Positions 1 through 64,000 of a DNA stretch of 64,000 bases are shown one piece after another. Numbering within the stretch: the stretch's first letter is position 1; the number at the start of each line of letters is the position of its first letter. The position numbers and the translations under genes are program-made. The stretch covers positions 320,001-384,000 of the forward strand of contig CAXTYC010000001.1 in assembly GCA_964248365.1 (NCBI GenBank), written 5' to 3'. The notes under the pieces are model-generated. The model saw only the letters and a list, made by a program, of their open reading frames with translations. It was not told the origin of the DNA and did no database searches. Source of the DNA: an uncultured Chroococcidiopsis sp. Lineage in GTDB: Bacteria; Cyanobacteriota; Cyanobacteriia; Cyanobacteriales; Chroococcidiopsidaceae.

Positions 1-366
1 GTTGCCACAGGTACTGGCGTTCAGTTTTCCTGTTTGAATATCTGTAAGTTGAATACACTGGGTATGTGGTGGCAGTTGTGGTGCTAACTGTTCGAGAAAA
101 GTTTGTATTTGTTGGGGCGAATTGCTACGTAAAACAGTTGTTTGACTTGCCACTAGTAAGCTGGTTTTCAAAGCGGCGATCGCATTACTAATGTTCTCGC
201 CTTTTTTCACTGCGCTTTCCGTTAAGTTCCAACGGGCAGTTTCCAGCAAGCTAGAGCGTGCTTTCCTATACGTTACTGCCTCCCCAATCAATAAAACCGG
301 AATCGAGAGCAGCAATATTCTTGATAGCAGGATACGGCGAAAAGAGGATTGACCAGCCTTAGCCAT
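1..366 (-). CDS. Membrane sensor histidine kinase, N-terminal part (runs off the window edge)
   Basis: ATG at 366 on the minus strand reads MAKAGQSSFRRILLSRILLLSIPVLLIGEAVTYRKARSSLLETARWNLTESA... and stays open to position 1. A TM helix followed by a Cache-like region is typical of cyanobacterial sensor kinases. Not in the ORF track. Confidence 0.7.
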   Translation of the reverse strand, partial: MAKAGQSSFRRILLSRILLLSIPVLLIGEAVTYRKARSSLLETARWNLTESAVKKGENISNAIAALKTSLLVASQTTVLRSNSPQQIQTFLEQLAPQLPPHTQCIQLTDIQTGKLNASTCGN

Positions 367-790
367 AAAATATCCCCCAAGGTAGATGCAAAACCCAATA
401 ATACTTGCTCAACAACCGACTGGCTACATCGATCATTTGTTCACCCGTTTAGAAATAATCAGAGCAGAGAAATATACATCGCGCTTCCGTGATTTATTAA
501 TATCTACCTCGTCGGTGTTTCAGCTTTCCAGATATTTTGACTGTTTCAACTTTTGTAGCATGGTTGCCCCACTTGACTGATTAATAGTTTTGTCTTACAC
601 ACCTAGCCATTTGGAAAACAAGAACCAATAAACCATTATAAAGATTTTAGGTATAAAGATTAACTCTAAAAATTTCTGTACTGATGTCAAGCTTTCGTCA
701 AAACAGAAATATTCTTTCTCCTGGGGTGCTGTTACTTTTAGTACTAATGAGTTGAGATTGCCACTTTTAGGAGTGACGCGCGCAGAATCT

Positions 791-1597
791 ATGGTTGATG
801 AGCGAAAAAATCGTCCTTACACTACGGTGGTTTTAGCAATGAGTGCTGATGGCAAGATTGCTGATGTATTGCGATCGCCTGCCCGCTTTTCCTCCCCAAC
901 AGATAAACAACACCTAGAACAACAAATCGCTGCCTCTGATGCAGTACTCTTTGGTGCTGGTACTCTTCGTGCTTATGGCACGACTGTGCCAGTTTCTCAT
1001 CCCCAGTTGCTCCAACAAAGAAAACAATGCTCACTACCTCCTCAACCAGTGCAAATTTTAGCTTCCCTACAAGCTAACATTGATCCGCAACTGCGGTTCT
1101 TTCGTCAACCAGTACCTCGGTGGTTACTCACAACATCTGTAGGAGCAAAACACTGGCAAGGACGCTCTGAGTTTGAAAAGATTATTGTGTGTGAGACAAC
1201 GATCTTAAAGGAGGGGCGAGGAGCACAGGGCCACAGGGCCACAGGGGCGCAAGGAGAAACTATAATCCAAAATCTAAAATCTAAAATCCAAAATTCCCCT
1301 AGCCTCTCAATTGATTGGGTAGTTGCCTTACAACAGTTGGCAGATTTGCAGGTAAAACGCTTAGCGGTTCTAGGGGGCGGTCAATTAGTTGCTTCAATGC
1401 TGGCAGCTGATTTAATTGATGAGTTGTGGCTAACAGTTTGCCCCCTAATTTTAGGCGGAGCGTCTTCCCCTACGCCAGTCGAAGGAATGGGATTTGATGC
1501 AGCACTGGCTCCACGTTTAGAACTAGTATCGGTTCAGGCGATAGAGCAGGAAGTCTTTTTACACTATCGCCTGCAACGACAACAACGGGAAGATTAG
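791..1597 (+). CDS. RibD C-terminal domain / pyrimidine reductase family protein
   Basis: Motifs AMSADGKI, GAGTLR, LGGGQL and LIDELWLTVCPLILGG. ATG 791 is preferred over TTG 752. Carries an in-frame repeat insertion at about 1207-1300. Confidence 0.85.
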   Translation: MVDERKNRPYTTVVLAMSADGKIADVLRSPARFSSPTDKQHLEQQIAASDAVLFGAGTLRAYGTTVPVSHPQLLQQRKQCSLPPQPVQILASLQANIDPQLRFFRQPVPRWLLTTSVGAKHWQGRSEFEKIIVCETTILKEGRGAQGHRATGAQGETIIQNLKSKIQNSPSLSIDWVVALQQLADLQVKRLAVLGGGQLVASMLAADLIDELWLTVCPLILGGASSPTPVEGMGFDAALAPRLELVSVQAIEQEVFLHYRLQRQQRED

Positions 1598-1732
1598 ACT
1601 AGGCTAAGTGACAGTGGCAAGGGGAAAAGGGAAAAGGAAAAAGGATGAATGCAAAAAGTATAAATTAACAATTCTCCCACTCTCCCACTCTCCCCCTCTC
1701 CCACTCTCTCCCTAGCCCCTAGCCCCTAGTTT

Positions 1733-2956
1733 ATGGTGAAACAACTCAAGCCTCGTTATAGTGTTAGCTGGATTAATAAAATTGGCTCTGTACCTCAAGC
1801 CGAGTGGGATGCCCTAGCCCTTCCGCTGGCTACTCCGTTTTTAGAGTGGGAATGGTTAAACAATCTCGAAACGTCTGGTAGTGCTACAGCTAAGGCTGGA
1901 TGGTTGCCGAATCATTTGACGGTGTGGCGGGAGAATTCGCTAATTGCTGCTGCCCCGCTTTATCTCAAAGGGCATAGTTATGGTGAGTTTGTTTTTGATA
2001 GCCAATGGGCTGATTTGGCACAACGTCTAGGAGTAGACTATTACCCCAAGCTGTTAGGAATGTCGCCATTTACACCAGCCGAAGGGTATCGGTTCTTAAT
2101 TGCACCCCAGGAAGATGAAGATGAACTTACCGCATTGATGGTTCAGGCGATTGACTCTTTCTGCCATCACAACCGAATTGCTGGATGTCATTTCCTCTAC
2201 GTAGACCCCCAGTGGCGAGTGTTACTTGAACGTCACGGCTTCAAAACTTGGTTACATCACAGCTTCATTTGGCAGAATCTGGGCTTTGAGAATTTTGATG
2301 ATTATCTAGGAGTTTTCAACACTAATCAGCGTCGTAATATTAAACGCGAACGCAAAGCAGTGGAAAAAGCAGGCTTGCGGCTGGAAACGCTAACTGGTGA
2401 TGAAATTCCCCAGTCGCTGTTTCCTTTGATGTACAATTTCTATGCTGATACGTGTGACAAATTTGGCTGGTGGGGAAGCAAATACCTAACACGGCGCTTT
2501 TTTGAGCAGCTACACGCCCATTATCGCCATCGGGTGTTATTTGTCGCGGCTTATAGTCAGCAAGATGAGCGGCAACCAATCGGGATGTCGTTTTGTTTGA
2601 CTAAGGGTGATAGACTATATGGTCGCTACTGGGGTAGTTTTCAAGAAATAGATTGTTTGCATTTTGATGCTTGCTATTACACGCCAATTGAGTGGGCGAT
2701 CGCTAATGGCATTCAAACTTTTGACCCTGGCGCGGGTGGACGGCATAAAAAACGGCGCGGTTTTCCAGCTACTCCTAATCACAGTCTGCACCGCTTTTAC
2801 AATCGTCGTCTGGCTCAAATATTACATTCTTATATTAGTGAGGTGAATGAATTAGAACAGCAGGAAATTGCTCAAATTAATCAGGAGTTGCCTTTTAGTC
2901 GGGGTGAAGATATTAAGACGAACCGCAAAGACGCAAAGGACACTAAGGAAGAGTGA
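1733..2956 (+). CDS. GNAT-fold FemAB-like (DUF482) N-acetyltransferase family protein
   Basis: Motifs HSYGEFVFD, YYPKL, LYGRYWG, LHFDACYY and GAGGRHK. Confidence 0.9.
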   Translation: MVKQLKPRYSVSWINKIGSVPQAEWDALALPLATPFLEWEWLNNLETSGSATAKAGWLPNHLTVWRENSLIAAAPLYLKGHSYGEFVFDSQWADLAQRLGVDYYPKLLGMSPFTPAEGYRFLIAPQEDEDELTALMVQAIDSFCHHNRIAGCHFLYVDPQWRVLLERHGFKTWLHHSFIWQNLGFENFDDYLGVFNTNQRRNIKRERKAVEKAGLRLETLTGDEIPQSLFPLMYNFYADTCDKFGWWGSKYLTRRFFEQLHAHYRHRVLFVAAYSQQDERQPIGMSFCLTKGDRLYGRYWGSFQEIDCLHFDACYYTPIEWAIANGIQTFDPGAGGRHKKRRGFPATPNHSLHRFYNRRLAQILHSYISEVNELEQQEIAQINQELPFSRGEDIKTNRKDAKDTKEE

Positions 2957-3009
2957 GGAAGGAATAAAATTTAAGAGAGGGTGAAAAGTTAGTATTTGGT
3001 TTTATAGGG

Positions 3010-3396
3010 ATGATGGAACAGACGCTTGAGGCTCTAACTGCAATTGATGAAAAACTTTCTAAGCGTCATATTGACCTTGACCCTGGAGGTTATTTCATTA
3101 TCTATTTGGATCGGGATGCAGGGTTAATTTGCGCTAAACATTTCACAAATGTGATTAATGAGCGCGGTTTAGCTGTTGATCCCCAGACAGGTAAACCAAT
3201 TCCCGTGCGTGGTAAGGTAGAACGGACTCATACTAAGGTTTATAAAGGCAGAACTGCAAAAGAAATTTGTGTAGAAATTTTTGAGCAAGTAAAGCCTAGT
3301 CCGCTTACTCGCTTGGATCATGCTGCTTATTTAGGACGGGAATTTGTTCGAGCTGAAATTGCTCTGATAACAGGAAAGGAGTACGTTCAGGACTAG
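3010..3396 (+). CDS. DUF4346 domain protein
   Basis: Motifs LDPGGYFII and LDHAAYLGRE...Y.QD. Confidence 0.85.
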   Translation: MMEQTLEALTAIDEKLSKRHIDLDPGGYFIIYLDRDAGLICAKHFTNVINERGLAVDPQTGKPIPVRGKVERTHTKVYKGRTAKEICVEIFEQVKPSPLTRLDHAAYLGREFVRAEIALITGKEYVQD

Positions 3397-3600
3397 AAAA
3401 AGGGAAAAGGGAAAAGGGAAAAGGGTGAAGGGTGAAGGATAAAGGTTAAAGGGTGAAGGGGGAAAGGGAAAAGGATGAAGGTTGAAGGTAAAAATAATGT
3501 ATTAATTATTCTGTCTTTTGTCTCCTATCTCCTGTCTCCTTCACACTTTACATTTCATACTTCTAACTTCACACTTTACACTTCACACTTTACACTTCCA
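3397..3600. repeat. STRR heptamer tracts (representative; also at about 1618-1730, 29330-29610, 43200-43345, 47020-47155, 50060-50230, 50755-50840, 56988-57150, 60612-60800)
   Basis: Tandem GGGAAAA, GGGTGAA, CTCCCCA, GGTAACT, CCCCTAG and similar units, usually a purine-rich block followed by a pyrimidine-rich block. Confidence 0.9.
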
Positions 3601-3623
3601 ACGAAATACTTTCTAATTGCTTT

Positions 3624-4337
3624 TTACCTAACGTACAGATAGTAAGTTGCCATCGGAATAATGGTGGCAGCTAATAATAGTCCAACTACCCAAGCAGTAG
3701 CGTTACCTTTTTCGGTTTCGTCGGCTTTTTTAAATGAGCCTTCTAGGGGAACTGCTGCAACTTGGGGTGGACCTGGATCGGGTTCGCCGGATAGTACGGC
3801 TACTAAACGATCGCTTGCATCCAGAAATGCTTGATTATATTTTTCCCCTTGGCGCAGTGGTGCTACCAATGTTTCGTTAGCAACGCTATCGGCAATTTTA
3901 TCACTCATTAGCGACTTGACGCGATCGCCTGTAACAATGGCTGTTTTGTTGCTGACTTTATCAATTACTAATAAGGTTTGATTGGCTTGCGCTTCTTTGC
4001 TGGGAAACCATTTTTCAAACAGTGCTTTGGCAAAACTTTCTGGGGTTTCACCGTAGTCAAGGCGGCGAATGGTGACAAATCTGACTTCGTTACCCGTATC
4101 CTGGGCTAATTTTTCTAAGTCACTGTTAATCTTATTTTCGTTGATCCGACTTAAGACTTCTGCTTGGTCGATTACCCAATTGCGATCGCTAGGTGATACT
4201 TGTTGTATTTGATACACATTGGTGGCGCTAGCGGTCGGAGTAAACACCAGTGTAGTTAAAAGCATCAACACTAGCGGGAAAATATAGCGTTGCAAGTAGT
4301 GTTTCCAATTAATCACTTGATTGAGGAGCTGTTTCAT
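3624..4337 (-). CDS. psb32: Photosystem II repair protein Psb32 (TPM domain)
   Basis: Signal peptide, TPM domain (VTIRRLDYGE, YNQAFLDA) and a C-terminal TM helix ending ATIIPMATYY. Confidence 0.9.
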   Translation of the reverse strand: MKQLLNQVINWKHYLQRYIFPLVLMLLTTLVFTPTASATNVYQIQQVSPSDRNWVIDQAEVLSRINENKINSDLEKLAQDTGNEVRFVTIRRLDYGETPESFAKALFEKWFPSKEAQANQTLLVIDKVSNKTAIVTGDRVKSLMSDKIADSVANETLVAPLRQGEKYNQAFLDASDRLVAVLSGEPDPGPPQVAAVPLEGSFKKADETEKGNATAWVVGLLLAATIIPMATYYLYVR

Positions 4338-4601
4338 CGAACTAGCCCAATAGACAACTTTTAACCAAAATAGTACAGCAACTACAGTAAGTAGTGTTGG
4401 TATATGATAGGGAGTAGGTAGGAAAATCCATCAATTTCAAATTTCGACTTTCAAATTTCGACTTTATTTGACTTGTCCTAATCTATAAGACGAGCTGCTA
4501 TAGTTAGAAACTATATTACGATCGCGCCCGCTTGCTTTTAGCTAAACGCTAGCAGCGCGCCCGCGTTCTCGCAATTGATAATTAAGCCGCTCAACTAACT
4601 A

Positions 4602-6392
4602 TTAAACGTCAATATTGGGAATTTCAATCGTGAAGGTTGTCTGCAACGCCCCACTTTCAACTCGGATATGTCCGCCCAGATGTTCTACTAATTTCTGTAC
4701 TATTGCTAATCCAAGTCCGGTTCCACCTTGCTGCCAGCGATCGCTACTAGGAATACGATAGAATTTCTCAAATATGCGCGTCAGACTGGATGCGGGAATC
4801 TCACTACCAGAGTTATTAACGACAAACTCCACTCCATCAGCAGCATCCAATTTTGTGCTAGATGCTAAAGCACGAACTGTAACTGTAATAATACCTGTGG
4901 GTGGGGTGTACTTGCAAGCATTGTTGAGCAACTCCATTAGTATGCGTTTTAGTTTCATTGGGTCGGTTGTTAAGGTCACTGGAGCAATGTCAAGTTGCAG
5001 AGTTTGCTGGCGGGATAGGGCGCGAGCGCGAAAGCTACCTACAATCGGCGGTAGCCACTGGTGTAGCTGCACTGTTTCCAGAGCAATAGAGTCTCTCCCT
5101 GCTTCCAGCCGCTGCAAATCTAGCAGATCGTTAATCAATGTTACTTCGCGATCGCACTCATTGTGCAAAATCTGTAAATAAAGATTGCGTCGCTCTGGCG
5201 TAGTAGCAATTTGCAACATCTGGATAGCCATTTTAATATTAGTTAGAGGTGTGCGTAATTCATGAGAGACTGTACTCAAAAAATCATCTTTAAGTTGATT
5301 GAGCTGCTGTAGCTGTTGCATTTGCTCGTGTAACTGAGCCGTCCGCTCTTGCACTTGACGTTCGAGTCCAAGATTAAGGGTTTGTACCTGCTGGTACAAT
5401 TTGCGTAGCTTTAACTCGGTCTGCTTGCGATCGGTAGCAATAGCACCTAAAATCAAGCCTGTATAGGTAATTGCCATTAAGCCAAACTGCAAAACCAACT
5501 TATTTGCTGCACCGATTTGGGAACCTGCTAGGAACGTCACACCGATATTAATGCATAAAACAGTCGTTGCTGCCCTTGCTAAGCCATAGCGCAAGGCAAT
5601 CCAAATTAGCGGTAAAAAGACAAAATAGGTATAGTCGAGATTTACCCTACGAGGAGCGCCAAACGCGACCCAAATCCCTCCGCTTAAAAGGATAATTTGT
5701 ACTAGCAGCATTAGTAAGCCTTGGCGTGATGGCAAGCTCAGCTCGTCACTTGTGCCGTCCATCCATTCGGTTTCCGGCTCTGTGTGCGCCCAAACCCAAG
5801 GCACTTGACGCAGCACAATCAACAAAAACGGTGCTAGCATCCCGATTCCCGTCGCATCTCCAGCCCAGTACCGCAAGGTATTGATCAGCCAATCTGACAA
5901 GGGGATAATCCCAGCAGAAACGAAGTTTATCGTTTGCAGTAGAGCGATGACGAAGGGGGCGACGAGGGCAGCGACAATAAACCACACTACATCGCGCAGT
6001 TGTCGCAGGCGAGGATTAATCCGCAGCTTTAACAGCAGCAGAGCGCAGGCTCCGGTGTAGCTTAGCGTTGTGATCAAATCGAAGTACAGCAAGGTGATGA
6101 ATGGCAGACCGCGTTTAGTTACAACCCATTCATGCAGCAAGGTATTAAGCGCTAGAGCAATCCAATAGCGCAGCCCACCCACCAATAACAGTACGACATC
6201 AAGGGCAGAGGGCGGATACCAAATTTGCACTTCGGGTGCTAATTCAAAGTGCATCGCTACTAAATCTAGCGCCGTCCAAATCAGGAGATAAAGCGCCAAG
6301 AGTAGCACGTAACGTACAGGCGGTGGTATCTTCCTCTGCCACCTGAATAGTTTTCTAGAAACAACTGAGTTACCTAAATTCGGTCTAACCAT
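4602..6392 (-). CDS. MASE1-domain sensor histidine kinase
   Basis: Multi-TM N-terminus with WYPP and YWAGDATG; HisKA SHELRTPL; N-box ELLNNACKY; G-box GGTGLGLAIV. Confidence 0.9.
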   Translation of the reverse strand: MVRPNLGNSVVSRKLFRWQRKIPPPVRYVLLLALYLLIWTALDLVAMHFELAPEVQIWYPPSALDVVLLLVGGLRYWIALALNTLLHEWVVTKRGLPFITLLYFDLITTLSYTGACALLLLKLRINPRLRQLRDVVWFIVAALVAPFVIALLQTINFVSAGIIPLSDWLINTLRYWAGDATGIGMLAPFLLIVLRQVPWVWAHTEPETEWMDGTSDELSLPSRQGLLMLLVQIILLSGGIWVAFGAPRRVNLDYTYFVFLPLIWIALRYGLARAATTVLCINIGVTFLAGSQIGAANKLVLQFGLMAITYTGLILGAIATDRKQTELKLRKLYQQVQTLNLGLERQVQERTAQLHEQMQQLQQLNQLKDDFLSTVSHELRTPLTNIKMAIQMLQIATTPERRNLYLQILHNECDREVTLINDLLDLQRLEAGRDSIALETVQLHQWLPPIVGSFRARALSRQQTLQLDIAPVTLTTDPMKLKRILMELLNNACKYTPPTGIITVTVRALASSTKLDAADGVEFVVNNSGSEIPASSLTRIFEKFYRIPSSDRWQQGGTGLGLAIVQKLVEHLGGHIRVESGALQTTFTIEIPNIDV

Positions 6393-6649
6393 ATGAACTC
6401 ATTGCGGTAGCCCGCACTACCAGGCGCAGGTTAGTAGACTTGCGATAATTCCGCACCGCAGCCAGATACAAATACTCAAACTTAGTATTATCAGCCTACC
6501 AACCTTAGAAAACACCTACTAAAAAAAGTAAAACTAGTAAAGGTGACAACAGCCGCTATTCTAAACTTGAAAATCTGAGAATCTCTGTTTACGTTTATAA
6601 AAAATCACTGTTGTCGGTTGCGTTTATATCAGCCTAACAAAGAAAATTC

Positions 6650-7330
6650 ATGACACTGATTCTCACCAATGATGATGGAATAAATGCTCCAGGTATTCGG
6701 GCGTTGCTCAAAGCTGTCGATGGTAAACAAGTTATCATCGCTGCACCCAAAGATCATTTATCAGGCTGTGGCCATCAAGTTACTACAACTCGACCAATTC
6801 ATGTCCAGCGACAAAGCGAAAATGAGTATGCGATCGCCGGAACTCCCGCTGATTGCATCCGCATTGCTATAACACATATTTGTCAAGATGTCAAATGTGT
6901 GCTTTCAGGTATCAACGCTGGGGGTAACATGGGGGCTGATGTATACATTTCAGGTACAGTCGCCGCCGTGCGGGAAGCTGCTTTTCATGGCATTCCAGGG
7001 ATCGCTATTTCTCACTATCGCAAAGGTAAACGTAATGTAGATTGGGATGTGGCGGCTAGGTGGACTGCTTTAGTGTTAGCTGACTTACTCGAACGCCAGC
7101 CAGAACCAGGAACTTTCTGGAATGTAAATTTACCCCATTTGCTACCAGGAGATCCCGATCCTGAAGTGGTGTTTTGTGAACCTTGTACCCAACCGCTGCC
7201 TGTTAATTATCGCATTGAGGGCGATAACTTTTATTATGTGGGGAATTATGCATCGCGCGATCGCACACCTGGAAGCGATGTAGATGTCTGCTTTTCAGGT
7301 AAGATTGCTGTGACTCGACTACGGCTTTGA
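6650..7330 (+). CDS. surE: 5'/3'-nucleotidase SurE
   Basis: Motifs LTNDDGINAPG, GTPADC, SGINAGGN and SGTVAA. Confidence 0.95.
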   Translation: MTLILTNDDGINAPGIRALLKAVDGKQVIIAAPKDHLSGCGHQVTTTRPIHVQRQSENEYAIAGTPADCIRIAITHICQDVKCVLSGINAGGNMGADVYISGTVAAVREAAFHGIPGIAISHYRKGKRNVDWDVAARWTALVLADLLERQPEPGTFWNVNLPHLLPGDPDPEVVFCEPCTQPLPVNYRIEGDNFYYVGNYASRDRTPGSDVDVCFSGKIAVTRLRL

Positions 7331-7393
7331 GCAATCAATTATCAATGTTCGCGCTTGTTGCCGCAGGCTACAATTATCAATTATCAATAAATG

Positions 7394-7560
7394 CAGGACT
7401 TACACAGCCAGTCCCCCACTCCAGTTAAAAAAGGGCTACTGTGTTCCCCCTTTGATCCCCCTCCCGTCAGAGTTTTTAAGGGGGAAGCCATAGGAGGCTA
7501 CGCCATTAATATTAAGGGGGTTAGGGGGGATCGAGATCCTATTCAAGTGCATAACTCCTG
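7394..7560. mobile_element. MITE-like element with imperfect terminal inverted repeats and a 5-bp target duplication
   Basis: Ends CAGGACTTACAC and GTGCATAACTCCTG are imperfect inverted repeats. AAATG flanks both sides (7389-7393 and 7561-7565). The interior has C-rich and G-rich arms. Confidence 0.65.
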
Positions 7561-7644
7561 AAATGATAGAAGCCATAATAATGCGTAAGTGTGTCTCTTG
7601 TTTGCTCTTAATTGTTCATTGATAATTGTTCATTGATAATTGAT

Positions 7645-8748
7645 TTAGCGTTTTAATTCAAGTCTTGCTGTTACTGCACCTGGGTAGTAATATCCTATGA
7701 TTTGGCGATAGTCGTAGCCTTGGGCTGCTAATTTATATGCTCCTGTTTGACTCATCCCTACTCCACCATGAGCTTGAGCTACAATTTCGTCTGTTGAGGC
7801 ATACAGAGATTCAACAATTCCGCCTTTATAACTTATGATTTGTCCGGCTGTGGCTTTGACTGCTTTTTGGGTGGTATTATATTCGCTGTTCATTCCTTTG
7901 TAAACTTGCCAGCGTTCGGTGTTACCCAGGTTGTACCAGGTACTAGCAGGACGAACTAAGTGAACTAAGGCATAGGAACGCGCGGCGACTGCTTGAGCTT
8001 TGAGTGCTTCCTCTGGTGCGCTGGGGTGCATTTCGCTTCCTACTACACTAGAAAGATAATGCTCTAAGTCTATATAGTTGACAGCTAATAATTTATTTTC
8101 TTGAGATAGTAATAATAATTTTCCTCGATACCAGCGATTGCCTACATAAACAGCGCCTCCTTTGGAAGGCGAGATCCACACTGCATTTGGCAGTTGTCCA
8201 CTACCTATGATGATATTTGATTGATAGGGTTGAGCTAAGAAGGCTTGAGATGCTGGCAATTTTTGCAATGCTTTACCGTTGCTAGCCATAATATAAGCAT
8301 CAGTTGATGAGCCAATGGTGAGCGAGTCGACTTTATCTGCGATCGCTACTCGAATTTGGAATGCTGGGGGTGTGTATTGCGGCTTTTTCGCAATTTTCCG
8401 CTGTTTGCGGTGTCTTACCGTCTTTGATTGCTTTTTGGCTAAAAGTTGCGGCTGAGGTGCTGTAGGATGAGTTTTGGGCTGATGAGTCTTATTTGCCCAA
8501 TTAGTTTTATTAGTTTTATTTATAATTTTTGGGATTACTTGTTGTTCCCATTGAGAGACATTTGAAATATTGAGGCTGGATTGATTAGTAGAAGTATTAT
8601 TATATGTATTGACATTATGAGAAGAAGGTGATATAGATTGAGCCAATACCACAGGCAAAAGTAAGGGTGTGGACAACAATGGAATTGACCAAATACCCAG
8701 GCGTTGAAAGGCTTTCGTAACTTGGTAGGTTTTATTAAAAATACTCAT
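7645..8748 (-). CDS. SpoIID/LytB domain protein (lytic transglycosylase-like)
   Basis: Motifs YRGKL, LEHYLSSVVGSEM, EALKAQAVAARSYA, HGGVGMSQTGA and YYPG. Confidence 0.9.
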   Translation of the reverse strand: MSIFNKTYQVTKAFQRLGIWSIPLLSTPLLLPVVLAQSISPSSHNVNTYNNTSTNQSSLNISNVSQWEQQVIPKIINKTNKTNWANKTHQPKTHPTAPQPQLLAKKQSKTVRHRKQRKIAKKPQYTPPAFQIRVAIADKVDSLTIGSSTDAYIMASNGKALQKLPASQAFLAQPYQSNIIIGSGQLPNAVWISPSKGGAVYVGNRWYRGKLLLLSQENKLLAVNYIDLEHYLSSVVGSEMHPSAPEEALKAQAVAARSYALVHLVRPASTWYNLGNTERWQVYKGMNSEYNTTQKAVKATAGQIISYKGGIVESLYASTDEIVAQAHGGVGMSQTGAYKLAAQGYDYRQIIGYYYPGAVTARLELKR

Positions 8749-8937
8749 AGGTTCACGCGCTTACTGCTTAAACAAAAACTGGCTTACAGTGTGCTGTTGC
8801 CCAATTAGGGGCAAGTTTTACTGCTTTTGATTAAACACACAAGTTTAGTAGTTGAATTAATCGTGCTATTTGTGTAGCAGAACTAAAGTATTTTATCTGA
8901 ATTTTTATTGTAGATGCTGTTTAAATTTGAAATAAAT

Positions 8938-9260
8938 CTACGGTAATTGGTAGGGGCGCACTTTAAACCAGTTATTTGTTCTGTTGAAAAGTTGGGGGAG
9001 AGGGGGAAACACAGTCTCTGTCTTGACTCGCTTGGGGGGGCATGGGGTTTTCTCTGGGGATGGGGGGCAGGCGGGGAGACCCCTTGCTAAAAACCCCCCA
9101 ACTTTTCGCGCCCCTCACCCCCACTTTCCGCTTGTTCACAAGTATGTCTGATAAACCCGCGCGTACGGTAGTTGGTAGTTGGTAGTTAATAATTCTCCCC
9201 TGATTCCCCTGAACCCACTCTCCCCATTACCCATTACCCATTACCAATTACCTATTACCA
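8938..9260. repeat. Composite nested repeat region (REP-like outer arms, inner inverted repeat, STRR tracts)
   Basis: Outer arms GTAGGGGCGCACTTTA and TAAACCCGCGCGTAC, inner arms GAAAAGTTGGGGG and CCCCCAACTTTTC, then GGTAGTT and CCATTAC heptamers. Confidence 0.6.
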
Positions 9261-9307
9261 CTGGCTCGTGGGCGCATTGCCCTAAATAATTGTTAGTGTA
9301 GAGCCAT

Positions 9308-10831
9308 ATGCTACTGACTGCTGAACTACTGCTGCAATACCAACGCTGTCGCCGCCGACTTTTTCTAGATACGCATGGGGATCTTAGTCAAAGAGATGCT
9401 CCAGGTGAATTGTTGCTGAAACTACAACAGGATAAGTTGGCTCATCGAAAAACAATACTCGAAAAGCAACTTTATCAACGACCGCAATATCCTAAAGGCG
9501 ACTGGGAAGCTGGGGCGATCGCTACCTGGGAATTAATGCAGCAAGGTGTAGACTGCATTTATAAAGGAGTACTATTAGCTCCTTACTCGGAAGAATTTAC
9601 TCTGCTTAGTAGTCCAGATTTACTAATTAAGCAACCAGGAAAGTCTTGCTTGGGAGATTGGATTTATGTTCCAGCTTCTATTGAGTTGGGTAAGCGTCCG
9701 AAGCTGGAATATCAAATCGTTGCAGCTTTTCACGCGCAGGTATTAGCAACCGTCTTGCAAGCAACCTTGGATATCGCTTGGTTACTGTTGCGGCGCAAAG
9801 AGGCTTACCAGGTGAGTTTAGCAAAATGGATGCCGCAGATGCAGCGATCGCTCTACGATTGTGTTCAAACTCTTACCTCCCAACAAGCACCAGAAGTATT
9901 CATTTCTCGTCAACGATGCAGTCTTTGCCGTTGGTTTAGTCATTGCTATAGCGTTGCTAAATCTCAACAACATCTGTCTTTGCTTCCAGGCATAACACCC
10001 AGCCGCTATCGGGAGTTACAAGCCTTGAATTTGGTAACAGTAGAATCCCTTGCTAATACTAATCCAACCCAATTAGAAAACTTACAAGGCTTCGACAACA
10101 TTGCACAACAACTAATACTGCAAGCTCAATCTGTAGTTGAAAATCGCCCCATTCTGATAGCAGGGGGAGTAGGGGAAGCCCAGGGAACCCAGGCAGCCCA
10201 GGGAGAAAAACCAACTACCAATTACCACACGCCTCTGGCCTCTCGCCTCTGGCCTCTCGCCTCTCCCATTGAACTTTACTTTGATATTGAGGCGCAGCCA
10301 GAGCTAAATCTAGACTATATGCTAGGAGTTTTGGTAGTCGATCGCCAGACAAATACAGAAACATTTCATTCCCTACTAGCAGAGAAACCAGAAGATGAAG
10401 CACTCATCTGGCAACAATTTCTAGAACTAGTGGCGCAATATCCCCAAGCACCAATTTTTCATTTTTTCTCCTACGAAGTCGATACGGTTAAACGCTTGGC
10501 TAAGCTTTACCAGACTCCGAAAGAAGTTATCTTACCAATACTTGAGCGATTTGTAGATGTGTATGAGCATATAACACAAACGGTAGCACTACCAATAGAA
10601 AGCTATGCACTCAAAGCGATCGCTCGTTGGTTAGGTTTTGAATGGCGCGATCCTGGGGCGAATGGTTCCCAATGCATTTATTGGTACGACAAGTGGTTAG
10701 AAACAGGCGATCGCACATTCCTCGACTCTATTCAACTTTACAACGAAGATGACTGCCGCGCTACACGCCATGTAAAAGACTGGCTTGAAAAATTTATTAT
10801 TCAAGATGAGTATCTTGCAGGAATCGCCTAG
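9308..10831 (+). CDS. TM0106 family RecB-like putative nuclease
   Basis: Motifs QRCRRR, PDLL, CSLCRW, YFDIE, SYALKAIARWLGFEWRD and YNEDDCRAT. Confidence 0.9.
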   Translation: MLLTAELLLQYQRCRRRLFLDTHGDLSQRDAPGELLLKLQQDKLAHRKTILEKQLYQRPQYPKGDWEAGAIATWELMQQGVDCIYKGVLLAPYSEEFTLLSSPDLLIKQPGKSCLGDWIYVPASIELGKRPKLEYQIVAAFHAQVLATVLQATLDIAWLLLRRKEAYQVSLAKWMPQMQRSLYDCVQTLTSQQAPEVFISRQRCSLCRWFSHCYSVAKSQQHLSLLPGITPSRYRELQALNLVTVESLANTNPTQLENLQGFDNIAQQLILQAQSVVENRPILIAGGVGEAQGTQAAQGEKPTTNYHTPLASRLWPLASPIELYFDIEAQPELNLDYMLGVLVVDRQTNTETFHSLLAEKPEDEALIWQQFLELVAQYPQAPIFHFFSYEVDTVKRLAKLYQTPKEVILPILERFVDVYEHITQTVALPIESYALKAIARWLGFEWRDPGANGSQCIYWYDKWLETGDRTFLDSIQLYNEDDCRATRHVKDWLEKFIIQDEYLAGIA

Positions 10832-10855
10832 ACGTAAATAACCCAAGCAGTAATC

Positions 10856-11264
10856 GTGAATACAGATGAAATCTACCCGCGTAGGGTGTCTGTGCGGTGC
10901 AATACGTTACCTGCTACAGCTACCCCCATATAGCCCATTGTCATTGCCTTAGTTGCCGTAAAGCAAGTGGATCTGCATTTATTTCTTGGTTATCCTTAAG
11001 AGCAGCAGAATTTACCTTTACCAGTGGCAAACCTACCTATTTCGCCTGATCAGAAAAAGTACAACGCGGCTTGTCGTCACCAATGTGGAACAGCGCTTAC
11101 TTATCAAATACAGGGTACTGACGAGATAGACATAACAATATGCAGCCTGGATAATCCAGAAAGTGTTACACCTGAATTTCATATATGGGTGCAATACCAA
11201 TTGTCTTGGCGGGGGGCTTGCAGACAATCTACCATGCTATAAGCAGCACCGCATCGGGTTCTAG
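10856..11264 (+). pseudogene. Frameshifted GFA family (Zn-binding) gene
   Basis: Fragments GCLCGAIRY, AHCHCLSCRKASGSAF, CGTALTY, SLDNPESVTPEFHIWV and DNLPCY lie in different frames. Confidence 0.8.
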
Positions 11265-11380
11265 CTCCCTGGCTCCTTTTTACCCTACTCCCTCTCTTAC
11301 CTCGTTCTGAGCGGAGGAAACCTCCGCGCTTGTCTTCGCGCTACTCCCCCATCCCGAATCCCTCCTATGTACGTTTTTCC

Positions 11381-12514
11381 ATGAGCAACACCAGCGTTTT
11401 TGCCTTAGCTACTGTTTCCCTTTGGCTAGTGGCTAATACCACACTGACGACAGCACTAGCTACAGATGCCAAGAGCAAAGACATAGAATTTTTAGGTGAG
11501 GCAACTTTCCCTACAGGTACTCAATTCAAAGGAACTGAAGTAGGAGGACTATCGGGAATTACTTACGCTCAAAGCAAAAACGTTTATTACAGCATTTCTG
11601 ACGATCGCAGCAATAAAGCACCTGCTCGCTTTTATACGCTGAAAATTGATTTAAGCGGAGGTACTTTAAAAAAAGTTGATATTGTAAATGTGACTACTTT
11701 GTTGAAGGCAGATGGAAAGCCAGCTCCAGCCTTAAGCCTAGATCCAGAAGGAATTGCATTTAAAAGGAATGGTAGTTTATTTATCTCTTCTGAAGGTGAT
11801 ACTAATCGGTTGATTAAGCCTTTTGTCAATCAGTTTTCTTTAACTGGCAAGCAGATTAAGGTATTACCAATTCCTCGCAAGTTTTTACCAACAGCTAAAA
11901 AAAATAAGGGGATTCGTGATAACTTAGCATTTGAAAGCTTAACGATTACTCCCAATCAAAAATATTTATTTACAGCTACAGAAAATGCTTTGTATCAAGA
12001 TGGCAATGTTGCTACAATTACTAGTGGCAGTCCTGCTAGAATTTTGAAATATAATTTAATAACCGGAAAGCCAATACAGGAATTTTTATATTTTACTGCA
12101 CCAATTGCAGGCAGTCGAAAAACTGCCTTCTTGAGTAACAATGGTTTAGTCGATCTAGCAGCAATAGATAATATACACTTACTGAGTTTAGAGCGCTCTT
12201 TCTCTCCTATTAAAGGAAACACAATTAGGTTGTATGAGGTTTCTTTAGCCCACGCCGACGATATTAGTAAAAGAGAAAGTCTAAAGACTGTCAATATCAA
12301 CAAGATCAAACCAGCCCAGAAAAAGCTACTACTTGACTTCAATCAGCTAAAAATTCCTTTGGATAACATTGAAGGGCTAACTTTTGGGCAATGTTTACCA
12401 GATGGAAGGCGATCGCTAATCTTTGTCAGTGATAACAATTTTAGTTCAATCCAGTTTACACAAATATTAGCCTTTGCTATCAATAACAAAATAAGTCGTT
12501 GTGTGCCTGGGTAG
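11381..12514 (+). CDS. Esterase-like activity of phytase family secreted protein
   Basis: Signal peptide; motifs GGLSGITY, ISDDRS, DPEGI, NLAFESL, DNIEG and VSDNNF. Confidence 0.85.
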   Translation: MSNTSVFALATVSLWLVANTTLTTALATDAKSKDIEFLGEATFPTGTQFKGTEVGGLSGITYAQSKNVYYSISDDRSNKAPARFYTLKIDLSGGTLKKVDIVNVTTLLKADGKPAPALSLDPEGIAFKRNGSLFISSEGDTNRLIKPFVNQFSLTGKQIKVLPIPRKFLPTAKKNKGIRDNLAFESLTITPNQKYLFTATENALYQDGNVATITSGSPARILKYNLITGKPIQEFLYFTAPIAGSRKTAFLSNNGLVDLAAIDNIHLLSLERSFSPIKGNTIRLYEVSLAHADDISKRESLKTVNINKIKPAQKKLLLDFNQLKIPLDNIEGLTFGQCLPDGRRSLIFVSDNNFSSIQFTQILAFAINNKISRCVPG

Positions 12515-12879
12515 TACCTATAACCATTGCCAATCCTAGTGTTCTAGTGGGGGCGATATCCTACACTTGCTCCCCTCATGCTTTGGCTAGGTTGAAATCC
12601 ACTACAACTTGGATAGTTGAACTGTGACTATAGCCAGTTAGCCACTAGCCAGATTAAGCTAGTCTACTATATCACAATGTCCCCTAAGGCAGTAAAAACA
12701 CTGTCACTATTCGACATTTTTCTTAAATAATTTTCACCCAGATCCTAAACATAGAGATATTGCTACTAATTTCTTCTTTAGTATCAGCAGGATCAGCAGT
12801 AGTAATTGTAGTAATGATATATCAGATTCAAAAAAGCCTAAATTTTAGTAAAACCTAGTAGGAAAAAGTGCTGAGGTTT

Positions 12880-13113
12880 ATGGAAGCTGCTAATGAAATT
12901 AGTAAGGAAATAAGGCATATAGCCTTTGAAGAGAGTAAACAACAAATTCAATATGCCACCAGTACCAATCAACAGTTGGACAATTTAATGCAAGAAGCTG
13001 ACAAGATTAAGAGTTGTTTAAATGAGTCGCTACAAGCTAACAATAGAGCAAATGATAAACTCTACAGCCTTGTATCTATAAAGTTAGTTCACAGCCCGTC
13101 TTGGTTGAATTAG
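12880..13113 (+). CDS. Small hypothetical helical protein
   Basis: ORF of about 77 aa with GAGG upstream of ATG 12880 and coiled-coil-like composition. Confidence 0.45.
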   Translation: MEAANEISKEIRHIAFEESKQQIQYATSTNQQLDNLMQEADKIKSCLNESLQANNRANDKLYSLVSIKLVHSPSWLN

Positions 13114-13812
13114 GCTATCAAAGTGATGTATCGATTGCTGAAAACCTTTGTAAGTATACTGTGTACCCCACAAGTATCAATGTCAGAACCAAATGATACT
13201 AAAGGCGAAAACTATAAAAAGTAAGGGTTTGAGAGGTTGAGTAGTATTAGGGTATGAAGCGGGTATTTTTTCCTTTTGAGTAGCGAAGTCTTAAGTTAAA
13301 GCTTTAGTACCTGCTTACACATCCATGCTTTAGCATAATCACTTTCAAAATTAGCATGGATTAGAGTACCTTAGTAAGGTAGCTTAAGGAATGTTACCAA
13401 GATACTTAAGCGATTGCAACTGACTAGTGGAATATTAACTTTTGTTTACCTAGCTGATGTACTAATTTATCGGTTTACGGCAATATCTCCATCTGCAAAA
13501 TTAAAATACTATTTAGATGTTAAGCTACCGCTGAAATTACGTAATTATTTATACATATATTTTTACGTAATCTACGTCTTTAGGTGGATAAGAATGAATT
13601 ATAAGCAAAACCGTCAGTAGATACACTAGACTTATTTGTTCGCTATACCTGTAAGTGTAATGCTTGAAGTCTTCGCCATTTGAGGAGACACCAACAGTAT
13701 TGTCTAGCTATAACTCTATTAGAATATCCAATTGCTAATTTTTCAGGCAAGGGGCAAGTGAGCAAAATTGCGATGAGCAAATTTTAGTGTGTAGTTACAG
13801 TAGCAGCAACAG

Positions 13813-14181
13813 GTGAAAAATATGTATGTTGATTTGAACCAGGGTACAGCACAAAACAAAATTCTGCATGAAATAAAGTTAAGTGAAAACATAGATAAAG
13901 CAAAACCGGAGGGATTAAATACAACCGATTTTTTAATGCTGTTAGGTCCTTTTAGCTTTATCATGGGTTGGGCAGTTCTGTTTGTTATGCTGTCCAAAAT
14001 TGGCAGGGCTGCAAGAGACGAAATCTTTGTTAGTATCAAGCATTTACATCAGATTCCCTGTAGGAACTGTCGCTTTTTTTGCAACAATCCTTATCTCAAG
14101 TGTGCGATAAACCCTTCAATTGTTTTAACTGAACAAGCGCTTGATTGCTCTGACTACGCGCCTTGTGAGAGCAATCACTAA
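13813..14181 (+). CDS. Cyanobacterial single-TM protein with a C-terminal Cys cluster
   Basis: TM helix followed by PCRNCRFF...YLKCAINP...CSDY. Confidence 0.75.
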   Translation: MKNMYVDLNQGTAQNKILHEIKLSENIDKAKPEGLNTTDFLMLLGPFSFIMGWAVLFVMLSKIGRAARDEIFVSIKHLHQIPCRNCRFFCNNPYLKCAINPSIVLTEQALDCSDYAPCESNH

Positions 14182-14360
14182 AGTATGCTTAATATTCTAC
14201 GTTGTAGAACGTTCTCACATCTGGCGCTCAATTAGGTAGCATTTAAGGGTCATGATAGAGAGACAGAACTTAGCTTTTTTGTCCTCAGTATGACCCTGAT
14301 TTACTTTAAGTCAATGTATCTGTAGGTATAACTTAGATGTCTTTTAGCTTAAGAGGGAGA

Positions 14361-14717
14361 TTAATAAGCACAAAACTCTATGGTGCTGTCTGGCACACTT
14401 GACTCAACATAGATATAATAGTTGCCTGATTTAGGTAAATAATAGTTTATTTGGTCTGAGTCTACTTTTTCTCCTCTAACTACACCTACTGAACCTCTAA
14501 CATAAATATCATATTGGGTTCCACCACCTACATTTTTACTTGTCATTTGTCCTTTAGCAAGCTTAAGAACGAATTCTTTCCCTCCCGAAAAATTGCCTGA
14601 ATACACACCACAATAGCTACCTTTAGCAAATTGAATTTTTGTAGCTGCAACAGCAGGATTAATATTTACTATTCCGGCTAATAAAATTATACTTCCTAAA
14701 ATTTTCGTCGGCTTCAT
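14361..14717 (-). CDS. Small secreted beta-sandwich protein (PPC/PliG-like)
   Basis: Signal peptide; IQFAKGS, FVLKLAKGQ and LPKSGNYYIYV. Confidence 0.65.
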   Translation of the reverse strand: MKPTKILGSIILLAGIVNINPAVAATKIQFAKGSYCGVYSGNFSGGKEFVLKLAKGQMTSKNVGGGTQYDIYVRGSVGVVRGEKVDSDQINYYLPKSGNYYIYVESSVPDSTIEFCAY

Positions 14718-14880
14718 TGTGTAATTGTATTTTCCATGTAATTTTAGATTAATCTAACTTTTTGTTCCCACCTAAGGGGCTTTCACTGATAAAATTTATG
14801 TTTGTGTTGCAACGTGCTTCTGTGAATTCACTGAAAATTTAAATAATTCAGTAAGCTACAAGATTGGAATAAAGAAATTT

Positions 14881-14989
14881 TGGTGCGTTAGCCAAAGCGT
14901 AACGCACTATATAGAATTGATTTAGACATATTAAGTATGTCACCCATGCCCACCAAGTTTGATAATGGTGGTGGGCATGGGTGGCATAC
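14881..14989. repeat. REP-like palindrome plus an empty inverted-repeat mini-element matching the RAYT flanks
   Basis: GTGCGTTA-GCCAAAGCG-TAACGCAC (14883-14907), then GTCACCCATGCCCACCA-13 nt-TGGTGGGCATGGGTGGC (14939-14985). Confidence 0.8.
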
Positions 14990-15155
14990 AAATAATGTAA
15001 ATGAAGCTCTTACTTTTTTGGAAATGCTGAGTAAGACGATATATAAACTTGCTTTCTTGAAGTTTGTAGAATCATAGCTAATTCCTCCTTTTGCTAGACG
15101 AGCAGCAGGGTACATAAGTAACAAAATGTATATTGGCACTATTAGGATTGAAATT

Positions 15156-15548
15156 ATGCATGAAGTATCACAAGAGCATATAAAGTTAGCAGAGGAACAC
15201 GCTATCCGCTCAAAGCAACAGGCGGAATCAACCCAAAAGTGTGGAAAGATTTTACAAGCTATGGGAGGGAAATACAGTGAGCATGGAAAGTTAGTAGAAG
15301 AATATGGTAAGGCTGCTCAAAAGCACGCCCAGGCTTCACTGGAACACGCCAAAGCCGCACAAGAGCAAGATGCACACTCAACAGAGGAATTTTTGCAAGC
15401 TTCACAGGAACACGTAAAGCACACACAGATACTAATGATGGCATCCAAGGAGTGTAGTAAGATAGCTAAGGAGCGAATAAACGAAAATAAGAAATTCTTG
15501 AGCAAAGAACGAGTATCTAATTCAGAATCAAAGCAGAATGTGGATTAG
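15156..15548 (+). CDS. His/Ala/Glu/Gln-rich helical hypothetical protein
   Basis: Open frame 15126-15548 with periodic His (EH/KH motifs); ATG 15156 preferred. Confidence 0.65.
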   Translation: MHEVSQEHIKLAEEHAIRSKQQAESTQKCGKILQAMGGKYSEHGKLVEEYGKAAQKHAQASLEHAKAAQEQDAHSTEEFLQASQEHVKHTQILMMASKECSKIAKERINENKKFLSKERVSNSESKQNVD

Positions 15549-15643
15549 CAAGGAAGGGCAAGTTTAACAAACATTTCTATGAGAAAATAGAGATTTAGAA
15601 AAACTTGCCCCTATAGAAAACCTAACCTTACAGATTAAACTAT

Positions 15644-17041
15644 TTATAATCCCATTACTGCCCGATAGTGGGTTTCAATTTCTGCAACTGTTTTCGATTT
15701 GCGGTGGGTACTCCACTGGCTATGGTTAAATAGTTCTTGACGCAAATTATCTACATTGATGGTTGTAATTTTGCCATCGGTAATAATTTGTTTGCCATTT
15801 ACCCAAGCACTATTTACTACTTGGGTTGGACGACCAAGAATTAGTAAACCAATTGGATCTGTGCGTGGTAAAAGTGATAAACTGGTAAAATCATAAAGAA
15901 CTAAATCTGCTTTTTTACCTACTGTTAAGGAACCAAGTTGTTCTGCTAAATTGAGTCCTTTTGCACCACCTAAAGATGCCATTTCTACCGCCTGACCAGG
16001 TGTGATCCAGTGGCGATAATCAAACTCGGTGATGTTGTGTAAAATTGAGCCAATTTTTATTGCTTCTAGTAAGTCTTGGGAGTCGTTGCTGGAAGCACCA
16101 TCACAGCCAAAAGTGACGTTAACTCCGGCTTGGTGATATTTTAATATAGGGGCAATGCCACTGCCTAAACGTAGGTTACTTAGAGGATTGTGAACGACTG
16201 TGGATTGGGTTTGGGCTAAAATGGCAATATCTGCATCGTCCAGCCAGACACAATGAGCTAAGGAAGTACGATCGCTCAGATATCCAATTTGCTTTAGATG
16301 CTCAACTGCACTACAACCATACTTTTCTTGGGCAAGTTTTTGTTGGGCTTTCGTTTCGAGTAAGTGGGAGTGGCGACAAAGATTGTAGCGATCGCTTAAT
16401 TCGCTACATCCCTCAAATAGTGCGTCTGAACACAGTTGAATTCCGGTTGGAGCAACTAATATACTTATGCCTTCTTCTGGGCGATGGAACTGACAAACCG
16501 CTTGTTCTATGAGTTCCAATGTTGGCTTTGTTGAGCGAAAATAAGGTTCATGATTCAAGTCTAATTCACCTGTAGGCATTCCAGCATTAAGGGATTGATC
16601 TTGAATCAGTGGGGCGATAAAAGCACGAATTCCTACTTCTTTGTAAGCACGTACAGCAGCGGCGATCGTTTCTATTTCCTTTTCTGGAATTAAAACTAAG
16701 TGATCGACAACACTCGTTCCCCCAGAAAGTAGAGTTTCTACTGCTGTACCCAACGCACTAAGATAAATTTGCTCTGGATTGAGAGGAGCAAAGTCATATA
16801 ATTCGGCTATCCATAATTCTAGAGGAACTGGTGGAATTATCCCTCGTTGCCACATTTCGGAAGAATGGGTATGAGCATTGAAGAAACCAGGTAGGAGTAA
16901 TTTGTTTTCCCCATTAATTACTACCCCGCTAGCTGGTAACTGGGTTGCAATCGCAGCGATGCGATCGCCTTCTATTTGCACATCTACGGTATCATAACCG
17001 TTATCAATAGGAATTAATACTTTTTGAATCGTAAAGCTCAT
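15644..17041 (-). CDS. Metal-dependent amidohydrolase (AtzA/TrzN/MtaD-like deaminase family)
   Basis: Motifs LLPGFFNAHTH, HSHLLET, LAHCV, HNPLSNLRLGSG, GCDG and GKKADLV. Confidence 0.9.
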   Translation of the reverse strand: MSFTIQKVLIPIDNGYDTVDVQIEGDRIAAIATQLPASGVVINGENKLLLPGFFNAHTHSSEMWQRGIIPPVPLELWIAELYDFAPLNPEQIYLSALGTAVETLLSGGTSVVDHLVLIPEKEIETIAAAVRAYKEVGIRAFIAPLIQDQSLNAGMPTGELDLNHEPYFRSTKPTLELIEQAVCQFHRPEEGISILVAPTGIQLCSDALFEGCSELSDRYNLCRHSHLLETKAQQKLAQEKYGCSAVEHLKQIGYLSDRTSLAHCVWLDDADIAILAQTQSTVVHNPLSNLRLGSGIAPILKYHQAGVNVTFGCDGASSNDSQDLLEAIKIGSILHNITEFDYRHWITPGQAVEMASLGGAKGLNLAEQLGSLTVGKKADLVLYDFTSLSLLPRTDPIGLLILGRPTQVVNSAWVNGKQIITDGKITTINVDNLRQELFNHSQWSTHRKSKTVAEIETHYRAVMGL

Positions 17042-17123
17042 AAATATATCCTTTTATCAAGTGTGAGATTTATGCTGCAAAAAATGTGGCTACCATACCG
17101 CTATGCCCCTACTTATTATTAAA

Positions 17124-17909
17124 ATGCACCAATTTATGAGAATATTGGGAATACCGCCGAATGCTTGGACAGTGGATGAAGCGATCGCTGATATTACTCG
17201 TCCTCCTCTAGAATCACAAATAATTACTCTAGCAACCGAAACTAAGACTTTGCGCTTAGATTTGGCAAAATCTGCCATCTTGGTGATTGATATGCAAAAC
17301 GACTTTTGTCACCCAGATGGCTGGCTGGCGCATATTGGTGTAGACATCACCTGCGCCAGAACTCCCATTTATCCCCTCAAAACACTGCTACCAACACTAC
17401 GACAGGTTGGTGTGCCAGTAATTTGGCTCTCTTGGGGTAATCGTCCCGATTTAATGAATATTAGCGCTGGTGTACATCACGTTTATAATCCTACAGGCTT
17501 AGGTGTGGGAGTTGGCGATCCTCTACCCAGCAATGGTGCTAAAGTGCTAATGGCAGGAAGTTGGGCTGCTGCTGTTGTGGAAGAATTAGAACAATTGCCG
17601 CAAGATATCTGTGTAGATAAATATCGGATGAGTGGATTTTGGGATACTCCCCTAGATAGTATCTTGCGTAATCTGGGAAAAACTACTCTGTTCTTTGCTG
17701 GTGTTAATGCCGATCAATGTGTGATGGCAACATTGCAAGATGCAAATTTTTTAGGATATGACTGTATGTTAGTGAAAGACTGCACTGCTACGACTTCCCC
17801 CCAGTATTGCTGGCAAGCAACTTTATATAATGTTAAACAGTGCTTTGGTTTTGTTACCGATTCTCAAGCTATTTTGGAAGCAATTAACACCCCAAGCGCC
17901 ATTGAATAA
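17124..17909 (+). CDS. Cysteine hydrolase (isochorismatase family, RutB/BiuH-like)
   Basis: Asp-Lys-Cys triad in IDMQNDF, VDKYRMSGF and GVNADQCV. Confidence 0.9.
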   Translation: MHQFMRILGIPPNAWTVDEAIADITRPPLESQIITLATETKTLRLDLAKSAILVIDMQNDFCHPDGWLAHIGVDITCARTPIYPLKTLLPTLRQVGVPVIWLSWGNRPDLMNISAGVHHVYNPTGLGVGVGDPLPSNGAKVLMAGSWAAAVVEELEQLPQDICVDKYRMSGFWDTPLDSILRNLGKTTLFFAGVNADQCVMATLQDANFLGYDCMLVKDCTATTSPQYCWQATLYNVKQCFGFVTDSQAILEAINTPSAIE

Positions 17910-17917
17910 ATTCAATG

Positions 17918-18000
17918 GCTAATAGCAGCAAGTCAGCTGAAGCTGACTAACTAGAGGTTCACTTTTATCCAGTCCGTTTTAACGGACTTTAACTATTAGC
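17918..18000. repeat. Inverted-repeat element with two internal hairpins
   Basis: GCTAATAG and CTATTAGC ends enclose AGTCAGCTGAAGCTGACT and AGTCCGTTTTAACGGACT. Confidence 0.65.
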
Positions 18001-18054
18001 TTTGAACTCCCTTTCAAAGCATTCCCCAACACCCAACAAATAGCAGGATGCACT

Positions 18055-18510
18055 ATGGACGCTTCTCGTTGTGTAATTGCCGTTGCCAAGTCTCCTCAAG
18101 ACTACCAAGCTTTTCGCATCAGTCCAAGTGCTACAAATAGATTAGCGATCGTATTTGATTCGGCAACTGCTAATATCTCTCTGACGGTTTGTGTAGAAAT
18201 TTTTGATGTGGGTGGGAAAACTCCCCCTAATCGTCATCAGTTCGCAGTAGAGATGTTTTTCATCCTCAAAGGAGAAGGAAGAGCAACTTGTGATGGTAAA
18301 ACTGTATCAATTGGGGCTGGAGACAGCATTTTAGTGCCTCCTACCGGAATTCATGAGATTGAAAACACAGGTTCGAGTCGTCTATATGCTTTGTGTATTA
18401 TGGTTCCGAATGAACATTTTGCCGAGTTGATTCGTAGCGGCACACCAGTCGAATTGGATGAAGAAGATATAGCCGTATTGCGTCGCTTACCTACACCTGT
18501 TTCATGTTAG
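18055..18510 (+). CDS. Cupin domain protein
   Basis: GGKTPPNRHQFAVEMFFILKGEG...GDSILVPPTGIHEIENTG. Confidence 0.9.
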   Translation: MDASRCVIAVAKSPQDYQAFRISPSATNRLAIVFDSATANISLTVCVEIFDVGGKTPPNRHQFAVEMFFILKGEGRATCDGKTVSIGAGDSILVPPTGIHEIENTGSSRLYALCIMVPNEHFAELIRSGTPVELDEEDIAVLRRLPTPVSC

Positions 18511-18817
18511 GCAAGAGTAGGTGCTGTTGATTATGGTTTAGAAGTTTCAACAGACCGGTTGACAGTGGTGTAGTTCAATCAGTTTGTTAAAGGGTTGGAT
18601 ACTGATTTGCTTGATGAACCACTAGTTTGCCTATTTGAAATGAGAGTCTATAGGACGCACACTATTTCCATTATAAATATATCAAACCAGAAATCTGATT
18701 TTTTGTCAAGTATCTGGGCAAGTTGAATTGCTGAGCTACGTTAATTTTTGTCTGCTGTTGTGGGAACACTGATATTAAGGTGGGCAAGGGTGGCAAACGT
18801 TATTTGGCTGCATTTAT

Positions 18818-19260
18818 ATGAATCCTAAGTTTACCCCGCTAGATTGTGATGATGATGTCGTACTCTTGGCAACAGATACTTTTAAAGTCAGTAGATTAAA
18901 GGAGTTGTATGAGCAAGGAATTAAAGATAAATTAAATAGCCATTTTTATAAATCCAATGATTTTTTTAGTGAAAGCGAATCTGTCTACAGCTTTTTTAGT
19001 AACATCTCGCTTGGCGCTGAAAGTATTAGCTTCAGTGAAATTCAATTTAACTCAATTAAAGATTGTCAGCTTCTCAAAATTGGCGGTAAAGCCTGGTAGA
19101 AAGGAAAGCTTAAAATTCAGATATGCGTATCACCTAATAGAAAAAACCCAGATAAAATCTGTCTAGAATTTTGTCCTGATGAACCGATTGAGCAGGAATC
19201 ACCTTTAGATGACCTGCGTAAGCTAGTAGAAAAGTTTGCCACCCATGCCCACCACATAAT
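18818..19260 (+). pseudogene. KGK domain gene with an in-frame amber stop
   Basis: ...CQLLKIGGKAW-TAG-KGKLKIQ...LEFCPDEP..ESPLDDLR continues in frame past TAG 19097-19099, and the 3' end runs into the repeat motif. Confidence 0.85.
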
Positions 19261-19339
19261 TAGGAAATACACCCACCAAAAAGCTAGTAGAAAAGTTTGC
19301 CACCCATGCCCACCAAAAACCATGTTCAAAAACAAGTAA

Positions 19340-19915
19340 ATGTCTGAATATCGTCGCGTGTATGTGCCAGGTGGAACTTTCTTTATCACCTTGGTAACTT
19401 ACCAACGTAAACCTTTATTCTCAAATCTAGAAAATATCTCAAAATTACGCTGTGCTGTAGCAACTGTTCGCTTCCAAATACCTTTTGAGATAATAGGTGC
19501 AGTCCTATTACCGGATCATATTCATTTCTTATGGACTTTACCTGCTGACGATCAAGCTTATTCCAAGCGAGTCGGACGGTTAAAGGTTTTATTTACACAA
19601 TCCTTGCGTGGCAAAGGGGCATTACTTCAAAATATATCACGTTCAAGATCCAAGCACCGTGAAAGTGATGTTTGGCAGCGTCGGTTTTGGGGACATACTA
19701 TTCGTAATGAGGCTGATTTTGAAAGGCATTTAGATTATATTCATTACAATCCGGTTAGGCATGGTTTTGTTTCATGTCCTCATCTGTGGGAGTATTCGAG
19801 TTTTGATAGGTGGGTGCAAAAAGGTATGTATAAAAATGATTGGTGCTGCAAATGTTTTGGTAAGGAATTGCTAGTACCTGAGTTTATAGGAATAGCGGAG
19901 AAAGTTGGGGAATGA
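19340..19915 (+). mobile_element. REP-associated tyrosine transposase (RAYT, HUH Y1 family)
   Basis: YRR..PGGTFFITLVT, LPDHIH (HUH), WQRRFW.H.IR, DYIHYNPV and WEYSSF. Flanked by a perfect 23-bp inverted repeat at 19239-19261 and 19940-19962. Confidence 0.92.
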
Positions 19916-19984
19916 GAAGGATTATGTGGTGAGGAATTGAATTATGTGGTGGGCATGGGTGGACGATTATCTGGTGGATATTGC

Positions 19985-20794
19985 CTACCCTACCAGGTTT
20001 TGAATTTGGGTTGGGGTTAATTCTTCGACATTACTGAAAATAGTAACTGCTCCTGCTGCTTTGAGGGTATCAGCATAAGCATTACGGCGCTCTGGTGTTG
20101 TTAGGACATGGGGTGGTAAAATTCCTACACCAATCCAAAGGCGATCGCTCGCGATCGCTCTTGCCTTTGCTACTGTATACATATCAGCTACCGTATCCCC
20201 TAGGTAAATGACTGGGGCTGCTTGGTTTAACTGATGCTGCTGTTCTAGCTGTTGTACTGTTGCTAATAGTCCTGTAGGATCGGGTTTACCTGGTGCATCT
20301 TCCATAGCAATTAACACTGGTGCATTTAAACCAAGGCGTTTTTCTAAAACGTAGGTAGCTGAGGCGCGAGTCGCCCCGCTAAAAAAGCCCCACAATATCC
20401 CTGCTGCACTAAGCTGTTCTAAATAGCTCAGGTTTAGTAGTAAGGGTTCCCCGCAGATATAACCTGTAAAATGATCAGGATCTGTCCCGCGATAACGAGA
20501 TTGAAAAAAAGCGACTATTGTGTCGTAGTTTAGCTCAAGAGCGGATCTTGATTGTCCCTGCGCTTCAAAGTAGCGATAAATTAATTCTTGGGATGCTTCC
20601 CAATCGTTGTTCCAGATGCCTTCTGACTTGAGGAAGTCAATATCTGTTTGTGTGGGACGGTAAGCTTTTGCCGTAAAATGCTCTACTGTGTCTGCGATCG
20701 CTCGTCGATAAGATCCCCCGACATCGCGGACTACACCGTCAATATCAAAAACTGCGATCGCTTTGACTCTTGGTTGTTTAAGTTGTTCAGTCAA
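19985..20794 (-). CDS. TIGR01548 family HAD hydrolase
   Basis: Motifs FDIDGVVRDV, WNNDW, GKPDP and GDTVADM. Confidence 0.9.
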   Translation of the reverse strand: MTEQLKQPRVKAIAVFDIDGVVRDVGGSYRRAIADTVEHFTAKAYRPTQTDIDFLKSEGIWNNDWEASQELIYRYFEAQGQSRSALELNYDTIVAFFQSRYRGTDPDHFTGYICGEPLLLNLSYLEQLSAAGILWGFFSGATRASATYVLEKRLGLNAPVLIAMEDAPGKPDPTGLLATVQQLEQQHQLNQAAPVIYLGDTVADMYTVAKARAIASDRLWIGVGILPPHVLTTPERRNAYADTLKAAGAVTIFSNVEELTPTQIQNLVG

Positions 20795-20910
20795 GTCGTC
20801 TTTATCTCCAAAATGAGCGTTGCAATGTTTATTTACCCAGCCATTAAGGGTATAATAATTGTTTGCACACTTTTTTTAATTTTGCTTGGTGTAAACGAGC
20901 GGAGGTGGGA

Positions 20911-21210
20911 TTGTCAAAGTTTATTTTAAAGGTTCTTTGGTTAGATGAGAACGTTGCCCTTGCAGTTGATCAAGTGGTAGGCAAAGGGACAAGTCCATTA
21001 ACTAAATACTTTTTTTGGCCTCGTAATGATGCTTGGGAAGAGCTAAAGAACGAGCTAGAGGCTAAAAACTGGATCACTGAACAAGATCGGGTTGAGTTGC
21101 TCAATAAAGCCACTGAAGTGATCAACTACTGGCAAGAGGAAGGCAGACGTAGACCACTAGGTGAAGCTCAGTCGAAGTTTCCAGAAGTTGCCTTTATCGG
21201 CAGCGCCTAA
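20911..21210 (+). CDS. ycf65: 30S ribosomal protein PSRP-3 (Ycf65)
   Basis: [28 protein letters not shown] and INYWQE; TTG start after GGAGG. Confidence 0.92.
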
Positions 21211-21665
21211 AGTCAAACCTCGTCGCCTGCTGGTTAGACAATTTACCAGATTTTAATGCTTTTATCATTGCTTGCAGCCAGGCGCTGCGCTGCTGCGGAC
21301 ACACGAGTGCCAAAACCGCCCACCGATATGCCCTGAAAAGGTGTATTGAGGGCGGTTTTCAATTTTTCCATTCTGGGATAATACTTTTAAAAGTTAATAA
21401 AACTCGCTGTCATGTGGGAGTATTCTTGGTTGTAGCAAGCCCAAATAATTACCTGCCTACCCTGCTTGCTAGCAAAATTACTAGGGCAAGGACGCATCTG
21501 TGATGAAGGTGGGTGAGTGACATGATTAACTCAAGTTTATGCCCCTCGCTTGGCTAATTTATTCCTACAAGCACAAATGCCATGTTGCTAGATTAGTCCA
21601 GTAGATAAAATTTAAGGATGAGTAAATATACTGATAAGCAAATTCAAAGTTGAGTAAATCTAATA

Positions 21666-22979
21666 ATGAAAGCGATCGCCAGCCAACTAGCAACCATTGT
21701 CGGCACACAAGGAGTTTGTGAATGGGATAATATAGATGCGACGCGCACCCAGCAGATCCGACGAGCGATCGCTACTACCACTACTCCTAGTTGCATAGTT
21801 TATCCCAAAAGTCAAGCAGAATTAGCAGCAGTTATCGCCCAGGCTGATAGTAACAACTGGCGCATTTTAGCTTTTGGTAGCGGCAGTAAAATTAGTTGGG
21901 GGGGACTAGCAAAAGATGTTCAGGTGCTTGTTAGTACAGAACGGTTAAATCAAATAATTCAACACGCTGTAGGTGATTTGACAATCACAGTAGAAGCAGG
22001 AACCGTCTTTGCTGATATTCAGACTACTTTAGCTCGTGCAGGACAATTTCTGGCTCTCGATCCAACTGCCCCAGAATTAGCCACAATAGGAGGTATCGTT
22101 GCTACAGCTGATACTAACTCTTTGCGGCAACGCTATAACAGTGTGCGCGATCAGTTGCTGGGAATTTCCTTTGTGAGGGCAGATGGAGAAATTGCCAAAG
22201 CTGGGGGACGAGTGGTGAAAAATGTTGCAGGTTATGACTTGATGAAGTTGTTTACTGGTTCCTATGGCAGTTTGGGGATAATAACTCAAGTGACGTTTCG
22301 AGTTTATCCAATGCCGGAAGCGTCTGGGACTGTGGTTGTGACTGGAACGGGGGAGGCGATCGCCAAAGCTACATCTATCCTGCGTAGTTCGGCTTTGACA
22401 CCCACCAAAGCTGATTTACTCTCAACTGGGCTAGTAGCTAATCTAGGTATAGGTAAAGGACTAGGATTAGTGACTCGCTTTGGTAGTCTGAGCGAAAGTG
22501 TAAAGGAACAGTCTACTCGGCTGGTAGAAGTTGGGCAACTCCTCGGTTTACAGACAGCTATCTACTCAGATGAGGATGAAACCCAATTATGGCAACAATT
22601 GTCAACACAAATCCAGAATTCTCAACCAAATCAATCAATTACTTGCAAAATAGGAGTATTACCCTCAACGGCTGTAGCTACGCTAAATCAGCTAGATCAA
22701 ATTGCGCCCCAACAGGGAATAGGTTTGATTCATGCTGGTAGTGGATTGGGGTTATTGCGGTTCGACCCAAATGTCAAAACTCATACCGTTTTGCAGATGA
22801 GAACATTTTGCCAAACTCAAGGAGGTTTTTTGACAATCTTGGATGCGCCAGTCGCGTTCAAGCAACAGTTGGATGTCTGGGGTTACAGGGGTAATGCATT
22901 GGAATTAATGCGTCGAATTAAGCAGCAGTTTGATCCGAAGAATATTTTGAGTCCTTATCGGTTTGTGGGAGGGATTTAG
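21666..22979 (+). CDS. glcE: Glycolate oxidase FAD-binding subunit
   Basis: DLTITVEAG, AKAGGRVVKNVAGYDLMKLFTGSYGSLG and FDP; adjacent to glcF. Confidence 0.8.
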   Translation: MKAIASQLATIVGTQGVCEWDNIDATRTQQIRRAIATTTTPSCIVYPKSQAELAAVIAQADSNNWRILAFGSGSKISWGGLAKDVQVLVSTERLNQIIQHAVGDLTITVEAGTVFADIQTTLARAGQFLALDPTAPELATIGGIVATADTNSLRQRYNSVRDQLLGISFVRADGEIAKAGGRVVKNVAGYDLMKLFTGSYGSLGIITQVTFRVYPMPEASGTVVVTGTGEAIAKATSILRSSALTPTKADLLSTGLVANLGIGKGLGLVTRFGSLSESVKEQSTRLVEVGQLLGLQTAIYSDEDETQLWQQLSTQIQNSQPNQSITCKIGVLPSTAVATLNQLDQIAPQQGIGLIHAGSGLGLLRFDPNVKTHTVLQMRTFCQTQGGFLTILDAPVAFKQQLDVWGYRGNALELMRRIKQQFDPKNILSPYRFVGGI

Positions 22980-23116
22980 TGGAGGGGCTAGGGGAGCTGT
23001 GTGCGTTGCCGCTGTTCCCTGCGTTGAGCGCAACTGGCGTGCTAGGGGCTAGGGGCTAGAGGAACCAAGGGCTAGTCAAACTTTCATCTGTGGTTAAAAA
23101 CAAATTTAAATAACTC

Positions 23117-24487
23117 ATGCAAACTTCAGAATCTCCTTTAAATAATTTATCGGGTGAAAAAGTAGCTACTATCAAGGATTTAAATGGGTTTGATGAGCAT
23201 CATCCTCCCGATCCAAAATTGATTGATAGCTGCGTTCACTGTGGGTTTTGTTTGTCTACTTGTCCGAGTTATCGGGTGATGGGCAAGGAGATGGATTCTC
23301 CAAGGGGTCGCATTTATTTGATGGATGCGATTAATGAGGGTGAGATTGCTTTGAATACTGCCACTGTGCAGCATTTTGATTCGTGTTTGGGATGTTTAGC
23401 TTGTGTTACTACTTGTCCTTCTGGTGTGCAGTATGACAAGTTGATTTCTGCTACTCGTCCGCAGGTTGAGCGGAATTACCCGCGTGGTTTGTTAGATAGG
23501 CTTTATCGCCAAGTTATTTTTTCCTTTTTTCCCTATCCCAATCGGGTACGGTGGTTGCTAGTTCCTTTACTGGTGTATCAGACGCTGGGTTTGCAGAAGC
23601 TTGTCCGTGCTACCAAACTACTGAAGATATTTTCTCCCCGCTTGGCTGCAATGGAATCGATTCTGCCGAAAATTACGCTCGGTTCTTTCAAAGATAGCCT
23701 TCCTACTGTGATTGGGGCAAAAGGTGAGAAGCGCTATCGGGTGGGGATGATTTTGGGTTGTGTGCAACGGTTGTTTTTCTCCCCAGTAAATGAGGCTACG
23801 GTTAGGGTTTTAACTGGTAATGGTTGTGAGGTGGTGATTCCGAAAACTCAAGGTTGCTGTGCTGCACTACCCCATCATCAGGGACAAGAAGAACAAGCCA
23901 AGCAACTTGCCCGAAATATGATTGATAGTTTTGCAGCTACTGATGTGGATGTTGTGATTATCAATGCGGCTGGCTGCGGTCATACTTTGAAGGAATATGG
24001 ACATCTATTGCAAGATGATCCGCAATATCGGGAAAAAGCAAAGGAATTCGCGGCTAAGGTGAAGGATGTGCAGGAATTTTTGGCTACGGCTGGGTTAACA
24101 GCCGAACTTTCGCCCTTGGCGGATAAACCGCTAACTCTGGTTTATCAAGATGCTTGTCATTTGTTGCACGGGCAAAAGATTAGTGTGCAGCCGCGTCAAC
24201 TGCTCAAGCAAATACCAGGGGTGCAGCTAAGAGAACCAATCGATGCGGCTTTGTGTTGTGGTAGTGCAGGTGTTTACAATATGCTGCAACCAGATGTTGC
24301 GGATGATTTGGGTAAGCAAAAAGTTGACAATCTGCTCAATACTGGTGCTGATTTAATTACTTCTGCTAATCCAGGTTGCACTTTGCAAATTACTAAACAT
24401 TTGCGCCAGCAGGGTAAGGAAATTTCGATTATGCATCCCATTGAGTTGTTAGATTATTCGATGCGGGGAATGAAGATCGAAATGTAG
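23117..24487 (+). CDS. glcF: Glycolate oxidase Fe-S subunit
   Basis: CVHCGFCLSTCP, CLGCLACVTTCP and CCG domains. Confidence 0.88.
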   Translation: MQTSESPLNNLSGEKVATIKDLNGFDEHHPPDPKLIDSCVHCGFCLSTCPSYRVMGKEMDSPRGRIYLMDAINEGEIALNTATVQHFDSCLGCLACVTTCPSGVQYDKLISATRPQVERNYPRGLLDRLYRQVIFSFFPYPNRVRWLLVPLLVYQTLGLQKLVRATKLLKIFSPRLAAMESILPKITLGSFKDSLPTVIGAKGEKRYRVGMILGCVQRLFFSPVNEATVRVLTGNGCEVVIPKTQGCCAALPHHQGQEEQAKQLARNMIDSFAATDVDVVIINAAGCGHTLKEYGHLLQDDPQYREKAKEFAAKVKDVQEFLATAGLTAELSPLADKPLTLVYQDACHLLHGQKISVQPRQLLKQIPGVQLREPIDAALCCGSAGVYNMLQPDVADDLGKQKVDNLLNTGADLITSANPGCTLQITKHLRQQGKEISIMHPIELLDYSMRGMKIEM

Positions 24488-24526
24488 AGACTTGGATTAA
24501 TTAGGGGGATGCAGAGCATCCGATGC

Positions 24527-24555
24527 CTCGTTCCCAGGCTGAGCCTGGGAACGAG
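24527..24555. repeat. REP-like palindrome between convergent genes (second copy at 33279-33299)
   Basis: CTCGTTCCCAGGC-TGA-GCCTGGGAACGAG is a perfect 13-bp stem. Confidence 0.75.
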
Positions 24556-24557
24556 TT

Positions 24558-25937
24558 CTACCTCGCTTGAGTGGCTAAACTTTTAGCAGTATGAAGCCGT
24601 TTACCTGTAACAACTAAGCGTACATTAGTGGGGGCTGAAACCAAACCTCGACGTACAGGTTTGACTGGGCGATTATCTGCTAGTTCTAATTCCAGGCTGG
24701 AAAGAATTTTTGCAAGTACTACTTTCATTTCAAATAGAGCAAATGCCATGCCAATACAGCGCCGACTACCACCCCCAAAGGGTAGATATTCATAGGGGGA
24801 AAATTGGCGTTCTAAAAAGCGCTCTGGCTTAAACTTTTCCGGCTCTGGGTACACATCTTTCCGCCGATGAGCGAGATAAATACAGCCCATTAGTACTGTA
24901 CCTGGCTCTAACTGGTAGTCCAGCAGTTGCACTGGTGTTTGTACCACGCGAGCAAAGGTAAGCATCCCAACTGGATAAATTCGCAGAGTTTCCGAGCAGA
25001 CAGCATTTAGATAAGGTAGTCGGAAAATGGCGTTATTGTCTGGTTTTTCACCCAGGCTATCGAGTTCCTGCAGCAGCTTGTCGCGCACATCAGGCAGCTT
25101 GTGAATCCAGTACAACGCCCATGTTATAGCAGTCGCCGTAGTTTCATGACCAGCAAACAGCATTGTCATCAACTCATCACGTAATTCGTTGTCTGTCATT
25201 GGCGAACCTGCTTCATCACGCGCAGACATAAGCAATGCCAAGATGTCTGTACGGTTGGGATCGGGTTGCTCTCGGCGTTCTTGAATTTCTGTATAGATGA
25301 GAGAATCGATTTGCTGTTTTTGGCGTAAAAAGCGTCCCCAAGGGCTCCTCGCGCCTAAATCCTTTTGTAGAATTGGAAAAAACAGCATACTGGCACTTAA
25401 GGGGGAACTCGTGACATCGATCATAGAACAGAGGAGTTCCTCTATCTTTTGGTAGCGCGAGCCTTCACTTAGCCCAAATACGGCACGTAAGATCACTCGC
25501 AGGGAGATCGCTTGCATTGACGGACGGACGGGAAAGGGTTCGCCAATTTTCCATTGGCTAATTACTTGCTCGGTAATGTCGCTAATGATTTGACCATAGG
25601 CTCGCATCCTTTCGCCATGAAAGGGAGGCATTAGCAACTGACGCTCACGCCGATGGTGTGAGCCACTGAGCATGATTACTCCAGAATCTCCCAGCAAAGG
25701 GCGAAAAATCTCGTTCATATCCCCAGGCGCATCAAACTGTTTGCTATCGCCTGTCAACATCTCCTCAATTGCCTGCGGGTTGCTCACGAATACCAAGGGG
25801 CGAAAATTACTACCTATCCGCACTGTGAAGCAGTCGCCATAGCGATCGGCACACTTATGCATGAAGGCAAATGGGTTAGCGATCCATTGCATCATTTGCA
25901 CAAGTGCTGGAGATTGTGGACCTTGAGGTAGTTTCAT
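24558..25937 (-). CDS. Cytochrome P450 (CYP110-like)
   Basis: Motifs AGHETT, ETLR, PERF and PFGGGSRRCIG. Confidence 0.95.
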   Translation of the reverse strand: MKLPQGPQSPALVQMMQWIANPFAFMHKCADRYGDCFTVRIGSNFRPLVFVSNPQAIEEMLTGDSKQFDAPGDMNEIFRPLLGDSGVIMLSGSHHRRERQLLMPPFHGERMRAYGQIISDITEQVISQWKIGEPFPVRPSMQAISLRVILRAVFGLSEGSRYQKIEELLCSMIDVTSSPLSASMLFFPILQKDLGARSPWGRFLRQKQQIDSLIYTEIQERREQPDPNRTDILALLMSARDEAGSPMTDNELRDELMTMLFAGHETTATAITWALYWIHKLPDVRDKLLQELDSLGEKPDNNAIFRLPYLNAVCSETLRIYPVGMLTFARVVQTPVQLLDYQLEPGTVLMGCIYLAHRRKDVYPEPEKFKPERFLERQFSPYEYLPFGGGSRRCIGMAFALFEMKVVLAKILSSLELELADNRPVKPVRRGLVSAPTNVRLVVTGKRLHTAKSLATQAR

Positions 25938-26121
25938 AAGCGAATTTAAGAAAGTTTTCTATATATTTACAACAAGCCTAAGCTATCAAATTACGAACTT
26001 AAGCTAGCAAATATACAAATTAATGTGAACTAATTTTAATAAATCTACCGCAGGGTAATTTAGCCTCAAAGCAGAAGGGAGTAATTTATCGGAAGCGCCT
26101 TTAAATAAATTTGCGATCGCT

Positions 26122-27411
26122 ATGAATATAGACATATATATTCTTGACCTATTGGTAATTGGTCTACTCCTTTTGATGGTTACATTAGGCTCAGGTTGGA
26201 TTTCCCGTTTACCGCTTTCTTTTGCGCTGATCTACCTAGTTGTTGGTATTATTCTAGGTCCTTATGGATTTAAGCTGATTCAATTAAAACCAGATGCCAA
26301 TTTTTTAGAGCGAGCAACGGAATTAGTGGTAATTATATCGGTATTTAGCTGCGGTTTGAAAATGAACCGTCCCTTGAAATTATGGGCATGGGGAATTACA
26401 GCGCGGCTGATTGGGTTTTTAATGCCGATTTCGATTGTGGCGATCGCTGCTGTGGGACATTGGTTGTTAGGAATCAGGTGGGGTGCAGCTATTTTACTGG
26501 GAGCAATTCTCGCACCTACCGATCCAGTTTTAGCCTCAGAAGTTCAATTATCCGATATTAATGATGATGATGAGTTGCGCTTTGGTTTAACCTCTGAAGG
26601 TGGTTTAAATGATGCCTTAGCATTTCCCTTTGTTTATTTCGGACTTTATTGGTTAAAAGATCCCAACTGGGAATCCTGGTTTAAAAAATGGGTAGGCGTA
26701 CAATTAATTTGGGAAATTGCAGCTGGTATCATCATGGGAATTGTTGTAGCCAGAGCAATTGTTTGGCTCGACCGCAAAATACAAAAACGTCGTCCTGCTG
26801 ATAATTTAATGGAGGATTTTGTAGCGATAGCTACAATTTTGCTCACCTATTCTCTTACAGAAATTGTCAACGGCTACGGATTTATTGCTGTCTTTGTAGC
26901 AGGAATAGTAGTTGCCAGAGCTTACCACGATCCAGAAAAAAGACTATCTCAATTGGAATTTTTGGAGCGGATTGAAAAGCTGATGGAAGTCGGAACAATT
27001 TTGCTACTCGGTTCAATTTTGAGACTTCAGCCGATGTTAGCCTTTGCTGGTAACTCGCTTATCGTAGCAGGATTGTTGCTTTTTGTGATTCGACCTGTGG
27101 GAGCATGGATCAGTACAATTGGAGCAAATCCCCCCGTAGAAATCCGCCGCCGTATGCATCCAAAAACCCGTTTGCTACTTGGTTGGTTTGGTATTCGCGG
27201 TGTCGGCTCTATATATTATCTATGCTACGCTTTTGGAGAAGGCTTGAAGGATCAACTTGGTGAGCAGATTGCCTGGATTACTTACACAACTATTGTAATT
27301 TCTGTAATTTTGCATGGGGTTACTTCCACCCCATTAATGAAATGGTATGAACGTAGGGTAAAACCCAGTAGTAAAAAGGCTAATTCTGCAACCGTACCTG
27401 AGCAAACTTGA
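26122..27411 (+). CDS. CPA1 cation:proton antiporter (NhaP-like)
   Basis: Multi-TM; APTDPV, SEGGLND and WFGIRG. Confidence 0.92.
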   Translation: MNIDIYILDLLVIGLLLLMVTLGSGWISRLPLSFALIYLVVGIILGPYGFKLIQLKPDANFLERATELVVIISVFSCGLKMNRPLKLWAWGITARLIGFLMPISIVAIAAVGHWLLGIRWGAAILLGAILAPTDPVLASEVQLSDINDDDELRFGLTSEGGLNDALAFPFVYFGLYWLKDPNWESWFKKWVGVQLIWEIAAGIIMGIVVARAIVWLDRKIQKRRPADNLMEDFVAIATILLTYSLTEIVNGYGFIAVFVAGIVVARAYHDPEKRLSQLEFLERIEKLMEVGTILLLGSILRLQPMLAFAGNSLIVAGLLLFVIRPVGAWISTIGANPPVEIRRRMHPKTRLLLGWFGIRGVGSIYYLCYAFGEGLKDQLGEQIAWITYTTIVISVILHGVTSTPLMKWYERRVKPSSKKANSATVPEQT

Positions 27412-27464
27412 TAAGAGCGCGCATTCGGAATTATTTTAAGAATGCCAATACAAAAAAACAATAT

Positions 27465-27485
27465 GGTGGGCATTGCCCACCCTAC
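27465..27485 (-). repeat. GTAG-type REP (further copies at 34423-34443, 46283-46299, 46380-46399; degenerate at 19973-19993)
   Basis: GGTGGGCAWTGCCCACCCTAC is the reverse complement of GTAG plus a palindrome. Confidence 0.85.
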
Positions 27486-27562
27486 GTTAATATCCGAGAT
27501 TGGCAACGAAAATAATTTTTAATTCGTAATTATAATTTAAGTACGAATTACGAATTATTTTG

Positions 27563-27928
27563 TCATTTCTTGGAGAAATTATCTTGGATTTCTGTTAAAC
27601 CTGGCTGGGAATTTTTTCCTTGAGACTTGACTATGGTTTTTGTGTTAGCCTTCTCGTTTGGATCAAACAGCTCGTTTTTGTTTGCCAATTCTTGCTTAGT
27701 TTCTTCTAGCCTACCTGTTGCTTCACTCATTTCATAGGCACGCTCAATCTTTTCCTCTGGAGTTGGCTGCTCATCTCCTGGGATTAGCTTTATTTCTTCA
27801 AATGTTGCGGCATTAACAGGCAAAGAAGTGAAAATAACTAACCCTGATAAACTCAGTAAAGTCATCAGACATAAAGCTAGAATTTTCCTAAAAAATCCTT
27901 GACTTAAGGCTAATAAAATGCTTTGCAT
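27563..27928 (-). CDS. Secreted/membrane-anchored hypothetical protein
   Basis: GGAGG RBS, signal peptide ending VNA-A, hydrophilic body with ERAYEMSEATG. Confidence 0.7.
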   Translation of the reverse strand: MQSILLALSQGFFRKILALCLMTLLSLSGLVIFTSLPVNAATFEEIKLIPGDEQPTPEEKIERAYEMSEATGRLEETKQELANKNELFDPNEKANTKTIVKSQGKNSQPGLTEIQDNFSKK

Positions 27929-28147
27929 GAATCCTCCGTTGTATAATGCGTGAGTAGATATAGCTACAAAACAATTTTTATGCTGAAAGGAATCCTACGG
28001 TTTTAAGTGCATTCGTGCCTTCTGCCAAAGGACACATAGTAATTCGTAATTCGTAAGGAAGTCAGGAGTTGTGGAGTTGTGGAGTTGTGAAGTTGTGAAT
28101 TAATGATTCTCCCACTGTCCCACTCTCCCACTCTCCCAAGCCCCTAG

Positions 28148-29251
28148 TTACAGCCATGCTTGATGAATGTGAATGCCTCGGCTTTGCATAGTTTGTTCAA
28201 ATAAATTGGTGGGTAGTGCTTGTTCGACAGCCCAAACACCAGGCTTTTTGAGTTTGCCATCTAAGATCAGTTGGGCGATGCTACCAGTGCCACAACCAGA
28301 GGCGATCGCTGTATTGTCATGCACTAAAGTTGAACAATAACTTGCACTCTGACCATTTTTAAATCCAGTCACATGGGAACGAATTGCTACCCCAATGCCG
28401 CTAAAAGGATTGGTAACATCGGTCATGAAGTGGCTAACGTGGGATAAAAACTCGATAGTAGCTTTTTGCTGCATCAAGGGTTTGGGAAACCAATGTGCCG
28501 CAATCCAGGTAAGATGATTATAAAAATCGGGAATTGAGCCAAATTTGGTAATTACAGTTTTGACGGGAAAAGCTTCGGGTAGGGTGAAGGCTTCTGGCAT
28601 ATCAAACCAGTAAACATGGGATTTATTATAGGGGGCAGGAAATTGTACCTTTTCGCGATCGCTATAGGGTTTCACTTCCTTCCACTCGCCATCAATCCAA
28701 GCGGTAAACGGTTTTTGTAGTCCTAAAAACGTCGTCCGCATCACCGTTACCCCAGCCCCACCAGAACCAGATACCAGGTAACTCAGGTGGATGCGTTCTG
28801 GCTGATCCAATTGTTCAACTCCTTGACGCACCATGCTGTTAGAAATGCCAGGGAACACGCCAGTATTAACAATTGCTGTCACTCCCGCCGACTCGGCTGC
28901 CGAATGCCAGTTTAGTGCTTTGCGGGTAAAGGATCTGTGATCGCTAACATCCAGATAGTCGGCACCTTGTTCAATGCACATTTGGAGAACACTAGCATCG
29001 CGGTAGTGAAAGGGACCTGCACAGTGAATTACCAGATTAGAAAATGCGATCGCTTTTTTTAATCCTTCTTTATCCGCCAAATCCAATTCTAGAAACTGCA
29101 CTCTTGAACCTAGTTGTTCGCTGATTGCTATCCCAGCAGCCCGATGGCGGCTAGTAATCGTAATTTGTGCCAAGGTGTGGGTAACGAGATCTTGGGCTAC
29201 ACTTCTACCAATCCGCCCCCGACCGCCAAGAATTAATACCTGGTCTGTCAT
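28148..29251 (-). CDS. Saccharopine dehydrogenase-like oxidoreductase
   Basis: Motifs LILGGRGRIG, HCAGPF, YLDVSD and GVFPGISN. Confidence 0.9.
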   Translation of the reverse strand: MTDQVLILGGRGRIGRSVAQDLVTHTLAQITITSRHRAAGIAISEQLGSRVQFLELDLADKEGLKKAIAFSNLVIHCAGPFHYRDASVLQMCIEQGADYLDVSDHRSFTRKALNWHSAAESAGVTAIVNTGVFPGISNSMVRQGVEQLDQPERIHLSYLVSGSGGAGVTVMRTTFLGLQKPFTAWIDGEWKEVKPYSDREKVQFPAPYNKSHVYWFDMPEAFTLPEAFPVKTVITKFGSIPDFYNHLTWIAAHWFPKPLMQQKATIEFLSHVSHFMTDVTNPFSGIGVAIRSHVTGFKNGQSASYCSTLVHDNTAIASGCGTGSIAQLILDGKLKKPGVWAVEQALPTNLFEQTMQSRGIHIHQAWL

Positions 29252-29614
29252 TGATTCAGAACTGTGACACCATATCTATTTCAGCAAATTTAACTCCACC
29301 TGTCCCTCGGTTACAAGGATGACTTTGAAAGGATGAAGGTAGAAGGATGAAGGCTGAAATCAAAAATCTAATTCGGATGCAAGCATCTTTAATCGGATAT
29401 TACCTGCCTCTAAAGTATGAAAGGTCGAAGGATAAAGGAAAAAGGGTGAAGGCAAAAAGGTTGAAGGATAAAGGATAAAGGTTGAAGAATAAAGGATGAA
29501 GGATGAAGGGAAAAAAGAAAAGGGAAAAGGGAAAAGGGAAGAGGGAAATAATTAAATATTCTGATCTCCACAACTCCTGACTCCTTCACACTTCATCCTT
29601 CACACTTGGTCACT

Positions 29615-31306
29615 TCATCCTTTGAACACAGATTGCACAGTCGATTTGATTGAATCTCTTGCATCCTTGAGTGTCTCAGCGATGGGATGCTGTTCGTGCA
29701 AGAAAACCCTAGCACAGTTACGTCCTGGCAATCCTGAAATCGATCCGCCTGGATGCGTCCCTGCACCTGTAAGAAACAGATTCTCAATCGGGGTCTTATA
29801 ATTAGCCAATTCCGGTAAGGGGCGGAAGCACAGCATTTGATCTAATGTCATGTCGAGGTGGTAGTAGTTCCCCTTGTAAAACCCTAGACGTTGTGACAAC
29901 TCGGCTGGGCTTTCCACATGACGAGCGATAATTGAGTATTTGAGATTGGGTGAATAGTGTGCTAGTTTTTCGACTACGCGATCGGCAACTTTGTTTTTCA
30001 GTTCATCCGTCCAACCCGTACCCTTCAATCCTGTGCCTTCTGCACCTGCAATTTGATACGGTGCAAAAAACTCAATCCACGCTGTATGCTTGCCGGATGG
30101 AGCCATTGAAGGGTCAAGTCCGGTAGGCATAACCATATACATGGAGGGGTCTTCATCTGGAATTTTGCCGATTGAACAGTCGCTATGAGCCTTTTCCACA
30201 TGATTGACCGAATCTGCAATCAGGATAGAGCCAATCAGGTATTCATCCTTGTGTTCGTGGTGTTCAAACCGCAACGGCTCGTTTAAAGCCAAGTCAATTT
30301 TGAGGATGCTTTCATTATTATCAAAGATGCGGCGGTCTATTCTTTCGTGCAAATTTGGATCGGCACTATCTACATCGCTTTTTTCCACCATGTTCAGGAA
30401 TAAGCGCTTAGCATCGATACTTGAAATTACACCTTTGTTAGCGCGATATTCTTTACCACCAGCAACTCTCACACCGACCGCTTTACCATCATCAACTAAG
30501 ACTTGTTCAACGATCTTTTCGGTGAGAATTACGCCACCTAGACTTTGTACTGCTTTGACTAATGCTTCAGTTAGTGCGCCAGTCCCGCCGCGTGGTCGCG
30601 CCATACCTGGTTCATGACGCATAACCATCATCATCGCCCCGAAAGCCATTGCTTTTTGAGAGGGGGGAGAACTCAGTTCGGCTGAGAGTCGCGCCAAGGG
30701 TGCTTTGAGAAACTCGGAATCAAAATACTCGTTAATATTGTCTAGGGGACTGCCTAGAATTGTACGCAGAAAATCCAAAGTATCGTTAGCACCGCCCAAA
30801 AGTGAGAAAAGGTTTTTAAGACTACTTAGATCGTAGTTTCCCGCCATTCCTACCAAATCTTTGGGCGGGGCGTTGAAAAATGGAGTAACTGATCGCACGA
30901 AACGCTGCCAAAAGTCAACATATTCGGCATATTTTTTGGCATCGCGATCGCTATATCGGGCAATCTCTGCACAAGTCTTTTCGACTGATTTATGAGCTAG
31001 GAAATACTTACCATCGGGATGGGGACAAAAGACGACTGGATCGCACTGAAGGTACTCTAAGCCGTATTTATATAGTTCTAATTCCTCTATTACAGGTCCG
31101 AGGAAAATAAATAGGTGGTTGATAGCGCAGGGGTTAAATTTGAAACCAGGCGCTTGTTGGGGCATAAGTTCTTCTGTAGTGCAACCGCCACCAGGAAGCG
31201 ATCGCGCCTCCAGTAGCAAAACGCTGTATCCTGCTTTGAGTAGATAGGCTGCACACACTAGCGCATTGTGTCCTGCGCCAATAATAACGACATCGTACGC
31301 TTCCAT
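29615..31306 (-). CDS. CrtO-like FAD oxidoreductase, divergent paralogue
   Basis: GAGHNAL..A, PRGGTGAL, GNYYHLDM and GAGTHPGG; colinear with 37147-38847. Confidence 0.85.
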   Translation of the reverse strand: MEAYDVVIIGAGHNALVCAAYLLKAGYSVLLLEARSLPGGGCTTEELMPQQAPGFKFNPCAINHLFIFLGPVIEELELYKYGLEYLQCDPVVFCPHPDGKYFLAHKSVEKTCAEIARYSDRDAKKYAEYVDFWQRFVRSVTPFFNAPPKDLVGMAGNYDLSSLKNLFSLLGGANDTLDFLRTILGSPLDNINEYFDSEFLKAPLARLSAELSSPPSQKAMAFGAMMMVMRHEPGMARPRGGTGALTEALVKAVQSLGGVILTEKIVEQVLVDDGKAVGVRVAGGKEYRANKGVISSIDAKRLFLNMVEKSDVDSADPNLHERIDRRIFDNNESILKIDLALNEPLRFEHHEHKDEYLIGSILIADSVNHVEKAHSDCSIGKIPDEDPSMYMVMPTGLDPSMAPSGKHTAWIEFFAPYQIAGAEGTGLKGTGWTDELKNKVADRVVEKLAHYSPNLKYSIIARHVESPAELSQRLGFYKGNYYHLDMTLDQMLCFRPLPELANYKTPIENLFLTGAGTHPGGSISGLPGRNCARVFLHEQHPIAETLKDARDSIKSTVQSVFKG

Positions 31307-31433
31307 GACTGAGGATTCGGGTGTATGATACTTTCTTCTTCCCCGATATTAGAAAGCGCTTAAGAATTCTAAATCTTTCGCCAGTTATAGAATCAGGACT
31401 CAGGTATTTGTGTAATTAAGCTTTTGTCCGCAC

Positions 31434-31859
31434 TTAATCAACGGGAGGATGCCAACCACACAATTACCCAACGCCTGCGAGCAACAATTATAACTGGATT
31501 ATTCATACGCAGACGCAAAGGCTGTAGCTCGACCGATAGCAGTTATACCTTCAACCCTTATGCCATCAAAACTCCAGGCAAAATGCTCAAACCATATTTG
31601 CAAGGGGATTAAACAGGGATAGAGTTTCTCCGGTCAATGGGTCTACAGCATCAGTTGCATCACCTTTGAATTCGTTGCACGAACGACAGGCTAAACAAAC
31701 ATCCTCCTCGGTTGTCTCTCCACCTTTAGAAATAGGCTGAATATGATCCTACGTCATAGGAATCCCGCTATTTGCTTCGCTAGTCAAGCAATAGCAGCAA
31801 CGCGCTTGGTCGCTATTTACAATTCGATTTCGTAAACTTTCAGGAATATATGCAGACAC
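31434..31859 (-). pseudogene. HNH endonuclease pseudogene
   Basis: RCCYC...MT*DHIQP.SKGG...CLACRSCN...LFNP, then WFEHFAW...GRAT, then MNNP...RRRWV...HPP; one stop codon and several frameshifts. Confidence 0.88.
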
Positions 31860-31865
31860 TATGAA

Positions 31866-32270
31866 TCATGGAGTTAGCACACTATGTCCCCGCCAACGTA
31901 GTAATACTGCTGCTTGGGCTTTTCGTAGCATAAAACGGTCAGCCTCCTGCCGCAGTACTGCCAACTCTATGCATTGGGCTTCAGTAAGTAAACCGCTTGA
32001 GTTATCTTCAAGCAAAATGTTGTATCGTTCCATGTCTGTGGTTGTTTTTCGACTATGGAAAATCTGCCACAGGGTATTATCATCTACTTTGTCCAAGGCA
32101 GCAAGGTCAGCCTGAAATTCCTCTGGTACATCATCCCATGTTGGGGGGCTGCCTACTTGTAAAGCATGAAGCATGACTTCTTCAAGAGGGCGCTGCGTAG
32201 CGTGGGCAGTATTAACTAAGCGCCGATAGAGTATTTCTGGTATTTGGAGAGTAACAGTTTCAGCTGGCAT
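31866..32270 (-). CDS. Antitoxin-like partner protein upstream of the HNH gene
   Basis: RHH-like N-terminus VTLQIPEILYRRL and C-terminal MLRKAQAAVLLRWRGH, typical of HNH-associated small proteins. Confidence 0.7.
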   Translation of the reverse strand: MPAETVTLQIPEILYRRLVNTAHATQRPLEEVMLHALQVGSPPTWDDVPEEFQADLAALDKVDDNTLWQIFHSRKTTTDMERYNILLEDNSSGLLTEAQCIELAVLRQEADRFMLRKAQAAVLLRWRGHSVLTP

Positions 32271-32367
32271 ATTTAATCTTTACTAATAGCTAATTATTAT
32301 ACATTTAGTCAAGATTGAGTTGCGATTGTTTCAATTACATTTCTAATATTTACATCTAAAGATATTC

Positions 32368-33230
32368 TCAAGTTTGCACTGCAAATTCTTCTGGATCAAT
32401 TCCCCAATTCACCCTGCGAATTGCTTCTCTTGCAGATGTTATATTAGGCGCTACTCGTAAAGCGTGAATGTATCGTGTGCTAGGGCAACGATTTTTATTC
32501 AATCAATTGTTTCGGACGTTGCTCTACTATAATTAGGATACATACTATAACCATCAGCACACTCAATAGCAGGTTTTCTTCGATCATGCTGGCGAGTTGG
32601 CTTGTAAAAAGAGAATCTGATATAACGCTCGCAAACTGCACAAGTCATTTTAAATGGGTAAATCCAACCACAATGCTTGACTATTAACTGAAATACCTCC
32701 CAATTTGTTCGATTTGTAGCACAACTTAATACTGCAATACAAAAATCTAATAAACTGCTAGCACAAACCCATTCTTCAAGTTTAATACAGTTATCAATTT
32801 TGCTTGTTAGTTGCCTAATCAGGTTTTTCCTCAATTGTGATTGAAGCTGTCTAGTTAGTTCAAGCTTTTCTCTCAAAAGTTGTCTATATAGCTGGTTAAA
32901 CAGTTGCTCGTCTAGTTGTTGGTATATCTGCAAATCCAGTTGATTTCTCACTTGCTTCACTGGTTGTAAACGTTGTGACTTCAGTTGTTTGCTAAGTGGG
33001 TTTCCAAGGTGATGGTAAATAATTGTTTTAGCAGCGGCATAAGGACTATCATAAAAAACTATTTCTGGCTCATTAACATAACACAAAGCATAAGCTGCTT
33101 TTATTGCATCGGCTGCTTTTTCCCGATCAATTCTCTGAGTTGAAAGTGCTATCTTTCGCCACTCCCGATACACTGGAATTAAAGCTTCTTGTTCTGGTGT
33201 AAGGAAGGTAATAATTTTGTTTTCAGTCAT
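32368..33230 (-). pseudogene. Degraded DUF6745-family gene (ORF 32499-33230 plus detached C-terminus)
   Basis: LTPEQEALIPVYR, DSPYAA and CGWIYPF..C.VCER; the remnant CPST..IHALRVAPNITSAREAIRRVNWGIDPEEFAVQT* ends at 32368. Confidence 0.75.
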
Positions 33231-33346
33231 CAGACGTTACTCTCGGTATACAGGGAGGTAGAACCTCTAATAAAAGTATTCCCAGGCTGAACCTGGGAAA
33301 TAGATAAAGCTAGATAGAAGAAAGCTCCAGTTAACCAAACATTAGC

Positions 33347-33660
33347 CTACGCCACAGCACATCCCTTAGAGAGCCTGAACTCAGGCTCTCGAAAGCCTAA
33401 AACAATATGTTCTTTAGGAATTCCTGCTGCTGTCAAGTCGCTGGCGATACCGTGTTCGGTTCCGTTGCATTATCCAAATTTTGCTATTAATAATGTCTAT
33501 ATAAACAATACAAGCATGAACTCGGCGATCGCCATCCCATCCCATATTTACCATTAAATAGCGATCGTGTGTGTGATCAAAGACTACTTCAGTTTTAAAC
33601 TTGCCGTAGGCGTAGGGAATAGCAGCATATTCAGATAAACTCTGCTCAATAATTCTCCGA
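33347..33660 (-). pseudogene. xisI: XisI family pseudogene
   Basis: FDHTHDRYLMVNMGWDGDRRVHAC...IDIINSKIWI, a frameshift, then GTEHGIASDLTAAGIPKEHIVLGF...AVA*; no start codon. Confidence 0.88.
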
Positions 33661-33665
33661 GTTGA

Positions 33666-34316
33666 TTAAAACACTACTTTACGACAATGAAAGGCTTCCG
33701 CATATTTATGAGGTGAATTTGACTCAATTCCTCTCAGCCTTAATATTGATAAAAAAGTATCTTCTGTAAACCACTGCTTTTCTTTTTGCGATTGAAAGCT
33801 ATCAAGAATATACTTAACTTTATCCTGACAAATTTTTTCGTCTAGATGCACAAAAAAATTAGGTATTCCTAAATCGCCATCGTATTTAGGAATTTCATAT
33901 TCTAAAATTAAATGATTTCTAAATGTGTTCCAAGTCAAATCAGAAATTAAGCGATGATCTTGATGCAAATCATGTCGATAGTGTGTAAAAATAATATCAG
34001 GGGTAAACTCCTGCTTAAATTGTTCAAATACTTCTTTAACTTCAATTCCGTGAAAAGGGAGAAAACCATCTCTAAATTTTTTAATTAATACTTTTGCTTT
34101 TACGTCTTTTAAAAACTTATTTGCACTATGATAAGCTTCCTGCTCTCTCTGTGTATTTGCACTAAATACAACCCAATAAAATTCAATATTTGAATAATTC
34201 TTTATTAATTTTAAGATAGTGCCTCCACAGCCAATTTCTATGTCATCGCAATGCGAACCTAGACACAGAACCTTGTAAGCTGAATCTGGCGTTTGCTCAA
34301 GTCTAAATTTAAGCAT
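33666..34316 (-). CDS. PIG-L/LmbE family deacetylase
   Basis: Motifs GSHCDDIEIGCGG, DLHQDH and YEIPKYDGDLG. Confidence 0.9.
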   Translation of the reverse strand: MLKFRLEQTPDSAYKVLCLGSHCDDIEIGCGGTILKLIKNYSNIEFYWVVFSANTQREQEAYHSANKFLKDVKAKVLIKKFRDGFLPFHGIEVKEVFEQFKQEFTPDIIFTHYRHDLHQDHRLISDLTWNTFRNHLILEYEIPKYDGDLGIPNFFVHLDEKICQDKVKYILDSFQSQKEKQWFTEDTFLSILRLRGIESNSPHKYAEAFHCRKVVF

Positions 34317-34468
34317 ACTATAGAGGTTTTATTATTGATATTCGGTAAATATATTATTAAAGATACCCCCTTGACAAAGAAATTACAACAGATAACAGTT
34401 AAAAAAATAGTATAGGGCGTAAGGTGGGCAATGCCCACCCTACAGTTATAACCATCTTTATTTATTTA

Positions 34469-35311
34469 TCAGCCCAAATTTAATAGCTGAGAATCACGCC
34501 CATTCTGATAAGAATTTAGACTAACTACCTTCTCTAAACCCTTCCACACAGCCCAAGGAGCATTACCTTGAGAATACATATCATCTAGCTGTTGTTGCTC
34601 TTTAAAGGTGTCCATGCAAGCCCAGAAGCCATCATACTTATGAGCAATTAGTTGTTCTTGTTGGATTAGTCTTTCAAACGGTTCACATACCAACTCTTCT
34701 CCTGAATTGATATATTGAAATATTTCTTGTTTGAAGATAAAATATCCTCCATTAATCCTAACACCAGCTTCTTTTACATCTTGAATGTTGTTAACTACAC
34801 CATTTTCTTGCATGGTAACAAGATGAAAACTATGAGATGGTTTCACACATATAAAGCTAGCTATTTTATCCTGCTTGTGAAAATGTTCGATCATGTTGGG
34901 CAGATATAAATCTGTTAATCCATCACTATAGTTAGCTAAAAATACTTCTTCTCCTTCTAAATATTCTTCAACAGCTTTAAATCTTTGACCAATATTTGAA
35001 TTCAAACCTGTATCGACAAAAGTAATCTTCCAATCTGCAATATCACTATTGCTAAGTTGAATTTTTTTGCCTCCTTCCATTAAAGTAAAATCGTTAGAAA
35101 TGCACTCGTCATAGTTGAGAAAATAATTTTTGATTACATCTGCTTTATAACCAAGGCACAAAATAAAATCTTTATGTCCAAAGGAAGCATAATATTTCAT
35201 TACGTGCCATAATATCGGTCTGTAGCCAATATGAACCATTGGCTTAGGAATACTTGATGAAAACTCTCTCAGCCTAGTTCCTAATCCGCCGCAAAATAAA
35301 ACTACTTTCAT
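34469..35311 (-). CDS. Glucose-1-phosphate cytidylyltransferase-like nucleotidyltransferase
   Basis: Motifs CGGLGTRL, PKPMV, YSDGL, INGGYF and FWACMDT. Confidence 0.9.
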   Translation of the reverse strand: MKVVLFCGGLGTRLREFSSSIPKPMVHIGYRPILWHVMKYYASFGHKDFILCLGYKADVIKNYFLNYDECISNDFTLMEGGKKIQLSNSDIADWKITFVDTGLNSNIGQRFKAVEEYLEGEEVFLANYSDGLTDLYLPNMIEHFHKQDKIASFICVKPSHSFHLVTMQENGVVNNIQDVKEAGVRINGGYFIFKQEIFQYINSGEELVCEPFERLIQQEQLIAHKYDGFWACMDTFKEQQQLDDMYSQGNAPWAVWKGLEKVVSLNSYQNGRDSQLLNLG

Positions 35312-35368
35312 TGCAGGTATCCTCATTTTTTGATTTGAACTGGACTTAAATGGGGTTGAAAAGAATTG

Positions 35369-36601
35369 CTAACAAATATGAACATGGGGAATTGGTACAA
35401 CAAATTGACAGCCCCACTCGCGCACATAAGACATTTGTGCCATTATCTCGTTTTTAAGATTCCAAGGTAAAATCAACAGATAATCTGGCTTGGTTTCTTT
35501 GATTTTGTCTGGGTGAAAAATTGGTATATGTGTTCCTGGTAGTAATTTACCTTGTTTATAAGGATTGCGGTCTACAGTGTAGTCCAGAAAATCAGTTCTA
35601 ATACCACAATAATTCAATAGTGTATTACCTTTACCTGGAGCGCCGTAACCAGCAATTGATTTCCCTTCGCGTTTAGCCGTAATTAAAAACTCTAAAAGTT
35701 TAAACTTTGTTTCTTCTACCTTCTTGCTGAAGGATTTGTAGTTTTCTATGTTACTAAATCCGGCAGCTTCTTCTCTAGCTTTTAGTTCCTTTACTTGCTC
35801 AGTAGTCTCTTTAGATTTATCTTCAGCATGACAAGCATAAATTCTCAAGGAACCACCATGAGTTGAGAGTTCTTCTACATCAAAAATTCTTAAACCGTGA
35901 GCAGCAAAAACCTTTTCAACTGTAATGAATGAAAAGTAACAGAAGTGTTCATGATAAATAGTGTCAAACTGGTTTTCTTCTATCAACCGCATTAAATGCG
36001 GAAACTCCATAGTGATGATACCCTGGGGCAGAAGTAATATTTTAATACCTTTGACAAAATCGTTCAGTTCAGGTACATGAGCAAGTACATTATTACCCAG
36101 TATTAAATCAGCTTGCTTGCCCTTGGCAACCAATTCGCGTGCCGTTTTTTCTCCAAAGAACTTTACAAGTGTAGGAATACCTTTGTTTATCGCAACATCA
36201 GCTACATTTGCTGCTGGTTCTATTCCCAAAACAGGTATTTTTTGAGCAACGAAATATTGAAGTAGATAACCATCATTGCTGGCTATTTCAACTACCTGAC
36301 TTGAAGAATTCAAGCCAAAACGTGAGATCATCTTTTCAGTGTAATTCTTGGCGTGTTGTAGCCAACTGTCAGAGTAAGATGAAAAGTAAGCGTATTCGCT
36401 GAAAATTTCCCCAGGGTTTACATACTCTAGAAGTTGTACTAAAAAACAGCGATCGCACACATAAACATGAAGCGGATAAAATGGCTCCATTTGGTTTAGT
36501 TGTTCAGGAGTCAAGTAGCTTTCGCACAGCGGTGACATTCCTAAATCAACAAAGGTGTGTTCTAATGTTGTCCCACAGAATCGACAGCAATAAGGCTTCA
36601 T
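35369..36601 (-). CDS. NDP-hexose C-methyltransferase family protein
   Basis: CRFC and CDRC Zn sites; EIASNDGYLL, NNVLAHVP, FDTIYHEH, HGGSLR and GYGAPGKGNTLLN. Confidence 0.92.
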   Translation of the reverse strand: MKPYCCRFCGTTLEHTFVDLGMSPLCESYLTPEQLNQMEPFYPLHVYVCDRCFLVQLLEYVNPGEIFSEYAYFSSYSDSWLQHAKNYTEKMISRFGLNSSSQVVEIASNDGYLLQYFVAQKIPVLGIEPAANVADVAINKGIPTLVKFFGEKTARELVAKGKQADLILGNNVLAHVPELNDFVKGIKILLLPQGIITMEFPHLMRLIEENQFDTIYHEHFCYFSFITVEKVFAAHGLRIFDVEELSTHGGSLRIYACHAEDKSKETTEQVKELKAREEAAGFSNIENYKSFSKKVEETKFKLLEFLITAKREGKSIAGYGAPGKGNTLLNYCGIRTDFLDYTVDRNPYKQGKLLPGTHIPIFHPDKIKETKPDYLLILPWNLKNEIMAQMSYVREWGCQFVVPIPHVHIC

Positions 36602-37146
36602 TTTTGTATCCTTTTAGGTTAATTTATTAGCCCACCCGCGCATTCCTAGTTGGAAATTGCTCTACTCTTGTCTGTTCGCTACTAGTTTTTACTTTATTTA
36701 AACAGATATCTTATCCAAAAAAATAAATTATTCTGTTTGATTATCCCACTAATAATTATTTATTGGGATTACATATACTGTGAATCTATTTCTCTGCATA
36801 TATTAGGTTTAGAGTTGATATCATTAGTATTAATTAAACGACAATGTACTAACTATAGCAACAACGCATAAATTGTTTTATGATTTTTTTTTTTAAATCT
36901 ATGAAGATTGTATGAATTTTTTTTTAAGCTCAAATTGTTTAAACAGTATGTAAACAAGCTTTGTTTGAAATTATACGTTGATCAAATTCAATACTATCAA
37001 GCTTCAAAAAGCTAAATCCTTCAGACATGGATAAGATATGTCTAAAAAAAGTACAATTTATGACTAACTTTTTTAAATAATATTGTCATTATGAGCGAGC
37101 GCAAAGAATCCAGATTTCCCCGCTCAACAGTGCCAGATACCAGATC

Positions 37147-38847
37147 TCAGACTCTATTGGTTTTAAAGACAGACTCGACGGTTGATTTAATCGACTCTTT
37201 AGCATCCTTAAACTTCTGCGCGATCGGATGTTGTGTCTGCAAAAATACCCTAGCGCAGTTGCGCCCTGGCATACCGGAAATTGAGCCACCTGGATGAGTC
37301 CCTGCACCTGTAAGGAACAATCTATCTATCGGAGTTTTGTAATTAGCTATTTCTGGCAAAGGACGGAAGAATATCATTTGATCTAATGTCATGTCAATAT
37401 GGTAGTAGTTCCCTTTGTAAGCACCTAACCTTTCTCCTAATTCGGCTGGACTTTCAACACGACGAGCAATAATCGAATTTTTCAAATTAGGTGAATAATC
37501 TGCTAATTTATCAACTACCCGATCGGCTACTTGATTTTTTAATTCATCTGTCCAACCTGTACCATTTAAGCCTGTACCTTCTGCACCTGCAATTTGGTAT
37601 GGTGCAAAAAACTCAATCCAAACAGTATGTTTTCCTGCGGGAGCCATTGAAGGATCAAGTCCGGTAGGCATCACCACATACATAGATGGGTTAGCATCTG
37701 GGATTTCTCCCAAGGTACATTTACTATGTGCCTGTTCAACATGACTTACTGAATCTGCAATTAAGATTGAGCCAATTAAATATTCATCTTTGTGTTCGTG
37801 ATGTTCAAAACACAACGGTTTATCTATTGCCAAATCAATTTTGAGAATAGTTTCGTTATTATTAACAATACGGCGTTCTAATCTGTCTCGTAAATGTGGA
37901 TCGGCATCATCAACTTCGCTGGTGTCCATCAATTGCAAAAATACTCGTTTGGCATCAATATTTGATATTACGCCTTTGTTAGCGCGGTATTCTGTACCGT
38001 CAGCTACCTGCACACCTACAGCACGACCGTTATCAATTAAGATTTTCTTAACGTGCTGGTCTGTGAGGATGACACCGCCTTTACTTTTGACTAAATTTAC
38101 CAATGCCTGCACCAATGCACCAGTACCGCCACGCGGTCTAGCCATACCTGGATTATGACGCATTGCCATCATAATCGCACCAATGGCAATTGTTTTTTGG
38201 GAGGGAGGCGCGCCGAGTTCTGAGGCTAGTCTTGCTAAGGGTGCTTTGAGAAATTCCTCGTCAAACCACTCGTTGAGGATATCCTCTGCGCTGGTTAACA
38301 TAGTACGCACAAAGTCTAGGGTTTTATTTGGGGAACCGATGACGGAAAATAAATCTTTGAATTTTTTAATGCTGTAGTTGCCAAAAATATCTATAACTGA
38401 CTTGGGTGGTGCATTGAACATGGGAACCATTGCACTGATTGCCCGTTGCCAGTAGTCTGTATATTGGGCGTATTTTTTCGCGTCGCGATCGCTATATCGG
38501 GCAATTTCTGCACAAGTTTTCTCTAGTGACTTATGTCCTAAAAAGTACTTACCATCTGGATGAGGACAGAACACAACTGGATCGCACTCTAGATACTCCA
38601 GTCCATACTTTTCTAGTTCTAATTCCTCTACCACTGGTCCTAAGTGAATAAACTCATGATCGATCGCACAAAGGTTAAATTTAAAACCAGGTGCTTCTTT
38701 TGGTAGGCATTCTTCCGTCGTTGCTGCACCGCCTGGAACTGAACGTTTCTCCAGTAGTAGGACGCTATATCCTGCTTTCAGCAGATAGGATGCACACACT
38801 AGCCCGTTATGTCCTGCTCCAATCATCACAACATCATAAGCTTGCAT
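37147..38847 (-). CDS. crtO: Beta-carotene ketolase CrtO
   Basis: Motifs GAGHNGL, CAIDHEFIHLGP, PRGGTGAL, GNYYHIDM and GAGTHPGG. Confidence 0.85.
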   Translation of the reverse strand: MQAYDVVMIGAGHNGLVCASYLLKAGYSVLLLEKRSVPGGAATTEECLPKEAPGFKFNLCAIDHEFIHLGPVVEELELEKYGLEYLECDPVVFCPHPDGKYFLGHKSLEKTCAEIARYSDRDAKKYAQYTDYWQRAISAMVPMFNAPPKSVIDIFGNYSIKKFKDLFSVIGSPNKTLDFVRTMLTSAEDILNEWFDEEFLKAPLARLASELGAPPSQKTIAIGAIMMAMRHNPGMARPRGGTGALVQALVNLVKSKGGVILTDQHVKKILIDNGRAVGVQVADGTEYRANKGVISNIDAKRVFLQLMDTSEVDDADPHLRDRLERRIVNNNETILKIDLAIDKPLCFEHHEHKDEYLIGSILIADSVSHVEQAHSKCTLGEIPDANPSMYVVMPTGLDPSMAPAGKHTVWIEFFAPYQIAGAEGTGLNGTGWTDELKNQVADRVVDKLADYSPNLKNSIIARRVESPAELGERLGAYKGNYYHIDMTLDQMIFFRPLPEIANYKTPIDRLFLTGAGTHPGGSISGMPGRNCARVFLQTQHPIAQKFKDAKESIKSTVESVFKTNRV

Positions 38848-39195
38848 TGCCTCCCCTCCCCCTATTATGCATTTTCTTGATCTTAAAAATCAGTTATAAA
38901 ATATACAATCGGTCGTGAGTTAGAAAAATATTACTTTTTAGGGATGCGTTAGGGAAAAAATTTTCCCTGCTTAGTGGCGATCGCCCTTTTTCTCAAGGAA
39001 GTTAGGATTTAGTAATGTCGCGCAAAGGCGCAAAAGTTTAGATTGAAATCTCCCAGCTGGAATTTTAGGAACACGAGCGCAAACAAAATCGAGGTATCGT
39101 ATAGGTTAGTTCTAAAGGCTGATGCACTAAAGAGTCTATTTGTCAAATAATACTTATCAGTAGCAAAATTACAGTATAAAGCGAAGTGTCAGCTT

Positions 39196-39351
39196 ATGCC
39201 GTCTGAACAAGAGAAAGCGACGAAACCAAGTGATAATGTCCTTACTCCACAGGAAAAGCCTTCTTTTCCAGTTGGTATTACTATTACTTTGCTCTTTTTA
39301 ATTATTGGGTTGTTATTTGCATCTCTCTACTACGGCATTATCAACGTATAG
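39196..39351 (+). CDS. 51-aa single-TM small protein (below ORF-track cutoff)
   Basis: MPSEQEKATKPSDNVLTPQEKPSFPVGITITLLFLIIGLLFASLYYGIINV*. Confidence 0.6.
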   Translation: MPSEQEKATKPSDNVLTPQEKPSFPVGITITLLFLIIGLLFASLYYGIINV

Positions 39352-39706
39352 CACGTTTGTTAAAGTCAGTGGGTGTAGTAGTACCCAAAGGGACACGCTA
39401 TGAATGCTAGATGGATTATTATAGCTATCCGGTGTGGCTGTCTTGTTTGAGGTAGGTTACTCACTTGCTGACGATATGCCTGGGCAACTTAATCGGGCTG
39501 CTGTTGCTAAGGAAAAATTGTCAAGTTATTATTGAGCGATCGCTCGAAATTTTTCTGCTTTATCTTATCACTTGTAGCTTCTCCCTTTTTTAGGTGGAGT
39601 TTTGGCAATATTTACTAGTATCTCTTCCCGATGGGCGACGAGAGAAATATTGAAATAGTGTAACACTAAATGTAGTTATTTAATAAAAAAGTCAAAAGGT
39701 ATAGTC

Positions 39707-39820
39707 ATGAAAGACGACAAAAACTATTCCTTCAAAGGCAGCCCTAATGCTGGTTTAGTGCTTTCGATTTTGGCAATACTTGGTGCAATATTAGTTGTTT
39801 CTGTCGGTTTTTCAGGATAA
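39707..39820 (+). CDS. 37-aa single-TM small protein (below ORF-track cutoff)
   Basis: AAAGGT upstream; MKDDKNYSFKGSPNAGLVLSILAILGAILVVSVGFSG*. Confidence 0.55.
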   Translation: MKDDKNYSFKGSPNAGLVLSILAILGAILVVSVGFSG

Positions 39821-39934
39821 TTGTATATAGTTAAACCTCCAATCATCACCCAAAGAGCGGGAAGAGGAAATAACAGCCGCGATCGCATCTACCTTGGGGC
39901 AATTTATTTACTTTTTTGTCCCTGTGATCTTATG

Positions 39935-40627
39935 TTAGCGACGAATACGAGTAGAGCGATGTTTGCCCCAAACTCTCATACTCATAATACAGGCAATTAG
40001 CCACACCAGCCCCGCCGCATAACCAGCTGCTACATCAGTAGGCCAGTGAACGCCAAGATAAAGCCGACTAAAACCGATCGCGGCAATTAAAATAATAGTA
40101 CAGATAAAAATTAATTTTCGGTGTTGGGGAAATTTGGTTGCAAGTATATAGCCGATTAGACCATAAATCACCAGTGACACCATCGCATGACCACTGGGAA
40201 AACTATTGTTACCAACGTCAACTATGCGCTTCCATAGTGCAGGTCTTGCCCTACCAAATAGATGTTTGAGCCAAACGTTAAGTCCAATAGCTCCGACTAC
40301 TGCTATACCCAGTGTTGCTGCTGTTGAGCGTTGTCCCTTTTTGAGTAGCCAAATTCCCATCCCCAAAGAAATTACGAACAAAACAGATGGATCGCCAATA
40401 AATGTGATTCCCATCATGGCTTGATCGAGCAGTGTTGTATGTATACGCCTGATTGCTAGCAAAATGCTTGTATCAAAAGCGTAAGTTTCTTTCTCTAAAA
40501 CTTCGTCGGCAATCTGAGCGAACGCCCATAAAGAAAAGGCAGCAAGGAGTATACCCCCGACTCTAATTCGCCAAATTAGTGAGAAAATCCGTGAATTACC
40601 TATGAGACTTTTAAGGCGCGATCGCAT
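39935..40627 (-). CDS. PAP2 family phosphatase
   Basis: Motifs KxxxxRARP, SFPSGH and SRLYLGVHWPTDV. Confidence 0.93.
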   Translation of the reverse strand: MRSRLKSLIGNSRIFSLIWRIRVGGILLAAFSLWAFAQIADEVLEKETYAFDTSILLAIRRIHTTLLDQAMMGITFIGDPSVLFVISLGMGIWLLKKGQRSTAATLGIAVVGAIGLNVWLKHLFGRARPALWKRIVDVGNNSFPSGHAMVSLVIYGLIGYILATKFPQHRKLIFICTIILIAAIGFSRLYLGVHWPTDVAAGYAAGLVWLIACIMSMRVWGKHRSTRIRR

Positions 40628-40659
40628 CTGAAATTATTTTTGCTGGTTATCTTCTGTGT

Positions 40660-40893
40660 CTAGGCAAAATTTTCCCAAGCTTGAACTAATACTTCGCTCA
40701 GGATGCGGCGTTGCTGAGTATCTAACAAGCTATCGTCAGCTAGTACTTGAGCGGTTAAATGTTCTAAGGATTGACCTTGAGAACGGACTAATTTAATTAC
40801 TTTGGCGATCGCCTGGGCAATTAATTCTTCATTAACTGGCTTTTGTCGCAGAGCAACAATTTCTTGGGGACTGTCTGGGATGGGATAATGCAT
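40660..40893 (-). CDS. Conserved cyanobacterial small hypothetical protein
   Basis: YPIP..P.EIVALRQKPV.EEL...GQSLE.L...VLADD.LLD. Confidence 0.7.
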   Translation of the reverse strand: MHYPIPDSPQEIVALRQKPVNEELIAQAIAKVIKLVRSQGQSLEHLTAQVLADDSLLDTQQRRILSEVLVQAWENFA

Positions 40894-41053
40894 GGCGTGA
40901 GTTTACTAAGTTAGGGACTGTTTTTATTCTTCTGACCGAATTGTAAAGTTTTTTTAAAATTTCTCAGGAAACTTGTATTTGGCGAGTTTACCCTGGTCTG
41001 TGCCTTTGTCGCCTCTATCTGCATTGGTAATTAACAAAGCTAAAATCACCAAA

Positions 41054-43201
41054 ATGAAACAACTTTTGTACATCGAAATCCCTACCCCAGATACAGCCGC
41101 AGTACGTACTTGGTTACAAGCGGAATTTGTACCTCTGATGGGGAAAAAAGTGATCACCCCTGAAGGCTTCAGAGTGCAGATGTTTAAAAATACAACCTCG
41201 GCAACAACTATTTCAGATTCTTCTGAACAAAAGCTAGGGGAGATCTCCGCTTTTATTTGGTCATTGCAGCGAACAACCTATCTCAAAGTCTTTCGCTGGG
41301 CAGATAAACCCCTACCAGGGGAAAAGCAAATTCTGCAAAGTCTAACAGCTGGGTTAAGAAGTAAATTTCCCAATCACTACCCAGAACCACCAGCGATTGA
41401 TTCTCAACAATCAATTTTTGACGCACTAGCTGGGTATTACCCCCTCACCGTCAAGTATTTTCAGAAAATGCCCAATGGTGAATACGATCTGAAGCGGGTT
41501 TACTGGTGGGAACAAAGGTGGCGCGAAGGTGTGCGTAATCCGCAGCAGCCTCGACAGGTAGTGTTTTCTCATTCGAGGGGGCAGGCAGAGGGGCAGAGGA
41601 GCAGAGGAGCAGAGGGGAGTGCAAACATAAATTCTCCCCAGCACCCCACTTATGACTTAATCTATGTAGGTGGAGCATTGGGGGTGATTCATGCGGCGGT
41701 GATGGCGCAGCTGGGCTATCGGGTGTTGCTGTTAGAGCGGTTACCCTTTGGACGAATGAACCGAGAGTGGAATATTTCTCGTTCGGAGTTGCACAGTTTG
41801 ATTGATTTGGGTTTGTTTACTCCCCTTGAGTGTGAAAGTATCATCGCCAGAGAGTACAAAGACGGATTTAATAAATTCTTTGATGGTAATAATCCACCCC
41901 ATTTGAAAGCTCCGGTTTTACATACCCCTACTGTCCTGAATGTGGGATTGGATGCGGAAAAACTGCTTTCCCTATGTGGAGAAAAACTCCGAGCGGCGGG
42001 GGGTGAAATTTGGGATGAAACCGAGTTTATTCAAGCTGATATTGATATAGCACAAGTCGTTGTTCATGTCAAGCATTTGCCTACACAAGCAGAAAAACAG
42101 GTGAGTGGGCGCTTACTTGTGGATGCGATGGGAACGGCATCGCCGATCGCTTGGCAATTGAATGGAGGACGGGCGTTTGACAGTGTTTGCCCGACGGTAG
42201 GAGCAGTGATTGAGAGTGGATTTGATCCTGGTGTGTGGGATGGGATGTATGGTGATGTTCTCAACAGTCATGGGGATATCTCACGAGGGCGGCAGCTAAT
42301 TTGGGAGTTGTTTCCAGCCGCCGGAGAGGAAATTACGATTTATTTATTTCACTACCATCAGGTAAATCGTGATAATCCTGGTTCGTTGCTTGAGATGTAC
42401 GAAGACTTTTTCGCCATTCTGCCAGAGTATCGCCGTTGTGATGTAGATAAGTTGGTATGGAAAAAACCAACTTTTGGTTATATTCCAGGGCATTTTAGTG
42501 TGAAAAGCAGCGATCGCACCGTTGCCTTAGACCGATTAATTGCGATCGGTGATGCGGCATCGCTCCAGTCTCCCCTCGTCTTTACTGGCTTTGGTTCCCT
42601 GGTGCGTAATCTAAGTCGCCTCACAACTCTTTTGGATACTGCTTTGAAACACGATTTGCTCAGCGCCAAAGACTTAAATCAAATTCGCGCCTATCAAAGC
42701 AATGTTGCCGTCACCTGGATGTTTTCTAAGGGCATGATGGTTCCGACTGGCAAGTTCATCCCACCAGAGCGGATTAACTGTATGCTCAACAATTTTTTTG
42801 GACTTTTAACCGATGAACCGCCAGAGGTAGCAGATAACTTTATCAAAGATCGAGTCGATTGGCTAACTTTTAACCGACTAGCCCTCAAAGCAGCTAGGAG
42901 AAACCCCGCCTTACTTCTTTGGATTTGGGAATTAGCAGGAACTAAGGATCTTCTACGTTGGTTAGGTAGCTATTTTGACTTTGGTTTAAACGCTCTATTT
43001 AGTGCCTGTCTTAGCAGTTGGTTTCCCAGCTTACTGCGCGTGGGTCAGCCTTGGTTGGAACCGAGATCTCCCAAACTATGGCTAATGTTACTGGCACAAA
43101 GCTACGCTTTGACCGATGGTATGGGTCGTCCCCAATTAGCCATCCGCTACCAGCAATTAGCTGCTATTGGTTCCCAAGAGAATATAGTCGCTGGCGGCTA
43201 G
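41054..43201 (+). CDS. cruA: CruA-type lycopene cyclase (FAD-dependent)
   Basis: N-terminal extension LLYIEIPTPD; GGALG, MNREWNIS, VCPTVG and GDAASLQSPLVFTGFGS. Confidence 0.75.
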   Translation: MKQLLYIEIPTPDTAAVRTWLQAEFVPLMGKKVITPEGFRVQMFKNTTSATTISDSSEQKLGEISAFIWSLQRTTYLKVFRWADKPLPGEKQILQSLTAGLRSKFPNHYPEPPAIDSQQSIFDALAGYYPLTVKYFQKMPNGEYDLKRVYWWEQRWREGVRNPQQPRQVVFSHSRGQAEGQRSRGAEGSANINSPQHPTYDLIYVGGALGVIHAAVMAQLGYRVLLLERLPFGRMNREWNISRSELHSLIDLGLFTPLECESIIAREYKDGFNKFFDGNNPPHLKAPVLHTPTVLNVGLDAEKLLSLCGEKLRAAGGEIWDETEFIQADIDIAQVVVHVKHLPTQAEKQVSGRLLVDAMGTASPIAWQLNGGRAFDSVCPTVGAVIESGFDPGVWDGMYGDVLNSHGDISRGRQLIWELFPAAGEEITIYLFHYHQVNRDNPGSLLEMYEDFFAILPEYRRCDVDKLVWKKPTFGYIPGHFSVKSSDRTVALDRLIAIGDAASLQSPLVFTGFGSLVRNLSRLTTLLDTALKHDLLSAKDLNQIRAYQSNVAVTWMFSKGMMVPTGKFIPPERINCMLNNFFGLLTDEPPEVADNFIKDRVDWLTFNRLALKAARRNPALLLWIWELAGTKDLLRWLGSYFDFGLNALFSACLSSWFPSLLRVGQPWLEPRSPKLWLMLLAQSYALTDGMGRPQLAIRYQQLAAIGSQENIVAGG

Positions 43202-43345
43202 AAGAAGAGGGGGAGCAGGGGGAGCACCCCTGCTCCCCCTGCTCCAGGGGAAATTACCTTTTACCTTTTACCTTTCACCTTTTCCCTTTACCCTTAACTG
43301 GTAACTGGTAACTGGTAACTGGTAACTGGTAACTGATTTCCCCTT

Positions 43346-44701
43346 TCATCCTTTTCTCTTTTGGGTAAAATTCGGAAGTTCAATGGCTGATAGAGATTTT
43401 CTGCCTTTGGGTGGATGTAATGGATAAACAACAGGTGAGGGCCAGTTAGAATTTACCTGACTGGGAATGGCTTTTGTTTGAGTTGAATCCTCCCCCTGGC
43501 ATTGTCTTGTTTGTGGCAGTGAGGGTTCAGAAACACATTTGCTCTGGTGGCTAGCAGCCCAATTTGATTCATCGGGTTGGCGGCGCTCTTTTAAATCTTC
43601 ACTATCTAGGATTAAATCTGCCCTATTGTCAGTTTCTTCCTGATCTAGCAAGTTGAATAAATCTTGCCAGTTAGCATTCTCCTGCTGTACATCAAAATCC
43701 TTAGTAAAGAAGAAACTTTGTTCAACCGAAGAGGTGGGGGAATTAAAGAACGCTGGTTGTCGATCATCTGTTGTTAGCCGTTCTTCGTTGTGTGTCCATT
43801 GACTACTAACAGTTGATTCTACCTTTGTAGGCTCTACATCGCTCCATGACGATGGTTGTACTACCCAAGGTGTTATAGGCTGAGCTTTAGGAAATAAAGA
43901 CGGCGCTTGCTTTGAGTAAATTGTTTGCCCATTTGTGACACTGTATAAGCAGTCGTAATCATCTTGGGATTGATAGCTGCGTACTGGTGCATCTAAACAC
44001 TTTTCTAGAGCAACTTTTAATTGCATAGTGTAGCGTTGCTGTCGAATTAAGCGAGTGCGTAGTTCTTGGCAAGAATTTTCTGTTTGGCTCAGTTCCTGAA
44101 ACTTTTCGTTGTAGTTAGCCTGCGCCAAAGAACACTCTCGTTCCATCTGTGCAATACGTTCCCCGCTGTTTGCTAATTGAGTTGTTAAGGTTTTAATTGA
44201 AATTTGCTGGCGCTGTACTGTTTGATGAGCAGTTTTTAATTTATCCGACAGACACTCAACTTGATCTTTGGCATCTGCAAGATCGTCAAGTTTTTGGGTG
44301 AGCATTAACTGGGCAGTATGCGATCGCTCTTTTTCTAACTGCAATTCATCCTGACAATCGGCTAATGCTTGCTCTAACTGCACTACTTTTTCTAGTAAGT
44401 TAGTGTTAGAGCAACGCATTTGGTGAATTAAGGCAACCATCGAAGCTACATCATCGCAGGTGACTGATGGTATACTTTCGCGCTCCTCTACTCCTTCGGA
44501 AAATGTTGTCCAACTAACAAACTGAGAGTTTTCTGCTCCATACTCCGAGCCATCAAAGGGCATAGTGGCAGAATGATCGGCGATCGCCTGCTCCTCAAAT
44601 AAATCCGCACTGTAAAAGTTTGCTGGCTTGGCTTGTGTTGAATTAACACAACTATACACTTCTGGAAATGGCGAACTCGTTGATTTGTTAGTTTCACTCA
44701 T
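43346..44701 (-). CDS. Coiled-coil hypothetical protein
   Basis: Central heptad region, LKVALEKCL and C-terminal PSPVVYP...SLSAIELP.F. Confidence 0.8.
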   Translation of the reverse strand: MSETNKSTSSPFPEVYSCVNSTQAKPANFYSADLFEEQAIADHSATMPFDGSEYGAENSQFVSWTTFSEGVEERESIPSVTCDDVASMVALIHQMRCSNTNLLEKVVQLEQALADCQDELQLEKERSHTAQLMLTQKLDDLADAKDQVECLSDKLKTAHQTVQRQQISIKTLTTQLANSGERIAQMERECSLAQANYNEKFQELSQTENSCQELRTRLIRQQRYTMQLKVALEKCLDAPVRSYQSQDDYDCLYSVTNGQTIYSKQAPSLFPKAQPITPWVVQPSSWSDVEPTKVESTVSSQWTHNEERLTTDDRQPAFFNSPTSSVEQSFFFTKDFDVQQENANWQDLFNLLDQEETDNRADLILDSEDLKERRQPDESNWAASHQSKCVSEPSLPQTRQCQGEDSTQTKAIPSQVNSNWPSPVVYPLHPPKGRKSLSAIELPNFTQKRKG

Positions 44702-45670
44702 TGTCTTTCACCCAGCGCTTAACAACTGTTGACTGTCTGCCGCTATAGCATCTTTTTGCTCACAGGTCTATTTTTTAAATATTTTCTTCATTATTTAGAC
44801 CTTCTTTAAAAAAAAATTAGATTTTATCTTATCGTTATACACTGCAAATTTCTTACTGTCACAGTCCATTAATATTTTTATATGTAGAAATATGAAGAAA
44901 GAGGGGAGAACTCTTGTGTCCTACCTGATTATTCATCCCACTTTTTCCCCTAAACTACCTTAATGTTATGAAAGTTAATTTATATCACAGTCAATAGCTG
45001 GGCAGCTAGAGCAGTTATACTTGTATTAACTTGTATTAAATAATATTAAGTAGCCGTGTGAACTGACTGATTAGTATAAATGTTCTATTCAAGTTTGTCT
45101 TTGTCCTTAGCTGTGCGTTAGACTGGTTGGCGCTATCTGTCAGTTACCAGTTACCAGTTACCAATATCATCCTTCGCGCCTACCCCTTCGGGATCGCTGT
45201 GCTACACACTTCGCGCCTTCGCGCCTTCCCCCAATCGCCCTTAACCTCTAATAACCAATGACGATCAACACCTAGTATTTCATGGCTCAAATAGGATTGC
45301 TATAGTAAACTGAAACATTCTCTCATTGCCAAGCTAAGTTTAGAAATCAATAAATTATTTGTGTTTATCTGCGATTTCGTTTCCAAGCTATCAAGACCAA
45401 ATATTAATAATAAAAGCAAAAACCTCAAATAGTCTTTATCTTAAATTAATAATTTTATCTTTCAATTAAATTTCTAGATAAGCCGATATCCTTCTAGGCA
45501 GCAGTTATTTAAAAACTGTATAAGATGAAGATTGTTCCATAACCTAAAAATACAAGTCACCCATGCCCACATGACAAAAAATTTGTAATTGATGTAAATA
45601 AAAACTACCCAAGAAACAAATGTTATGACAATAAAAAATATATTTACATCTCAAAAAGCTTTTCACCAGA

Positions 45671-46245
45671 ATGATACTGAAATTTCTACTGCCAGTTGCC
45701 CTATCTGTCACGATTATTTCATCTTTATCTTTCTTTTCTAGTGCTGGAATTGCACAAGAAGATCCCTTCTGCTTTATGATTAACTCATCTGGACAAGTAG
45801 TTAGCCTAAACAATTTGTGTGATGATCAAAGGCGATCTGCAAAAAAAGGCAGCTGGGGTGAAGGACCCTTTGATAAAGATGGATTTCCCATCGCCCTTTC
45901 TCCTGAATTGAATCGTCTCACAGCCGTTGTAAAAGCAAAACAGAAAAGAGGATTTAATAGCAAGGATTCAGAGGAACAATCTACTACTGAATATGAAGAT
46001 CCAGAAGTTCAATCGGCATGAAAAATTTGAAGAATAGTTTGATGAACAAGATACCTTCATTTGCTCGAATGCAATAAATTCAAAAAAAGTTATCAACTTT
46101 GTATAGCCAATCAAAAGACTTAAACCGAGAGGAAGCTGAAAAAATTGAAGCAGAATATAATAAAATTACACATGAAATGAGTAGAGATTCCTGCTATACA
46201 AACATCATGCAGGCGTTCATCAAGAAGATGGAAGAATTACGATAA
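45671..46245 (+). pseudogene. Secreted hypothetical protein, disrupted after 46021
   Basis: Signal peptide plus CFMINSSGQVVSLNNLC. Coding-like sequence resumes in another frame with one internal stop and ends IKKMEELR* at 46245. Confidence 0.6.
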
Positions 46246-46440
46246 TTCTAAGTTTGCTATTACTACTACAAATGTAATTTAAGGTGGGCATTGCCCTACT
46301 AACTACTACTTTGTTGTCAGGTGGGCGAAGTGTGGTAGTACCACATTGGGTCGGGAATGTCCAACAAATATAATTTAACGTGGGCAATGCCCACCCTACG
46401 TTTACTAACTTGGAAATGAGGGTAGCCAAAAATTTATAAT

Positions 46441-46980
46441 CTAAGCGATCGCTTCTAATAGTCGCTCAACACTGGCATTATTAGACAGGAAAGAAAACAA
46501 ATGTTTGTAGCGTAGTTTCCCTTGCTGATCTAATACAAATTGTGCTGGTAAAGGCGCTCCCAACGCTTGTCCTACACCATAAGCTCGAAAGATACCACAG
46601 CTAGGATCGCTTAGCAAGGGCATTTTTAATTTTAAATCATTTACTACTATCTGACTTTGCTTTTCGTCGGTACTTGTAATCATCAAAACTTCTACATTAC
46701 GACTGGTAAACTGCTCGTAGTTTTCGTTCAAAGCTTTGATGTGAGGAAAGCACAAAGGGCAATATTGCTTTTCTGTGAAGATCCGAGTAAAAGCAAGTAT
46801 TACAGGTTGCTTACCTTTGTAATTTGATAGCTTGACTATTCTTCCATTAGTAATATCTGGCAGTGCAAAATCTGGAGTCGTTTTTCCCAAATTTAGACTA
46901 TTGCTAGCAGGAATTGGCAAAAAATTCCGAAAAAACCGCTCATTTAGTAAGCCGCTAAAGTCATTAGAAGTTAATACCAT
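46441..46980 (-). CDS. AhpC/TSA peroxiredoxin-like protein
   Basis: Motifs PDFALPD, YCPLC and PLLSDP. Confidence 0.88.
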   Translation of the reverse strand: MVLTSNDFSGLLNERFFRNFLPIPASNSLNLGKTTPDFALPDITNGRIVKLSNYKGKQPVILAFTRIFTEKQYCPLCFPHIKALNENYEQFTSRNVEVLMITSTDEKQSQIVVNDLKLKMPLLSDPSCGIFRAYGVGQALGAPLPAQFVLDQQGKLRYKHLFSFLSNNASVERLLEAIA

Positions 46981-47159
46981 AAAGGCAAGTGCTGGTAGTA
47001 GTAACTAAGGAAGTAGGGAGTGGAGTAAAGGATGAAGGGGAAAGGGGAAAGGGGAAAGGGGACAAGGGGACAAGGTGAGAATTACTTTAAGCTTCCCCCT
47101 CTCTCCAAGTCTTCCCCCTCGCCTGCGTCCTCTTCTAGCCCCTAGCCTCTAGTCCTTAT

Positions 47160-47771
47160 CTATACAGAAGCGAAGTAAACTTTCGACTTCACTGGGTCGG
47201 GTGTCATAGTTTTATCACCAGGTTGCCAACCAGCAGGACAAACTTCATCTGGATGGCTTTGGACGTACTGAATTGCTTGCAGTGTCCGCAGGGTTTCATC
47301 AACGTTGCGACCAAAGGAGAGGTTGTTAATTGTCGCGTGTTGGATAACGCCTTCTGCGTCGATGATGAATAGTCCCCGCAGGGCAACTCCTGCTTCTGGA
47401 TCTAGCACGTTGTAGGCGGCGCTGATCTCTTTCTTAATATCGGAAACCAGGGGATAATTAAGGTCGCCAACACCACCTGCTTTGCGATCTGTTTGAATCC
47501 AGGCTAAGTGGGAAAACTCACTGTCAACAGAAACGCCCAAAACTTCGGTATTGACTGCCTTGAATTCATCAAAGCGATCGCTAAATGCGATGATCTCAGT
47601 TGGACAAACAAAGGTGAAGTCTAGCGGATAGAAAAACAGGATGACATACTTACCTTTATAGTCAGATAGTTTGATAGTCTTAAATTCCTGATCTACCACA
47701 GCTGTTGCAGTAAAATCTGGAGCCGCTTGCCCAACTCTGAGGCATCCTTCTGCTGCGTAACTTAGTGGCAT
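47160..47771 (-). CDS. 2-Cys peroxiredoxin
   Basis: Motifs [13 protein letters not shown] and EVCPAGW. Confidence 0.95.
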
Positions 47772-47899
47772 TAACCAATTCTCCTTGGTGTGTCTACGTG
47801 AAAAAATACAGGCATTCGAGATTTACCCGTATATAGAATATTTACTTATTTACGAACTGTTACAACTATATCATAGTCATAACGATTTCTAGTTGGCAA

Positions 47900-50062
47900 A
47901 TGGGTGATTTAGATACAAGAGAATGGCTACTGACCAATGGTTTGGGTAGTTTCGCCAGTGGTACAGTTTCAGATGCCCGTACCCGCACTTATCATGGCTG
48001 GCTGATTGCTGCCTTGACTCCACCTAGCCAAAGGACGCTCTTGCTGTCACACATAGATGCCAGCCTGGAAGTAGCCGAAGGGGTGGTGGCGCTTTCGACG
48101 AATTTCTGGAGTATTGGCATAGTGGAACCGTTGGGCTATAAACTGTTGCGTAGTTTTGAGCTAGAGCCAGTACCAACCTGGATTTGGGGTGAGAACAACT
48201 GGCAGCTAAGCCGACAGCTAGTGATGCCACGTTTTAGGGTAGGGGAGCAAAGGGAGGCACAGGGAGAAAAACCACTCGCCACTCGCCACTCACAATCCTC
48301 GTTTTGTAATCGCATATTGATTCAGTATCGGTATGAAGGTTGTGAGGAGGCGGTGCTAAAGTTAAGACCAGTGATTGGCGATCGCAACTTTCACCACCAG
48401 CAAAAAGCGCAGGCGAATTTACAGTTTTCCCAATTAATTGGTTCACAATACGTATGCCTACAAGCAATTAAACCAGGAATTGCGGGAACACCTTGGCAAT
48501 TGCGCTGGAGCCTGGGAGAGTATCAAGCAGATGCAGTTTGGTACTGGAATTATTTATTACCAGAAGAAACTAAGCGCGGACTGGGCGATCGCGAAGACTT
48601 GTATAGTCCTGGCTACCTAAGTGTTACCCTCAAACCAGGAGAATCTGTGACTTTAGAAGCACAGGTAGATAATGGGATAACTCAATCTCCTTTGGATGCT
48701 ACCCTCTTTGAACAAGCCGTAGAGGAAATTCGGAATTCGCAGATCGCAGATCGCCTCTTACCTGAGTGCTCTAATCCAAAATCCAAAATCCGTCTTGGAA
48801 AGTTTGGCGGCGAGGAAATCGACACCGCCACGCCAGTTCGCTCAACGGGGGGAACAGAGGCACCCTCCAGGCTCAACTTTCCGCAAAATCCAAAATCCCA
48901 ATTGTGGCAGCAACTGTTACGAGCTGGAGATCAGTTTATTGTCTATCGACAATCAATTGCAGGACCTACCGTAATCGCTGGTTATCCTTGGTTCAATGAT
49001 TGGGGAAGAGACACACTAATTGCGTTGCCAGGATTGGCACTCAAAACACAGAGATATGACCTGGCAAAAGGATTACTACAAACGTTTGGTCGTTATTGCC
49101 GTTATGGTCTAATTCCGAATGCATTTCCTGATACCGATGCCGAACCGTTCTATAACAGTATTGATGCAACGCTGTGGTGGATTGAAACTTTGGGTCTTTA
49201 CCTGGAAGCTACCCAGGATTGGGATTTTTTAGCCCAACAATACCCTATTGTACAGCAAATCTACAAAGCTTTTACCACTGGCACTAAATACAATATTCAA
49301 GTTGATGCTGCCGATCAACTGGTGAGTTGGGATGCTCCCAATGTAGCGTTAACTTGGATGGACGCAGTGATTTCGGGTAAACCTGTCACCCCAAGGCGCG
49401 GCAAGCCAGTAGAAATTAATGCTTTGTGGTACTCGGTTTTATGTTGGGCTAGTAATTGGGCAGAACGTTTGAGCCACAACCCAGAAGCTAATTCGGAGCG
49501 TCTGAGCAACCAAGCGCGACGCTATGCTCAGCAAGCACAACAGGTAAAACTATCGCTGCAAAAGTTTTGGAATCCAACTATCGGTTATTTATACGACACA
49601 ATTGAGCCAGACGATCGCCCTAATACCCAAGTTCGTCCCAATGCTGTTTTGGCTTTGTCGCTGCATCATTGTGCATTTCCCAATAGTCAAGGGCAACAAA
49701 TACTTCAATTAGCTAATAGCACCCTTGTTACACCCTATGGACTGCGTAGCCTCGATCCTGCCGATCAAGAGTATGTTGGTAGCTATGCCGGAACGAGCCA
49801 ACACCGCGATCGCGCCTACCACCAAGGTACGGTTTGGGCTTGGTTGATTGGTCCATTTATCCGTGCGAGTAAGCGTTTTTACGGCTCTCCACCAGTTGGG
49901 TTTGATTGGCAACCCCTGCTCGATCATTTCCAGCAGCAAGCCTGTCTTGGCTCGATCTCCGAGATTTTTGATGGTGATGCCCCTCACTCACCCCAAGGAG
50001 CGATCGCCCAAGCATGGTCTGTCGCCGAATTAATCCGTCATTGGGATGATATTGGGAAATAG
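47900..50062 (+). CDS. Amylo-alpha-1,6-glucosidase (glycogen debranching enzyme)
   Basis: REWLLTNGLG, AGYPWFNDWGRDT, LTWMDA, YHQGTVW and AQAWS; two in-frame repeat insertions. Confidence 0.93.
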   Translation: MGDLDTREWLLTNGLGSFASGTVSDARTRTYHGWLIAALTPPSQRTLLLSHIDASLEVAEGVVALSTNFWSIGIVEPLGYKLLRSFELEPVPTWIWGENNWQLSRQLVMPRFRVGEQREAQGEKPLATRHSQSSFCNRILIQYRYEGCEEAVLKLRPVIGDRNFHHQQKAQANLQFSQLIGSQYVCLQAIKPGIAGTPWQLRWSLGEYQADAVWYWNYLLPEETKRGLGDREDLYSPGYLSVTLKPGESVTLEAQVDNGITQSPLDATLFEQAVEEIRNSQIADRLLPECSNPKSKIRLGKFGGEEIDTATPVRSTGGTEAPSRLNFPQNPKSQLWQQLLRAGDQFIVYRQSIAGPTVIAGYPWFNDWGRDTLIALPGLALKTQRYDLAKGLLQTFGRYCRYGLIPNAFPDTDAEPFYNSIDATLWWIETLGLYLEATQDWDFLAQQYPIVQQIYKAFTTGTKYNIQVDAADQLVSWDAPNVALTWMDAVISGKPVTPRRGKPVEINALWYSVLCWASNWAERLSHNPEANSERLSNQARRYAQQAQQVKLSLQKFWNPTIGYLYDTIEPDDRPNTQVRPNAVLALSLHHCAFPNSQGQQILQLANSTLVTPYGLRSLDPADQEYVGSYAGTSQHRDRAYHQGTVWAWLIGPFIRASKRFYGSPPVGFDWQPLLDHFQQQACLGSISEIFDGDAPHSPQGAIAQAWSVAELIRHWDDIGK

Positions 50063-50292
50063 GGAGTAGGGAGTAGGGGAAAGGAAACAGAAGACAAAAA
50101 ACAGGAGACAAAAGACAGAATATTTAATTCTTTCATCTCCCCCCAACCCCACTACGCGAGTGACCCCCCTGCCCCCCTATCCCCAGTTCCTTCGGAACCG
50201 GGGACACCGAGTCCCCCCAGCTCCCCTAACAGAGGTGTTGGTAATTTCCTACAATGGTCGCAGAGTGATTTTTAAAAGAGAGCAGCGAATAA

Positions 50293-50754
50293 ATGCCTAA
50301 AACCGTTGCCGATGTTATGAGCCGCGATCCGATTGTTGTGCGCCCCCAGACTCCATTAAAGGAAGCCATTCAGACTTTGGCAGAGCGCCGAATCAGTGGT
50401 TTGCCTGTTGTAGATGAAGGAGGCAAATTGGTAGGTATTGTCTCTGAGACAGACTTGATGTGGCAAGAAACTGGTGTTACTCCTCCCGCCTATATCATGT
50501 TTCTTGATAGTGTCATATTCTTAAAAAACCCTGTCCAATATGAGCGCGATCTGCATAAGGCATTGGGGCAAACCGTAGGAGAAGTGATGAGCAGCGATCC
50601 GGTGACTGTTTCACCTGACAAACCCCTAAAAGAAGCTGCACAACTGATGCACGATCGCAGCGTTCACCGTTTACCTGTAGTTGATACCACTGGAAAAGTT
50701 ATTGGCATCCTCACTAGGGGTGATATTGTACGGGCAATGGCGGCAGGTGAATAG
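50293..50754 (+). CDS. CBS domain pair protein
   Basis: Motifs VADVMS, SGLPVVD, GIVSETD, RLPVVD and GILTRGD. Confidence 0.93.
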   Translation: MPKTVADVMSRDPIVVRPQTPLKEAIQTLAERRISGLPVVDEGGKLVGIVSETDLMWQETGVTPPAYIMFLDSVIFLKNPVQYERDLHKALGQTVGEVMSSDPVTVSPDKPLKEAAQLMHDRSVHRLPVVDTTGKVIGILTRGDIVRAMAAGE

Positions 50755-50903
50755 GGAAGCTGAAGGGAAAAGGGAAAAGGGAAAGGGGAAAAGGGAAAGA
50801 ATTAATATTCTGATCTCCTGTCTCCTGTCTCCTGACTACTGACTAGATATGGCATAGGTGACAGATAATTTAAATATAGTGATAACAAACAATTAACTAA
50901 AAA

Positions 50904-51575
50904 ATGAGCGTTAATCCTGAGTCGGTGAAGCAAATGCTCGGAGCGGAAGATTTGGGCGATCGCTTACGAGCTGTAAATCAAATCCGAGAATTAGAAAATA
51001 AGGCGATCGCGTTTGAGCTTGTTCAAACAGCCATTAAAGATCCTAATGCCCGTGTCCGCTATTGTGCTGTTAGTCAAATGGATACCTTGGGTGGACAGGA
51101 TTTGACCATCTCTTTGAACTTGTTGCGCGATCGTCTCCTCAACGATCCAGAACCGGATGTACAAGCAGCAGCAGCAGACTGCATCGGCGCTCTTAAATTA
51201 ACTGATGCTTTTACAGACTTAGAGCAAATTTATCACAACACTTCTGAATGGTTAGTCAAGTTCAGCATCATCGCCACTTTAGGAGAATTGGGTGATCCAC
51301 GTTCATTTGAGCTACTGCAACAAGCTCTCTCCTCTGACAATGATTTAGAAAGAACTGCTGCTGTTAGCTCACTAGGTGACTTAGGAAATATGCAAGCAGT
51401 TGAGCTATTACTTCCCTACGCAAGCGATCCTGATTGGCAAATTCGCTACCGAGTTGCACAAGCTCTAGCTAAACTAGGCGGTGTCCAAGCCCAATCTACT
51501 TTAAAAACTTTGGCTCACGATCAAGTAGAAGCAGTGGCTCAGGAAGCTAAAAATGGTTTGAACTCTAGCGGTTAA
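50904..51575 (+). CDS. nblB: Phycobilisome degradation protein NblB (HEAT repeats)
   Basis: GDRLRAVNQ, HEAT repeats, EWLVKFSIIA and DWQIRYRVAQAL. Confidence 0.85.
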   Translation: MSVNPESVKQMLGAEDLGDRLRAVNQIRELENKAIAFELVQTAIKDPNARVRYCAVSQMDTLGGQDLTISLNLLRDRLLNDPEPDVQAAAADCIGALKLTDAFTDLEQIYHNTSEWLVKFSIIATLGELGDPRSFELLQQALSSDNDLERTAAVSSLGDLGNMQAVELLLPYASDPDWQIRYRVAQALAKLGGVQAQSTLKTLAHDQVEAVAQEAKNGLNSSG

Positions 51576-51651
51576 AACTACTACTAACGCTGCTGTGCCT
51601 GTGTAAATACCAATTTACTTTATTTTGGTTAAAGGTAACGAATTTGGCGAC

Positions 51652-51772
51652 AAAAAATTAATCCAGCCCTGTTTTAAAGATCCCTCAACGGGGGCGAAGA
51701 ATACTGGTGATGAGATGAGAGATGACGGGAGGAATAATTCCCCCCGTCACTCTCTCGGCTGGATTAATTTTT
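51652..51772. ncRNA. Candidate structured non-coding RNA or DNA element
   Basis: Perfect 17-bp outer inverted repeat (51652-51668 / 51756-51772) enclosing a long bulged hairpin (51717-51753). Confidence 0.45.
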
Positions 51773-52116
51773 CCAGCTTTGCCTCCGGTCAGCAGCTAAA
51801 CATCTGTCAGTTGCGATATCTTGGGAGATTCTAGCCCATGCGATCGCCTCTGTCTGAAGACGTGCTGCTTCGCGTCTACGCAATTTTAGAAGATTAATCC
51901 TTACCTGACAGGAGGAATATTCCTGCAATCGCGCCTTTGTACCTATGCCAGCCAAGAGGGTTACAATTTGAGGCACTCAAAGCAGGATTTAAGGCGTGAC
52001 ACTATCAAGTGCAGACAAGATGCAACGCTCATTTTCAAGCTTTTGTTCTGTAGGGGGAAGAAAAAGTTATCATTGCAGTGGGGTTACAAAGACTGCAATG
52101 AGCAAAGCGTGGGTTT

Positions 52117-53094
52117 ATGGACAAAGAAGCTGTGCGATCGCACTCATATTCGCCCAAACCATCAATACTTCCCACAACCTTTGCCGAAAGTGTTGCTCAA
52201 ATCAAAATTTTTGCGTTGCAGGAATTCGATCGAGAAATCGTTGACAAGCAGCTTTATTATCACACCCGCGATCATGTGAGCAATGTTGTGCGACGCACGA
52301 AGCAGATTTTTCAGACGGTTAGTGCCGATTGGAAAGTTGCATCCGACAAGCTTTTTCGGATGGAATTACTGCTCGATCTTTGTGCCGATGCCCATGATAT
52401 GGTTCAGATATTTGTTCCCCAAACTGAGGTTCACACTTCCAGAGTGCGAACGCCTGGAGTGAGTGAAATGGCAACTATTGAGCGATTGCTGGAGTATATT
52501 AACGGGTTAAACCAGCAATTGGAAAAATACGATCCTGACAGCCCAGCGAAATTAACTCATGAGGATATCACAATTATCCGAGATGCGATCGCAGCAACGA
52601 TTTGTGCCTACGATCCCACCGAGCAAGCAATTTATCAACCTGATCTTTATGACCAGAATAAATCATTATCACCAATCGCTCGTATTCTTGCCCTAGCCGA
52701 TATTGGTGCGTTAGGAATAGACGGGGTAAAAGTTTACAACCAGGAAGGAAGCCTAATTGTTTTAGAAGAAAACCTCGATCTAATTCCACTTCTTTTAAAT
52801 GGCACAATTTACACTTTAGGTTCAGACAATTCGGAGTATCACAATATCCACAAACGCTTACTCAAACGTTGCCGCTTTCAAGTAAACTTTGCTAAAAGTC
52901 GGCTTGCTAGGTTTGAGCGTGAAGTTGCAGACTTTTCACCAAATGCAATTTCAAAGCTCAGCTTAGAAGTATTTAAGTACTTAAATACTTCAACAATTCA
53001 AGAAATTGAAGCGACAACACCAACCGATGAAAACGCAACTCTTGAAGAACTACTTCAGTTTTTTCAGTTTGAGCGATATATCAACATACCTTAG
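52117..53094 (+). CDS. HD-superfamily metal-dependent phosphohydrolase, class I PDE-like motifs
   Basis: YYHTRDHV, AHD, SE, IAAT and LADIG occur in the expected order. Confidence 0.7.
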   Translation: MDKEAVRSHSYSPKPSILPTTFAESVAQIKIFALQEFDREIVDKQLYYHTRDHVSNVVRRTKQIFQTVSADWKVASDKLFRMELLLDLCADAHDMVQIFVPQTEVHTSRVRTPGVSEMATIERLLEYINGLNQQLEKYDPDSPAKLTHEDITIIRDAIAATICAYDPTEQAIYQPDLYDQNKSLSPIARILALADIGALGIDGVKVYNQEGSLIVLEENLDLIPLLLNGTIYTLGSDNSEYHNIHKRLLKRCRFQVNFAKSRLARFEREVADFSPNAISKLSLEVFKYLNTSTIQEIEATTPTDENATLEELLQFFQFERYINIP

Positions 53095-53111
53095 AAGAAT
53101 GAATATTTCAT

Positions 53112-55325
53112 TTACGAAGATTGCAATAAATTCTTCAGTTCTTGCTCTCGGTGATTGAGCCTTTCTGCCAATAAATTTACAATAAACCGATGAATATTGG
53201 ATGCTAGCAGGGGATTGGAGGCTTCAATCTGCTCAAACGCTTCGGTTGGTAAAAAATACACAGTGCTTGGTTTGTCCGCCACGACAGATGCCATGCGTAG
53301 CGTTTTGCGGTAAAGTCCCATTTCCCCAATCGTATTGCCAACCGTGTAGGTGCGAATGCGCTTGGTTTGCCCTTCACCTAATTCTAGCACTACGCTTACT
53401 TGCCCCGAATCTACAAAATATAGTCCATCAAACGGATCGCCTTGCCGGAACAAATGTTCTCCTTCAGCTAGTTGACGAATTTCCAGACATTTCATCAACT
53501 GATCGACTTGTTTTGGATCGGAAAAGTCTGCTTTTAGGTATTCGGAAAGCGATCGCGCTTCTTTTTGAGTTAGATTACTCTTTTGTAGAATTTGTTGTTC
53601 GCACCACTCAAGTCCCCGATCCAAGTCAGGAAAAACATGACAGAATGGATCGTCTGCTTCTAGGCAATCACCTTGCTTCAGGCGTTGCATCGCTTCTGAT
53701 GATAAATTGGTGAATAGCAAGTGAACCTGTTTTTGTCCGGCGACTTGCTTGAGTTTGGCAAAACTAAGAACGGCTGAAGCATCTAATCCACTTACCAGAC
53801 GAAAATCTAGGATCACATATCGAACTTCCTGCGATGTGGGATGAGCGATGCGATCGCGGATTTGGTTAAGCAATTTATTCGCTGTTCCAAAGAAAATTAG
53901 TCCTTGCAATTCCAGAATGTAAATTTGATCTCCTTCTGCTTGCAGGATATCTGTCTCTTCCTCAGTTCGCATTACATTGCTGTGATGATAAGCACCAGAG
54001 CTTACCCGTTTGGTAATTGTTAACCGACTGTAATTGATCACAAATAGTACAAACGCGGCAATCAGCCCCACTCCAATTCCCTGGAGATAGCCCAATGTAG
54101 CTGTCACTAGGACAATCAGAACGATGATTGCGTAATCTGAACGCGAAAATTTGAACCATCCCCGATAGAGCCATTCATAAAAAAATTCTATTCCTAGCAG
54201 GAGGGGAATTCCGACCAATATGAATTTAGGAATGAACGATAGCAGCGCCGCGCCACCTACTAGCATCGCTAGGCAGATTCCAGCGACTATCCCACCCACA
54301 AGGCGACGGTTTCCCCCTAAATTGCGAACGAGTGTATTCTCTCCTGTACTTGCAAATCCGCCGATACCGCCACCGATTCCCGACACGATTGTGCCAGTTC
54401 CAAACACTTTTAACTCATGATTAAGATCCAAATCGCGCCCCGCCAGTAGCTCAATTCCGTTTGCATTTAGCAACAGCGCCATAGAATCAATTAGCCACAG
54501 TGCTGCTAAACTCGGAATTTGCCTAGAAACGATCGCCCAGTCTGCCCCACCTAGAGACTGGAATGTAGTAAAGTTATAAAGACCTCCAGGAGCAATTTTC
54601 GCCAGTAGCAAACCCTGAGACTGTGCCTGTGCAATTGGGGTTCCCGTGATTGCCAACCCCACATAAAACAGTATGATCGCGCTGACAATAATCCCAGGAA
54701 TCACCAAAAAATGATCGATGCGGTGAGGCAGCGCAAACATCGCAACGGCAAAAATCAGACCAGGAACCCACTGAAGCAATACATTCGGTTGAAACAATGA
54801 CGCAATTGTGAAGTGGTGGTGATCGATTCCACTAATTGTATGGAACGCACCTAAAATTAACAGCGCTCCCGTTCCTGCCAAAAAGCCGCCCACGACTGGA
54901 TAAGGAATAAAGCGGACGAATCCACCTAGCTTAAACTGTCCTAAAGCAAGAAAAATCGTCCCAATGATTACGGTGTTGAGAATAATCGTGGCTGTAACTG
55001 TAATCAGCTTTTGCTCAAACGGAGCGTTTGCCATCTGCTCAAAGATTTGCCGAGCCACCAGACTCAGAACCGGAATGCTAGGCTCTGATACAGTCGCAAC
55101 AACGGGGGCATAGGAACTCAAACAAGTGGCGAGCGCACTCACAACCGTCGCACTAAATATAATCAGCCCAATCCCCATAGGCATAGCGGGAGAGAGTCCC
55201 CCAGAAAAAATCACTGTGCCAAACGAAGCGGCGGTGATCACGATCAACAGTCCCATTGTCGCGCCTGCGAAGGAATTCAAGACGAGACGATTTGCAGCAG
55301 GTTTGGAATGCGCTATAGTAGCCAC
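53112..55325 (-). CDS. SulP/SLC26 anion transporter with STAS and cNMP-binding domains
   Basis: RFIPYPVVGGFLAGTG; STAS motifs LQGLIFFGTA and LDASA; cNMP motifs LFRQGD, GEMGL and RMASVVA. Confidence 0.92.
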   Translation of the reverse strand: MATIAHSKPAANRLVLNSFAGATMGLLIVITAASFGTVIFSGGLSPAMPMGIGLIIFSATVVSALATCLSSYAPVVATVSEPSIPVLSLVARQIFEQMANAPFEQKLITVTATIILNTVIIGTIFLALGQFKLGGFVRFIPYPVVGGFLAGTGALLILGAFHTISGIDHHHFTIASLFQPNVLLQWVPGLIFAVAMFALPHRIDHFLVIPGIIVSAIILFYVGLAITGTPIAQAQSQGLLLAKIAPGGLYNFTTFQSLGGADWAIVSRQIPSLAALWLIDSMALLLNANGIELLAGRDLDLNHELKVFGTGTIVSGIGGGIGGFASTGENTLVRNLGGNRRLVGGIVAGICLAMLVGGAALLSFIPKFILVGIPLLLGIEFFYEWLYRGWFKFSRSDYAIIVLIVLVTATLGYLQGIGVGLIAAFVLFVINYSRLTITKRVSSGAYHHSNVMRTEEETDILQAEGDQIYILELQGLIFFGTANKLLNQIRDRIAHPTSQEVRYVILDFRLVSGLDASAVLSFAKLKQVAGQKQVHLLFTNLSSEAMQRLKQGDCLEADDPFCHVFPDLDRGLEWCEQQILQKSNLTQKEARSLSEYLKADFSDPKQVDQLMKCLEIRQLAEGEHLFRQGDPFDGLYFVDSGQVSVVLELGEGQTKRIRTYTVGNTIGEMGLYRKTLRMASVVADKPSTVYFLPTEAFEQIEASNPLLASNIHRFIVNLLAERLNHREQELKNLLQSS

Positions 55326-55500
55326 TTTTTATCGAATTGCAGAATGTGATAGCATTTTTGCATAACTTTTTCATAATACAAGTATTCTGAAGCGACCCGT
55401 TCACATCAAGCTGTAACATCTTCCTTAAGACATAACCTTGAAGGCTGGGATTGAGAATTAAGTTTATTAAGATCATGCGGGTTGATGGGAACTTCTAACT

Positions 55501-56964
55501 ATGCAATTGCAATCAGCACTCGACTGGACAATCGCGCAAGCTAAACATCTTTTTCAAGCTTTATTAAACTTCTTTAATATCAGTTTGTTTACGTTTGGCG
55601 GAGAGAAATTTTCCTTTAAATCGATTACCGAATTAATTATTCAAGCGATCGCAGTAGTGCTGATTGCAGGCGCAATTAAGCAACTGCTAAAACAACGAAT
55701 TCTGCCTCGCTTTGGTTTGGAGGTTGGCACACGGGAATCACTTTCGGCAATTACAAGCTATATCGTTACGATTATCGGTTTTTTATTTGTTCTGCAAACA
55801 GCCGGAATTAACCTGAGTACTCTTGCTGTATTTGCTGGGGCGCTGGGAATTGGATTTGGAATTGGACTGCAAAATTTAGCTAGTAATTTCATTAGTGGTC
55901 TGACTTTACTGTTTGAACAACCGATCAAAGTGGGTGATTATGTTGAAGTTGATAATTTAGCCGGAACGGTTGAACAAATCGCCATTCGTTCTACTACGAT
56001 TCGCACCATTAACGGCGTGTTTGTAATTGTGCCAAACAGTCGTTTTCTCGACAACAATGTGGTAAACTGGAGTTACCGCGATCCGAAATGTCGGATTGTG
56101 ATTCCCGTTCGGGTGACAGAAGAGAGCGACTCGCTCACAGTGATGGAAGCCTTGCTGTGCGCTGCCCGTCAAGAATCTAGAGTTTTATCGTCTCCATGCC
56201 CAGAAGTATACTTCAAAGGTCCTAAAAAAGATACTTTGAGGTTTGAACTGTTGGTTTGGATTTCCAATCCCGTAGAGATGGATTCGATCAAAAGTGCATT
56301 GCAATTTCTGATTGAGGCAGAATTCCGCGATCGCGCTATTGACACCAAAATAGCCGAGTCACTCGTGCTGGAAAATCTGCCTTCCCTGGCGGCGTTGCTT
56401 CAACCGTCAAGTGGGGGGGCGACGAATGGAACACAGAGCAATGCGATCGCATCAGAAAAACCGATTGGCGGCTGGATGTTGCGCGATCTGCTGCGAAAAG
56501 TCAGCTATTTTCAACAATGCGGTGATATTGAACTGCGGCAAGTGATTGAGAAGGGATACCGCAAGAAGCTAGCAAGCGGTGAAATCATTTGCCGCGAAAA
56601 CGATCCTGGTGATTCATTCTATATCATCCTGTCAGGTTCGGTCGAAGTGTTTGTCGAATCAATCGCCAAACAAGTTGCGATTCGCAGATCTGGAGAGTTT
56701 ATTGGGGAAATGTCGCTGCTGATGGGTACTCCCCGACTGGCAACGCTTCGGACGTTAGAAGAAACTATTTTGTTTGTAGTCGATCGTGATAACCTGCAAA
56801 GCCTGCTAAAAAATCATCACGACTTAGCAGACAAAATTGCCGAAGAATTATCCCAACGTCAGGAAGCTTTGAAAAGCTTGGGCATTACGATTGGCACAGC
56901 AACCCCAGAAGAAACGCCGTTTACCCAAATCCGCAAACGAATTGGAGCGATTTTCGGGATTTGA
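55501..56964 (+). CDS. MscS mechanosensitive channel with a C-terminal cNMP-binding domain
   Basis: GIGFGIGLQNLASNFISG, VGDYVEV and VPNS; cNMP motifs ENDPGDSFYII, GEMSLL and RLAT. Confidence 0.92.
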   Translation: MQLQSALDWTIAQAKHLFQALLNFFNISLFTFGGEKFSFKSITELIIQAIAVVLIAGAIKQLLKQRILPRFGLEVGTRESLSAITSYIVTIIGFLFVLQTAGINLSTLAVFAGALGIGFGIGLQNLASNFISGLTLLFEQPIKVGDYVEVDNLAGTVEQIAIRSTTIRTINGVFVIVPNSRFLDNNVVNWSYRDPKCRIVIPVRVTEESDSLTVMEALLCAARQESRVLSSPCPEVYFKGPKKDTLRFELLVWISNPVEMDSIKSALQFLIEAEFRDRAIDTKIAESLVLENLPSLAALLQPSSGGATNGTQSNAIASEKPIGGWMLRDLLRKVSYFQQCGDIELRQVIEKGYRKKLASGEIICRENDPGDSFYIILSGSVEVFVESIAKQVAIRRSGEFIGEMSLLMGTPRLATLRTLEETILFVVDRDNLQSLLKNHHDLADKIAEELSQRQEALKSLGITIGTATPEETPFTQIRKRIGAIFGI

Positions 56965-57254
56965 AAAGAAAGCTGTTAGCTGGCGCGCTGGTAATTGGTA
57001 GTCGGTAGTTGGTAGTTGGTAATTGGTAATTGGTAAAAGGGGAAAGGGTAAAAGGGTAAAGAGGTATTGCGGTAAAGGTGAAAGGTATTTTCTCCTTCAG
57101 CTCCCTCAGCCTCCTCAGCCTCCTGATCTCCCCCTACTTTCTTCTAGCCTTGGGGAGGAAGTCAAGCAGAATCGATTGGATTTACACTTTAATTGGTATG
57201 CTTTGCCAATAGTGCCAGGTAAAGTTTTAGTCTGAGGCGATGTCACGATAAGCA

Positions 57255-57737
57255 ATGCTAATGCTACTGTTTCATGCTGGAGACAACCTTTACGCCTTAG
57301 ACAGTTCTCAAGTCGTCGAGGTGCTTCCAATGGTCGTGCTCAGAAAAATTCAGCACGTTCCAGATTACGTTGCTGGAGTTTTCAACTATCGCGGCAGTAT
57401 TATTCCCGTCATTGACCTGTGCTATCTGATTCAAGGAACAGCTTGCCGCCCCCGTTATAGCACCCGCATTATCATAGTCAATCATACTACAAAAGACGGC
57501 AGAGAGCATCGTTTAGGGCTGATGGCAGAACGAGTAACGGAAACCTTGAGCCGACCTGATCTTGACCGAAAAAACGTTGAACGAGTGAACAATAATGTGT
57601 CCTACCTGGGAGAAATGTTTATGGATGAAAAGGGCATGATTCAACTGGTTCACTGGGAGCATTTGATCGCGGAAGTCCAACAGGCATCTTTATTAGCCGG
57701 AGGAAACATTCAGACGAATGGTGCAAGCAGCAATTGA
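57255..57737 (+). CDS. cheW: CheW (WspB-like)
   Basis: Motifs VVEVLP, VAGVFNYRGSIIPVIDL and LGLMAERVTET. Confidence 0.9.
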   Translation: MLMLLFHAGDNLYALDSSQVVEVLPMVVLRKIQHVPDYVAGVFNYRGSIIPVIDLCYLIQGTACRPRYSTRIIIVNHTTKDGREHRLGLMAERVTETLSRPDLDRKNVERVNNNVSYLGEMFMDEKGMIQLVHWEHLIAEVQQASLLAGGNIQTNGASSN

Positions 57738-58932
57738 GACAATGCTGAGGCAGAAAATTGGCTTAGATGCTAACAGCATCGGTTCTAGAACGATCGCCAG
57801 AGCAGTTGAGCAAAGGCGATTAGCTTGTGCCTTGCCCAATCAAACGTCTTACCTACATCGCTTGCAGACATCAGCTCAAGAACTGCAAGAACTGATCGAA
57901 AGCGTAGTCGTTCCAGAAACTTGGTTTTTTCGAGACAAAGAACCCTTTATATATCTGAGTCAGTACGTCAAAACCGAGTGGCTAAAAGCAAATTCGAGCA
58001 TTCTGCGCGTTCTGAGTGTACCTTGTTCAACCGGAGAAGAACCATTATCGATCGCCATGACGCTGTTAGATTCTGGTTTGACTGCTCGCCAGTTTTGCAT
58101 AGATGCGGTTGACATTAGCAAACGTGCCTTGCTCAAAGCGCAACAAGGCATCTATAGCAAAAGATCCTTTCGCGGCGGTGACGGTTTCAAGGCTCAAGGG
58201 CGCTACTTTCAGGAAGTTGCAGGCGGGTATCAAGTCCGCCCGATCGTCCGCGAAAGGGTAAAATTTATGCATGGTAATCTTTTAAAGCCAGACTTTTTAT
58301 CCCAGAGCAAATACCACATTATTTTCTGCCGCAATCTATTGATTTACCTGGATGATGCTGCTCGGAGCCAAGCGATCCAAGCATTAGATCGCGCATTAGC
58401 TCCTGGTGGTTTATTGTTTGTGGGAGCAGCAGAAACAGCGCAAATCACCGCCAAACACTTTACACGTATTCGTCATGGGTTCGCGTTTGCTTTTTGCAAA
58501 GAAAATCGCGCCTCTGTGCCAGATGTTAAGCCAAAGGCGATCGCCCAGGCGGTTAAAGTCAACGCCCCCGAAACTCTTGCGCCCCCGAACCCTCAAATTG
58601 CTCAACCTGTTCGTACCCAATCATCGTCCAAACTTGAAATTGCTAAACAATTAGCCGATCGCGGACAATTGGCAGAGGCAGCCACGAATTGCGAATCTTA
58701 TTTAAGTGTAAACCGCACCGATGCCCCAGCATATATTTTGTTGGGCGAAATCTATCAAGCACTCAACCAACTTGAAAGAGCAGAACAGTCCTTTCAAAGA
58801 GCGATTTATCTCAACCCCCATTCTATTGAAGCCTTAATTCATCTAGCACTGTTGAAAGAACAACGAGGCGATCGCGCTCGATCAGAAATCTTAAGGCAGC
58901 GCGTTCAACGGCTGCTCAAAATTCAGAAATAA
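57718..58932 (+). CDS. cheR: CheR methyltransferase with TPR (WspC-like)
   Basis: VVVPETWFFRD, PCSTGEEP and IFCRNLLIY; C-terminal TPR with RAIYLNP...EAL.HLALL. Confidence 0.92.
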   Translation: MVQAAIETMLRQKIGLDANSIGSRTIARAVEQRRLACALPNQTSYLHRLQTSAQELQELIESVVVPETWFFRDKEPFIYLSQYVKTEWLKANSSILRVLSVPCSTGEEPLSIAMTLLDSGLTARQFCIDAVDISKRALLKAQQGIYSKRSFRGGDGFKAQGRYFQEVAGGYQVRPIVRERVKFMHGNLLKPDFLSQSKYHIIFCRNLLIYLDDAARSQAIQALDRALAPGGLLFVGAAETAQITAKHFTRIRHGFAFAFCKENRASVPDVKPKAIAQAVKVNAPETLAPPNPQIAQPVRTQSSSKLEIAKQLADRGQLAEAATNCESYLSVNRTDAPAYILLGEIYQALNQLERAEQSFQRAIYLNPHSIEALIHLALLKEQRGDRARSEILRQRVQRLLKIQK

Positions 58933-58956
58933 GCGTTTTAACAACGGTTCTTTGCG

Positions 58957-60552
58957 ATGTGGAATCGAATCACAAATCGGATTTTACTTGGCTACTCAAT
59001 CCCCCTTTTGTTTCTGCTGGCATTGAGTGCAATAGTTTACTCTTCTACCGCGAATGCATTCAAATTGCAACAAGAGGCGGATCGAACCGAAGGAATCATT
59101 AGGAATACCGATGCAATGGTAGATGGAGTCAATCGGATGATTGGCGGCACACGCGGCTACCTAATTTTCCCCAACAATCAGTCTTACCTGGATGCTTATA
59201 ACGAAGGGCGCGAAGTGTTTGTGGAAAAAAGTAAAAGTCTGGCAGCCATTTCTGATCCTCAAACACGAGAACTTGTGAATGATCTGTATCAATTGGCTGA
59301 AAATTACGATCAAATTTCGCGGAACGTTATACAGTTGGTTAATCAGAACAACCTAGACCAAGCGAGGGTGGAAGCGAGCAAACCTCGCATCCGAGAAGTG
59401 ATCGATCGCCGCGATCGGCTCGTCACCGCTCTACAAACTCAACTGAATCAAACTTCTCAAGCTGTGAGAAACTCTCAGCAGTTTTTGCTGGGGCTAATTA
59501 TCTTCGGCACAGCACTAACGATTCTGGCAACGATCCTGGCTGGGTTGTGGACTACGTTGCCCCTCAAACGGCAACTTCCCAAAGTCGTGAATGCGGCAAC
59601 TGCGATCGCAGATGGAGATCTCACTCACGAAATTAGAGTTACAAGAGATAGAACTGAAGTAGGGCAATTGCTCAGAGCGTTTCAAAACATGACCAAAAAT
59701 TTGAATTCTTTGATCGCTCAAGCGCAAAAGTCGGGAATTCAAATCAGTACGTCAACGACTCAAATTGCCGCCGCCGGTAGACAGCTAGAAGCAACCGTAA
59801 ATCAGCAAGCTGCCTCTATGCACGAAGTGAATGCAACCTCTCGCCAAATTGCGCTAACGGCTGGCGACTTGGTGAAGGCGATGGACGATGTAGCTCGAAC
59901 GGCTCTGGCGACAACTGAAGCAGCATCAAAAAGCCAAAACAATTTAGAAAAAATTCAAGCGGCAATGCAAAATTTAGTGCTGGCAACAAACTCAATTTGC
60001 TCAAAACTGAAAATAATGGATGAAAAAGCGAACAATATCAACAACGTTGTCACTACGATTACCAAAGTAGCCGATCAAACAAATTTATTGTCTCTCAATG
60101 CGGCGATCGAAGCCGAAAAAGCAGGCGAGTACGGTGCAGGATTTGCCGTAGTAGCACGAGAAATTCGCCGTCTGGCAGATCAATCGGCGGTTGCTACCTT
60201 AGAAATTGAACAAATGGTCAAACAGATGCAATCTAGTGTATCGACAGGCGTGATGGAGGTGGATAAATTCAGCTCTGAAGTTGCACAATATGTCGAAGAT
60301 GTCGGCACGATCAGTGTCCAAATCGCTGGTTTCATCCAAAATGTGCAGTCTTTGGCTCCCCAGTTTGGAGTTGTTAGCCAGAGTATGGATGAGCAATATC
60401 GTGGGGCGGAACAAATTAGTATAGCGATCGCCCAACTAAGTGAGGCTTCTGCTCAGACAGTACAATCTTTGCAGGAAACGAATAACGCGCTCTCGCAGCT
60501 TGATGATGCCGCCCAAGGCTTACAGCGAGAAATTTCCCAATTTAAGGTATAA
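58957..60552 (+). CDS. Methyl-accepting chemotaxis protein (WspA-like), CHASE3-like sensor
   Basis: Two TM helices, RGYLI, HAMP domain and [27 protein letters not shown]. Confidence 0.93.
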
Positions 60553-60612
60553 ATGGAAACAATTACGCCTCATCAGGTAAATGATTGCTCAAATCACATC
60601 AGTGTAGAGAGC
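60553..60612 (+). pseudogene. 5' remnant of cheW (duplication scar)
   Basis: ATGGAAACAA...CATCAGGTAAATGATTGC...GTAGAG matches 62490-62549. Confidence 0.8.
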
Positions 60613-60872
60613 AGGGGGAGCAGGAGGGACAGGGGGGCTTTTGGGGAGATGGACAAGATGAAGAATTAACTATTCTGTCTTGTGCCTTGTGTCTTCTGTC
60701 TTCTGACTCCTGACTCCTTTCCCCTTTACCGCAATACCTCTTTTCTTTTAACTGGTAACTGGTAACTGGTAACTAGTAACTGATTTCCCTTCCTCCTTCC
60801 CCAATAGGATAGATCTATACTTTGATAGATCCTCTCTACTTTAGAAATGGGTCATGGTGAGCTGGTTTGCAT

Positions 60873-62489
60873 ATGTTGAATCGCTGGAAAATTAGCACCC
60901 AAATTGCTGCGGGGTTTACCCTGGGCTTAGCGGTCTTTACAATAATCGGTATTATTTCATACCGAGGTACAGAGCAGCTCATTTCAACCGCTCGTCAAGA
61001 GAAGCACACCTATCAGGTGTTGGGTGAGTTAGAAGAAATTCTTTCGTTGATGAAAGATGCGGAAACGGGGCAACGAGGATATCTGCTGACAAGTGATAAT
61101 CGCTATCTCGATCCATACAATCAAGCGCGAACTGCGATTGGGGCAAGAATTGGCACACTCAGGGGTTTAGTCCAAGACAATCCGAATCAACAAAGCTATC
61201 TTCAAACCCTAGAACCTTTAGTCACTCAAAAACTAGCTGAACTCGATACTACAATTCGTCTCAAACAAACTGAGGGAACAAACGCCGCGCTAAAAGTCGT
61301 CCAAACCGATCAAGGTAAGCGTTTGATGGATCAAATCCGAGATATAGTGTCCCGTATGAAAGCGGTCGAGCGGGATTTATTGCAAAGGCGATCCCAAGAC
61401 GCTGAAGTTTCTGCTCGTCACACCTTGGATAGCGTGATCTACGGGATGCTGTTTGGTATTTTGCTCCTTACTCTCATCGGCATAGTTCTAAATCGTCAGA
61501 TTACACAGTCGCTTAATCGCGTCTCAAAAATTGCTGCTCAGATCGCGGCTGGGGATTTAACTCAAGAAATTGAAGTTACAAAAGATACCACTGAAGTAGG
61601 GCAACTGCTGGCAGCGTTTCAAAACATGACTAAAAGTTTGAATTCTTTGATTACTCAAGCGCAAAAGTCGGGAATTCAAATTAGTTCGTCAACGACTCAC
61701 ATTGCCGCCGCCGGCAGAGAGCTAGAAGCAACGGTAAATCAGCAAGCTGCTTCGATGCACGAAGTCAAAGCAACCACTCGGCAAATAGCGGCAACGGCTG
61801 GCAACTTGGCGAAAGGAATGGACGATGTAGCTCGAACGGCTCTGGCGACAACCGCAGCAGCATCGAACAGCCAAAACAATTTAGAAAAAATTCAAGCAGC
61901 AATGCAAAATTTAGTGCTGGCAACAAACTCAATTTCCACAAAATTGAGAATTATGGATGAAAAAGCGAACAATATCAACAACGTTGTCACCACGATTACC
62001 AAAGTAGCCGATCAAACAAATTTATTGTCTCTCAATGCGGCGATCGAAGCCGAAAAAGCAGGCGAGTACGGTGCAGGATTTGCCGTAGTAGCACGAGAAA
62101 TTCGCCGTCTGGCAGATCAATCGGCGGTTGCTACCTTAGAAATTGAACAAATGGTCAAACAGATGCAATCTAGTGTATCGACAGGCGTGATGGAGGTGGA
62201 TAAATTCAGCTCTGAAGTTGCACAATATGTCGAAGATGTCGGCACGATCAGTGTCCAAATCGCTGGTTTCATCCAAAATGTGCAGTCTTTGGCTCCCCAG
62301 TTTGGAGTTGTTAGCCAGAGTATGGATGAGCAATATCGTGGGGCGGAACAAATTAGTATAGCGATCGCCCAACTAAGTGAGGCTTCTGCTCAGACAGTAC
62401 AATCTTTGCAGGAAACGAATAACGCGCTCTCGCAGCTTGATGATGCCGCCCAAGGCTTACAGCGAGAAATTTCCCAATTTAAGGTATAA
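60873..62489 (+). CDS. Methyl-accepting chemotaxis protein (WspA-like) with CHASE3 domain
   Basis: CHASE3 motifs [17 protein letters not shown] and GKRLMDQIR; signalling domain near-identical to the upstream MCP. Confidence 0.93.
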
Positions 62490-63206
62490 ATGGAAACAAG
62501 CAAGCAGCATCAGGTAAATGATTGCTGGAATCAGATCGGAGTAGAGGGCGATCGCTCTTGTGTCGAGCTAGAAAAGCTAATTCACTGCCGCAACTGTCCC
62601 GTCTATTCGACGGCGGGACGCAGTTTACTAGAACGGGAACCACCTGGCGACTACTTAAACGAATGGACGGCTGTTTTAGCTGCTCCTGTTGCCCAACCTT
62701 CCACGCATTTAACCCCGCAAGTTGGCTTCAAAATCGGACGGGCAGAAGACACCTTTGGAGCGATCATTTTTCGCTTGATTGATGAGCGCTTCGCCTTACC
62801 CGTGCGAGTGCTGCAAGAAGTCACCCGTCCATCTGCTATTCATACACTGCCCCACCGCAGCAATGACTTGTTGTTGGGGTTAGTCAACATTCGCGGTGAA
62901 ATTCTACTTTGTGCTTCTTTGAGTCATCTTCTGGGGCTGGAAACTCCAACAAACTCACCGTCTAGCCACATATACCAGAATCGAATGCTTGTGGTTGGAC
63001 ACAAAGACAGCAAATGGGTGTTTTCGGTCGATGAAGTGTATCGAATTCACCGCTTTCATCTGGACGAGTTAAAAGCTGCGCCTGTTGTCGTTGCCCTCGC
63101 AAATGAAACGTATACCCAAGGGGTAATTGACTGGCACAACAAAAAGGTGAATTATCTAAATCCAGAGCTTTTGTTTGATGCCCTCGATCGTAAGATTCTT
63201 TGGTGA
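62490..63206 (+). CDS. cheW: CheW (WspD-like)
   Basis: DCWNQIGVEGDRSC..L....HCRNCPVYS and IHTLPHR...GLVNIRGE. Confidence 0.92.
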   Translation: METSKQHQVNDCWNQIGVEGDRSCVELEKLIHCRNCPVYSTAGRSLLEREPPGDYLNEWTAVLAAPVAQPSTHLTPQVGFKIGRAEDTFGAIIFRLIDERFALPVRVLQEVTRPSAIHTLPHRSNDLLLGLVNIRGEILLCASLSHLLGLETPTNSPSSHIYQNRMLVVGHKDSKWVFSVDEVYRIHRFHLDELKAAPVVVALANETYTQGVIDWHNKKVNYLNPELLFDALDRKILW

Positions 63207-63220
63207 GGAGGGGAGAAAGT

Positions 63221-64000
63221 ATGCGCGATTACTCCATGCTGGATCTGTTTCGTCAAGAAGTGGAAACTCAGGTGACAAACCTGAAGCAAAGCTTATCGAT
63301 TCTCAAACAACAGCCGTCGTTGAACAGCGAATTAGAAAGCGCGACGCGAGCGCTCCATGCGATCGCAGGATCTGCCCAAATCGTCGAAATCGATGCCGCA
63401 GCAAAGCTAGCGTTGGCGATGAGTGCAAGCTTAATTGCCGCTTCCGAACACTCAATCGAGTTGACACAAGCGCAAATCGATCAATTGCTATACGCACTCG
63501 ATCTCCTCTTGGGAATTAGCCACGCCAGCAAAGGTGATTTAGAACACTACCTGGTAGAACACGCCCAGAATTTGTCAAGTACCCAAACCGCGATTAGCCA
63601 GCCCATAGCCGAAGGCATAGCCCAGCCTTCGTCCCACGACATTCCGGTGACACCTGCCGCAACAACAGAGGCTTCTAGCGATGCAACTCCAACGCCCCCA
63701 GATCCCCCAACACCGTCAAAGCGACTAATCGACGACACTTCTATGCTAGAATTGTTTCGTTTAGAAGTCGAGGAACAGGCGACGATATTAACCAACGGTT
63801 TACTCGCGCTAGAAACTCAACCACAATCTCCTCAACAATTAGAAGCGCTGATGCGAGCCGCTCATTCCGTTAAAGGAGCCGCCCGAATTGTTGGATTAGA
63901 TGCGGCAGTTGGGCTAGCACACGTCATGGAAGATTGCTTTGTTGCGGCACAAAACCAAATAATTACCTTGGACGCAGATCAAATCGATGTGTTGTTGCGT
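63221..64000 (+). CDS. cheA: CheA-type kinase (WspE-like), N-terminal part with two Hpt domains
   Basis: Open from ATG 63221 to the window end: SMLDLFRQEVE...LHAIAGSA, a P/T-rich linker, then SMLELFRLEVE...RAAHSVKGAARIVG. Confidence 0.9.
   Translation, partial: MRDYSMLDLFRQEVETQVTNLKQSLSILKQQPSLNSELESATRALHAIAGSAQIVEIDAAAKLALAMSASLIAASEHSIELTQAQIDQLLYALDLLLGISHASKGDLEHYLVEHAQNLSSTQTAISQPIAEGIAQPSSHDIPVTPAATTEASSDATPTPPDPPTPSKRLIDDTSMLELFRLEVEEQATILTNGLLALETQPQSPQQLEALMRAAHSVKGAARIVGLDAAVGLAHVMEDCFVAAQNQIITLDADQIDVLLR

Follow-up and report, generated by a model that had tools for sequence, protein, structure and literature searches.

The RAYT gene of an uncultured Chroococcidiopsis sp., a domesticated transposase gene, is enclosed by inverted copies of a short motif, M, that is not palindromic, and M copies also enclose the KGK-domain gene in front of it. 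The locus lies in a stretch of 64,000 nt that was analysed as a whole (the window), and it raises the question of what M is, how it came to lie there and whether it delimits the genes that it surrounds. In the preliminary description of this DNA, pairs of M were proposed to fold whole genes into stem-loops of single-stranded DNA (ssDNA), which the RAYT would then capture or shuffle in the manner of cassettes. The analogy behind this proposal is the integron, whose attC sites are folded single-stranded sites beside variable genes.

Motif M at the RAYT locus

Four M motifs had been described, at 18779 (+), 19238 (−), 19299 (−) and 19948 (+). All four are present, with one mismatch each in the copies at 18779 and 19948, but they are not the total for the window, which holds seven matches with up to two mismatches. 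Since only 0.01 would be expected, these matches are not due to chance. The perfect 23-nt inverted repeat that encloses the RAYT (19239-19261/19940-19962) and the 21/23 inverted repeat that encloses the KGK gene (18779-18801/19231-19253) exist as claimed, and M is indeed unable to fold alone (0 kcal/mol, two M copies, versus −7.9 kcal/mol for the canonical REP). The tags of the KGK pair point inward and those of the RAYT pair outward, showing that the two brackets are not one structure. The second M copy to the left of the RAYT (19295-19314) is a product of the 35-nt duplication. Elsewhere in the window, an open reading frame (15126-15548) for a 140-aa protein rich in His, Gln, Glu and Ala, with no Pfam match, adjoins the M-M doublet.

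Table 1 Features of the RAYT locus and members of the REP family in the window
Feature	Position	Strand	Remarks
M-M doublet, tags outward	14935..14989		REPIN-like hairpin, −23.1 kcal/mol, z −7.4
Cupin gene	18055..18510	+	Left neighbour common to the locus here and in G005
M singlet 5' of KGK	18779..18798	−	One mismatch; minus-strand GTTT tag (18795-18798) directed toward KGK
KGK-domain pseudogene	18818..19339	+	Pfam KGK on both halves; in-frame TAG at 19097-19099
35-nt direct duplication, 61-nt spacing	19220..19315	+	Absent from close relatives
GTTT-tagged M on the outer left side of the RAYT	19234..19253	+	Canonical REP exactly here in X2, X3 and X4
RAYT/TnpA-REP, 191 aa, subclass 2.2-like	19340..19915	+	Y1_Tnp; DHIH, YIHYNP; private E118G, K140R
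Right arm of the 23-nt inverted repeat	19940..19963	−	Includes tagless M copy 19948-19963
Degenerate canonical GTAG REP	19973..19993	−	Tandem with the right M, directly beside the RAYT; overlaps the 3' end of the HAD gene
HAD hydrolase gene	19985..20794	−	Right neighbour common to the locus here and in G005
Canonical palindromic GTAG REP, parent form of M	27465..27485	−	Others at 34423 and 46283-46395
Degenerate M singlet	45556..45571	−	Two mismatches

All four runs X1-X4, which are mixed samples, have CAG in place of the nonsense TAG of the KGK gene, and the gene is intact in contigs that are ~95% identical. Its own stop codon was lost because the tag changed from GTAG to GTTT (19234-19237), so that the frame now runs to 19339. 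In G005, the sister genome from the same genus, a KGK gene takes its stop codon from the GTAG tag (L002:899-902), and in genome G389 a canonical REP begins at the end of the KGK gene upstream of the RAYT (L104). KGK genes occur in 49 of the 61 genomes studied, often in tandem; the runs comprise 2-5 genes, frequently followed by a small gene that probably encodes an HNH-nuclease-like protein (L193-L222; G000:C22:64300-65100). A member of the REP family lies within ~300 nt of all 4 KGK loci of G005 and of 3 of the 4 loci here.

M is a genome-wide variant of the canonical GTAG REP

We found 91 exact copies of M in the genome, 161 within one mismatch and 181 within two, some of the last being chance matches inside genes; the canonical REP has 193 copies. 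M is thus a genome-wide repeat and no cassette end specific to this locus. The earlier link between M and the REP family of the RAYT stands. The two motifs have in common the inner 8-nt arm, the 11-13-nt spacer of their doublets and the tag-outward layout around the RAYT, and the M arm is the reverse complement of the canonical arm minus one base. Read on the opposite strand, M is the canonical GTAG REP with its tag-proximal arm exchanged for another, a variant that is lineage-specific and non-palindromic.

Like GTAG REPs, M is short, multi-copy, extragenic and lineage-specific: 65 of 70 M singlets lie outside genes as called by a simple in-house (not a published) gene caller. Unlike them, it forms neither a palindrome nor a hairpin and has no GT[AG]G tag at its 5' end. 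On the C-rich strand, 128 of the 181 copies carry the tags GTAT (86), GTTT (32) or GTCT (10), and 2 carry GTAG. M gives rise to hairpins only as doublets, either with itself or with the canonical REP. Of the 272 clusters of M and canonical REPs, tag-outward pairs account for 24 (M-M) and 32 (mixed), canonical pairs for 19, and singlets for 70 (M) and 108 (canonical); ~40% of the M copies are singlets unable to fold. In 22 of 29 cases, adjacent tag-outward M pairs are 11-15 nt apart, a short spacer being a feature of REPIN doublets. The ends of the tight doublets (21 M-M, 24 mixed, 14 canonical; chi-square p = 0.18) behave as if they were drawn independently.

Each of the 16 positions of M is 88-100% conserved, also in singlets. 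Among copies with up to two mismatches, the mean number of mismatches is 0.47 for M in doublets (98 copies) versus 0.71 for singlets (52 copies). A second, CTAC-like foot is kept in 11 of 49 tagged M singlets, compared with a background of 4.9%. Beside the tag, 44 of 72 M copies and 87 of 133 canonical copies have an A; read from the other strand, both thus show the dinucleotide C|T, at which E. coli TnpA-REP cleaves according to a part of PMC8266576. M clusters are only weakly grouped within 2 kb (12 versus 6.6 ± 2.4 expected, RAYT locus included), and the values for the canonical REP are 8 versus 5.0.

Some copies contain an element of ~30 nt at the REP centre, which has two sub-variants and is found with canonical as well as with M arms (contigs C2, C4, C7, C8, C11, C12, C14, C19, C26 and C38). 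The genome is also rich in heptamer tandem repeats and several other dispersed repeat families, and M doublets are nested in some of these.

An assembly artefact as the source of M is ruled out by point variants and by its presence in G005 and in an unrelated metagenome contig. A G-quadruplex in the G-rich strand of M is not favoured by the folding model. M is not half of a second palindromic family either, since the genome holds no palindrome with two M arms.

Relatives carry the canonical REP at some sites of M

Within one mismatch, each of the 60 relatives has 0 or 1 copy of M, and the canonical REP is present in 31 of the 61 genomes, including all six congeners. Two single M matches in the species-genome collection lack REP context and look like chance; the same holds for five of the six metagenome matches, the sixth being a true mixed doublet (L127).

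At the RAYT locus, the X2, X3 and X4 contigs have 10-11 letters of the canonical arm exactly between the positions that correspond to 19235 and 19306/19307, without the duplication; the X2 and X3 contigs are ~95% identical over the RAYT. In X3 and X4, a canonical REP is also found at or just before 18779, where G005 has no REP, showing that REPs on both sides of the KGK gene predate M there. The RAYT of G005 is 83% identical, and its locus preserves the order of cupin gene, KGK (two genes), RAYT and HAD gene; the REPs there are canonical, M being absent. The genomes G001-G004 have no cupin, KGK or RAYT gene beside the HAD gene. At a second KGK locus, M takes the place of the canonical REP that G005 has in the spacer between the KGK and HNH genes. 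The KGK-RAYT and KGK-HNH swaps left both neighbours as they were, which rules out M as a pure rearrangement scar.

We fetched 128 repeat sites of G005, of which 49 could be mapped in our genome, 34 of them canonical. At these 34 sites we found the canonical REP in 11 cases, M in 4, both in 2 and neither in 17. M thus occupies 6 of 34 canonical sites versus 2.2% of random spacers (p = 1e-4), and 5 of 33 when the RAYT flank is left out (p = 8e-4). We conclude that some M copies are the result of in-place conversion; new insertion of M probably occurs too. Of 145 M clusters, 5 could be mapped in 1.14 Mb of G005, 2 of them to sites with a REP and 3 to sites without (one of these being a chance match inside a gene). 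G005 has spread a different arm variant with 51 matches, 8 of which form 4 full palindromes, and no match to it was found in four other genomes or in ours. This variant occurs as half-replaced copies, full palindromes and doublets (loci L086-L095 and L129-L156). Since 13 of 14 of its sites are empty here, it points to new insertion rather than to conversion.

The RAYT has a substitution at a conserved tag-binding position

The nearest solved structure is that of E. coli TnpA-REP (4ER8, E = 7e-33). With DHIH at positions 59-62 and YIHYNP at 133-138, the protein has the HUH motif and the catalytic tyrosine of subclass 2.2, for which the motif table in PMC6006769 gives a DHLH-like motif and YIHYNP. 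The gene is present in a single copy between inverted, tag-outward REPs, which are M plus a degenerate canonical REP here and canonical in relatives. Arms of the same REP family lie within 170 nt of the gene in all 30 loci of the RAYT clade that we inspected, and none of the other 29 loci has M. Many RAYTs of the clade are flanked by a long-loop form of the REP with ~30-40 nt between the arms (L099-L102, L106-L109, L112-L117, L121 and L122). Our genome encodes a second RAYT, 46% identical and apparently frameshifted near its start, which is flanked by a different palindromic GTAG REP family (G000:C39:38300-39230).

Five of the six guide-binding residues (W94, Q95, W99, E100, H101 and R104 in E. 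coli) are kept; the exception is E100, which corresponds to Gly118. The text on Fig. S11 in PMC6006769 lists E100 among the residues that bind GTAG. We scored position 118 in 152 of 153 homologues, as one fell outside the pattern: 150 have Glu there and one has Asp, and the RAYT studied here alone has Gly. Codon 118 encodes Glu in all four runs X1-X4. The change K140R is likewise private to this RAYT, and one or two changes at near-invariant sites are also found in 6 of the 13 other members of its cluster. According to the excerpted text of PMC3479197, E. coli TnpA-REP requires the hairpin and all four bases of GTAG. As M has neither hairpin nor GTAG, M alone should not be a substrate of an ordinary RAYT.

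Arm exchange as the probable route by which M spread

The reading that we prefer, with a probability of roughly 60% on the basis of sequence comparison, is that M arose from the canonical REP and spread by RAYT-dependent exchange of arms onto existing copies. The new arm would have a single origin, the other arm having been copied in inverted orientation (or duplicated) and one base dropped. A RAYT bound to a canonical GTAG hairpin on ssDNA would then cut and rejoin the strand so that arms are exchanged, and some M copies may also have reached new sites as entire doublets or as singlets. The RAYT's own inverted repeat would be the ordinary REPtron layout after an arm swap. Arm exchange is supported by the tags and doublet spacers of M, by the presence of canonical REPs in relatives exactly at M sites, by the independent assortment of doublet ends, by the occurrence of the centre insert with both arms, by the second foot that singlets have kept, by the different arm that G005 has spread, by the REP family found at all inspected RAYT loci and by the orthoswitch as a precedent. 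On the other hand, M itself should not be a substrate of an ordinary RAYT, recombination without the RAYT would be equally expected to yield independent assortment, M sites are not all old REP sites (see the five clusters mapped in G005), the G005 variant sits mostly at sites that are empty here, no palindrome with two M arms has formed here although the G005 variant forms four, and the enrichment of M at gene-order breaks described below is not explained by the model itself.

It is unlikely, in our opinion, that the RAYT was instead retargeted, i.e., that with Gly in place of Glu it tolerates GT[A/T/C]T tags in the absence of a local hairpin and has in M a new cognate element, which inserts in singlet and doublet form. 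The alignment of this position with a GTAG-binding residue of the E. coli enzyme, the restriction of Gly118 to this RAYT among the homologues, the conservation of M even in singlets and its presence on both flanks of the RAYT would all fit, but M seems to predate the substitution: a doublet of G005, whose RAYT has Glu, contains one M, another metagenome contig has the mixed doublet, and the runs with a Glu RAYT show loose ends and a joint that fit M elsewhere in these mixed samples. Furthermore, the C-terminal Glu that reads A3/G4 in E. coli (a passage of PMC3479197) is kept as E191, and the adjoining KGK gene has decayed in the same strain. Because M exists beside Glu enzymes, we treat retargeting as a lead only.

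We consider a spread independent of the RAYT similarly improbable. Here, M would have multiplied by template switching and gene conversion at REP hairpins, and the copy that is not self-complementary, being more stable, would accumulate. A template switch would indeed produce such an arm, the canonical one in reverse complement with one base missing; the A/T polymorphism of the canonical centre recurs in the two main tags (86:32 in the tags versus 86:52 at the centre), and the RAYT has changes at two near-invariant sites. However, repeated independent switches would not all drop the same base, the homology at singlets amounts to 8 nt plus 2-3 nt, and five other congeners and other genomes rich in the canonical REP have no M family (0-1 copy each). 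Nor do the two changes imply decay of the RAYT, since such changes occur in almost half of the other cluster members.

M is enriched at breaks of gene order

The preliminary description led one to expect breakpoints between relatives at M, and this was borne out against G005; its refuting condition, that M shows no association with variable genes, does not hold. The comparison covers the fetched fifth of the G005 genome, i.e., 60 stretches of large contigs known to hold REPs. Gene order is broken at 20 of 23 spacers with M, compared with 7 of 17 spacers with canonical REPs only and 294 of 679 repeat-free spacers. For long-range breaks, M was found in 15 of 176 break spacers versus 3 of 444 conserved spacers (p = 1.4e-6); the values for the canonical REP were 4 of 176 and 11 of 444, and six other repeat motifs showed no enrichment in the same two sets. 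When spacers were matched for length and gene orientation, M was at breaks in 18 of 20 cases versus 11.0 expected (p = 0.0005). In G005, breaks likewise show an excess of that genome's own REPs (11 of 64 versus 16 of 444).

We polarised six junctions of our genome with outgroups. Two keep the outgroup order (one of them with an extra small gene), so that these breaks occurred on the branch to G005; two others had no counterpart among the congeners searched, and two are ambiguous; two junctions of G005 are absent from both outgroups. M may cause the joins or may mark spacers that are labile anyway, and the comparison is of one genome pair with small numbers. Rather tentatively, one can imagine that the RAYT trades REP half-sites between distant loci, sometimes together with flanking DNA, thereby reshuffling gene order, and that the Gly118 enzyme may also accept M. 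If the M arm is a tracer of REPs that were cut and rejoined, this would explain why breaks are marked by M and not by the canonical REP.

M pairs are unlikely to be the ends of gene cassettes

Our data do not support M pairs as cassette ends. Inward-facing M pairs within 3 kb are no commoner than expected if clusters are flipped at random (8 versus 5.5 ± 1.8, p = 0.14), and these brackets span 0.4-2.8 kb without a common size or gene type. Listing the genes between inverted pairs, as the preliminary description had proposed, yielded unrelated kinds: the KGK gene, genes for a malic enzyme and a haem peroxidase, a pair of polysaccharide genes, a block of four ORFs, an ABC transporter together with an acetyltransferase, a 122-aa ORF without a known family and two small ORFs. 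Variable junctions are enriched in M, as described above, which would suit cassettes, but in only 1 of the 11 locally variable intervals that contain M does a gene have M on both sides. The 122-aa ORF (G000:C24:7149-7885; no Pfam match) is absent from this place in G005 and has inward M copies on both sides, being the only cassette-like case besides KGK.

For the KGK gene itself, the two surrounding M copies are predicted to pair in a fold of the 475-nt stretch, but any two inverted 20-mers pair in a fold. M lies within 200 nt of 3 of the 4 KGK genes here, a REP doublet separates the two KGK genes in front of the RAYT in G005, and a KGK gene precedes the RAYT in 3 of the 30 inspected loci. Against this, the KGK gene is present at the locus without M in G005 and in the runs, and, common as KGK genes are among the genomes, a REP hairpin was found at only 5 of 61 scored KGK ends, 4 of them in G005 and G389. 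The cassette reading, to which we give very little credence, is already largely refuted, and the bracket around KGK is best explained as a chance outcome, with a REP on either side of a pre-existing gene.

Discussion

We regard M as a case of the known REP 'orthoswitch' that is unusual in lacking a palindrome and has probably spread by the exchange of arms, and we think a cassette system improbable. In contrast to integrons, we see no tyrosine recombinase, no array with one site per gene, no excess of brackets and no common cassette size here.

The locus resembles the REPtron of RAYT/TnpA-REP subclass 2.2 (Bertels group 2) with its GTAG REPs and REPINs, as characterized in parts of PMC6006769, PMC3116915 and PMC3479197: it has the HUH and Tyr motifs, a single-copy gene, inverted tag-outward repeats on both sides and a dispersed extragenic family with hairpin doublets. 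It differs from the REPtron of these texts in that the amplified and flanking unit has no palindrome or GT[AG]G tag, in its ~40% of non-folding singlets and in the Gly in place of a guide-site Glu. Neither the canonical REP nor M appears in the REP table of PMC6006769 as excerpted.

As in the orthoswitch described in parts of Nunvar et al. 2013 (PMC3686654), an orthologous RAYT has a different REP class in a relative, and old and new classes coexist; the mechanism is left open in the corresponding passages. The classes tabulated there consist of a tag and a palindrome, whereas in our case one arm changes and the palindrome is lost, and, unlike in the cases of that text, the swap extends to sites distant from the RAYT. 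There is also a likeness to the TIRtrons (TIRYT) and REP heterodimers in the excerpted sections of Di Nocera et al. 2013 (PMC3733652), where genes encoding tyrosine transposases lie between inverted repeats other than REP hairpins, some flanking repeats form dispersed families with dimers, and mixed REP dimers are common. However, TIRtrons have flanking repeats unrelated to REPs, whereas M shares its arm, spacer and position with the canonical REP and comes from the GTAG REP that is cognate to its RAYT clade and that the other members of this clade have kept.

We did not find the M sequence in the papers searched; as figures, bioRxiv supplements and Elhai et al. 2008 were outside the search, an earlier listing is possible. 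Nor did the literature searched include a paper on arm exchange or cassette transport by RAYTs. The accessible part of a preprint (bioRxiv 2024.07.17.603846) reports that neither the E. coli RAYT gene nor eight REP regions were found to give circular DNA.

How REPs multiply and how RAYTs benefit their hosts is an open question, according to passages of PMC8266576 and PMC3686654. M has lost both features that define a REP, and yet it exists in ~150 well-conserved copies that are mixed freely with the parent form. It follows that the spreading unit need not be a hairpin. M likely records how REPs are copied, rather than a gene-cassette system. As a marked arm, it makes transfer traceable in vitro and across strains, and, should M be causally tied to the breaks of gene order, RAYTs would take part in the rearrangement of chromosomes.
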